Origin: Acidobacteriota bacterium
Lineage (GTDB): Bacteria > Acidobacteriota > UBA6911 > JACQSX01
Direction: 5' to 3'
Length of the DNA stretch: 40,960 nt
NCBI GenBank assembly: GCA_016199665.1
Contig: JACQGG010000148.1
Coordinates: forward strand, 1-40,960
In this document: in pieces, positions 1 through 40,960 of the stretch
Numbering within the stretch: position 1 is the first letter of the stretch
How the letters are laid out: every line of letters starts with the position of its first letter
The notes under the pieces: generated by a model
Databases searched by the model: none
Told to the model about the DNA's origin: nothing
The model's input: only the letters and a program-made list of their open reading frames with translations
Made by a program: the position numbers and the translations under genes

Positions 1-40
1 CCACCTTTATCCACCCGGCGCCGGTCACTTGGCCGTATAA

Positions 41-408
41 CGCCCTTCTCGGAGACTGATATGCTCCCGGCAGCGGTCGATAAGAGTCCTTGTAACGATC
101 GATCCTCCTTACCGAGACCGAAAGAAGTTCATGCGTCGGCTCTGTAGGACGGCCGGCGTTCCATACTTCCGGTTCCATCCACTGCGTCACTCCGGGGCAT
201 CGGTCGGGCCGTGTCAATGCTTTTGAGACAACCGGATCGAGCCGTGATGGACAACAACGGAGTTCCAATCGTAGTCGGGTTCCGGCGAAGCTGGGACGCG
301 GGATGCAGGCACTCAATTTCTGAAGACGTATCTCTGGCCGCAGGTTGGTGCAACGACAGGTCAAGCATCCACTCGCTCCGTAGGCCGGTTCAATGGCCGC
401 CCTATTGA
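41..408 (+). pseudogene. Tyrosine recombinase (phage-type integrase) C-terminal fragment, frameshifted
   Basis: Frame 2 (41-223) reads ...KKFMRRLCRTAGVPYFRFHPLRHSGAS, which carries the H-x-L-R-H box of tyrosine recombinases, then hits TGA at 224-226. The expected continuation (AVMDNNGVPIVV...AGCRHSISEDVSL, the G-x-x-x-x-V-Q/LGH region) lies in frame 1 (ORF 211-408). At least one frameshift or small insertion is needed. The catalytic Tyr is not evident and the N-terminal part lies off the left edge. Confidence 0.4.
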
Positions 409-975
409 TGGGTGGCGGCGGGCGGTGACTACTTTGGCGCCACCGGAAGCGTGGCGAACCGTCCGGGCTGAACGCGAACAACCGTCGCGGCGATTTTCCC
501 TGAGGAGGTTACTCTCAAGACTCCAGCAAAGTCTGAGAAATCCACTTTGGGGCTCCATTCGAATTCGGGTACAAATCGCGCCAGATGTCCGCCGGCCTTC
601 AGGCTGTTGGCTCCATCCAAGCGGGCGCCGGCTGCCTGTCTTCCTTCAGAGTCGAGTCGCTGCAGGTCCAGGGGAACGTCTGCAGATTCCAGGTTCATGA
701 TGGCAGGGCGCGGTGGCTTTGGTTGTGGCTATGCCGCGCGAAGTCCCCGCGGTGAGCTCAGGAAAGTGATTTTTGCGCCCGAAAGTACTCAGTTTCTGTC
801 GCGAAACTCACTTCGCCAAGCCACGGATTTGCGAACCTGCTCGGAAATGCGAGAGAAAAATTGCAAAATCGATCAAACCACTGGGCAACCAGCGCAGTTT
901 CCCGAGAGAAAGTAGTAGCCATTTCTTGTCAAATACGCAGCGCCGGCGGCTGGCTTGATGTAAATTGGAGGATTC

Positions 976-1196
976 ATGCCGCGGCGGAAGACGACAGACA
1001 CGAGTTCCGGCCTGCCTGCGCCGCGAGTGTCGCGGCAAGCAGGGGTAGAAAGCGGAGATTGGCGATGAGCGGATCGGACGCGGCGCGATCTCTCTACCCT
1101 TCGAGACCCTTCGAGCCTGGGGAGCACAAGCGCATCGCCGTCAAGATTGTGGACGACCAGGGTATTGAAAGCCTCAACGGGATGGAGGTGGGCTGA
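976..1196 (+). pseudogene. DNA methyltransferase remnant (N-terminal stub plus conserved C-terminal tail, catalytic core missing)
   Basis: GGAGGA RBS at 967-972, then ATG 976 opens a 30-codon stub (MPRRKTTDTSSGLPAPRVSRQAG...). In another frame the segment ending at TGA 1194-1196 reads ...RPFEPGEHKRIAVKIVDDQGIESLNGMEVG. I recognise this as the typical C-terminal tail of N4/N6 DNA methylases (PGxxxIAVKVxDxxG). No DPPY or SAM-binding motifs lie between the two pieces. Confidence 0.45.
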
Positions 1197-1318
1197 TGGC
1201 AAGCATATCCGTGGAAAAAGAAAACATCGCCGCGTTCTGCCGGAAGGACCGCATCCGGCCTTCGCTCGAGCATTTCGAATTAGCCGGATGCAAATTGAGC
1301 ATCCACGTGAAAACCTGA
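1196..1318 (+). pseudogene. Nucleotidyltransferase (MNT-type antitoxin) N-terminal remnant
   Basis: ATG at 1196 overlaps the preceding TGA (TGATG). The 40-codon ORF MASISVEKENIAAFCRKDRIRPSLEHFELAGCKLSIHVKT resembles the IAxFCRKxxIRxLSLFGS start of minimal nucleotidyltransferases, but it diverges and terminates before the GS...DxD catalytic motif. Confidence 0.3.
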
Positions 1319-1347
1319 TGGTCGCCGGGACCTGAAGCAGAGGATGT

Positions 1348-1560
1348 TCAGCTAATCACAACCTCGATAGGCAGCTCGTTCAGCTTGGATCTTTTCGAGA
1401 CAAAGTTCAGCTTCTCGAAACCGATGACTTTCTTTGTGCGCGGGTCCTTTTTCAGGATGACCTCATCCCCGGTCTCCTCGCACACAACTTTTCTGGGCTT
1501 CTCAAACCACACGTCGAGCGTGTTGCCTTCCTTGTCAAAAAACACCCTGATTTTTTTCAT
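1348..1560 (-). CDS. DUF2283-family small protein (putative antitoxin)
   Basis: 70 aa: MKKIRVFFDKEGNTLDVWFEKP...GDEVILKKDPRTKKVIGFEKLNF. This matches the DUF2283 pattern (short beta-rich protein, xYDxEADxLxI ... xGxxxGIEIL). Its ATG overlaps the stop of the upstream gene (ATGA at 1557-1560). Confidence 0.8.
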   Translation of the reverse strand: MKKIRVFFDKEGNTLDVWFEKPRKVVCEETGDEVILKKDPRTKKVIGFEKLNFVSKRSKLNELPIEVVIS

Positions 1561-1895
1561 TTTTGCCTCTCGTAGACTCTCTCGCCTTCCTTGATTCTAT
1601 CAGTGAAATACGCCGTGACGACAAATCCGTCGCCGTTGCTGTGCTTGGCGACGACTGCGAGCCAGAGCTTGCCGTGGCGCCGGTAGTAAAGGAAAACTGA
1701 ACCGTCGCTCCTGCTGAGGCGGATTTCGTCCGGTTCACGCAATGCTCGTTTAACTTCGGATTCTTGGCCCTCAATTTCGGGATGCTTCGTCTTGCTGATG
1801 AGATCCCATCGCGATTTTGTGACGCGGATCAGCTTACCGAGTTTGGACGTGACCTCAAAGTGAACGTCATCCATTTGGAAACAATGGATCGGCAC
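1557..1895 (-). CDS. Putative toxin, BECR-fold (Barnase/EndoU/colicinE5-D/RelE-like) small protein partnered with DUF2283
   Basis: 112 aa. The pattern W..I..(K)HPE...(x)..V...L.EPDEI..S......FLYY......LAVV.K.....GFVVTAYFT..IK.GE is typical of small toxins found upstream of DUF2283 genes. It is translationally coupled to 1348-1560. The family assignment rests on pattern memory only. Confidence 0.65.
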   Translation of the reverse strand: MPIHCFQMDDVHFEVTSKLGKLIRVTKSRWDLISKTKHPEIEGQESEVKRALREPDEIRLSRSDGSVFLYYRRHGKLWLAVVAKHSNGDGFVVTAYFTDRIKEGERVYERQK

Positions 1896-1951
1896 TATCT
1901 AAAAGTTTCGAAACGCTCGACGGCCGGGGTGTTCTAAGGCAACATACCAGA

Positions 1952-2485
1952 GTGCCGCTCTGGGCGTCAAACCTTCGGTGCCGTGAAGTGAGCCGTGGAC
2001 GCTGTTCCGTTCTCCGGCGGGGCGTCGATTATGAAGTCACCGTTCCAGTTGATGAGGCGTTTGAGGATGCAACTACAGTCTTTGAAATCGGGCCGTATCT
2101 TTTAGAGGTCAAGGCGACCACGACCGGGGCGGCACGGCTCACACCAACCCAAGCACAAACTGCAGCCGTAGAACCCAGCCGGTATGTACTGTGTGTCGTC
2201 GATCTCCGTGGCATCCGGGCCGAAGAATTGGACGCACAATGGACGGCCGCACGAGTCGAACCTTTGGCCAAGCTCATCTCGAACGTTGGCAACAAGGTCC
2301 ATACGACCTGCTTGCTGGTGGAAGCAGCGAAAGCGAGTTCTGTTGGGATCCGCAACGAATCTGCTCTTCGGTATGAACTCCCACCCACCGTCTGGGAAAC
2401 CGGCGCATCAATTTCAGAATGGGTGGCGGCAGTTGCGGAAAGTCTTGCAAGAGTTACGGAGCAAGTTGACCCGGACGCGGGATAG
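1952..2485 (+). CDS. DUF3883-like (restriction-endonuclease-fold) domain protein, probably an N-terminally truncated orphan
   Basis: The core GVDYEVT...(22 aa)...YLLEVKATT...ARLTPTQAQTAA...RYVLCVVDL matches the D...E-x-K nuclease core and the lt.nE...a / y.lyvV elements of DUF3883. The annotated start is a GTG with an arginine/cysteine-rich, non-protein-like first ~30 aa. This domain normally sits at the C-terminus of much larger proteins. Confidence 0.5.
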   Translation: MPLWASNLRCREVSRGRCSVLRRGVDYEVTVPVDEAFEDATTVFEIGPYLLEVKATTTGAARLTPTQAQTAAVEPSRYVLCVVDLRGIRAEELDAQWTAARVEPLAKLISNVGNKVHTTCLLVEAAKASSVGIRNESALRYELPPTVWETGASISEWVAAVAESLARVTEQVDPDAG

Positions 2486-2618
2486 AATTTCCGGTACGAT
2501 TGGGCCGTCAGATCAACTGTTCGGGCCAATCCAGCCTAAACGGAGCTCACATTGTGAAAAGGCAAGTAGAAACTCAGTATGGCGGAGAGAGAGGACCGGG
2601 GCTGGGATGTGGCGATTA

Positions 2619-2942
2619 TCATCGCCGTGCTGCGCCCGCATAAACAGTCTTGAGGTCCTTGTGAAAGTCCTCCAGATCATATTGCGCAGGGATTTTCCGA
2701 CTTCGGGCGTAATCCATCATTTCCCAGAGCGATACACCTGCATCTCTGGCGGCACGGGCAAGTGATACTTTTCCATCGCCGTAAAGCCGGGCGTAGTGCT
2801 CCAGCTTCCAGTCTTTTATCGCCCTGTAGAGAAGCTTTCTCACGGTTGAAGAGCGGTCCGACTGTTCCGCTTCCTCTATAGCTTCCAGGTCCCGCACCAA
2901 TTTATCGGGCAGCCGCGTACCAACCATCTGTTCCTTTTTCAT
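2619..2942 (-). CDS. UPF0175-family antitoxin with RHH-like N-terminus
   Basis: 107 aa. The N-terminus VGTRLPDKLVRDLEAIEEAEQSDRSSTVRKLLYRAI is ribbon-helix-helix-like. The C-terminal part LYGDGKVSLARAARDAGVSLWEMMDYARSRKIPAQYDLEDFHKDL is the UPF0175 HTH signature. It overlaps the upstream gene by 4 nt. Confidence 0.8.
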   Translation of the reverse strand: MKKEQMVGTRLPDKLVRDLEAIEEAEQSDRSSTVRKLLYRAIKDWKLEHYARLYGDGKVSLARAARDAGVSLWEMMDYARSRKIPAQYDLEDFHKDLKTVYAGAARR

Positions 2943-3463
2943 TTCTTCGCCTCCCTCGCCGCTTTCAATATCTCGGTCACAACGGCAGGAGCCAGCCAGA
3001 TCGTCCCGCTCAGCTCTGCAACCGCATCTTCAAGCTCCTTGAAGGTCAAGTGCTGATCGATGAACGCCTGCAACAGGATCGCTGCCGTTCCCAGGAATCG
3101 AGCCGCGGCCACATCCGCAAACGCCCTGGCTTCTCTGTCATCAATTATGACCCTCAGCCTGCGCGAGCCTGCGAGCGCGATGGACTCAGCTTCGCCCTCG
3201 TCCAGCCTGCTCTTTGTGAGGATGCTCCGCGCGAGTTCCTTTTCCTTAGCGGAGAGCCGGGCGAGACGAATCCAGCCGTCGTCCATGGCTTTCTCAATCT
3301 GCTCGACGCCCGGCGCCGAGATTGCCCTTCCAGCATCAACGGCCTCTGCCTTGACCACGGGGGCTATGAGCACCTCGCCGTATAACTGCTTGAGTAGGCG
3401 CAGCTTCTTCATCTTCGCCAGAGCTATGAGGACCGATGCGTCAGCGATGATCAAAAGTTGCAC
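2939..3463 (-). CDS. DUF3368 PIN-like nuclease (putative toxin)
   Basis: 174 aa. IIADASVLIALAKMKKLRLLKQLYGEVLIAPVVKAE...DEGEAESIALA...VIIDDREARAFA...FLGTAAILLQA matches the DUF3368 (PIN-like) consensus, including the acidic residues. Confidence 0.85.
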   Translation of the reverse strand: MQLLIIADASVLIALAKMKKLRLLKQLYGEVLIAPVVKAEAVDAGRAISAPGVEQIEKAMDDGWIRLARLSAKEKELARSILTKSRLDEGEAESIALAGSRRLRVIIDDREARAFADVAAARFLGTAAILLQAFIDQHLTFKELEDAVAELSGTIWLAPAVVTEILKAAREAKK

Positions 3464-3606
3464 CCGTCAATAATTGGCACCCCAAGTATTAGAAGTTAAC
3501 GGATTATACAAATGTTTGCAAGCGATTTGAGGCCATCATCCTGGCAATCCTTCGATGACCACCAGCTCGCTAATGCCGCTTTGAGCGGCTCACACAAACT
3601 AAGACC

Positions 3607-3621
3607 CCCGGCTCTGCCGGG
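3607..3621 (-). terminator. Possible terminator hairpin after the amidohydrolase gene
   Basis: Minus-strand RNA CCCGGC-AGA-GCCGGG (6-bp GC stem, 3-nt loop) begins 7 nt after the stop at 3628 and is followed by GGUCUUAGUUUGUGUG. The U-tract is weak. Confidence 0.3.
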
Positions 3622-3627
3622 AGATAC

Positions 3628-5499
3628 TCACCGGCTGAGCAGCTTATCCTTGTTGGCCGGGTTCTCATAAGTGACTTTCCCGCCTACCACAGTCTGCAGG
3701 ATAGGGATTTCGGAAATTTGATCCTCGGGCACGGTCATGTAGTCGGCGCCCAAAATGAGAAGATCCGCGACTTTGCCCGGCTCCAAGGTTCCCATGACCT
3801 TTTCATCTTCGTAAAAACGAGCTGCCCAATTCGTGCCCATCCACAAAGCTTCCTGACGAGTCACCCGCTGATCCGCGCCCCAGACGATTCCGGTGCCTTC
3901 CTGCTTGCGCGTAATGAGTTTTTCCACCAGCCACCAGTAGGTGAACTTAAGATTCGCGTTGGGGCGCGTCATGAGGCCAGGATCCGTCATATTGGGATTC
4001 GAAGCGTCGCGGTAACTGTAGTTTGACTCCAGAATGGGCTTCATTCCAGACTTGATGATATTCTTGATCGGAGTAAATCCGTGTAAAGCATCCGCACCAT
4101 ACAGTTTCCTCATCCGCTCCACTCCCAGAGTATCGTAGAAGAGGTACCGCGGCGTCAGGGAGAGGATCGGATCGAACTTGGCCATCCGCTGTATTTGCTC
4201 GGGAGTGCGCTGCAGCCCATGCACGAATCCAAACCTCCGGCCGGCCAGGGGTCTTTCTTTGTCTGCATCTTCAAAGGCTTCCAGAGTTGTTTGTACTTCG
4301 CCGTCTCCTTGAACGTGAAAGTCCATGACCGGCCAGCCGTAGCGATTGGCCAAAATCAAGCCTCGATAATCGCTGCCGTTGACTTCCTTCCAGTTCTCAC
4401 CCAAACCGAATTTCCAGGCATTGGCACCGAAAGTTCCATGGTTTCCGAGTTCCGCAAACTTCGGCTTGAGCGTGGGCATGTCTTCACCCACCCAACCTAC
4501 TGCATAGAGATTGGCGCCATAAAGCCGGAACCATTCATCACCGATCCCGGAAATATTGCCAATCCGCTTTAGCGCCCCCTCTGCGTAGGGATTCATGCGC
4601 ACAATTTCACTGGAAAAGCGAACCCGAACCGGCAATGGGTTGTTCGGATCTTTTTTGAGACCCCTCTGCCACACCTCATGCACCACCGTCACGGCCAGTC
4701 CATGGGCCCGTCCCCCGACGCTGGTAATCCCAATCCCGTTGACCCGCTGAAACAGAGCCACCTGTTCTTCCACCATCTTCTCCATCTTCTGCGCGTCGGG
4801 CCAGGGAAGCAGATCATAGGTGAGATAGCCGAGCACCGGCATGAAGACGTGACCGGTGGGTTGCCCCTGGGCATCCTTTTCCACTCCCGGCCCGGCCGCC
4901 AGTTCCGCGGGGAGCAGCTTGAGCGCGGCGCTATTGACTACACCACTGGTCATGTAGATCATTGCCACCGGCACATTGGGGGCGATACCGTCCAGGAGCT
5001 TTCGGTCGAGCTCGGCGAAGTTCTTTTCTCCTGCGCCGGTAGTGGTAAAGAACAGCACCTGATCCGGCTTACCTTGCTTGTCCACTTTTTCCCGCATGTC
5101 GCGCAGTCCTTCGTCCAGACTGGCGAAGCGGATGTTGATGGCAGTGTAAGCCAGTTTGGATCCGCCGTGGCCACCTTCGAAAGCTTCGCCGTGAACCTCG
5201 ATAAACCCCGGGGTTACGGTTTTACCTTTTAAGTCCACTCTCTCAGTCTTCGGGCCCGCCATTTTGAGAACGCGGTCGCTGTCCCCCACCGCCATAATCT
5301 TCCCGTCGCGGATGGCAACCGCCTGGGCGATGGCAAATTTGTCATCCGCAGTCAGGATCTTGCCGTTGTAAAGAACCTTATCGGCGAAGCCCAAGACTTC
5401 CGAGGGCAGGTCGGTTTGGCCAAAGCAGGGGACGCTTGCCAATATCCCCAGCAGTGCAAAGCTCGAAACCCAAATGTAGAATCTTTGTTTGCGGTTCAT
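3628..5499 (-). CDS. Secreted amidohydrolase-family protein (Amidohydro_3 / YtcJ-like)
   Basis: 623 aa with an N-terminal signal peptide (MNRKQRFYIWVSSFALLGILASVPCFGQ). The IRDGKIMAVG...VDLKGKTVTPGFIEVHGE entry motif and the C-terminal GTLEPGKVADLLILGADYMTVPED...VGGKVTYE are both typical of this family. Confidence 0.88.
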   Translation of the reverse strand: MNRKQRFYIWVSSFALLGILASVPCFGQTDLPSEVLGFADKVLYNGKILTADDKFAIAQAVAIRDGKIMAVGDSDRVLKMAGPKTERVDLKGKTVTPGFIEVHGEAFEGGHGGSKLAYTAINIRFASLDEGLRDMREKVDKQGKPDQVLFFTTTGAGEKNFAELDRKLLDGIAPNVPVAMIYMTSGVVNSAALKLLPAELAAGPGVEKDAQGQPTGHVFMPVLGYLTYDLLPWPDAQKMEKMVEEQVALFQRVNGIGITSVGGRAHGLAVTVVHEVWQRGLKKDPNNPLPVRVRFSSEIVRMNPYAEGALKRIGNISGIGDEWFRLYGANLYAVGWVGEDMPTLKPKFAELGNHGTFGANAWKFGLGENWKEVNGSDYRGLILANRYGWPVMDFHVQGDGEVQTTLEAFEDADKERPLAGRRFGFVHGLQRTPEQIQRMAKFDPILSLTPRYLFYDTLGVERMRKLYGADALHGFTPIKNIIKSGMKPILESNYSYRDASNPNMTDPGLMTRPNANLKFTYWWLVEKLITRKQEGTGIVWGADQRVTRQEALWMGTNWAARFYEDEKVMGTLEPGKVADLLILGADYMTVPEDQISEIPILQTVVGGKVTYENPANKDKLLSR

Positions 5500-5532
5500 C
5501 GCAGTCTCCCTTAAAGCAGTGTAGTCCCGCCC

Positions 5533-7824
5533 CTAATGCACGAACTTGCCGAAGACGGCGGCGCGGCCTTTGGCGCGGAGTTCTTCCTGAAGTCCCTCCA
5601 CGGCCACCCGAACCACGTCGCGATGGTGCACCTCCGGATGTCCGCCGGCAGTAATTTCAGTCCAGAGTTCGTGGATCAGGTTGATGTCTTCCTGTGTCAG
5701 ATTCGGCGCATGCGCCCCCAGGTAATACGTCCGCACGTTACCCCGTCCGGTGACAACGCGGAAGACCAGTTGCTTGCGTCTTCTGCCCGGCAACGACTCC
5801 CAGATGGCCCCCAGCCTGCGCGCTTGGGCATCCGGATTCATCTTGGCCGACTGGCCGGCGATAATTTCTCCCACCTGAAGATTGTCCGCACTCTGAGCAA
5901 TCGCCTGAAAAAAGTCGGTGGTCGGCACAACCACCAGCTTGACCGGTTTGCCATGCCTTTCCGCCTGAGCCACGACGCGGGAAAAGAGCAACTGCTCATA
6001 TTCCGAGAAGACGCCGGACGCATCCATGTACTCACTGCCGGCGAAAGGCCCCCGGATCACTTTGGCCGTCATGACCACGACGTCCCGTATTTCCGGGTTG
6101 ACCCGCCCCAGGATCCAATCCAGGTGGTCCACGTTATGGTAGTCGCGCACCGGCACCAGAATCCCCCCCGGACGGCATTCCATGGTCCCGATGTCGACGA
6201 CTTCCTTCTCGCTCAACCGAAATTCATCCGTTGTCTCTCCGCGCCTCGCCCTGCGCCTTTCGTTAATCCGCTCCGAGACGACAAACATGCAAAAGAAAAC
6301 CAGGGTAAACGCCAGGCCGCTCACCGTCGCCACCTGCTTGGTGAACAGGTTAATGACCGCGATGGACAACAGCAGCAGGGCAATGGCTCCCAGGCCCAGG
6401 GGAAGATCCCAACTCGCGATCCGCAGGTTCAGCGGAACCCTCCATTCCCGCGGCGAACGATCCTTGAACCGAAGCATAATGGTCGCCATCCCGTTAAAGA
6501 CAAAGGACCAGATAACGCCAAACGCATACGCCTCGCCGAGCAGATAGGTGTTGCCGCGGGAAGCTGCAATGGCGACCAGTTGCATCAAGACAATGACGTT
6601 GATGATGCGATAAGTCGTTCCATATTTCCGGTGTGGCGCCCGAAACCAGTCCACCAGTACACCGTCTTCGCCCACCCGATTCAGCACCCCGTTGGAGCCG
6701 ATAATGGCCGTGTTGACCGCGCCGGACAGCATCAGGAATCCGACCACAACGATGAACGCGTTAAAGAGCAGCTTCAGCGTCACCGGTCCTGTAAGGTGCA
6801 TGGCGATGCCGCTGATCAGGTTGTCGAAGTACTGGGGCCGGACATCATCGGGAATCAGCGCATAGGCCAGGAATGAGACCAGCGAGGTGAACACCACAGA
6901 GTACACCACAATGACAATCCCCGCTCGCATCAGGTTCTTGTGCTTGGGAAACTCCAGTTCGCGGTTGAGCTGCGCCAGGGACTCCTGACCGGACATGGCC
7001 AGGATGGAATGCCCGAAAGCGATGAGAATTCCCAACAGTCCCAGCAGGGCTCCCGCGTTGGCCTTCATCCCGAAGTGACCCTCCGTCTCTTCGCCGGGGG
7101 GGGCCGCAACCGGGCGCAGGACTTCCGGAGCAAGTCCGGGCAGCCAGCCGACCGCATCTTCCTTGAATTCGAGATTTTGCGCCACCGGCCCCGGAGGAAG
7201 GCGCCGGGCCTCGGGGCGCTCAAACAGCGTCACACCGCTCCAGACAACCAGCAGCACGACCATCACGGTGGTTACATACATGATCTTGAGCGCGTCATTG
7301 GAGGATTCGTGGATACCCCGCGTATTGCGCCACCAGAAATAAAGGGTGACAAGGACTGCGACGATCGCCGCCAGGTGGTTGATCGTCGCGTCCGAAGGAT
7401 TCCATTCGTAGCCGAAATGCGGCAGCGACTGCGCCACGAGCTTCACGATGTATTGCCCGGCTGAGACTCCCGAGATGGGTCCGGTCAGGACGTAGTCGAA
7501 CATCAGCGCCGAGACAGACAACTTGGCCAGCGTGCCACCCATGGATTCCTTCACCACGCGGTAAACACCGGCGCGGGTGAACATGGCGCACGACTCCACG
7601 TAAACGACGTGCACCCCGTACGAAAAGAGCATGACTCCGAGAATGAACCAGGGAGCGGCGCGGCCGACCGCCTGCTCGGCGATTCCGCCCGCGTAAAAGG
7701 CTGAAGAGCCGAGATCGTTGAGCACGATCGCGGCGGCTTTCCAGAAGGAAATGAAGCTGAGCATGATGGTCGATGCGACCACCACTCTCACCCGTGGCGC
7801 TGTTCTAGCTTCGGCTTCGACCAT
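5533..7824 (-). CDS. APC-superfamily amino-acid/polyamine permease with C-terminal universal-stress-protein-like domain
   Basis: 763 aa. The first ~520 aa are multi-TM with APC-type motifs (SSAFYAGGIAEQ..., GPISGVSAG). The C-terminal ~230 aa are soluble with an alpha/beta USP-like pattern (GGILVPVRDYHNVDHLDWIL...VVVMTA...KLVVVPT). Confidence 0.85.
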   Translation of the reverse strand: MVEAEARTAPRVRVVVASTIMLSFISFWKAAAIVLNDLGSSAFYAGGIAEQAVGRAAPWFILGVMLFSYGVHVVYVESCAMFTRAGVYRVVKESMGGTLAKLSVSALMFDYVLTGPISGVSAGQYIVKLVAQSLPHFGYEWNPSDATINHLAAIVAVLVTLYFWWRNTRGIHESSNDALKIMYVTTVMVVLLVVWSGVTLFERPEARRLPPGPVAQNLEFKEDAVGWLPGLAPEVLRPVAAPPGEETEGHFGMKANAGALLGLLGILIAFGHSILAMSGQESLAQLNRELEFPKHKNLMRAGIVIVVYSVVFTSLVSFLAYALIPDDVRPQYFDNLISGIAMHLTGPVTLKLLFNAFIVVVGFLMLSGAVNTAIIGSNGVLNRVGEDGVLVDWFRAPHRKYGTTYRIINVIVLMQLVAIAASRGNTYLLGEAYAFGVIWSFVFNGMATIMLRFKDRSPREWRVPLNLRIASWDLPLGLGAIALLLLSIAVINLFTKQVATVSGLAFTLVFFCMFVVSERINERRRARRGETTDEFRLSEKEVVDIGTMECRPGGILVPVRDYHNVDHLDWILGRVNPEIRDVVVMTAKVIRGPFAGSEYMDASGVFSEYEQLLFSRVVAQAERHGKPVKLVVVPTTDFFQAIAQSADNLQVGEIIAGQSAKMNPDAQARRLGAIWESLPGRRRKQLVFRVVTGRGNVRTYYLGAHAPNLTQEDINLIHELWTEITAGGHPEVHHRDVVRVAVEGLQEELRAKGRAAVFGKFVH

Positions 7825-7891
7825 ACAAAAAGGTCATTTTAGGAGCCCGTCCGAGAATTAGCAACCCGATGTCAAAGTGAGAGACGCGGAA

Positions 7892-7921
7892 GAAAAATCC
7901 TGGCGCCGGGCGGCCCGCCGC
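7892..7921 (-). terminator. Possible intrinsic terminator after cysN
   Basis: Minus-strand RNA forms a GC-rich imperfect hairpin (GCG-G-CGGG CCG CCCG-G-CGC) followed 4 nt later by AUUUUUCUU. Confidence 0.35.
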
Positions 7922-7974
7922 AGCCGCTTACTTTCTGGGCGAGATTTCTGGTTATGGTGTGGGCAGGAGCCACC

Positions 7975-9882
7975 TCATATGACATAGTCGGCCGGCGGAG
8001 GCAATTGAAAGCCCAGGGTCAGCTTGTCAACGATCTCTGTCAGCGCCGCCGCGTCGGCGGCCTGCTCTCCGATGTCCAGTCTCAGGTCATAGGCTGAGGG
8101 AGAGCCCTGATCCGCGGCGACTTCCGGGCTGTCAACCCTGTCGCCGGCGGGTGTGTCCCCGGGAGACGACAACAGAACCGACAGGAATCCGACATTCTTC
8201 TGTTCGGCGAGAGCCCGCATGGAGGCGGCGACCGATTCCGGCAGCGGCCACGCCACAAGGGTGACCAGTCCCGCCTGAGCCAGAAGAAGCACGGTCTCAC
8301 TGATCGCCGCCGCAACATTCCAACTGGTTCGGGACGGCGGCAATGTCTCCAAGTCCGGCGCCATGGACGTCAACACTCCGGTCAAATTGCTCTCATCGAG
8401 AAGAAAGACGGCCATGCCGCGCGCAAATAATATGCACTCGAGCCTTTGCGCAATCCGGGATATTTCGGCCGGCTCGCCGGCCAGCCACACGACCACGCTC
8501 TTGTGGCCAAAACGGTGATGACGCTGCTGCAACGTCAGTCGCTCCGCAGCGGGACCCTTCCCTGCCTTCAGACTGGGCGCGTCAAGAACCTTGTAGGCAA
8601 TCCCGCCGCCCGCAAGCATGGTCCCGTCTGCAAGCACGAGCCTGCCTGTTGCAGCATTCTCCGAGTAAGGATCAATCGCGATCGGAGTCCGGGTGTGAAT
8701 CGTCACCTCGGCCACCTCATTGTGGCCGACGGAGTCGCGAACCCCGGCGACTTCCCCCAGGCTGTCGGCGTCAATGACCCGGTCCACCGACAGCACCTGA
8801 CAACTGACTTCCTGGGTTGTGACCTTGAGCTTGTAAGATCTGTTCCGGACCAGCGGCTCCTTTCCAAGCCAAAAGAGGCGAGCCTTGAACTTATGGGTCA
8901 CATCCGGCGGCATACCCTCGGGCGTGGCGACCTGGCCACGCTCGACAAAAATCTGCTCCTTGAGTGTGAGACCGACCGTCTCACCGGTCCGCGCACCGGA
9001 CTTCTTGGGCGCACTCCAGGCCTCGATGGTTTCAACTGAGGCTTCCTTTCCCCCGGGCCAAAAGACCAGCTTATCTCCGACGCTCACCTGCCCCGACTCG
9101 ACTCGTCCCACCAGAATCCGGCGATGGTCAAATCGGTAGACATCCTGAATCGGAATCCGCAGCGGCAGGGCGGACGGCGCTTTAAGACACTCAAAACCGT
9201 CCATGGCCGCGACAACGCTGGGGCCCTGGTACCAGGGGGTCTCCCCACTCGGGCCGGCAAGATTAACCCCGTCGGCCGCGACAATCGGGATAAAAACCTG
9301 CGGCTCGATGCCTGCCTTCTTCAGAAAGGCGCTACATTCACTTTCGATGTGCGAAAAAACCGCGCGATCATACCCGACCAGGTCCATCTTATTGACCAGA
9401 ACAACCAACTGGCGCACGCCAAGCAGGCTGAGCAGGTACCCATGCTGGCGCGTCTGTTCGCGAACGCCCTCGTTTGCCGCGATCAGCAACAAGGCTGCGT
9501 CGGCGCTGGCCGCTCCGGTGACCATGTTCTTGAGGAACTCACGATGGCCGGGCGCATCGATAATGACGTATTCTCTGGTTGCCGTGTGCAGCCACGTTTG
9601 GGCGACATCAATCGTTATGTTCTGGTCCCGCTCCGATTGAAAGGCGTCCATCAAGAAGGCCCATTCAAACTTGACGCCCCGCCTCTGGCAGGCGGTCTGG
9701 ATCTGCTCCTGCTTGCCGGTCGGCAGCGACCCTGTTTCCCAAAGGAGCCGTCCCACAAAGGTGCTCTTGCCGTGGTCAACGTGACCGACAATAACGACTC
9801 GGACCGGGCTGTCACCCGAGGGCATCGACTGCTTTGTTGTCTGAATCTCAACCAGTAGGGATTCTACGGATCTTTGTTCCAT
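7975..9882 (-). CDS. cysN: Sulfate adenylyltransferase subunit 1 (CysN GTPase) fused to a degenerate APS-kinase-like domain
   Basis: GTPase motifs are present: [18 protein letters not shown]. The C-terminal ~185 aa align with CysC ([21 protein letters not shown].. versus [21 protein letters not shown]..), but the Walker A GLSGSGKST is replaced by GEPAEISRI and LDGDNVR by LDESNLT. Confidence 0.95.
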
Positions 9883-9999
9883 CGCCGCCTATGGAGTCGA
9901 AAATAACGCAAAAATCGAACCTGCCCGGAGACCTCCTCCGGTTTGTAGAAACACGCCGTGGCGGGTCTCTGTCATGGATTCCCTGTCACGGCGCATGGG

Positions 10000-10809
10000 T
10001 CACATGTAGCCGCTCTGGCGGAGCCGCTCAAAAGCATCCTCGGATTCCTGATCCTGCGCGCGCGTGGACCGCTCGCTCTGCTTCGTTTTTCTCAGCTCAT
10101 CGATAATCTCCGGCACCGTCTTTGCCTCGGACGCAACCGTGGCCGAGCAGGGCGCGCAGCCGAGACTGCGATAGCGCCGGCCCTTGTTGGCAAAATACAG
10201 GCTTACCACCGGGATCTTTTCGTGATGGATGTATTCCCACACATTGACTTCCGTCCAGTGCAGCAGCGGGTGCACGCGAACGTGGGTCCCCGGCGCAAAG
10301 TCGGTGTTGAACTGATCCCAAAATTCGGGAGGCTGGTTCTTGAAGTTCCACTCAGAGCTCTTGTCGCGAGGTGAGAAGTAGCGCTCCTTGGAGCGGGTCC
10401 CTTCTTCATCCCGGCGAATTCCCACAATCAGGCCGGAAAACCGATGCTGATGGATCACCTGGTTTAGAGCTTCCGTCTTCAGTAACGAGCAGCAGCGCAC
10501 GCGGCTGGCGCTGCCATTTGGATAGGTCTCCCCCCGGGCGAGCACTTCCTGGTTCTGGCCGACAATGAGATTCAGGTTCCATTCCCGCATCAGCCGGTCG
10601 CGATACTCGATCATCTCCGGGATCTTGTAGGAAGTGTCAATGTGGATCACCGGAAAAGGGACGTGGCCGAAGAATGCTTTGCGCACAAGCCACAGCAGCG
10701 CGCTCGAGTCCTTTCCGACGGACCACAACAAACCGAGAGGCTCGAACTTGTTGAACGCCTCGCGAATAATGTAAATGCTCTGCTGCTCCAGCTTCTCAAG
10801 ATGGGTCAT
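10000..10809 (-). CDS. cysD: Sulfate adenylyltransferase subunit 2
   Basis: [22 protein letters not shown]...[15 protein letters not shown] (PP-loop SxGKDS)...RRDEE...[10 protein letters not shown] are canonical CysD elements. The preferred ATG at 10809 forms an ATGA overlap with the cysH stop. An upstream in-frame ATG at 10824 is also possible. Confidence 0.95.
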
Positions 10810-11516
10810 CGATGCAATCCGCATTCGGTCTTCTCAAAGCCGACCCATCGGCCGTCCCGCTCGCTGTGGCCCGGCAGGACCGGGGCGGTACAGGGAGCGC
10901 AGCCGATGCTGGGATAGTTCCTGTCATGGAGAAGGTTATAAGGGACGTCGTACCGGCGAATGTAATTCCAGACGTCATCCCGGGTCCAAAAAGCCAGAGG
11001 ATTGAATTTTGTCAGCCCAAACTTGTCGTCCCACTCTCGAATCTGGGCGTTGGCCCTTGTGGGGCTCTGCTCGCGGCGAATTCCCGTAATCCAGGCGCCC
11101 AGTTCGGAGAGGGCTCTCTTAAGCGGCTCTACCTTGCGAATCTGGCAGCAGAGGTCGGGACGGCGTTTCCAGAGAGCGGGACCATGCAGGTTTTCCTGCC
11201 CCGGCACGCTAAGCTCTGTGGCAACACGCTCAAAGCGGAGCGGGTATTTTCGCCGGGCAGATTCGATGAGCTGATAGGTTTCCACAAAGAGCAGGTCTGT
11301 ATCCAGGTAGAAGACTCTGGCATCAGGCCTGATCCGTGCCAGGCAATCGACTAAGACCATGTCCTCGGCGCCAAAACTGCAGGCCAGAGCAATTCTCGGT
11401 TGAAACTCGTCAATGGCATCCCGCAGCACACGGCCCAGTTCGATTCCCTTCTCGTCCGGGTCTGTTCCGGCCGGCCCGACAGGCGGTGACTCGTTTTCTC
11501 TCGCTTCCGGGTTCAT
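10806..11516 (-). CDS. cysH: Adenylylsulfate (APS) reductase, thioredoxin-dependent, Fe-S type
   Basis: PAPS_reduct fold. The Cys pairs CC ([12 protein letters not shown]) and CxxC (SIGCAPCT) plus the C-terminal ECGLH motif are the signature of the 4Fe-4S APS-utilising class rather than E. coli-type PAPS reductase. Confidence 0.93.
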
Positions 11517-12289
11517 CTGGCACGCCTCCTTTTCTGTGTATCAGGCTGCCAGGAAATCCCCGCCAGCTTCTGGCGCAGCTTGACGACCTGACCCATGACA
11601 ATGACCGCTGGAGCTTCGATCCCCTCCGCGAGGGCTTCGATGCTGCCCAGTGTCCCTTCAATCGTTCGTTCCCGGCAGGTCGCGCCATTGGAGGTGACAG
11701 ACACAGGAAGCGCGTCGGAAACTCCCGCTTCTCTCAGGGCGGCAACGATCCGGCGGAAGTTTTCGACTCCCATGAGAATGACCAGCGTTGCGGACTGAGC
11801 AAGCCAGCCGGCCCACTGGCGGACTTCCTCCTGGCGGCAATGATGCCCGGAAACAATGACCAGGGCGCTTGAATGGCCGCGATGCAGCACCGGGATTCCC
11901 GCCAGAGCAGGCACGGCAATCGCGCTGGTCAGGCCGGGGACCACTTCAAAGTCAATGCCGGCATTGGCCAGGGCCTCAGCTTCTTCGCCGCCTCGGCCAA
12001 AAACGTACGGGTCCCCTCCTTTCAGCCTTACCACAGTTTGGCCTTTCCTGGCCTCGGCGATGGCCAGGCGCTGGATCCATTCCTGGCCTTCGGAATGGCC
12101 GCGCCGTTTGCCCACGTAAATCAGCCGCGCGCCGGTTCGGACTTGCCTGAGAAGCTCGGGGCGGACCAGCCGATCGTACAGCACGACGTCTGCGACCTGC
12201 AGGCATCGCACCCCTCGTAATGTTATCAGGTCCGGAGATCCGGGACCGGCGCCTACCAAATAGACCTTTCCTTCTTTTGACACCGTCAT
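11513..12289 (-). CDS. cobA: Uroporphyrinogen-III C-methyltransferase (SUMT)
   Basis: VYLVGAGPGSPDLITLRGVRCLQVADVVLYDRLV...VVRLKGGDPYVFGRGGEE are canonical SUMT/CysG-C motifs. There is a 4-nt overlap with cysH. Confidence 0.95.
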   Translation of the reverse strand: MTVSKEGKVYLVGAGPGSPDLITLRGVRCLQVADVVLYDRLVRPELLRQVRTGARLIYVGKRRGHSEGQEWIQRLAIAEARKGQTVVRLKGGDPYVFGRGGEEAEALANAGIDFEVVPGLTSAIAVPALAGIPVLHRGHSSALVIVSGHHCRQEEVRQWAGWLAQSATLVILMGVENFRRIVAALREAGVSDALPVSVTSNGATCRERTIEGTLGSIEALAEGIEAPAVIVMGQVVKLRQKLAGISWQPDTQKRRRAR

Positions 12290-12293
12290 TCTC

Positions 12294-12938
12294 TCACTCA
12301 GTACCTCGATTCAGAATCACGCCCACGCCTGCGGCACAGTTTCTGACCCCTGGAGTAAAAATCTCCGGCGATTCGTCGGCAAGAAGTTCCTGCCAGACCT
12401 GAGCCCGAAGCCCCACGTCGGGATAGCGTTTTTTTACCTTGGCCCGCAACCGGGCGTAGCGAGCCAGGATCTGCCCGGCCTTGTGACTGACAATCTGATC
12501 CAGCCTTCTGGCTGCCCAGGCGGCAAATGCCGGGGATTGGCCGTCGGTGGAGACAGCCAGCGTCAAATGTCCCCGCCTGATGACGGCGGGCATGTAAAAG
12601 TCGCAAAGCGCCGGCTCATCCGTCACATTGACCAGGCAGCGGCATTTCTTGGCCCAGCGGTAGATCCGTGCGTTGGCGCTGCGGTCCTCAGACGTCCCGA
12701 ATACCAGATCGGCCCCGTCGAAATGGTTCCGGCCAATGCCGCCTCGGATCCACCTGATGGAGTTGCGCCGAGCCCACTTCGCAATGGCCGGCGTCACCGA
12801 AGGGCTGACCACGCGCACCGATGCCCCACATCCGAGCAGAGCTCGGATCCGCTTCTCGGCAGCGGGCCCGCCGCCAATGACAAGGCAAACTCTGCGGTCC
12901 AAATTCAGACTGGCCGGAAACAAGATCGCTCCTTTCAC
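12294..12938 (-). CDS. sirC: Precorrin-2 dehydrogenase / sirohydrochlorin ferrochelatase (CysG N-terminal / SirC / Met8-like)
   Basis: Rossmann motif VCLVIGGGPAAEKRIRALLGCGASVRVVSP, about 210 aa, sitting between DUF2061 and cobA. Confidence 0.88.
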   Translation of the reverse strand: MKGAILFPASLNLDRRVCLVIGGGPAAEKRIRALLGCGASVRVVSPSVTPAIAKWARRNSIRWIRGGIGRNHFDGADLVFGTSEDRSANARIYRWAKKCRCLVNVTDEPALCDFYMPAVIRRGHLTLAVSTDGQSPAFAAWAARRLDQIVSHKAGQILARYARLRAKVKKRYPDVGLRAQVWQELLADESPEIFTPGVRNCAAGVGVILNRGTE

Positions 12939-13192
12939 GGCTTGAACGAACTCTTGGAAAGCTCGATTTGAGGCGCGCGGGTGGCCGCCGTCACCTCTCT
13001 CCCCCAGTGGATCTTCAACCAGAGCCGCTCGTGGTAGTAATACAGGACGAGGCGGATAAGATTGAAGGCGGAAGAGATGCCGATCGATTCACTCCAATTC
13101 CCGGTAAACAGATAGGAGATCACGCCGAGAATCAAAAAGCCCAGCAATCTCCAGACAACCGACTTAGCCCATGAACGGGCCTTTGTCTCCAC
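12935..13192 (-). CDS. DUF2061 small membrane protein
   Basis: 85 aa: RSWAKSVVWRLLGFLILGVISYLFTGNWSESIGISSAFNLIRLVLYYYHERLW. This is the two-TM DUF2061 pattern, a family recurrently linked to sulfate-assimilation genes. It overlaps the sirC start by 4 nt. Confidence 0.8.
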   Translation of the reverse strand: METKARSWAKSVVWRLLGFLILGVISYLFTGNWSESIGISSAFNLIRLVLYYYHERLWLKIHWGREVTAATRAPQIELSKSSFKP

Positions 13193-13195
13193 GAT

Positions 13196-13774
13196 TCACG
13201 ACTCCAGGTTTCTCAGCAGATCCAAAGCTGTAAAACTTCCTACTGCCTTTACGCGCACGCCAAAACGCTCCCGCAGATCGGTGTTCTGCTGCACCGTATA
13301 CACGGCGCTCGGGTAAAGCCGGCTGCACAAGGTCCTCAGGTCCGGCTCAAATGCCGCAAAGGTTTCCTCCGTATTTGGCGCCAGCAGGCGATCGTTAAGC
13401 AGCATTTCAAACTCGCTTCCGATGAATTTCAGCCTTCCGTCCAGCAACGGTTCCTGCTCCAGACGCCGGCAGGCCGTCAACGCCGACCGCACCGCTTGGG
13501 CCAGCCGGCGGCCGGTGTCTCCATTCATGGGCGCCTTGCGGTTGTAGAGAAGTCCGAGCCTGTCGCCGGTCTCGTCCATGCTGTAGTTGGCCTGGTGGCC
13601 GATCAGCATCACCCCGGGACCGGCCGAAACGTGGCGGTAGTCGGCCACATCCACCAGCAGTTCGCCGCCCACGCGCTCGCGAATCCATTCGTTGAAGATT
13701 CCGATGAACCCGGCCAGATCCAGCGCCCGCGAATCCGCTGCGAAAAACTTGACGTTTACGTGCTGCACTTCCAC
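13196..13774 (-). CDS. Hypothetical protein embedded in the sulfate-reduction operon (no family recognised)
   Basis: 192 aa with balanced, protein-like composition. It starts 9 nt after the sir stop and ends 3 nt before the DUF2061 start. I recognise no signal peptide, TM segment or known motif. Confidence 0.75.
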   Translation of the reverse strand: MEVQHVNVKFFAADSRALDLAGFIGIFNEWIRERVGGELLVDVADYRHVSAGPGVMLIGHQANYSMDETGDRLGLLYNRKAPMNGDTGRRLAQAVRSALTACRRLEQEPLLDGRLKFIGSEFEMLLNDRLLAPNTEETFAAFEPDLRTLCSRLYPSAVYTVQQNTDLRERFGVRVKAVGSFTALDLLRNLES

Positions 13775-13783
13775 GCGCCCTCC

Positions 13784-16105
13784 TCAGGCCGTTTCCGGAC
13801 TGGCCGCGGTCGCCGGGGCCGATCCTGAATCAAGCGGCAGCATCCGCTTCGCCTGCAGCCGCCCATAGCAACTATAGGCGGCCTCAACGAACAGTTGCGC
13901 CTCCTCGATGCGCCGGTGCGCAACTTCGGCTGAATAAGGACCGGCGGCGCGTTGCTGGGCGCGGAAGAGATACTGGGCGAATTTCCCGCCCGCATACGGG
14001 TCAAAGAAGAGTTCGGTGTCGTAAAAGCGTGTTCGAAATTCGCCAAGGATCTTGTCCGCGTCACCGGCGATGTCGGGCAGAAAAATCTTGACCAGGGCTC
14101 CGGCGGCCTGAACCATAGAAGCGCAGGCCGTCTCTCCAGCTTTCTGAAACTCCCCTTCGTCCAGCAGTACCTGGCTTTCAAAAACCTGCCGCTCGGCGGC
14201 GGTCAGCTCGAATTCCACGCGCGATACGACTTCGCCCGCGCACTCGCCGGCGCCGAGATCGCCGAGGGTAAACACGCGCGTGTCTCCCCAGTCGGCATAA
14301 AAGGATGGATCCACATCGTGAGAGGGAACGGAAACAAGATCCTGAAGCAATTTCTTGATTTCCGCCTTGCCCAAGCGCTGCAGGAAATCCTGAAAGCTCT
14401 CGTCCTTGCGCCGATCGGCCACATAACGGCCGGTGATTCTCAGCACGGCCTCGGGAATGCGCTTGGAGGGTACCGCGCCCATGGCAAGGCCGTAGGAACC
14501 TGCGTTGTCGGTCCACCGTCCCCCCAGCACTACCTGAAAATGGGGCACCGTATAGCTGGCCACATGCCGGCTCACGCCGTAGAAGCCAAGATCCGCAATG
14601 TGGTGCTGCCCGCAGGCGTTGAAGCAGCCGCTCACTTTGATGTGCATGTTCTGGACGGCTTGGTCCATCTGGTGGCTTTGTTCAGCCAACCGCGTGCGCA
14701 GCTCTGCTGCCAGACCCCGCGACGACGCGATGCCCAGCTTACAAGTGTCGGTGCCGGGGCAGGCGGTGATGTCAACAATGGTCCCGGCGCCCGGCTGGCC
14801 CAGGCCGATCGAAGCGAGCGCGCCATAGAGCTCCGGCAGATCGCCTTCGCTGACCCAGCGCAGGACGATGTTCTGCTCCACTGTGGTCCGGATCGTGTCC
14901 TTGACAAAGCGCCGCGCAATATCGGCCAGCTTTCGCAGTTGCACTGAAGTAATGTCGCCCAGCGGCAGAGTCACCGTTGCAACCGCATAACCCGGTTGCT
15001 TCTGGCTGAAGACGTTGGTCTTGAGCCACCGGTCAAAACCGGGCGGCGAAGCGGCGCCGCGGAAGGCGGGCGGGAGAGCCGCCGCAGGTTTCAGCGCAGT
15101 TTCCGCGTGTGCCGCCAAATCCTTCAGAAAAGCGGTCCACCGGGAATCGTGGGCCAAGGTGGCGCGTTCCTGCAGCACAATCTTGCGGAACTCTTCAACC
15201 CCCAGGTCGCTGACCAGAAACTTAAGGCGCGCCCGGTTCCGATTCTTCTTCTCACCCAAACGGGCAAAAACTCTGGAGATGGCCTGGGCTGTGGGCAGCA
15301 ACTCCTCTTCAGGCAGGAACGGGTCAAAAAGCTTTGCCTGATGGGGGACCGATCCGAGCCCCCCTCCGACGTAAAACTCAAAACCCCGCTGCTCTTTCCC
15401 GTTGCCCGTGCGCGTGACCGCGATGGCCCCCAGATCGTGCAGGTTGACCAGCCCACAGCCGTGGCTCTTGCAGCCGGAAAACGCGGCCTTGAACTTGCGG
15501 CCGAAATCCTGACAGTCCGGATGCCCCAGCAGAAACCGGGCGCAAGCCCGGGCGTAGGGGGTGACGTCAAACACCTCGTCCGGGCAAACTCCGGAATAGG
15601 GACAGGCGGTCACGTTGCGGACGGTATTGCCGCATGCTTCCCGGGTGGTAATGCCCGATGCGGCAAGACGTCGCATCAGCGAAGGCGTGTCGTCAATGTG
15701 GATAAAATGAAGTTGAAAGTCCTGGCGCGTGGTCACGTGGGCGATGCCGTCGGAGTATTCCTCGGCCAGGTCGGCGAGCACTTCAAGCTGCCGGACATTC
15801 AAGCCGCCGAACGGAATCTTGATCCGCTGCATTCCCGGCGCGTCCCAGAGCGTGCTGGGGCCCTTGGTCAGAGCGGCCGAGGGATATTGCAGTTGCCGCG
15901 TCGCCTCTCCGTCCCAGCGCTGGCCGTTGTCGTATCGCTGGCCGTAGACTCCGCGGCGAAGCCGGGTTTCCGCGAGCACTTTCTCATCAATTTTTCCCAG
16001 GCGCCTCAGCTCCAGCTCCATCTCGTAGATGTCAATTTCCCGAGCCAAATCTGCCGGCATTTCTTCCAGAAGCCGTTCCCTCCAGAACTGATTGCTGGCC
16101 TTCAT
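13784..16105 (-). CDS. sir: Assimilatory sulfite reductase hemoprotein (ferredoxin-type NirA/Sir family) with C-terminal helical extension
   Basis: There are two nitrite/sulfite-reductase repeats. The siroheme/4Fe-4S cysteine cluster is CPGTDTCKLG...SGCFNACGQHHIADLGFYG. The ATG at 16105 is preceded by GGAGG (ACGGAGGTTACCATG); the track start at 16120 is a TTG. The last ~146 aa (13784-14224) lie beyond the usual family end. Confidence 0.94.
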   Translation of the reverse strand: MKASNQFWRERLLEEMPADLAREIDIYEMELELRRLGKIDEKVLAETRLRRGVYGQRYDNGQRWDGEATRQLQYPSAALTKGPSTLWDAPGMQRIKIPFGGLNVRQLEVLADLAEEYSDGIAHVTTRQDFQLHFIHIDDTPSLMRRLAASGITTREACGNTVRNVTACPYSGVCPDEVFDVTPYARACARFLLGHPDCQDFGRKFKAAFSGCKSHGCGLVNLHDLGAIAVTRTGNGKEQRGFEFYVGGGLGSVPHQAKLFDPFLPEEELLPTAQAISRVFARLGEKKNRNRARLKFLVSDLGVEEFRKIVLQERATLAHDSRWTAFLKDLAAHAETALKPAAALPPAFRGAASPPGFDRWLKTNVFSQKQPGYAVATVTLPLGDITSVQLRKLADIARRFVKDTIRTTVEQNIVLRWVSEGDLPELYGALASIGLGQPGAGTIVDITACPGTDTCKLGIASSRGLAAELRTRLAEQSHQMDQAVQNMHIKVSGCFNACGQHHIADLGFYGVSRHVASYTVPHFQVVLGGRWTDNAGSYGLAMGAVPSKRIPEAVLRITGRYVADRRKDESFQDFLQRLGKAEIKKLLQDLVSVPSHDVDPSFYADWGDTRVFTLGDLGAGECAGEVVSRVEFELTAAERQVFESQVLLDEGEFQKAGETACASMVQAAGALVKIFLPDIAGDADKILGEFRTRFYDTELFFDPYAGGKFAQYLFRAQQRAAGPYSAEVAHRRIEEAQLFVEAAYSCYGRLQAKRMLPLDSGSAPATAASPETA

Positions 16106-16174
16106 GGTAACCTCCGTCAAGCTCGTCGTTGTCCCGCCCTAAGTGCAAAGTCAGAAGCGAATTGCGCCACAAAC

Positions 16175-16210
16175 AAAAAAACCGCCCTGAGTGTGCGTTT
16201 TCAGAGCGGG
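16175..16210 (-). terminator. Intrinsic terminator inside the sir 5' leader (attenuator)
   Basis: Minus-strand RNA is CCGCUCUGA-AAACGCACAC-UCAGGGCGG-UUUUUUU. The stem is 9 bp (one G.U), the loop 10 nt, and the run 7 U. It lies 69 nt upstream of the sir ATG and downstream of the predicted promoter. No gene lies upstream on this strand. Confidence 0.7.
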
Positions 16211-16244
16211 TCTTGTCAAAAGCAGCAGAAAAAAGGAAAAGTCG

Positions 16245-16346
16245 TCAGGCCGCCGCTTTTCGCCAACCCGCCCGAAAACGCAGAGGCGGAAAACAACAGC
16301 AGCGGATGAGTTGCTCCAGTTGGACCATATACCCGACTAATCCCAT
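16245..16346 (-). CDS. Candidate leader peptide with Cys-Cys-Cys run
   Basis: The 33-codon ORF MGLVGYMVQLEQLIRCCCFPPLRFRAGWRKAAA has TGC TGT TGT at 16293-16301. It sits between the predicted promoter and the leader terminator. There is no clear Shine-Dalgarno, and a second in-frame ATG lies at 16328. Confidence 0.45.
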   Translation of the reverse strand: MGLVGYMVQLEQLIRCCCFPPLRFRAGWRKAAA

Positions 16347-16370
16347 CAAGATAATCAATATTCCAGTGAG

Positions 16371-16398
16371 ATTTTACCCTCCTACAGAGCAAAGTCAA
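16371..16398 (-). promoter_or_regulatory. Sigma70-like promoter of the sulfate-reduction operon
   Basis: On the minus strand: TTGACT (16398-16393), 16-nt spacer, TAAAAT (16376-16371). Confidence 0.55.
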
Positions 16399-16452
16399 GA
16401 AAATTTCTGAAAAGAGGCGAACTGAAATACTCGCCGAAGATCTCCGGTCCCA

Positions 16453-17703
16453 ATGCTACAATCCGGCCCGATGCGATGGGATGTGGTGATTGTCGGCGGA
16501 GGTCCGGCGGGAGCCACCGCCGCCATGCGCCTGGCGGGTAAAGCGCGGGTGCTGGTCCTGGACAAAGAGGCATTCCCGAGGGACAAGCCGTGCGGCGGCG
16601 GAATCAGCGCGCGCATTCTGCGGCGGTTTCCCGAACTCGCAAGCCTTCTCACAAAAATTCCGGTACGGACTGTAACTAAAGTTCGACTGCATGCGCCTTC
16701 CGGTTCCTGTTGCGCTTTCCAGCGGCCCGAGCCGATTTACTTCATGGTTCGACGTCTGGACTTTGATGCCCTGCTGTTGCGCGAAGCCGAAAGAAGAGGC
16801 GCCGTTGTCCAGACGGAAACGGTGACGAGTCTCCGGGTCTGCTCGGACGCGGTGACGGTGCAGACCCGGGAACAGGAACACATCGCTTCGCTGGTCATCG
16901 GATGCGATGGCGTCAATAGCGTCGTGGCGCGGGCTTCAGGCTTGCGTCCCCGCTGGCCGGAGTCCTGTTTGGCCATCGATATGATGGAGGAAACTCCTTA
17001 CAGCCGCCTGGACTTCCGCGAGCGCGACACCATGGAGGTCTTCTACGGCTACAATGGAGAACCCGGCTATGTCTACCTTTTTCCAAAGGCGGACCATATC
17101 AACGTCGGCATCGGATGGAAGATGCAGCATTTCAGGCGCCATAAGCCGGGGCCTCCCTATCGCCATCACAGGGCTCTGGTCGAGCTCTTGATTGCGAGCG
17201 GAAAGCTGCAAGGAGGCTCCGACCGGAGCTGCTTCCGGCCGTTCGTCATTCCCGTGGGAGGAGTCTGGCCGCGCACCTGCGCGGATCGCGTGCTGCTGTG
17301 CGGCGACGCAGCCGGCTTTGTCAACGCATTCACGGCGGAAGGAATCTACTACGCCATGGTTTCGGGCGACCTGGCGGCGCAGGCCACGCTGGAGGCTGCG
17401 CAGGCAGGGGCTTGGAGCAGGCGGCAGCTCGGACGCTACCCGCGGCTTTGGAAATGTGAAGTCGGACCGGAGCTTGAATTTTCCGTCAAGGTACAGCGGC
17501 TGCTTCTGAAAGACACTTCAAGAATAGATTGCATCGTGGAGGTTGCGCGCCGCAATCCCGATCTGCTGCAGAAGTTAGCCGGTTATGTCACCGGAGAAGT
17601 GGCGCACCGCTCCTTTCGGAGGTTCCTGTTTGGGTATTCCGTGCGGCGGCGCCTGCAGGATCTATTAGAATCTGGGAGGGGCGAATCGGGGCAGGCGGTG
17701 TGA
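16453..17703 (+). CDS. Geranylgeranyl reductase-family FAD-dependent oxidoreductase
   Basis: WDVVIVGGGPAGATAAMRLAG...LVLDKEAFPRDKPCGGGIS...LLCGDAAGFVNAFTAEGIYYAMVSG are hallmark motifs of the family. The start may instead be the ATG at 16471 (MRWDV). Confidence 0.9.
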   Translation: MLQSGPMRWDVVIVGGGPAGATAAMRLAGKARVLVLDKEAFPRDKPCGGGISARILRRFPELASLLTKIPVRTVTKVRLHAPSGSCCAFQRPEPIYFMVRRLDFDALLLREAERRGAVVQTETVTSLRVCSDAVTVQTREQEHIASLVIGCDGVNSVVARASGLRPRWPESCLAIDMMEETPYSRLDFRERDTMEVFYGYNGEPGYVYLFPKADHINVGIGWKMQHFRRHKPGPPYRHHRALVELLIASGKLQGGSDRSCFRPFVIPVGGVWPRTCADRVLLCGDAAGFVNAFTAEGIYYAMVSGDLAAQATLEAAQAGAWSRRQLGRYPRLWKCEVGPELEFSVKVQRLLLKDTSRIDCIVEVARRNPDLLQKLAGYVTGEVAHRSFRRFLFGYSVRRRLQDLLESGRGESGQAV

Positions 17704-17734
17704 CCCTCCGGCCCGTGCGCGGCACGGTTGAGGG
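17704..17734 (+). terminator. Possible terminator-like hairpin after the reductase gene
   Basis: CCCTC-cggc-CCGTGC-gcg-GCACGG-tt-GAGGG begins immediately after the TGA at 17701-17703. No adjacent U-tract. Confidence 0.3.
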
Positions 17735-18032
17735 AACCGATCAAGGTCTTTATTGGCTCCGTTACCAGGAAAATCATGAGAGCGGACGGGTTGTTCAACA
17801 CCGATATGTCATTGTCACAGCCGTCATGGTTTTCAACGCAGAGACGCCGAGGTCGCAGAGCAGGCGCAGAGGCGGCTGGAATAAGGAATTCTCCGTTGCA
17901 GGCGCTCGACGGGATTGCCCAGCCGAGAAGAGCCTACGGCGCGTCCGGATGGCGCCGCTGGGAACGGATAACTGGCCCGAGACAAGGACCCCTGCCATCC
18001 GTCATCCATCATCCGATCCCCGAGAGGCCTCT

Positions 18033-18728
18033 ATGAAATGGACCGACAGTGCGACGTTTGAGTGGACTTCCAGGATTTCCAACTTTGAGGCCAAGCAGCA
18101 GGTGGCGCGAAGCGTGGCCGGCCAGGTGCGTTCCGGCCAGGTGATCGGCATCGGTTCCGGATCGACCGCCTACATTGCAATTCAGGAGATCGGACGGCGT
18201 CTGAAACAGGAGGGTCTGGATTTTCTGGGGATCCCAACGTCCCTGGAAGCCAGATTGGCGTGCGCCCAGGCCGGCATCGCCTGCACTTCCCTGCTGGAGC
18301 ATCGGCCGGACTGGGCGTTTGACGGCGCCGACGAAATCGACGGCGACGGGAACATGATCAAGGGCCGCGGCGGCGCATTCTACTCGGAGAAGCTGGTGGA
18401 CGGAGCGGCGGCGAAACTGTTTATCCTTGTGGATCGTTCCAAGCTGGTCCGGCGCCTGGGAACTCAGTTTGCCATCCCCGTGGAAGCGCATCCGCCGGCC
18501 GCACGGTGGGTGGAGCGGCAGATCCTGGCCCTGGGCGCAACCGAGATTGTCGCCCGCACCTCCGCGGGAAAGGACGGGCCGGTCTTTACCGAGCACGGCA
18601 ACGTGATCCTGGACGCGCGGTTCCCGGAAATCGGCCCAACCCTGGAAAAGGATCTCAAGTCCATTTGCGGCGTCATCGAGTCGGGGCTTTTCTGGGGCTT
18701 GAAGCCGGAAGTCGTGGTCGCAGACTGA
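18033..18728 (+). CDS. rpiA: Ribose-5-phosphate isomerase A
   Basis: From ATG 18033: ...VIGIGSGSTAYIAIQEIG...FDGADEIDGDGNMIKGRGGAFYSEKLV...FILVDRSKLV...GVIESGLF are canonical RpiA motifs. The in-frame upstream extension to 17529 is not protein-like. Confidence 0.92.
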   Translation: MKWTDSATFEWTSRISNFEAKQQVARSVAGQVRSGQVIGIGSGSTAYIAIQEIGRRLKQEGLDFLGIPTSLEARLACAQAGIACTSLLEHRPDWAFDGADEIDGDGNMIKGRGGAFYSEKLVDGAAAKLFILVDRSKLVRRLGTQFAIPVEAHPPAARWVERQILALGATEIVARTSAGKDGPVFTEHGNVILDARFPEIGPTLEKDLKSICGVIESGLFWGLKPEVVVAD

Positions 18729-18741
18729 GCTTGCGACATTC

Positions 18742-19422
18742 ATGATTGAACTGCGGCATGTCTCCAAGATCTTTCACCTTCAGAAACCGGTGGTCGCTCT
18801 TGACAACGTCAATCTTGCCATCGAGGCCGGAGAGATGGTTGCCGTCATGGGGTCCTCCGGCTCGGGCAAGAGCACGCTGCTGAATCTGATGGGGGGACTT
18901 GACCGCCCCAGCCAGGGGCAGGTCCTGCTCGGCGGGCATGATTTGACCACGCTGCGGGATGATGCCCTGACGGAACTTCGCCGAGAAAAGATTGGTTTCG
19001 TCTTCCAGTTCTTTAACCTGATTGCCACGCTTACCGCGCTGCAGAACGTCGCCCTTCCGTTCCTGCTGCGGGGCTTGGCGCGCGGGAAATCCGAGCAAAA
19101 AGCGCTGGCGCTGCTGGAGCTGGTCGGGCTCTCCGGCCGCTCCGCGCATTTGCCGGATGAACTCTCCGGCGGGGAGCAGCAGCGGGTTGCGATTGCCCGT
19201 GCCCTGGCCTTCTACCCGCCGGTGCTGCTTGCCGACGAGCCGACGGGGAACCTCGACTCCCACACCGGAATTGAAATCCTGACTCTGCTGCGCCAGGTCC
19301 GGGAGCAGTTCCGCGCAACCGTCGTCCTGGTCACTCACGACCCCGCGGCGGCGGCGCACTGCGAGCGGGTGCTGCACTTGAAGGACGGGCGCCTCTTGAG
19401 TGATTCAAATCGAAAATTCTAA
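18742..19422 (+). CDS. ABC transporter ATP-binding protein (MacB/LolD-type)
   Basis: Walker A GSSGSGKST, Q-loop, signature LSGGEQQRVAIARAL, and Walker B LLADEPTGNLD. Confidence 0.95.
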   Translation: MIELRHVSKIFHLQKPVVALDNVNLAIEAGEMVAVMGSSGSGKSTLLNLMGGLDRPSQGQVLLGGHDLTTLRDDALTELRREKIGFVFQFFNLIATLTALQNVALPFLLRGLARGKSEQKALALLELVGLSGRSAHLPDELSGGEQQRVAIARALAFYPPVLLADEPTGNLDSHTGIEILTLLRQVREQFRATVVLVTHDPAAAAHCERVLHLKDGRLLSDSNRKF

Positions 19423-21977
19423 TGGCGCTCTGGCTGATCAGTTTTCAGAACTTCAAAATCCACTGGCTGAAGAACCTGCTGACAACGTTCGGGATCGTTT
19501 TGGGTGTGGCAGTTTTTTTCTCGATGAGAACGGCCAACCGGTCCCTGACCGGCGAGTTTCACAAGACGATCGACCGAATCGCCGGCAAGGCCCAGCTCCA
19601 GGTTACTGCCGGAGAGGCGGGGCTGCCTGAGGCAGCACTGGAGCAGGTGCAATCCGTTGCCGGAGTTGAAATCGCGGTCCCGGTCATTGAAGCTGTCGTT
19701 CAAAGCCAGTTCGGCGAGGAGGGGCGTCTGCTGCTGCTCGGGGTGGATTTCACCGGCGACAACCGTATGCGCGGCTATCAGATCGAAGAAGACGCCGGGA
19801 CCGAAATTGAAGATCCGCTGGGATTCCTGGCCCAGCCTGACTCCATCTGCCTGACCCGGGAATTTGCAAAGCGCAACAACCTCAAGTTGCAGGATGCCAT
19901 CGAGTTGGACACCGCCGCAGGACACAAGCGCTTTGTGGTCCGGGGTCTGGTCACACCGGGCAATCTCGCATCCGCGTTCGGCGGCAATATCGCCGTCATG
20001 GATATCTACGCGGCCCAGTTTGTGCTGAACCGGGGACCCAAATTCGATCGGATCGACATCGCCCTGCAGTCCGGCCAGAGATTAGACGCCGCGCAGCAGC
20101 ACCTGCAGAGGCGCCTGGGACCGGGACTCAAGGTGGAGACGCCCGACCAGCGAGGCCGGCAGATGGAGGCTCTGACGTCGGCCTTTACCGTGGGGCTGCT
20201 GTTCAGCAGCCTGGTCGCGCTGCTGGTCGGAGTATTTCTCATTTTCAACTCATTTGCCGTCGCTGTCACGCGCCGCCGCAAGGACATCGGTATTCTGCGG
20301 GCCCTGGGTGCGACGCGCCGTCAGGTCCAACTCCTGTTTCTGTCGGAAGCATTCTTTATGGGAGTTGTGGGCTCGGTGGCCGGCGTCGCCGCCGGCTGGG
20401 TGGGGGCTCGCGCCGTCATTTCCTTCATGGATCGGGTAATTCAAGGATCCTACAACGTCTCGGTTCGCACCGGCAGCGTTCAGGCAGAACCGCTGTTTAT
20501 AGGTCTCTCGGTTCTGCTTGGCATTGCCGCGTCGCTGCTGGGCGCGCTCATTCCCGCGCGCGCCGCCGCAAGAGTCGATCCGGTGCTGGCACTGCAGAAG
20601 GGAAAGCACCAGACACTGCTGGGGCGTGAAACCCGGGCGCGGCGCCTCATCGGCGGCGCGCTTCTGGTTCTGGCGCTGCTCCTTACCTTGACGCCGTGGG
20701 CCACACGGCGGAGCGTTCAATATCTGAACTTTGGGCTCGTGTTTGCAGGCCTGGCGCTGCTGGTTCCCTCGCTGGCCCACTGGCTGTCCCTGGCGCTGCG
20801 GGCGCCACTGAACCGCCTGTTTGGCGTCGAAGGCCTTCTGGCGTGTGACAGCCTCATCCAGGCGCCAAAGCGGACCTCTTCCACAGTTGCGGCGCTGATG
20901 TTCAGCCTGGCATTTGTCGTCTCCAACAGCACTTTCACTGCCAGCATCAAGCAGTCCTTTCGCAACTGGATGCAGCAGAGCATCAACGCGGACCTGTTTG
21001 TTACCACGTCAGAAAGCCTGACATCACGGATTTTCCACTTCCCGGCGTCGATGCGCGCTGAAATCGCGAGCATTCCAGGAATCCGGCAGGTCGATTCCGT
21101 GCGCATCATCAATCATGACTATCGCGGCAGCCCCATCATGATTTTCAGCGTTGAGATGGAATCGTATTTCCGGCGAGCCGCGTTCATTTTGCAGGAAGGA
21201 GACCGACAGGATGTCAGCAACCAGCTCACACACGCGGATGCCGTGCTTGTTTCAGGCAACTTCTCCGTCCTCTACAACGTGCACCGGGGCGATCGCGTCC
21301 AGCTTGCGACCCCTTCGGGCGCCGTGCCGTTCAAGGTCGCCGGCGTGATGGAGGATTATTCTTCGGATAAAGGAACCATCGCCATGGACCGGCAGACTTA
21401 TGTGCGACACTGGCGGGACGACCGGGTCGATACCTTCGACGTGATGCTGGTTCCCGGCGCCGGGCCGGATGCGATCAAGCGCCGGATCCTTACGACATTT
21501 CAGGATCAGAAGCGCCTGTTTGTCTTCACCAACGGAGAATTCCGCAGCAAGATTCTGGTTATCATTGATCAATTTTTCGCGCTGTCGTACGTTCAGGTCA
21601 TTGTGGCGATGGCGGTTGCAGTGCTGGGAATCGTCAACACACTGTTTATTTCGATTTCCGACCGGCGGCGCGACATCGGCATTATCAAAGTGGTCGGAGG
21701 GATGCGAAGGCAAATCCGCAAGCTGATTCTGCTGGAGGCATGCTGCATCTCGCTGATTGCAACGCTGCTGGGCGGCGCCGGTGGCGCGTACCTGGCCTAT
21801 TTCACTAACCGCACCATCGGTCTGAGCCTCACCGGCTGGTGGATTCCCTACAGCTTCGACTGGATTACGGCGCTGCTGCTGTTTCCGGTCATGACGGGGG
21901 TCGCCGCAGCGGCCGCCTGGTATCCGGCCAATACTGCAATCGGCTTGCCGCTGATTGACGCACTGGGATATGAGTAA
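19422..21977 (+). CDS. ABC transporter permease with two FtsX/MacB-type domains
   Basis: 851 aa. The start overlaps the ATPase stop (TAATG). Two repeats each have a TM1-large periplasmic loop-3 TM architecture, with the RRKDIGILRALGATRRQV and RRRDIGIIKVVGGMRRQI FtsX signature helices. Confidence 0.93.
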   Translation: MALWLISFQNFKIHWLKNLLTTFGIVLGVAVFFSMRTANRSLTGEFHKTIDRIAGKAQLQVTAGEAGLPEAALEQVQSVAGVEIAVPVIEAVVQSQFGEEGRLLLLGVDFTGDNRMRGYQIEEDAGTEIEDPLGFLAQPDSICLTREFAKRNNLKLQDAIELDTAAGHKRFVVRGLVTPGNLASAFGGNIAVMDIYAAQFVLNRGPKFDRIDIALQSGQRLDAAQQHLQRRLGPGLKVETPDQRGRQMEALTSAFTVGLLFSSLVALLVGVFLIFNSFAVAVTRRRKDIGILRALGATRRQVQLLFLSEAFFMGVVGSVAGVAAGWVGARAVISFMDRVIQGSYNVSVRTGSVQAEPLFIGLSVLLGIAASLLGALIPARAAARVDPVLALQKGKHQTLLGRETRARRLIGGALLVLALLLTLTPWATRRSVQYLNFGLVFAGLALLVPSLAHWLSLALRAPLNRLFGVEGLLACDSLIQAPKRTSSTVAALMFSLAFVVSNSTFTASIKQSFRNWMQQSINADLFVTTSESLTSRIFHFPASMRAEIASIPGIRQVDSVRIINHDYRGSPIMIFSVEMESYFRRAAFILQEGDRQDVSNQLTHADAVLVSGNFSVLYNVHRGDRVQLATPSGAVPFKVAGVMEDYSSDKGTIAMDRQTYVRHWRDDRVDTFDVMLVPGAGPDAIKRRILTTFQDQKRLFVFTNGEFRSKILVIIDQFFALSYVQVIVAMAVAVLGIVNTLFISISDRRRDIGIIKVVGGMRRQIRKLILLEACCISLIATLLGGAGGAYLAYFTNRTIGLSLTGWWIPYSFDWITALLLFPVMTGVAAAAAWYPANTAIGLPLIDALGYE

Positions 21978-22878
21978 GGCGAGCGACCCCGGGGAGAATC
22001 CGCGACAAATCCCGAGGAGGGGCGGCAGACCTCTGTGCCTGCTTTCTGCCCTCTGCCTTCCGCCTTCCGTTTTCCGCCTTTTAATTTCCAGTTTTCGCCT
22101 GCCGCTTTCCACTTTCTGCCTTCCGCTTTCCGTTTTATTGCTCGCGGGAGTCCCCCCGGGATCTGTCCGCGCGCAGGCGGCACTGGAAATCATGGAGAGG
22201 GTCGACCAGCAGGCGCGCTGCAGCAGCCGGCAATACACCGGCAGCCTGGAAGTTTATGATCGCGGCGGCAAGGTTCTGCGAAAGGCCTGGCTCTCCCGGC
22301 GCAAGGGATTTGGCGGAGAAAGCCGGTCACTGGTGCGCTTTACATCCCCTCCGGAAGTCAGGGGCGTCGGCCTCCTGGTACTGGCGCATCGCGGCGTTCC
22401 GTCCGACCAGTGGCTCTACACTCCGGCCATCAGGCGTGACCGCCGCATCGCGCCGCAGGATCGATCGGTCCGTTTTCTGGGCACCGATTTTTCGTATGAA
22501 GACATGCAGGAGCGAGAAGTTGCCGACTACCAATATTCTCTGATCGGGGAAGAAGCGTCCGGCGCCGGCAGTTTTTTCAAGATCCAGGCCGTTCCCAACA
22601 AGAATCTCAGATCCCAGTACGCCTACTTGTACGTCTGGGTAGACAAGAACTTGTTTGTTGTGACGCGCACGGAATTCTACAGGGATAAAGAGTTGAGCAA
22701 GACGCTGGCGGCCGGCAAGCTGGAGCGGATCCAGGGAATCTGGACTGCCCTCGAACTGGAAATGAAGGATCTCAAGCGTGGCAGCCGCACCGTTGTCAGG
22801 ATGTCGGATGTGCAATACAACAAGTTCCTGTCGGACGATCTCTTCACCCTCAGAAACCTCAGGGACGGCGATCGCTGA
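21970..22878 (+). CDS. Outer-membrane lipoprotein-sorting (LolA-like) family protein
   Basis: The mature part ALEIMERVDQQ...YTGSLEVYDRGGKVLRKAW...SLVRFTSPPEVRGVGLL...DQWLYTPAIRRDRRIA...FLGTDFSYEDM matches the LolA-like family. The long N-terminal hydrophobic region ends in AQA. The start is uncertain: ATG 21970 overlaps the permease stop, and the track start is 21955. Confidence 0.78.
   Translation: MSKASDPGENPRQIPRRGGRPLCLLSALCLPPSVFRLLISSFRLPLSTFCLPLSVLLLAGVPPGSVRAQAALEIMERVDQQARCSSRQYTGSLEVYDRGGKVLRKAWLSRRKGFGGESRSLVRFTSPPEVRGVGLLVLAHRGVPSDQWLYTPAIRRDRRIAPQDRSVRFLGTDFSYEDMQEREVADYQYSLIGEEASGAGSFFKIQAVPNKNLRSQYAYLYVWVDKNLFVVTRTEFYRDKELSKTLAAGKLERIQGIWTALELEMKDLKRGSRTVVRMSDVQYNKFLSDDLFTLRNLRDGDR
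22052..22136. repeat. Two 22-nt direct repeats 63 nt apart within a pyrimidine-rich tract
   Basis: TCTGCCTTCCGCCTTCCGTTTT (22052-22073) and TCTGCCTTCCGCTTTCCGTTTT (22115-22136) are 21/22 identical. They are embedded in a ~110-nt strongly C+T-biased stretch (about 22030-22140) that encodes the hydrophobic N-terminus of the LolA-like protein. Confidence 0.6.
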
Positions 22879-24223
22879 GCGGGTCCGAAACAGGTCATCG
22901 AGACTCGCGGTTCTGACGATCCAATGTGGACTCATGACGCTATCGGCGGCCGCGCTCCACGCCGAGGAAAGCCGCTGGAAGTTTGAGGGTTTTTGGGAGC
23001 ACCGGACCTTTACCTACTTTCGGCCGGCGGAGACAGGAGAGACGCAAGCGGAGGCCGACAGCCACTTGCGCGGGAAGCTGACCTACCAGTTTAAGAATAT
23101 GTCGCTGGCCGTCGCCCCAGACCTCTGGATCGATTCCCACGGCCGGATGGATCGGCAATCGGCCAGCCTTTCCGACAGAACAGACCGCCGGCCCGCCGTT
23201 TCCTCCAGCGAACTCACCCTGGATTTTCGAACCGCAAGCCTGGACCTGCGAGTGGGAAAACAGCAGATCGTCTGGGGCCGGGCCGATACCTGGAATCCGA
23301 CCGACAACGTGATGCCGTTTGATTACCTGGATCTCGTCGAGACCGAGCGGATCGGGGTCGCGGCCGTTCGCGCACGCCGGTATTTCAATTCTGCAAGCCT
23401 GGATCTGGTCTGGGTTCCCCGCTTCTCACCCACCCGCCTGCCGCTTTTGAATGCGCGCTGGTATCCGCGCCTGCAGAGCCCATCGGCTCTGCCCCTCCGT
23501 TTTCGTTCGAGGGCGCGCTTTCCGCCCACCACGGCGGCAAGTTCTCAGTTGGCAATTCGCTGGGACCACACGGCTCACGGCTGGGACTACTCGGTTTCCT
23601 ACTTCAACGGCTGGAACGACATTCCCAACTTTGCTCTTTTGCTCGTCTCGCCGGCGGCATCAAGCGGCGGTCCAGCAACCCCGTCGCTTGAGGTGAACCT
23701 CCAAAGGAGCTTCCGTCGAATTCAGGTCGTCGGGGGTGACCTTGCCGTCACTCCCGCAGGGCTCGGCGTGCGCGCGGAGGCTGCTTTCTTTCGTCCCCAG
23801 AAAGGGGCGCTCGATTTCTCGCCGGGAGAGGATCGCGACTATTTACTCTACGCGCTGGGGATGGACAAAAGTTGGGGAGACTGGACTCTGCTGGCGCAAG
23901 TCATGGGAGACATCGCCTTTGGCTCAGGCGGCGCAGTTTTTCCGCCCCAAGCTGCCACCTTGCGCTTTCCGGATCGAGGTCTGGGCCATTCGCTTCTGGG
24001 ACGCCTGGAGCAAAGCACCGGCCCCAGAGCCAGTTGGAGCCTGACCGCCGTCGTTCGACTGCAGGCTGGAGATTCGCTGCTGGAGCCAGAGTACCAATAC
24101 CAACTGGCCCAGGCATGGAAGCTTTCGGCAGGAGTCCATCTGCTGGTTGGAAGCCGGACGGATTTTCTCGGACAGTATCGAAACAACAGCCGCGTATACA
24201 TCAAGCTTCGGCAAAGCTTTTAG
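22808..24223 (+). CDS. Outer-membrane beta-barrel protein (DUF1302/alginate-export-like)
   Basis: The signal-like segment RNRSSRLAVLTIQCGLMTLSAAALHA is followed by alternating beta-strand patterns, the motif LRVGKQQIVWGRADTWNPTDNV, and a C-terminal ...YIKLRQSF ending in Phe (OMP beta-signal). The start is uncertain (22778, 22808 or 22934); the in-frame ATG at 22934 would delete the signal peptide. Confidence 0.72.
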   Translation: MCNTTSSCRTISSPSETSGTAIAERVRNRSSRLAVLTIQCGLMTLSAAALHAEESRWKFEGFWEHRTFTYFRPAETGETQAEADSHLRGKLTYQFKNMSLAVAPDLWIDSHGRMDRQSASLSDRTDRRPAVSSSELTLDFRTASLDLRVGKQQIVWGRADTWNPTDNVMPFDYLDLVETERIGVAAVRARRYFNSASLDLVWVPRFSPTRLPLLNARWYPRLQSPSALPLRFRSRARFPPTTAASSQLAIRWDHTAHGWDYSVSYFNGWNDIPNFALLLVSPAASSGGPATPSLEVNLQRSFRRIQVVGGDLAVTPAGLGVRAEAAFFRPQKGALDFSPGEDRDYLLYALGMDKSWGDWTLLAQVMGDIAFGSGGAVFPPQAATLRFPDRGLGHSLLGRLEQSTGPRASWSLTAVVRLQAGDSLLEPEYQYQLAQAWKLSAGVHLLVGSRTDFLGQYRNNSRVYIKLRQSF

Positions 24224-24292
24224 TAGGAATCGTGTTATCTTTAACCGAGCGTCATTCAACCCAACTTCTTCATCTCAACGGGAGCGCGTCAA

Positions 24293-24661
24293 ATGCAACA
24301 TAGCAGCGGATTCTTGAAGCTGGTAAACAACGCCAAATCTCGCATTCGCGAAACAAACGTCGATGAGGTCTCGCGTCGCCTTCACGCCGGAGAGAAGCTC
24401 ACCCTGGTGGATGTGCGCGAGGACAACGAATGGCAGAAAGGGCACATCAAAGGGGCGATTCACCTGGGTAAAGGAATTATCGAGCGGGACGCCGAGAACA
24501 TGTTTCCCGACAAGAACCAGGAGCTAATCCTTTACTGCGGCGGTGGCTTTCGCTCCGCGCTGGCCGCCGACTCGCTGAGACAAATGGGATACGCCGACGC
24601 CGTCTCGATGGACGGGGGTTGGAAGGCCTGGAAAGACAAGAATCTGCCCACCGAACAGTGA
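24293..24661 (+). CDS. Single-domain rhodanese-like sulfurtransferase
   Basis: 122 aa: LVDVREDNEWQKGHIKGAIHL...ILYCGGGFRSALAADSLRQMGY, with an active-site Cys loop CGGGFRS. Confidence 0.9.
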   Translation: MQHSSGFLKLVNNAKSRIRETNVDEVSRRLHAGEKLTLVDVREDNEWQKGHIKGAIHLGKGIIERDAENMFPDKNQELILYCGGGFRSALAADSLRQMGYADAVSMDGGWKAWKDKNLPTEQ

Positions 24662-24952
24662 CCGGTTGGCGGCAAATGAAAGCGGAAATTCGTGGTCGTT
24701 TGCGTCCAGCCAAGGGCCTGTGCAACTCCACGTCCAGGTCAACGATTTTGCTCTCGCTTAGTGCCCAAGCCATTGACGCTGTGCTAAGATGTTTCCAACA
24801 GATCCTGACGAGAGCGACGGGTGAGGCTGCTGCTGCGCGCGGCTTTGCCATTTTTCTTCTCTGGATCGCATCCATCGGGTGGCGGGTTATGGGGCCGGCG
24901 GTCTTTCCGACGCTGTGGACATTTTTACTTCCTTCCAGGGAGGGGGCTTGAA

Positions 24953-25411
24953 ATGAGCAATCCAGAGAAACCGGACGGGGGTACGAGCACGCGAAAGCAA
25001 CCCGTGGATGCGGGTGACGCAATCCAGGGTTCACGCCTGTCACCGCGAGACCGCGGTTTGGCGCTGTTGGACCAGTTACTCGGTCCCGAACACGCCCGGG
25101 CGGCCCGGGAGACATGGCTGGCGCTTGCCCCTGACTTTGAACGCTACGTCGTGGAATTCCTGTCGGCCCAGGTCTGGGACCGTCCCCATCTGGAGCTGCG
25201 GGTTCGAAGTCTCTGCACCATCTCCGCGCTGTCGGCACTTGGGCATCATCACGCCCTGGAGGTGAACGTCGGCATTGCCCTGAACAACGGCGCAACGCGC
25301 GAGGACATCATTGAGGTGCTGCTTCACATGGCGGCCTACGCGGGATTCCCCGCGTGCTGGGAAGGTCTGACGATCGCCGATCGCGTTTTCAAGGAACGCG
25401 GGGTAACCTAG
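24953..25411 (+). CDS. Carboxymuconolactone decarboxylase (CMD/AhpD-like) family protein
   Basis: ATG 24953 is preceded by AGGGAGGGGG. ...VWDRPHLELRVRSLCTISALSALGHHHALEVNVGIALNNGATREDIIEVLLHMAAYAGFPA matches the CMD family pattern. Confidence 0.85.
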   Translation: MSNPEKPDGGTSTRKQPVDAGDAIQGSRLSPRDRGLALLDQLLGPEHARAARETWLALAPDFERYVVEFLSAQVWDRPHLELRVRSLCTISALSALGHHHALEVNVGIALNNGATREDIIEVLLHMAAYAGFPACWEGLTIADRVFKERGVT

Positions 25412-25447
25412 TGACAGCTCGATTCCATGTGAAGAATCGGACAACTC

Positions 25448-27133
<1,686 letters not shown>

Positions 27134-27238
27134 CGGCGTCTCCGCGGTATGAAAGATGAAGTGAAAGTTGTGGATCAAAGGTCATCGGCGACTCAAAGGG
27201 CTTTCCGGGGGGTGAGAAGTCCTGATTCCCTCGCCACA

Positions 27239-28276
<1,038 letters not shown>

Positions 28277-28849
28277 TTAAACGGAATGATTGATGCCGGA
28301 ATCGCCTTCCTGCTCCGCGGCGGGCTTTCGGGCCGCCGAACTCCAGGAAGCGACCTCGGCGCTGTCAATGCGACCGGGACCGCGCACCATAGCCACCACT
28401 CCGGTTCGCACCATTTCCACAATTCCAAACGGGCGCAACAAGTCCAGCGTCGCCTCAATCTTGTTCTCGTCGCCCGTAACCTCCAGGATCAAAGTCGTCT
28501 TGCTGGCGTCGACGATTCGGGCACGAAAGATATGGGCCAGTTGCAGAATCTCGGGACGCGTCCTGGCATTAGCCTTGACTTTGACCAAAGCCAGGTCTCG
28601 CACGACTGCCGGCACGCTGCTGACGTCGTCGACCCGCAGCACGTTGACCAGCTTGTACAGATTCTGCTCGACGCGCTCCACGTTGGTCTGGGTGCCGTCA
28701 ATTACGATGGTCATTCGGGAAACACCCGGCTGTTCCGTGTGACCCACCGTCAGCGACTCAATGTTAAACGCGCGCCGCCGGAACAGTGACGCGACCCGGT
28801 TGAGCACTCCGGGTTTATCTTCAACGTAAACAACCAGGGTGTGTATCAT
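28277..28849 (-). CDS. ilvN: Acetolactate synthase small (regulatory) subunit
   Basis: The ACT domain MIHTLVVYVEDKPGVLNRVASLFRRRAFNIESLTVG is followed by the ALS_ss_C region. There is a ~30-aa low-complexity C-terminal tail. Confidence 0.94.
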   Translation of the reverse strand: MIHTLVVYVEDKPGVLNRVASLFRRRAFNIESLTVGHTEQPGVSRMTIVIDGTQTNVERVEQNLYKLVNVLRVDDVSSVPAVVRDLALVKVKANARTRPEILQLAHIFRARIVDASKTTLILEVTGDENKIEATLDLLRPFGIVEMVRTGVVAMVRGPGRIDSAEVASWSSAARKPAAEQEGDSGINHSV

Positions 28850-28975
28850 AGTCTTCCGCGGAAAAATAAAGTCACAGGCATGCCCCTCAGGCCTTTATCG
28901 GGATCCTGGATAAGGGGTTCTGCTTGTTTGTTTGCGAAGCGTCCCCACGTCTCAAAGGGGCGGCCGAATTTGACA

Positions 28976-30685
28976 CTAGGGATCGGCGGCCGTCTCCGCC
29001 AATGAGGTAGGCCGGCGGATCATCGCTTCCAGGTCGGCGCCGGCTGGAACCATTGGGAACACGGAATCTTCCTGCTCAACGCGGAAATCGATTACCACGG
29101 TGCCTTTCTCGGCCAGCGCCGCCTCATACGCCGAGGGAATATCGGCGCGCTGGGTGACTCGGATGCCCGCCAGCCCGTGTGCTTCGGCCAGTTTGACAAA
29201 GTCGGGATTGCGAAGCGGAGTCGCCGCGTATCGCCGCTCATAGAAAAATTCCTGCCACTGGCGCACCATTCCCAGGTAGCCGTTGTTGATGACAGCCACG
29301 TTAACCTTGATGTTCTCCTGGGCGGCCGTGGAGAGTTCCGCAGCAGTCATCTGAAAGCCGCCGTCACCGACGATGGCCCAGATATCGGCGTCCGGTCGGG
29401 CGAACTTTGCCCCAATGGCCGCCGGAAGGGCAAAGCCCATGGTACCCAGCCCCCCGGAAGTGATCAAAGTCCTGGGCTGCTCGTGCCGGTAGTACTGAGC
29501 TTCCCACATCTGATGCTGGCCAACGTCGGTCACGATGACCGCCTGACCCTTGGTCAGCCGCCAGAGATCGTTAATGACATGAGCAGCGTAAAGGTGGCCG
29601 CTGTCGGGCAGAAACTGAATGTCCCGAACTGCGACTTCCCCCTTCATGCTGTCAATGTGTGCCCGCCATTCCGTGTGCTTGGTCTCCGGGACGTAAGGAA
29701 GCAGTTCCAGCAGCGTTTCGCGCAGGTCTCCTACAATTCCCACATCGACCTTTACGTTCTTGTGGATCTCGGAAGGATCGATCTCGATGTGGATTTTCTT
29801 GGCGTTCACGGCGTATGTCTTCAAGTTTCCGGTCACCCGGTCGTCGAAGCGCATGCCAAACGCCAACAGCAAATCCGCCTGCTGGATGGCGTTATTCACC
29901 CAGGATTCGCCGTGCATTCCCATCATTCCCAGGTTCAAAGGATGAGAAGCGGGAATGCCTCCTAAACCGAGCAGCGTCATGGCAACCGGCGTGTCGGTCT
30001 TCTCGGCAAACTCCAGCACTTCCCGGCGCGCGTTGGACGTGACCACGGCGTGGCCCGCCAGGATAAGCGGACGCTGCGCCTTCTTGATCAAGTCCATGGC
30101 ATGCTGAACCACCTCCGGCAGCGGCCGATATTGCGGGCGGTACCCGGGCAGCCGCACTGGAGTGTCGTCCCACTCAAACTCGGCCGTGGATTGCTGCGCA
30201 TCCTTGGTGATGTCAACCAGCACCGGCCCTTGCCTGCCCGACTTGGCGATGAAAAACGCCTCCCGAATTGCCTCCGCGATATCTTCGGCGTGCGTGACCA
30301 GGAAATTATGCTTGGTGATGGGCAGCGTGATGCCGGTGACATCCGTCTCCTGAAACGCATCCGTGCCAATGACTTTGGAGCCAACCTGGCCGGTGATGCA
30401 TACGATCGGGATCGAGTCCATCATCGCCGTCGCAATGCCGGTCACCATATTGGTTGCTCCGGGACCGGAGGTCGCCACCGCAACTCCAACCTTACCGGAA
30501 GCGCGGGCGTACCCGTCGGCCATGTGCGTCGCTCCCTGTTCGTGCCTGACCAGCACGTGGTGGATGGGATAGTCGAGCATGGCGTCGTAAGCGGGCAGAA
30601 TGGCCCCCCCCGGATAGCCAAAGACCACATCCACCCCTTCTCGAACCAAACATTCCCAGATGACTTGTGCGCCCTTCAATTGCAT
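28976..30685 (-). CDS. ilvB: Acetolactate synthase large subunit (biosynthetic, ThDP-dependent)
   Basis: MQLKGAQVIWECLVREGVDVVFGYPGGAILPAYDA...GPGATN...GDGGFQM...NNGYLGMVRQWQ are canonical AHAS motifs. Confidence 0.97.
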   Translation of the reverse strand: MQLKGAQVIWECLVREGVDVVFGYPGGAILPAYDAMLDYPIHHVLVRHEQGATHMADGYARASGKVGVAVATSGPGATNMVTGIATAMMDSIPIVCITGQVGSKVIGTDAFQETDVTGITLPITKHNFLVTHAEDIAEAIREAFFIAKSGRQGPVLVDITKDAQQSTAEFEWDDTPVRLPGYRPQYRPLPEVVQHAMDLIKKAQRPLILAGHAVVTSNARREVLEFAEKTDTPVAMTLLGLGGIPASHPLNLGMMGMHGESWVNNAIQQADLLLAFGMRFDDRVTGNLKTYAVNAKKIHIEIDPSEIHKNVKVDVGIVGDLRETLLELLPYVPETKHTEWRAHIDSMKGEVAVRDIQFLPDSGHLYAAHVINDLWRLTKGQAVIVTDVGQHQMWEAQYYRHEQPRTLITSGGLGTMGFALPAAIGAKFARPDADIWAIVGDGGFQMTAAELSTAAQENIKVNVAVINNGYLGMVRQWQEFFYERRYAATPLRNPDFVKLAEAHGLAGIRVTQRADIPSAYEAALAEKGTVVIDFRVEQEDSVFPMVPAGADLEAMIRRPTSLAETAADP

Positions 30686-30803
30686 GAAATCCCTCTGCGG
30701 TTCGCCTGCGATTCAAACACCGGGAAGCCAGTGGAGACTTGCAACGGCCACGGCTGGGGAGGACCTCTCCTGCTCCCGGCATGAACCCTTTGAGCAGATA
30801 CCC

Positions 30804-30831
30804 ATTCTAGCGGCAAATCAAACAGCAGTAA
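30804..30831 (-). promoter_or_regulatory. Candidate sigma70-like promoter of the ilv operon
   Basis: On the minus strand: TTACTG (30831-30826), 16-nt spacer, TAGAAT (30809-30804), about 120 nt upstream of the ilvB ATG. Confidence 0.4.
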
Positions 30832-30929
30832 GGCTATCAGCCGGAGGCCGGAAAGACAAGCACTTAAGGCACGAGTTTCGCACACCTATGAGACCCGTGG
30901 TACGATTCAGTTGATTCGGTCATCGACTG

Positions 30930-32315
30930 ATGGACCACTCCTTTGAAGACCAGGTCGCTTCCGACCTGGATGAAAAAACGGATGACTTGGCGGCTGCCGG
31001 CCGCCGGACGCCCCTGCACGCGCGGATTCTTATCGGTCTGGGGACGGGGGTCCTGGCAGGCGGCAGCCTGCGAGCGCTGCTCGGTTCCGGGTCGAGGCTA
31101 CTGGACGGAATAGTCAACTACGTCACCGATCCTCTGGGGCAGCTTTTTCTGCGGCTCCTTTTGATGATTGTGGTGCCGCTTGTCTTCTCGGCTCTGGTCG
31201 TGGGAGTCGCCGCCATCGGAGATGTCCGAAAATTGGGGAGGGTCGGTCTCAGGACGTTCGCTTACACACTTATTCTCTCTGCCATTTCGGTGCTGATTGG
31301 ACTGACACTGGCCAATACCCTCCGCCCCGGAATGCATGTCGACGGGACGACTCGCGATGAATTGATGGCCCGGTACGCCACCACCGCCCAGGCGTCGCTG
31401 TCGGGCAGCGCCGCTCGGGCGAACTTGCCCGATACGCCGCTGGGAGCAGTCATCAAGACTCTGGTGCCCACCAACCCGGTAGAATCAGCCGCACGCTCCA
31501 CGCCCGACATGCTGGGCTTGATGTTTTTCGCTTTGCTTTTGGGACTGGCCGTCACCCTCCTCCGGGAAGAACACTCGCGCCCGCTGATCAGCTTTTTCAC
31601 CGGTTTTTACGAAGCAGTCGCAAAGCTCATCGAGCTCATCATGAAGTTCGCGCCGGTGGCGGTGGCTTGCCTGCTGTTCACCCTGACGGCGCGTTTCGGC
31701 TTCGGGTTTCTAGTCAGCCTGGGCTGGTTTGTGTTCACGGTCCTCCTGGGGCTGAGTCTTCATATGTTTTTGGTCTATTCGCTGTCGGTCAAGTTTCTTT
31801 CCCGCATCCCCCCTCTTGAATTTTTTCGCCGTATCAAGACCGTTATGATCACCGCCTTCTCCACCAGTTCCTCAAACGCGACTTTGCCCACCGCTCTTCG
31901 GGTTTCCGAACAAAATCTGGGAGTTCCCCGAGGCATTAATTCCTTTGTATTAACCATTGGCGCAACTGCAAACCAGAATGGAACCGCCCTTTACGAAGGC
32001 GTCACTGTTTTGTTTCTGGCCCAGCTTGCCGGAGTAGAGCTGACGTTTGCCCAGCAACTGATGGTGGTTTACCTGGCGATTCTGGGCGGCGTCGGGACGG
32101 CGGGAGTCCCTTCAGGTTCCATTCCCTTCATCATCGTGGTGCTGACGACGGTGGGAGTGAATCCGGCCCTGATTGCCGTGATCCTGGGCATTGACCGCCT
32201 GCTGGACATGTGCCGGACGACCCTGAATGTGGTGGGCGACCTGACAGCGGCAACTTATATTGCCAAGTCAGAAGGAGCGCCTTTACTCCCGCCGCTGGCC
32301 GGGCAGCCCACCTAG
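30930..32315 (+). CDS. Dicarboxylate/amino acid:cation symporter (DAACS family)
   Basis: 461 aa: ...FLRLLLMIVVPLVFSALVVG...AFSTSSSNATLP...ATANQNGTALYEG...GVPSGS...DRLLDMCRTTLNVVGD are hallmark GltP/SstT-family motifs. Confidence 0.9.
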   Translation: MDHSFEDQVASDLDEKTDDLAAAGRRTPLHARILIGLGTGVLAGGSLRALLGSGSRLLDGIVNYVTDPLGQLFLRLLLMIVVPLVFSALVVGVAAIGDVRKLGRVGLRTFAYTLILSAISVLIGLTLANTLRPGMHVDGTTRDELMARYATTAQASLSGSAARANLPDTPLGAVIKTLVPTNPVESAARSTPDMLGLMFFALLLGLAVTLLREEHSRPLISFFTGFYEAVAKLIELIMKFAPVAVACLLFTLTARFGFGFLVSLGWFVFTVLLGLSLHMFLVYSLSVKFLSRIPPLEFFRRIKTVMITAFSTSSSNATLPTALRVSEQNLGVPRGINSFVLTIGATANQNGTALYEGVTVLFLAQLAGVELTFAQQLMVVYLAILGGVGTAGVPSGSIPFIIVVLTTVGVNPALIAVILGIDRLLDMCRTTLNVVGDLTAATYIAKSEGAPLLPPLAGQPT

Positions 32316-32457
32316 CAGATCGCAGATCAGGCTGCCATTGTTGCCATCGGTTCATGGTGGCTTCGTTTTCAGGATGCGCCTCTGGAGTCGCCCCTCCCAC
32401 CCAGGGTGTCCTAGTTTGAGATCGGTCATCGAATCCAGGACAAAACGGCGCAGCCTG

Positions 32458-33954
32458 TCAGGCTGATCTCTTCACCAGCTCCTCAAAGAAGGAGAAGTAC
32501 TGGCGCGTTCCCTCGTCATCCGCCGGCCCGCTCAGAAAGCCCAGAAGAATGAGGACCCCCGCTCCCGAAATCATTGCCGGGAGGGCAGGCAGAAAGCCGA
32601 ATGTCCAGCTTTTCTGGAGCCCAAACCAGCCAAAGGTCAGGCCCAGCAAAACGACCTGCGAGACGATCACAGACCAGATCGCGGCCTGTTTGGTGCATCG
32701 CTTCCAGTACAAAGCCGCAATAGTGGGAGCGAGAAGGCAGGCAAAACCGGCAAAAGCGAATTCCACAATTCGAATAATCGCCAGGGGGTTCCGGAGGGAA
32801 AGAACAAATGACACAACAGTCAGCGCAAGCACAAGGACCCGGCTGATCCGAACTTGGTTCTTCTCGCAGGTACCGCGGAACTTGGTCCGGGTGAGAAAAT
32901 CTCGAACAATGATCGTCGTCAGACTCAGAAGCTGCGAGTCCATCGTGGACATCATGGCCGAAAAAACCGCTGCGCCCAGAACGCCCATCGCCCAGGTTGG
33001 AGCATACTGGCTCAAAAGCAGGGGCAAGATGGCGTCGGCCTCCCGCCCTTGCAAATTGGGGATCAAGGCATGCCCCCACATTCCCAGAAAGGCCATGGAA
33101 AAGAAAATAAGAAAAGCAGGGGCCGGGTAGATCATCATGATCTGGCGCAACGCTTTCGGATTTTGCCCCGTCAACAGGCGCATAAAGACCTGCGGAAACA
33201 TGGGGACGCAAAAAGCGGTCACAAGACCGTAGCTGAAAAACTGCTTCCAGCCCATCCTGTCTCGCCGATAAAGTTCTGGAAAGTTCTCAATCACCTTCTC
33301 GGTGGCGGCCGCGGGCCCGCCCAGGCTCTGGGCAATGACCACAAAAATTAACACTCCCCCCACAATGAAGACGGCCGTTTGGAGCGTGTTGACCCAGGCC
33401 GCGCCTCGCATTCCTCCCATGATCAGGTAGATCATGACAACAACGGAGACAGCCAGAGCGCCTGCCCAGAAGGGAATAAACCCGTCTGTCAGGGCCTGCA
33501 AGGTAATGCCGGCACCTGTCAAGCCGGTCATCAGATAAGGCACAGTGTAGACGATAATGATCACTGCGATGAGCACGGCCAGACCTGGCGATTTCCATCG
33601 GCCTGCAACGATTTCGGAGATTGTCATATGGCCAAAATGAACGCCCAGAGGCCACGCCCGGCGACCCAGCAAATAAAAGAACATGGGGGTCATCCACGCC
33701 CAGGAGGTGACAAAGTACGGCCATGCGACCCAGCCGACGTGGTAGGCATTGCCGGGGTGGCCGATAAAAGTAACGGCCGAGATGTTGGCGCCGAACACGG
33801 TCGAAAAAAGGACCAAGGTTTTAAGCTGACGCCCCGCCATGTGGAAGTCTTCCATCGTGGCCCGGCTGGCGCGCCCACTCGTGTACCCAATGAGCACAAT
33901 CGCCAGCATGTAGGCTGCAACGATGGCAAGTACGACCGCGACCTGTCCTGTCAT
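32458..33954 (-). CDS. Sodium:solute symporter (SSS) family transporter
   Basis: 498 aa, about 13 TM, with the SSS-type motifs GRQLKTLVLFSTVFGANISAVTFIGHPG and GGMRGAAWVNTLQ. The small DUF3311 partner gene lies upstream. Confidence 0.9.
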   Translation of the reverse strand: MTGQVAVVLAIVAAYMLAIVLIGYTSGRASRATMEDFHMAGRQLKTLVLFSTVFGANISAVTFIGHPGNAYHVGWVAWPYFVTSWAWMTPMFFYLLGRRAWPLGVHFGHMTISEIVAGRWKSPGLAVLIAVIIIVYTVPYLMTGLTGAGITLQALTDGFIPFWAGALAVSVVVMIYLIMGGMRGAAWVNTLQTAVFIVGGVLIFVVIAQSLGGPAAATEKVIENFPELYRRDRMGWKQFFSYGLVTAFCVPMFPQVFMRLLTGQNPKALRQIMMIYPAPAFLIFFSMAFLGMWGHALIPNLQGREADAILPLLLSQYAPTWAMGVLGAAVFSAMMSTMDSQLLSLTTIIVRDFLTRTKFRGTCEKNQVRISRVLVLALTVVSFVLSLRNPLAIIRIVEFAFAGFACLLAPTIAALYWKRCTKQAAIWSVIVSQVVLLGLTFGWFGLQKSWTFGFLPALPAMISGAGVLILLGFLSGPADDEGTRQYFSFFEELVKRSA

Positions 33955-33963
33955 CCCATCCTC

Positions 33964-34170
33964 TTACTTCCCTTCTTCTTCTCCCCACAGTCTGACCGTG
34001 AAATAGACGAGGACGTAGCCGGCCACCCAGATGGCAATGTGGTAAAGGTTGGCAAGATCGATCCAGCCGAACAGGATCGGCTGAAAAGTTTCATCCCACC
34101 ACCAGAAGTCCGTCCGAGCCAGCATCAGGGCAGTGGCCAGAAGGAAGAGAACTTTTCCTCTTCGGCTCAT
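33964..34170 (-). CDS. DUF3311 small membrane protein (SSS-transporter partner)
   Basis: 68 aa, two TM, with the W-rich loop TDFWWWDE. It is positioned 9 nt upstream of the SSS gene, as is typical for DUF3311. Confidence 0.75.
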   Translation of the reverse strand: MSRRGKVLFLLATALMLARTDFWWWDETFQPILFGWIDLANLYHIAIWVAGYVLVYFTVRLWGEEEGK

Positions 34171-34194
34171 ATGCTCGAGAAACCTTCAATAAGG

Positions 34195-34749
34195 TTATTG
34201 CTTGACGTAGATCGAGAGGTACTTGATCTTGCCGCCTTCCAGTTCGTAGATGTTGGTCCCCACCAGGTAGAGCGACTTGCCATCCGGCTCCTCGCCTGTT
34301 CTCACCCACTCGGCCGCCGCGAAATTGCCGCGCACCATGATGAGACCGTAGCGCATTACCATATGACGTCGCAACTTGCCCTTGGCCGCCCAGTCTGCAA
34401 GCGTCTTATCAACCGCATCTCTCCCAACAGAAATTTGGTCGCTTTTCCAGATTGTCGGATTGTCGGCGAATATCGAGCGGAGGCGATCAAGATTCCACAT
34501 CGTGTGCTCGGCGCGGTAGATCTCAATTACCTCCAGCGTTTGGCGCTCCTCGTCAGTCAATTTGCCCCTATCCACCAGTCTCATGGGCTGCAGTTGCGGG
34601 ACCGGCGCATTGGCTTGTGCCGCCGGCTTGGCAGGCGTCTCGGGCTGTACGAAAGGTGCAGCGGCAGCCAACAGCGGCAGCAACGGGGTTACAGCGGGTG
34701 GAGAAACCTTCGACGCTGCCAGCATCAGGAGCCAAAAGGTGATTACCAT
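34195..34749 (-). CDS. Secreted NTF2-like (SnoaL-like) domain protein
   Basis: From ATG 34749: signal/anchor MVITFWLLMLAASKV, a Pro/Ala-rich linker, then a ~120-aa alpha+beta-cone-like domain (EVIEIYRAEHTMWNLDRLRSIF...GNFAAAEWVRTGEE...IYELEGGKIKYLSIY). The upstream part of track ORF 34195-35025 is not protein-like. Confidence 0.68.
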   Translation of the reverse strand: MVITFWLLMLAASKVSPPAVTPLLPLLAAAAPFVQPETPAKPAAQANAPVPQLQPMRLVDRGKLTDEERQTLEVIEIYRAEHTMWNLDRLRSIFADNPTIWKSDQISVGRDAVDKTLADWAAKGKLRRHMVMRYGLIMVRGNFAAAEWVRTGEEPDGKSLYLVGTNIYELEGGKIKYLSIYVKQ

Positions 34750-34963
34750 TCCAGCGATTGGTTGGCGATAGGTCCTTTCGCGCGTTGTTCTCTCCTCAGC
34801 TCTTTCTCTTAATGTACCCAGGGCGCACTTAGGAGAATTTCTATCGCAAAGGCAGGTGCGCGAGCAAGGGAATTCTCCCGGCCTGTCCAGCAGCCGGTCC
34901 GGCGCCGGCCTCAACAGCAAGGTATGCCCTGGAGCTGGCCACCTGAGCGGCCTCTCGGGAAAG

Positions 34964-34992
34964 TTGGAAGCTTTCAGAAACGGGACTATACT
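34964..34992 (+). promoter_or_regulatory. Sigma70-like promoter of the molybdenum-hydroxylase operon
   Basis: TTGGAA (34964-34969), 17-nt spacer, TATACT (34987-34992). This leaves a ~165-nt leader before the ATG at 35162. Confidence 0.5.
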
Positions 34993-35161
34993 GAGGCCGA
35001 AAAAATGAGGCCAACTGACGGTCACAACCGAAGAACTCCGGGAAGGCCAACGTGCAAGGGATTGAACCGGAGGCGGACACCAATATCGCCGGGCTCGGGC
35101 TCATCAAGGCACTGCAGGCGCAAGGGAACCAGATGTGCGTCAACATTCGGAGGGAAAAACC

Positions 35162-36043
35162 ATGCTGTTAAGCGATATCGAGTTGCACCAAGCCACCACG
35201 CTCGAGCAAGCCTCGGAATTGATGGCGCGTTACGCGCCGGGTGGGCGCTTACTGGCCGGGGGAACTGACCTGCTGGTTGATCTCAAGACGGGCAGGGTCC
35301 ACTCAAATCACGTAGTTTCGATTCAACGGATCGCCGCGTTGCGGGGCATATCGGTCGCCAACGGGGAAATGAGAATCGGGGCGCTTACCACGGCCAGCCA
35401 GTTGGCCTTTTCTGCGGTTGTCCAGGAGCAATTTCCGGCGATCCTGGATGCCACGCGCGATATGGCGGCTCCGCAGATTCGAAACATGGCCACCGTAGGG
35501 GGCAACATCGCCAGCGCTGTTCCGTCCGGCGACCTCCCGCCGATTCTGATAGTGATGAACGCCTCGGTGATACTGTGGTCGCCATCGGGCGCGCGCGAAG
35601 TGCCGCTGGACAGCTTCTTTGTCGGCCCGCGCGAGACCGTGCGGCGCGAGGAAGAAATTCTGACGGAGATTCGCGTGCCTTTTCCGCCCCGGGGATTTGG
35701 GGCCGCCTACCAGCGGTTCGCGCTCCGGGAGGCGAATGCGTGCGCGGTGGCAGCCGTCGCGGCCAGTCTTTGGTGCAATGAGGACCGCTCAATTCGCGAC
35801 GCGCGCATCTGCGTGGGGGCGGCGGCCCCCACCCCGAAGCTGGTTCCCGCAATCAACACTCTGCTGGCGGGAAAACTGCCGGACGAAAAGGCGATCCAGA
35901 GGGCGGCAGGGGCAACCGTGGAAGCGTGCCGGCCGATTTCCGACATCCGCGGCTCGGCCGAATACCGGCGAGAACTGATCGGTGTCTTGACCCGGCGGGC
36001 GCTTCAAAGCGCGCGGCAACGGGCCCTGGGAGGAAAGCAATGA
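35162..36043 (+). CDS. Xanthine-dehydrogenase-family FAD-binding subunit (CoxM-like)
   Basis: ATG 35162 is preceded by GGAGGGAAAAACC. ...LLAGGTDLLVDLKTG...ATVGGNIASAVPSGDLPP...ISDIRGSAEYRREL are canonical FAD_binding_5/CO_deh_flav_C motifs. Confidence 0.9.
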   Translation: MLLSDIELHQATTLEQASELMARYAPGGRLLAGGTDLLVDLKTGRVHSNHVVSIQRIAALRGISVANGEMRIGALTTASQLAFSAVVQEQFPAILDATRDMAAPQIRNMATVGGNIASAVPSGDLPPILIVMNASVILWSPSGAREVPLDSFFVGPRETVRREEEILTEIRVPFPPRGFGAAYQRFALREANACAVAAVAASLWCNEDRSIRDARICVGAAAPTPKLVPAINTLLAGKLPDEKAIQRAAGATVEACRPISDIRGSAEYRRELIGVLTRRALQSARQRALGGKQ

Positions 36044-38931
36044 TTCGGACCTATACGCTAACTGTCAACGGCCAGGCGCGGGTCGTGGCCATCGCGCCGG
36101 GCGAAATATTGGCGGACGTGCTGCGGGACAAGCTGGGGCTGACCGGAACCAAGAAAGCCTGCAACCTGGGAGACTGCGGCGCCTGCACCGTCCTGGTGGA
36201 CGGCGAACCGATGACGAGTTGCCTTCTGCTGGCAAGCGAGATGGAGGGCAAAGCGATCACAACAATTGAAGGCGTGGCACAAAATGGCGGGCTGGCCCCT
36301 ATCCAAAAGGCTTTCATCCACGAAGGAGCGGTCCAGTGCGGCTACTGCACGCCGGGCATGATCCTGGCGGCGACTGCCTTGCTCGAAAAGAACCCGCAGC
36401 CCACGGTGGAGGAAATCAAGGATGGTCTGGCCGGCAACCTGTGCCGCTGCACCGGCTACGCCGGCATCATTCGGGCCGTCCGGCGCTGTGAGAACTACCG
36501 AGACGACGGCACCTGCGCCAAGAAGGAGGCCATGCCGGAGAACACCCGCTATAGAAGCGTAACCCTCTCAATGCCGCGCGTCGATGCTGCTGACAAGGTT
36601 ACGGGGCGAGCGCTGTACACCGCCGACATCACACTGCCCAACATGGCGTACGGCAAGATTCTGGGTTCCCCCATCGCGCACGGCCGCATCAGGGGGATTA
36701 ATGTTTCAAAGGCCAGGGCGCTACCGGGCGTTCTGGCAGTCATTACGGGAACCGATGTGCCGGACACACGGTACGGCGTCTCGCCCGCCCGTTACGACGA
36801 ATATGTCCTGGTGAAGGACAAGGTTCTCCACGAGGGGGACAATGTGGCGGCCGTGGCCGCTGTGGACGAGAAGACAGCCGAGAGGGCGCTCTCGCTCATT
36901 GAGGTCGACTACGAAGAACTGCCTCCTGTGCTGGACGTCTTCGAGGCTGTTGCCGAGGGAGCGCCGCAACTCCATGAGCGCTACGAGCGCAATATCAACA
37001 CAGTCGTGGAGCAGAATTTCGGCGACGTGGAGAAGGCCTTTGCGGAGTCGGACTGTGTCCGGGAAGAAACATTCACCGGCAATCATGTTTACCAGCAGCC
37101 GCTGGAGCCGCATGCTTCCCTGGCCTACTGGGAATACGATGGCACGCTCGTGCTCTACACCTCGACTCAGGTGCCGCATTACGTCCAGTACATGATGGCC
37201 CACGTGCTGCACATTCCGCTGGGCAAGGTTCGAGTCATCCGGCCGGCGGTGGGCGGGGGCTTTGGGGTCAAGGCGGCCACTTCCCCGCTGGACCTTTGCG
37301 CGGCCCTCCTGAGCAGGATCACAGGACGACCGGTGAGGATGGTTTTCACGCGCGAAGAAATGATGCGCTACGGCCGCGGGCGCCACAAACAGCACATGAA
37401 GATGAAACTGGGTGTGGATGGCAGCGGCAAGATCAAGGCTTTCCAGAATGAAATCTATCTGGATGGCGGGGCGTACACCTCGTTCGGCGTAGCCACCGCC
37501 TACTACGCGGGCAGCATGATGCCGACGCTGTATCACATTCCTAACTACAAGTACACCGGATATCGGGTGATGACCAACAAACCCGCCTGCGGCGCCATGC
37601 GCGGGCACGGTGTCCCCCAGCCGCGCTTCGCCTTCGAATGCCTGCTCAATATGCTTGCGGAGGATATCGGCATTGACCCCATCGAGATTCGCCTTCGCAA
37701 CGCGATGACTCCCAACACACGGAGCGTCAACGACCTGGATATCCAGAGCTGCGAGTTTGCGGCAACGCTGAAGTCCGTTTACGAAAAGTCGGGTTGGAAA
37801 GAAAAGTACGGCAAGCTGCCCCGGGGCAGAGGGATCGGGATCGGCTCGGGAGGGTTTGTCTCCGGAGCGGGTTACGCCATCTATCGGGGTCAGGTGCAGC
37901 TCTCGCACGAAAAGCCGCGCGAGCCATTCGTGAAAAAACCGATCTTTCCGCACGCCAATGCAGTGGTCAAAGTGAACGAGGATGGCATGGTCGTGATCGT
38001 GATGATCGGGGCGGCCGAAATCGGGCAGGGAGGCAACACCGTCCTGGTCCAGATTGCCGCCGAGGCGCTTGGCATTCCCGCTTCCCGCATCCGCATCCGG
38101 AGCGAGGACAGCGATATCTCGCCGATTGATCTGGGCGCCTACTCCTCCCGTGTCACACTGATGGGTGGAAACGCGGTCGCAACGGCGGCGGCGATGGTTG
38201 TGGACCGGATGAAACCGTATGCCGTCGCGATGCTCGGTTGCGGCGAGGCGGAAGTGAGAGCCCTCGACGCCAAGATGTTTGTCGCCGGCGACGAAAGCCG
38301 CAGCGTGCCCTGGGAAGAGGTTGCCCGGAAGTACTTCAACGACAAAGGGCCGCTGGTGGGCACCGGGTGCTACAAGCCACCCGAGGGCTTGGGGGGCGAT
38401 TACAAGGGGTCGACGGTTGGCACAAGCCCGGCCTATTCCTTCGGGAGCTCGGTGTGCGAGGTTTCCGTGGACATGGAAACCGGCAAGGTGAAGATTTTGC
38501 GTTTTACAGACTTCCACGACTGCGGCACGCCCATTAACCCTCAGATGGTTCACGGCCAGGTTGAGGGTGCCATCGTGATGGGAGCCGGCGAAACGATCCT
38601 GGAAGACGTGCAATTTGATGAAAAGGGGCGCATCCTTAATCCCAACCTGCACGGCTATTTGATAATGAGCATCAAGGACGCGCCGGAAATCTTCAGCGGT
38701 ATTGTGGACTCCTATGAGCCCGGCGGCCCATTCGGAGCCAAAGAGATCGGTGAAGGGAGCACGTTGCCGGTGCTCGGGGCAGTCGGCCATGCCATTGCCA
38801 ACGCCAGCGGCGTCTGGATCAAAGACCTGCCGATCACTCCAGAAAAGATATTGAAGGCAATCCGGGCCAGGCAGCCGACCAAGGAGCCCGGCGTTGTTTC
38901 AGGCAGCGCGCTGGTCCGATTGGAAGACTGA
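36040..38931 (+). CDS. Fused [2Fe-2S] (CoxS-like) and molybdopterin-binding (CoxL-like) subunit of an aldehyde oxidase/xanthine dehydrogenase-family enzyme
   Basis: The ATG at 36040 overlaps the upstream TGA (ATGA). The N-terminal ~160 aa carry both 2Fe-2S motifs: CNLGDCGACTV, CGYCTPGM and CRCTGY. A short linker leads into the Mo domain (RVDAADKVTGRALYTADI...GGGFG...GPFGAKEIGEGS). Confidence 0.92.
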   Translation: MIRTYTLTVNGQARVVAIAPGEILADVLRDKLGLTGTKKACNLGDCGACTVLVDGEPMTSCLLLASEMEGKAITTIEGVAQNGGLAPIQKAFIHEGAVQCGYCTPGMILAATALLEKNPQPTVEEIKDGLAGNLCRCTGYAGIIRAVRRCENYRDDGTCAKKEAMPENTRYRSVTLSMPRVDAADKVTGRALYTADITLPNMAYGKILGSPIAHGRIRGINVSKARALPGVLAVITGTDVPDTRYGVSPARYDEYVLVKDKVLHEGDNVAAVAAVDEKTAERALSLIEVDYEELPPVLDVFEAVAEGAPQLHERYERNINTVVEQNFGDVEKAFAESDCVREETFTGNHVYQQPLEPHASLAYWEYDGTLVLYTSTQVPHYVQYMMAHVLHIPLGKVRVIRPAVGGGFGVKAATSPLDLCAALLSRITGRPVRMVFTREEMMRYGRGRHKQHMKMKLGVDGSGKIKAFQNEIYLDGGAYTSFGVATAYYAGSMMPTLYHIPNYKYTGYRVMTNKPACGAMRGHGVPQPRFAFECLLNMLAEDIGIDPIEIRLRNAMTPNTRSVNDLDIQSCEFAATLKSVYEKSGWKEKYGKLPRGRGIGIGSGGFVSGAGYAIYRGQVQLSHEKPREPFVKKPIFPHANAVVKVNEDGMVVIVMIGAAEIGQGGNTVLVQIAAEALGIPASRIRIRSEDSDISPIDLGAYSSRVTLMGGNAVATAAAMVVDRMKPYAVAMLGCGEAEVRALDAKMFVAGDESRSVPWEEVARKYFNDKGPLVGTGCYKPPEGLGGDYKGSTVGTSPAYSFGSSVCEVSVDMETGKVKILRFTDFHDCGTPINPQMVHGQVEGAIVMGAGETILEDVQFDEKGRILNPNLHGYLIMSIKDAPEIFSGIVDSYEPGGPFGAKEIGEGSTLPVLGAVGHAIANASGVWIKDLPITPEKILKAIRARQPTKEPGVVSGSALVRLED

Positions 38932-39113
38932 AAAAGAAGGGGCAGAGCGGTACGATCCAGGAGTGAAGAGATGGTAGGGCGGGCGCCAGCAAGTCTATCG
39001 CAAGCGGGTGGGCCGCGTTGGGACGGCGGGAGTCCCTTTGGGTCCCATAGCCATCTTCCGCACAGGCGCAGATGATATTGCGGATTCCAGCGTGGATCGG
39101 CAGGGAGACTCTT

Positions 39114-40367
39114 GTGAGTGATCCTTCCTTTAAGTGGAGCTTGGCATTTCGGCGGCGGTCGGTATTTTCCACTCTGCTGGCGATACTCCCGCTGCTCTTG
39201 GCAGAGACCTTGTTGGGCCAAGACAACAGCCGCCTGCCTCCCCCTTTGGCTACTCCTTCCGTTGCCAAGCGCTCCCGGATCGTTCCCCGGCCTCAAGGAG
39301 CGCAGTTGAAGGTTCCGGCAGGCTTTCGAGTCGAAATCTTCGCCGACGGTCTGAACCAGCCACGCTGGATGGCGCTGTCACCCGGCGGGGATCTCTTTGT
39401 CGCCGAATCGCTCGCCAATCAAATCAGTGTCTTTCCGGCTGCAAAAGACGGCAAAGCGGGGCCGCGCGCCAGTTTCACTACCGAGGTCAGCGCGCCGTTT
39501 GGCATGGCTTTCTACGGGGATTACCTTTACGTTGGCAATACCGATTCCGTAGTCCGGTTCAAGTACCGGCCGGGGCAGTTGAAAGCCGAAGAATCTCCCG
39601 AGAAAATTGTCGAACTCCCGGCCGGAGGGGTCGTGCCTGACCGCGGAGGAAAAGGCCATTGGACCCGCACTGTCATTTTCTCTCCCGACCAGAAGAAAAT
39701 GTACGTTGCCGTCGGCTCCGCCACCAACAATTCGATTGAAAATGACAGCCGAAGGGCCGCCATCAATGAATACAACCCGGACGGCACGGGACACCGTATT
39801 TTTGCTTCCGGCCTGCGCAACCCGGTAGGTCTTGCGTTTTATCCCGCGAGCAGCCTGCTTTGGGTGACCGTCAATGAGCGTGATCGCCTGGGGGACGACC
39901 TGGTGCCGGACTTTCTGACATCGGTGAGAGAAGACGGTTTCTACGGCTGGCCCTACTCTTACATTGGGCAGAATTATGATCCCGATCACGCCGGCAAGCG
40001 ACCTGACCTGGTTGAGAAGGCAATCGTCCCTGATGTTCTGCTTCCGCCCCACGGAGCGTCGCTCGGTCTCTTGTTTTACACAGGCGCTCAGTTTCCAGTC
40101 CAATACCGCAACAGCGCTTTTGTAGCCCTGCACGGCTCCTGGAATCGGTCCAGTTTCAACGGCTATCAGGTCGTCCGCGTTCCGTTCAACAACGGACGCC
40201 CCGCAGGAAAACCGGAGACCTTTCTTTCAGGATGGATTGTGAGTGACCCGGATTCCACAGTCTGGGGGCGCCCGGTCGGCCTGCTCGTCTGGACTGACGG
40301 TTCGCTGCTTGTCACCGATGACGGGGGCGGCAGGATCTGGAGAGTCAGCTACCCAAACAGCCATTGA
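39114..40367 (+). CDS. PQQ-dependent sugar (sorbosone/glucose) dehydrogenase-family beta-propeller, secreted
   Basis: GFRVEIFADGLNQPRWMALSPGGDLFVAES...GLRNPVGLAFYP...LWVTVNERDRLGDDLVPD...GFYGWPY matches the family. The signal peptide is RRRSVFSTLLAILPLLLA. The preferred GTG at 39114 has GGGAGA upstream; the track start is 39072. Confidence 0.87.
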   Translation: MSDPSFKWSLAFRRRSVFSTLLAILPLLLAETLLGQDNSRLPPPLATPSVAKRSRIVPRPQGAQLKVPAGFRVEIFADGLNQPRWMALSPGGDLFVAESLANQISVFPAAKDGKAGPRASFTTEVSAPFGMAFYGDYLYVGNTDSVVRFKYRPGQLKAEESPEKIVELPAGGVVPDRGGKGHWTRTVIFSPDQKKMYVAVGSATNNSIENDSRRAAINEYNPDGTGHRIFASGLRNPVGLAFYPASSLLWVTVNERDRLGDDLVPDFLTSVREDGFYGWPYSYIGQNYDPDHAGKRPDLVEKAIVPDVLLPPHGASLGLLFYTGAQFPVQYRNSAFVALHGSWNRSSFNGYQVVRVPFNNGRPAGKPETFLSGWIVSDPDSTVWGRPVGLLVWTDGSLLVTDDGGGRIWRVSYPNSH

Positions 40368-40640
40368 CCCGGATTATGGATGAAGGCCCGTGGCGAGGCG
40401 CTCAGCAGAGAAATCGGTCAAGAGGAGGAAGGGGCGCAGGGATGTCTGAGAAATCGCTTCCAGAAGGGACAGTTCTGATATTCGTGCTTTTCGCGAGGGA
40501 CAGAACGGGCTCTTCTGGGGCCGGTGGGCACAGTCTGGACTGAAAACGAGAGTGGAACTGTCCAAGGGGATGTGGTCCGAAGTATACTTGCAGCTGCCCA
40601 GAAGTCCAAAACGGAAATCCTGGATAAAAAGGAGGTAGCG

Positions 40641-40960
40641 ATGCCAGAGTACTCTATTGGGGAATTTAGGGATTTTAGAATTCCCCCGGGGATTGGGAAG
40701 AAGATAGTTGCTATCACTGCCGTGATTGTCGCCCTCATTTTGGCGGCGGGAAGCATGGGGATAGTCGGCGCAGGACAACGAGGCGTCTTGCTGCGCTTCG
40801 GAGCCGTGACCGGGACGGTCAAGGAAGAAGGTCTCTATTTCAAGATTCCTTTCGCTGAACAGGTAGTTCTGATGTCAACCCAGATTCAGAAATACACCGC
40901 TCCTGTCGGCTCTTCCAGCAAGGACTTGCAAGTGGTTACCACAGAAGTCACCTTGAACTA
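40641..40960 (+). CDS. SPFH/band-7 (prohibitin/HflC-like) protein, 5' partial (runs off the right edge)
   Basis: AAAAGGAGG RBS precedes ATG 40641. The translation MPEYSIGEFRDF...KKIVAITAVIVALILAAGSMGIVGAGQRGVLLRFGAVTGTVKEEGLYFKIPFAEQVVLMSTQIQKY... has an N-terminal TM followed by the typical SPFH start. It is absent from the ORF track because no stop codon falls within the window. Confidence 0.8.
   Translation, partial: MPEYSIGEFRDFRIPPGIGKKIVAITAVIVALILAAGSMGIVGAGQRGVLLRFGAVTGTVKEEGLYFKIPFAEQVVLMSTQIQKYTAPVGSSSKDLQVVTTEVTLN

Follow-up and report, generated by a model that had tools for sequence, protein, structure and literature searches.

The leader that precedes sir on the minus strand of this stretch of DNA (40,960 nucleotides, hereafter the window) is probably a ribosome-mediated transcription attenuator of the trp/his type, predicted from its codons and helices to sense charged tRNA-Cys and to control the sir-sirC-cobA-cysH-cysD-cysN operon. 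In silico, this reading is well supported. The original prediction had proposed that Cys codons set the choice between a terminator and an antiterminator, and this central idea is supported by the helices, by the geometry of the stalled ribosome, by the absence of a riboswitch match, and by comparable modules recurring upstream of other sir genes. Its label of translational attenuator had to be changed to translation-coupled transcription attenuation; the Cys tract does not sequester the sir Shine-Dalgarno sequence.

Organization of the sir leader and operon

We delineated the following features, all on the minus strand of the window.

16371-16398, minus strand: sigma-70-type promoter, with TTGACT (16398-16393), a 16-nt spacer and TAAAAT (16376-16371).
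16333-16352, minus strand: degenerate copy of an operator-like palindrome, ATCTTGATGGGATTAGTCGG, overlapping the leader ATG.
16245-16346, minus strand: leader ORF of 33 codons, encoding MGLVGYMVQLEQLIRCCCFPPLRFRAGWRKAAA before the stop codon; ATG at 16346-16344, TGA at 16247-16245.
16293-16301, minus strand: three consecutive Cys codons (UGC UGU UGU), the proposed sensing codons.
16284-16305, minus strand: segment 1, the 5' arm of the 1:2 (anti-antiterminator or pause) hairpin, holding the Cys codons and CCGCC.
16250-16282, minus strand: segment 2, of which 16273-16250 is the 3' arm of 1:2.
16194-16228, minus strand: segment 3, composed of the inner hairpin 3' arm (16228-16218) and the antiterminator 3' strand (16212-16194).
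16175-16209, minus strand: intrinsic terminator, a 9-bp stem (16209-16201/16190-16182) with one G.U pair, a 10-nt loop and U7 (16181-16175).
16121-16139, minus strand: third GGGCGGG copy (region 5), which pairs with 16300-16284 in the read-through RNA.
13784-16115, minus strand: sir Shine-Dalgarno sequence GGAGG (16115-16111) and sir gene (ATG at 16105).
7975-13774, minus strand: rest of the operon, coding for a 192-aa protein, a DUF2061 protein, a sirohaem synthase N-terminal domain (sirC-like), a uroporphyrinogen-III methyltransferase, cysH, cysD, and cysN.

The promoter had been predicted as TTGACT-N16-TAAAAT on the minus strand, and we found it at 16398-16371. It agrees with the consensus at 10 of 12 positions, is the best of only three promoter-like sites in 12 kb, and would start transcription near 16364 (minus strand). 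The 33-codon ORF at 16346-16245, with TGC TGT TGT at 16301-16293, was likewise present as predicted. Its ATG lies 24 nt from the -10 box and 18 nt past the presumed transcription start, and an alternative in-frame TTG start at 16358 lies 12 and 6 nt away, respectively, giving a 5' UTR of ∼5 to 18 nt if the start is placed from the promoter. We found no Shine-Dalgarno sequence for the leader ORF, whereas sir has GGAGG, and the run has only three Cys codons; both points count against the attenuator reading. Cys makes up only 1.6% of the residues across the proteins of the operon. The (TGY)3 string occurs eight times in the GC-rich window, mostly as CTG-CTG Leu codons within genes; the Cys codons stand out by their frame and surroundings, not by the string itself.

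The terminator (predicted as 9 bp plus U7 at 16210-16175) is also present. Its arms, CCGCUCUGA (16209-16201) and UCAGGGCGG (16190-16182), form a stem of -14.3 kcal/mol located 35 nt past the leader stop codon and 69 nt ahead of the sir ATG. The prediction was also right that no upstream gene on this strand requires termination, as the upstream neighbor (16453-17703), a gene of the geranylgeranyl-reductase family, is divergent and lies on the plus strand. Separately, a repetitive element was ruled out as an identity for the terminator, which occurs once in the window.

With its own promoter and terminator, the ∼190-nt unit might primarily be a gene for a small RNA or a small protein acting in trans, read-through into sir being incidental; in Sinorhizobium, both small RNAs derived from attenuators and leader peptides are known to function in trans (PMC6614838, PMC7298713). 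We hold this to be highly improbable: no second sir promoter is detectable between 16175 and 16105, neither the peptide nor the RNA is conserved, and a function in trans is compatible with attenuation rather than an alternative to it. Within that interval, the sequence 16153-16133 is a direct repeat of 16397-16377 (76% identity, 244 nt apart), but it has no -10 box.

We then considered the genes that an attenuator at this position would control. The first of them, sir, encodes a 773-aa sulfite/nitrite reductase of the NirA family; the 192-aa protein of the operon gave no family match. Together, the operon genes provide sulfide and sirohaem from which cysteine synthesis draws, which favors a Cys-sensing logic. 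Elsewhere in the window, the ilvBNCD leader (30686-30929) contains no short ORF rich in Ile, Val, or Leu and no U-run terminator, and it therefore provides no independent sign of attenuation in this organism.

Alternative RNA helices and ribosome position

The three segments of the original prediction, CCGCC (16289-16285), GGGCGGG (16273-16267), and ACCCGCUC (16211-16204), are present with the claimed pairings but are mere cores of longer helices. Segment 1 had been placed 3' of the Cys codons; CCGCC indeed pairs with segment 2, but the complete 1:2 hairpin (16305-16284 : 16273-16250, ∼20 bp, -28.3 kcal/mol) includes the Cys codons themselves. This hairpin is the minimum-energy fold of every nascent transcript with a 3' end from 16245 to 16204. 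The 2:3 helix, described as 8 bp, has in fact 17 to 18 pairs (16282-16265 : 16212-16194) and encloses an 11-bp inner hairpin, whose 5' arm is 16260-16250; together, they amount to -45 kcal/mol. The 5' strand of this antiterminator is UGCGUUUUCGGGCGGGUU (16282-16265, within segment 2), and its 3' strand spans the terminator 5' arm (16209-16201) and most of the terminator loop, so that 8 of the 9 nt of that arm are used. An exact 9-nt inverted repeat (16282-16274/16202-16194) is part of the pairing. The antiterminator has a z score of -5.8 relative to shuffles of its 5' part, and the whole leader folds more stably than all 200 of 200 dinucleotide shuffles (z = -3.47).

Both states expected from the original prediction were recovered by folding. 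The terminator state (1:2 plus 3:4) has an energy of -64.4 kcal/mol versus -67.5 kcal/mol for the antiterminator state, and the two are mutually exclusive and nearly isoenergetic. Equilibrium favors the antiterminator (P = 0.999), and termination would therefore depend on kinetics. In a cotranscriptional fold series, 1:2 was the minimum-energy structure until the 3' end reached ∼16204, and 2:3 had taken over by 16198.

We then examined where ribosomes on the leader ORF would stand relative to these helices. For a footprint of the usual size, a ribosome whose A site holds a Cys codon has its leading edge at ∼16289-16283, which abuts the start of the antiterminator at 16282. When the ribosome was placed at Cys codon 1 or 3, the RNA beyond its 3' edge folded into the antiterminator and made 0 of 9 terminator pairs; when it was placed at the stop codon, the RNA beyond it, taken alone, formed the terminator (9 of 9 pairs). 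In equilibrium folding with ribosome masks, 2:3 still won when pairs spanning the stop-codon ribosome were allowed, so the outcome for this ribosome hinges on whether helices may form across it. The Cys run is followed by the stop codon at a distance of 45 nt. On terminating there, a ribosome would cover the inner hairpin and not the antiterminator 5' strand, and the Cys-replete branch would consequently rely on steric exclusion or on re-formation of 1:2.

From these structures we infer how translation of the ORF, ribosome stalling, folding kinetics, and the response to cysteine would combine. The RNA would start near 16364, and the leader ORF would be translated as the RNA is synthesized, the nascent chain folding first as 1:2 (16305-16284 : 16273-16250) with the Cys codons in the 5' arm. 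With plentiful Cys-tRNA, the ribosome would reach the UGA at 16247-16245 and cover the inner hairpin along with the 3' portion of segment 2; in its wake, or once it has been released, the CCGCC:GGGCGG pairing and the remaining 1:2 pairs would re-form. Segment 3 would thereby be left free, the 3:4 terminator would form, and RNA polymerase would halt at U7 (16181-16175). With scarce Cys-tRNA, the ribosome would stall with a Cys codon in the A site and its leading edge at ∼16289-16283, thus occupying segment 1 while 16282-16265 stays free. The latter would pair with 16212-16194, together with the inner hairpin, and engulf the terminator 5' arm, and the polymerase would continue into sir.

The full-length RNA offers one further pairing, between 16300-16284 (which holds two of the Cys codons) and region 5 (16139-16121), which lies shortly before the ribosome-binding site of sir. 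This recalls Ms5788A (bioRxiv 10.1101/834739) and raises the alternative of a mycobacterial-type translational attenuator, in which the Cys tract would pair in front of sir and stalling would alter the translation of sir, not its transcription. We judge it very unlikely that the leader works in this way. The helix ends 5 nt short of the Shine-Dalgarno sequence (16115-16111), which region 5 does not cover, so that there is no sequestration. In addition, a purely translational device would need neither the intrinsic terminator nor the overlapping antiterminator, and the mycobacterial elements are leaderless and have no terminators.

To place the leader among known RNA elements, we compared it with the Rfam covariance models, and no known riboswitch family matched it, as the attenuator reading in the original prediction implied. 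Rfam 15 gave no match at the gathering score in the whole window, and at E ≤ 10 the leader gave only two chance-level matches, to a miRNA and a snoRNA (E = 2.4 and 3.9). There was also no Rfam match in 15 related sir loci.

Cys-run leaders upstream of other sir genes

We then looked for counterparts of the leader. The source genome is a MAG of an uncultured acidobacterium. A search of genome and metagenome contigs for Sir gave a best identity of 70%, and an exact look-up of the window Sir returned no other contig. In a search of 5.8 billion proteins, the window Sir was a singleton cluster with nearest relatives at 73 to 76% identity. blastn and nhmmer searches with the leader revealed no homologue of it in 168 loci. 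Seven of the eight nearest relatives fetched (L161 to L165, L167, and L168; 73 to 75% Sir identity) have no Cys leader, and the eighth (L166; 76%) has a weak, nonhomologous Cys leader with a terminator. The original prediction had named a lack of conservation of the short ORF and its Cys codons in related leaders as evidence against it, and this lack was found in part: the nearest relatives have no Cys leader or a weak, nonhomologous one. Short ORFs with a Cys run do occur in 10 of 146 nonredundant sir upstream regions (window included). The other such regions come from Acidiferrales, Dormiibacterota, SAR324, and marine metagenomes.

This frequency exceeds that of controls. [quoted passage not shown] A hairpin followed by a U-run was present within 250 nt of sir in 9 of the 10 regions with a Cys-run ORF and in 9 of the 136 without, a coupling with a Fisher p value of 7e-9 for regions that are not phylogenetically independent.

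The modules before these orthologous sir genes are analogous but nonhomologous and fall into about five sequence groups. Those without nucleotide similarity to the window are L033/L056; L039 with L139/L144/L148/L159; L081/L166; and L073. The five loci of the L039 group each carry two modules in tandem. In nearly all modules, pairing is possible between the terminator 5' arm and a segment located at or before the leader stop codon, and the last Cys codon lies 21 to 24 nt ahead of the stop in 11 of the 13 nonwindow modules analyzed. In L033 and L056, TTGACT-N17 promoters immediately precede the Cys short ORFs. On balance, we lean toward the view that terminator-based Cys attenuators form an undescribed, polyphyletic class at the assimilatory sulfite reductase and sulfate-reduction operons of several mostly uncultivated lineages, where they would have arisen repeatedly. 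These lineages may comprise Acidobacteriota (including this MAG), Candidatus Dormiibacterota, SAR324, and a low-GC marine group with the tandem pairs.

Other sir orthologues possess a different leader, which is conserved, structured, and ORF-free, so sir is, in some genomes, controlled at the RNA level with no leader peptide involved. The switch in the window could accordingly be real and yet set by an undescribed riboswitch ligand, by an RNA-binding protein, or by a small RNA, the Cys frame being a by-product of a G/C/U-rich helix. Two nearly isoenergetic global folds, as in riboswitch expression platforms, the missing Shine-Dalgarno sequence of the leader ORF, and the frequency of (TGY)3 strings in other frames would all agree with such a switch. 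We nonetheless consider it unlikely, given the lack of an Rfam match, the location of the Cys codons exactly in the 1:2 5' arm, and an antiterminator that begins right where the stalled ribosome has its leading edge. The sense-strand enrichment of Cys-run ORFs upstream of sir and their coupling to terminators in unrelated sequences also argue against it, as do related marine loci, which keep the Cys run although TGT/TGC usage and run length vary.

A motif that follows the -10 box in L161, L163, L164, L167, and L168, ATTCCGATTGACTTAGTCGG(A/G)AT, is matched by the operator-like palindrome of the window at 14 of 20 positions. From its sequence, this palindrome is a possible protein-binding site that would act besides the attenuator, and its presence at the promoter hints that control may lie partly or wholly with a protein regulator; we found no gene in the window for a regulator able to bind it. 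In five of the nearest relatives, the promoter and the operator motif stand directly before sir, without a leader. One may ask whether the leader contributes little or nothing to regulation and is a by-product of evolution, in which a local duplication created the GGGCGG/CCGCC pairing and a chance ORF and a protein at the operator-like site exerts the main control. The leaderless relatives, the singleton status of the leader, the direct repeats, and the three copies of the GGGCGG motif fit this explanation, which we regard as quite unlikely all the same. Unless conditionally bypassed, a canonical 9-bp/U7 terminator in the 5' UTR would be crippling for the operon, a 17-bp antiterminator (z = -5.8) with correctly placed Cys codons is much to expect of accident, and analogous modules are found elsewhere. 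A duplication origin is, moreover, compatible with function, and the putative attenuator of the window may have originated by duplication of promoter-proximal DNA atop an older, operator-based control.

If the attenuator reading is true, cysteine joins Trp, His, Leu, Thr, Phe, and Ile/Val among the amino acids sensed by textbook attenuation, a textbook mechanism stands before the genes for the entire route from sulfate to sulfide and is used in phyla whose gene regulation is almost unstudied, and Cys attenuation was invented several times at the same gene. Such an attenuator would change no principle. A short ORF with a Cys run followed by a terminator is, however, a simple searchable signature, which could aid the annotation of sulfur-assimilation regulons in MAGs.

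Comparison with known attenuators

Leader-peptide attenuation is classically represented by the E. coli trp leader, the Salmonella his leader, and the leu, thr, phe, and ilv leaders. [quoted passage not shown] It differs in that it would sense cysteine and precedes an operon for assimilatory sulfate reduction, in that it has no sequence homology to trp/his-type leaders, and in that its ORF has no Shine-Dalgarno sequence. Its stop codon lies inside the inner hairpin of the antiterminator, not at the edge of segment 2, and its equilibrium favors the antiterminator, not 1:2 plus 3:4.

The principle of attenuation is textbook, and its cysteine version before sulfate-assimilation genes is barely documented. 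Cysteine was long a notable gap among the amino acids under leader-peptide attenuation, and a mycobacterial study of 2020 stated that no upstream-ORF attenuation had been described for it (10.1101/834739). In the literature we searched, in which subscription journals, including those with the attenuation comparative genomics of the Russian school, were thinly covered, we found no paper on a Cys leader with a terminator at sir or sulfate-assimilation genes. The original prediction had limited precedents to in silico candidates in Actinobacteria, which is out of date: mycobacterial cases have been shown experimentally (Canestrari 2020), and a case at cysS has been predicted in Rhodobacterales (PMC8632094).

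The Actinobacteria candidates are Cys leader peptides that precede cys or cbs operons (Seliverstov et al. 2005, PMC1262725). Like the window leader, they are short ORFs with runs of Cys codons near the stop codon. They have no terminators, and Rho-dependent termination was suggested for them (PMC1262725), whereas the window and related sir leaders have a strong intrinsic terminator.

In mycobacteria, polycysteine leaderless short ORFs respond to cysteine (Canestrari et al. 2020, Mol Microbiol; bioRxiv 10.1101/834739), and Ms5788A acts on translation by unmasking a Shine-Dalgarno sequence, without an intrinsic terminator (bioRxiv 10.1101/834739). These elements resemble the window leader in that an unannotated short ORF containing Cys-codon runs precedes a cysteine or sulfur-metabolism operon, and stalling at the Cys codons relieves repression, as we propose here. 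In L033 and L056, the short-ORF ATG is only 11 nt past the -10 box, which makes these transcripts nearly leaderless and mycobacteria-like. Unlike the mycobacterial elements, the window leader has a canonical terminator/antiterminator pair, its transcript would not be leaderless (5' UTR of ∼5 to 18 nt from the presumed start), its Cys tract pairs with 16139-16121, short of the sir Shine-Dalgarno sequence, and its host phylum is Acidobacteriota.

The uORFC-8-2 motif, found upstream of cysS in Rhodobacterales, is a predicted ribosome-mediated attenuator (Brewer et al. 2021, PMC8632094). It controls the gene for cysteinyl-tRNA synthetase rather than sulfate assimilation, has two Cys codons, and belongs to an alphaproteobacterial sequence family. 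As in the window leader, its tandem Cys codons lie inside the first stem and a U-run terminator stands at its end, which places the two in the same mechanistic class.

The sir leader and its operon

The sir gene, the first of the sulfate-assimilation operon on the minus strand, is preceded by a leader that we consider likely to be a translation-coupled transcription attenuator sensing charged tRNA-Cys. The leader contains a short open reading frame (ORF) with three Cys codons and an intrinsic terminator, which occurs once in the window. Every coordinate of the original prediction was correct upon re-inspection.

Features of the sir leader region
16453-17703, plus strand: divergent geranylgeranyl-reductase-family gene, on the far side of the sir promoter
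16398-16371, minus strand: promoter TTGACT-16 nt-TAAAAT, between the divergent gene and the sir start codon
16346-16245, minus strand: leader ORF of 33 codons, predicted product MGLVGYMVQLEQLIRCCCFPPLRFRAGWRKAAA
16301-16293, minus strand: Cys codons UGC UGU UGU, within the leader ORF
16209-16175, minus strand: terminator, CCGCUCUGA, 10-nt loop, UCAGGGCGG, U7 (-14.3 kcal/mol)
13784-16105, minus strand: sir, 773-aa product with a NirA-family match
13196-13774, minus strand: gene for a 192-aa protein, directly after sir

The promoter ranks best among three promoter-like sites in the 12 kb scanned. An alternative TTG start, in the same frame as the leader ORF, lies at 16358. Two properties of this ORF count against the attenuator reading: it lacks a Shine-Dalgarno sequence, and it has just three Cys codons, (TGY)3 strings being common in other frames of this genome. 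It is extremely unlikely that this unit of promoter, ORF, and terminator is instead a small-RNA or small-protein gene. Immediately ahead of the -35 box, in the interval separating the start of the divergent gene from the sir promoter, the minus strand has a terminator-like hairpin, GGCGAGTATTTCAGTTCGCC, with TCTTTTC after it (16416-16435).

The operon encodes the NirA-family sulfite/nitrite reductase (Sir), the 192-aa protein, a DUF2061 protein, a sirohaem synthase N-terminal-domain protein, a uroporphyrinogen-III methyltransferase, CysH, CysD, and CysN. Sir is unusually long, and the NirA and sulfite-reductase models span only about residues 92 to 589, with scores under their equivalog cut-offs; no domain was matched by the ∼90 residues at its N terminus or the ∼180 at its C terminus. 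The family is widespread (7984 proteins at an E value of ≤1e-100 in a large protein search). Each of the eight nearest relatives fetched (L161 to L168), like the window, has directly after sir a gene for a protein of 190 to 202 aa without a Pfam or NCBIfam match, a conserved partner of this long Sir.

Competing folds and the position of the ribosome

The 265-nt leader folds at -93.7 kcal/mol (z = -3.47) and is more stable than 200/200 dinucleotide shuffles. Folding recovered the alternative pairings that had been proposed, as longer helices than originally envisaged. Segments 1 and 2 form a hairpin of ∼20 bp (16305-16284 : 16273-16250, -28.3 kcal/mol), which has the proposed CCGCC:GGGCGGG pairing at its tip and the three Cys codons inside its 5' arm, and which is the minimum-energy structure for nascent transcripts with 3' ends at 16245 to 16204. 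When the 3' end is beyond ∼16198, the optimum changes to the antiterminator (segments 2 and 3, 16282-16265 : 16212-16194), whose 17 to 18 pairs include an exact 9-nt inverted repeat and use up the 5' arm of the terminator; an inner hairpin of 11 bp (16260-16250 : 16228-16218) stacks with it, giving -45 kcal/mol jointly. The best global fold with the terminator enforced (1:2 plus 3:4) has -64.4 kcal/mol versus -67.5 kcal/mol for the antiterminator fold, and in these energy calculations the two states are nearly isoenergetic. At equilibrium the antiterminator is predicted to dominate (P = 0.999), and termination must therefore be decided by kinetics, as it is in classical attenuators; this dependence on kinetics also weighs against the attenuator reading.

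An RNA switch that acts independently of the ribosome is unlikely. Rfam 15 gave no match in the whole window at gathering score, and a looser threshold over 15900-16700 returned two chance-level matches only, to one miRNA and one snoRNA, so that no known riboswitch family accounts for the terminator.

From general footprint dimensions, we placed the leading edge of a ribosome at ∼16289 when the first Cys codon is in the A site, at ∼16286 for the second, and at ∼16283 for the third. A ribosome stalled there would therefore hold segment 1 and end just before the antiterminator, which begins at 16282. Folded alone, the RNA 3' of the Cys-stalled ribosome forms the antiterminator with 0/9 terminator pairs, and when the ribosome is placed at the stop codon, the RNA beyond it forms the terminator with 9/9 pairs. 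If helices are permitted across the bound ribosome, the antiterminator is still favored with the ribosome at the stop codon, and the Cys-replete branch, which would require steric exclusion or re-formation of the 1:2 hairpin behind or after the ribosome, is thus the model's weakest part. A device acting on translation, in the mycobacterial style, is very unlikely, since the Cys tract has 16139-16121 as its pairing partner, leaving the Shine-Dalgarno sequence of 16115-16111 uncovered.

A second frame (16216-16233, minus strand), +1 relative to the leader ORF, finishes 7 nt short of the terminator stem with UUU UUC UGC UGC UUU UGA (F-F-C-C-F-stop); its sole start codon downstream of the promoter is a TTG at 16296. 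A ribosome stalled on its two Cys codons would abut the 5' arm of the terminator; this frame is probably irrelevant.

Leaders of other sir loci

Scans with Sir of genome and metagenome collections yielded 160 loci at 58 to 70% identity, and the large protein search found relatives of up to 76% identity, eight of which were fetched. All of the fetched sir loci lack nucleotide homology to the window's leader; that the element is a singleton is a further point against the attenuator reading. Nevertheless, 9 of 138 nonredundant sir upstream regions carry, on the sense strand, a short ORF in which three or more Cys codons follow one another. The reverse complement gave none, dinucleotide shuffles averaged 0.6 (maximum, 2), and no other amino acid gave a comparable excess in these regions. 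With a slightly wider definition of the Cys cluster (146 regions, 10 qualifying), a stable hairpin and U-run within 250 nt of sir accompanied 9/10 Cys-cluster regions versus 9/136 others (Fisher p = 7e-9, with regions treated as independent despite their relatedness). The carriers split into unrelated sequence groups.

Cys-run modules before other sir genes
L033 (Candidatus Acidiferrales) and L056 (Candidatus Dormiibacterota): leader peptides MARIFQRGVQMCCCMRALVCGG and MALNLQRGACSCMCCCSPAPACGG
L039 and low-GC marine contigs L139, L144, L148, and L159: one sequence group
L081 and L166: homologous to each other, CMCCMC and MCAC
L073 (SAR324): 481-388 and 248-143 nt before sir, short ORFs ...GSLCCCCCCC-stop and ...HCCLCCCCCC-stop

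Outside the window, 13 modules were analyzed, and in 11 of them the last Cys codon of the run lies 21 to 24 nt from the stop; the exceptions are L081 (57 nt) and L166 (51 nt). In each of ten modules examined for it, the 5' arm of the terminator can pair at least partly, over 5/11 to 13/13 nucleotides, with a segment lying at the stop or ahead of it. Members of the marine group retain the Cys run but differ in its length and TGT/TGC usage, a pattern that selection on translated Cys codons would predict. The ORFs of L033, L056, and the marine loci also lack a Shine-Dalgarno sequence, and several of these analogous ORFs start within ∼11 nt of a -10 box. L139, L144, L148, and L159 each carry two complete modules of Cys ORF and terminator in tandem. 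On these metagenome contigs the modules extend from ∼310 to 20 nt before sir, for example MKVKKTYTLSESSNFCCCCMPAFSPV and its terminator followed by MRKMKNIYLTDYCCSCCCFAWRLLLV and its terminator, and their arrangement looks like a double attenuator. No hairpin and U-run was detected after the poly-Cys ORFs of L073, which may be a variant that acts on translation or through Rho.

The promoter directly precedes sir in five of the nearest relatives. In L161, L163, L164, L167, and L168, which lack the attenuator, a palindrome ATTCCGATTGACTTAGTCGGAAT (ATTCCGATTGACTTAGTCGG(A/G)AT) lies right after the -10 box, ∼25 to 70 nt before sir. A degenerate copy in the window, ATCTTGATGGGATTAGTCGG (16333-16352, minus strand, 14/20 positions matching), overlaps the leader ATG and first codons. 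The palindrome, which may resemble Rrf2-type sites, is probably the site of a regulator; no gene for such a regulator was found in the window. An operator-like motif at the promoter argues against the attenuator reading. The -35 box and spacer TGACTTTGCTCTGTAGGAGGG (16377-16397) are repeated with 76% identity 244 nt downstream as TGACTTTGCACTTAGGGCGGG (16133-16153), just preceding the sir 5' untranslated region. A GGGCGG motif, as (C)ACT(C/T)AGGGCGG, occurs three times in the leader region, also at 16267-16276 and 16182-16193, and the corresponding position ahead of sir in L161 is occupied by ACTTCGGGCGGG. These repeats suggest that the attenuator arose from local duplication; that the leader is a by-product of such an event in an operon controlled mainly by a protein is quite unlikely.

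Eleven other sir loci share a different conserved leader, unrelated to that of the window.

Conserved leader element ahead of sir, on the same strand as sir
L004:2690-2850, L014:349-500, L082:1764-1915, L083, L085, L087:1691-1842, L088, L090, L094, L095, L101

Its invariant core ATTGGAAAAGAAACTAAC lies within a long-range helix of ∼17 bp (CCTTGGCTTCGATCTGG ... CCAGATTGAAGCCAGGG), which holds nearly all of the compensatory changes seen in 9/22 predicted consensus pairs, and several copies are followed by a hairpin and U-run. It has no Rfam match at gathering score or at an E value of ≤1. We regard it as a candidate for a previously undescribed cis-regulatory RNA that belongs to sulfite reductase genes of Acidobacteriota-like genomes.

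Relation to known cysteine attenuation

Leader-peptide attenuation is a textbook mechanism. The ilvB-ilvN-ilvC-ilvD genes (25448-30685, minus strand) add no second case in this genome, as their ∼245-nt upstream region (30686-30929) has neither an Ile/Val/Leu-rich short ORF nor a U-run terminator. For cysteine, leaders with Cys runs and without terminators were predicted in Actinobacteria (Seliverstov et al. 2005, PMC1262725), and polycysteine leaderless short ORFs of mycobacteria respond to cysteine and act on translation, the authors noting no earlier description of upstream-ORF attenuation for cysteine (Canestrari et al. 2020, 10.1101/834739). A Cys-Cys upstream ORF with a terminator was predicted before cysS of Rhodobacterales (Brewer et al. 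2021, PMC8632094). In our incomplete coverage of the literature, we found no description of a Cys leader with an intrinsic terminator at sir or sulfate-assimilation operons. With the element of the window, classical attenuation would reach cysteine as well as phyla that have been little studied. The Cys-attenuator design appears to have arisen several times.
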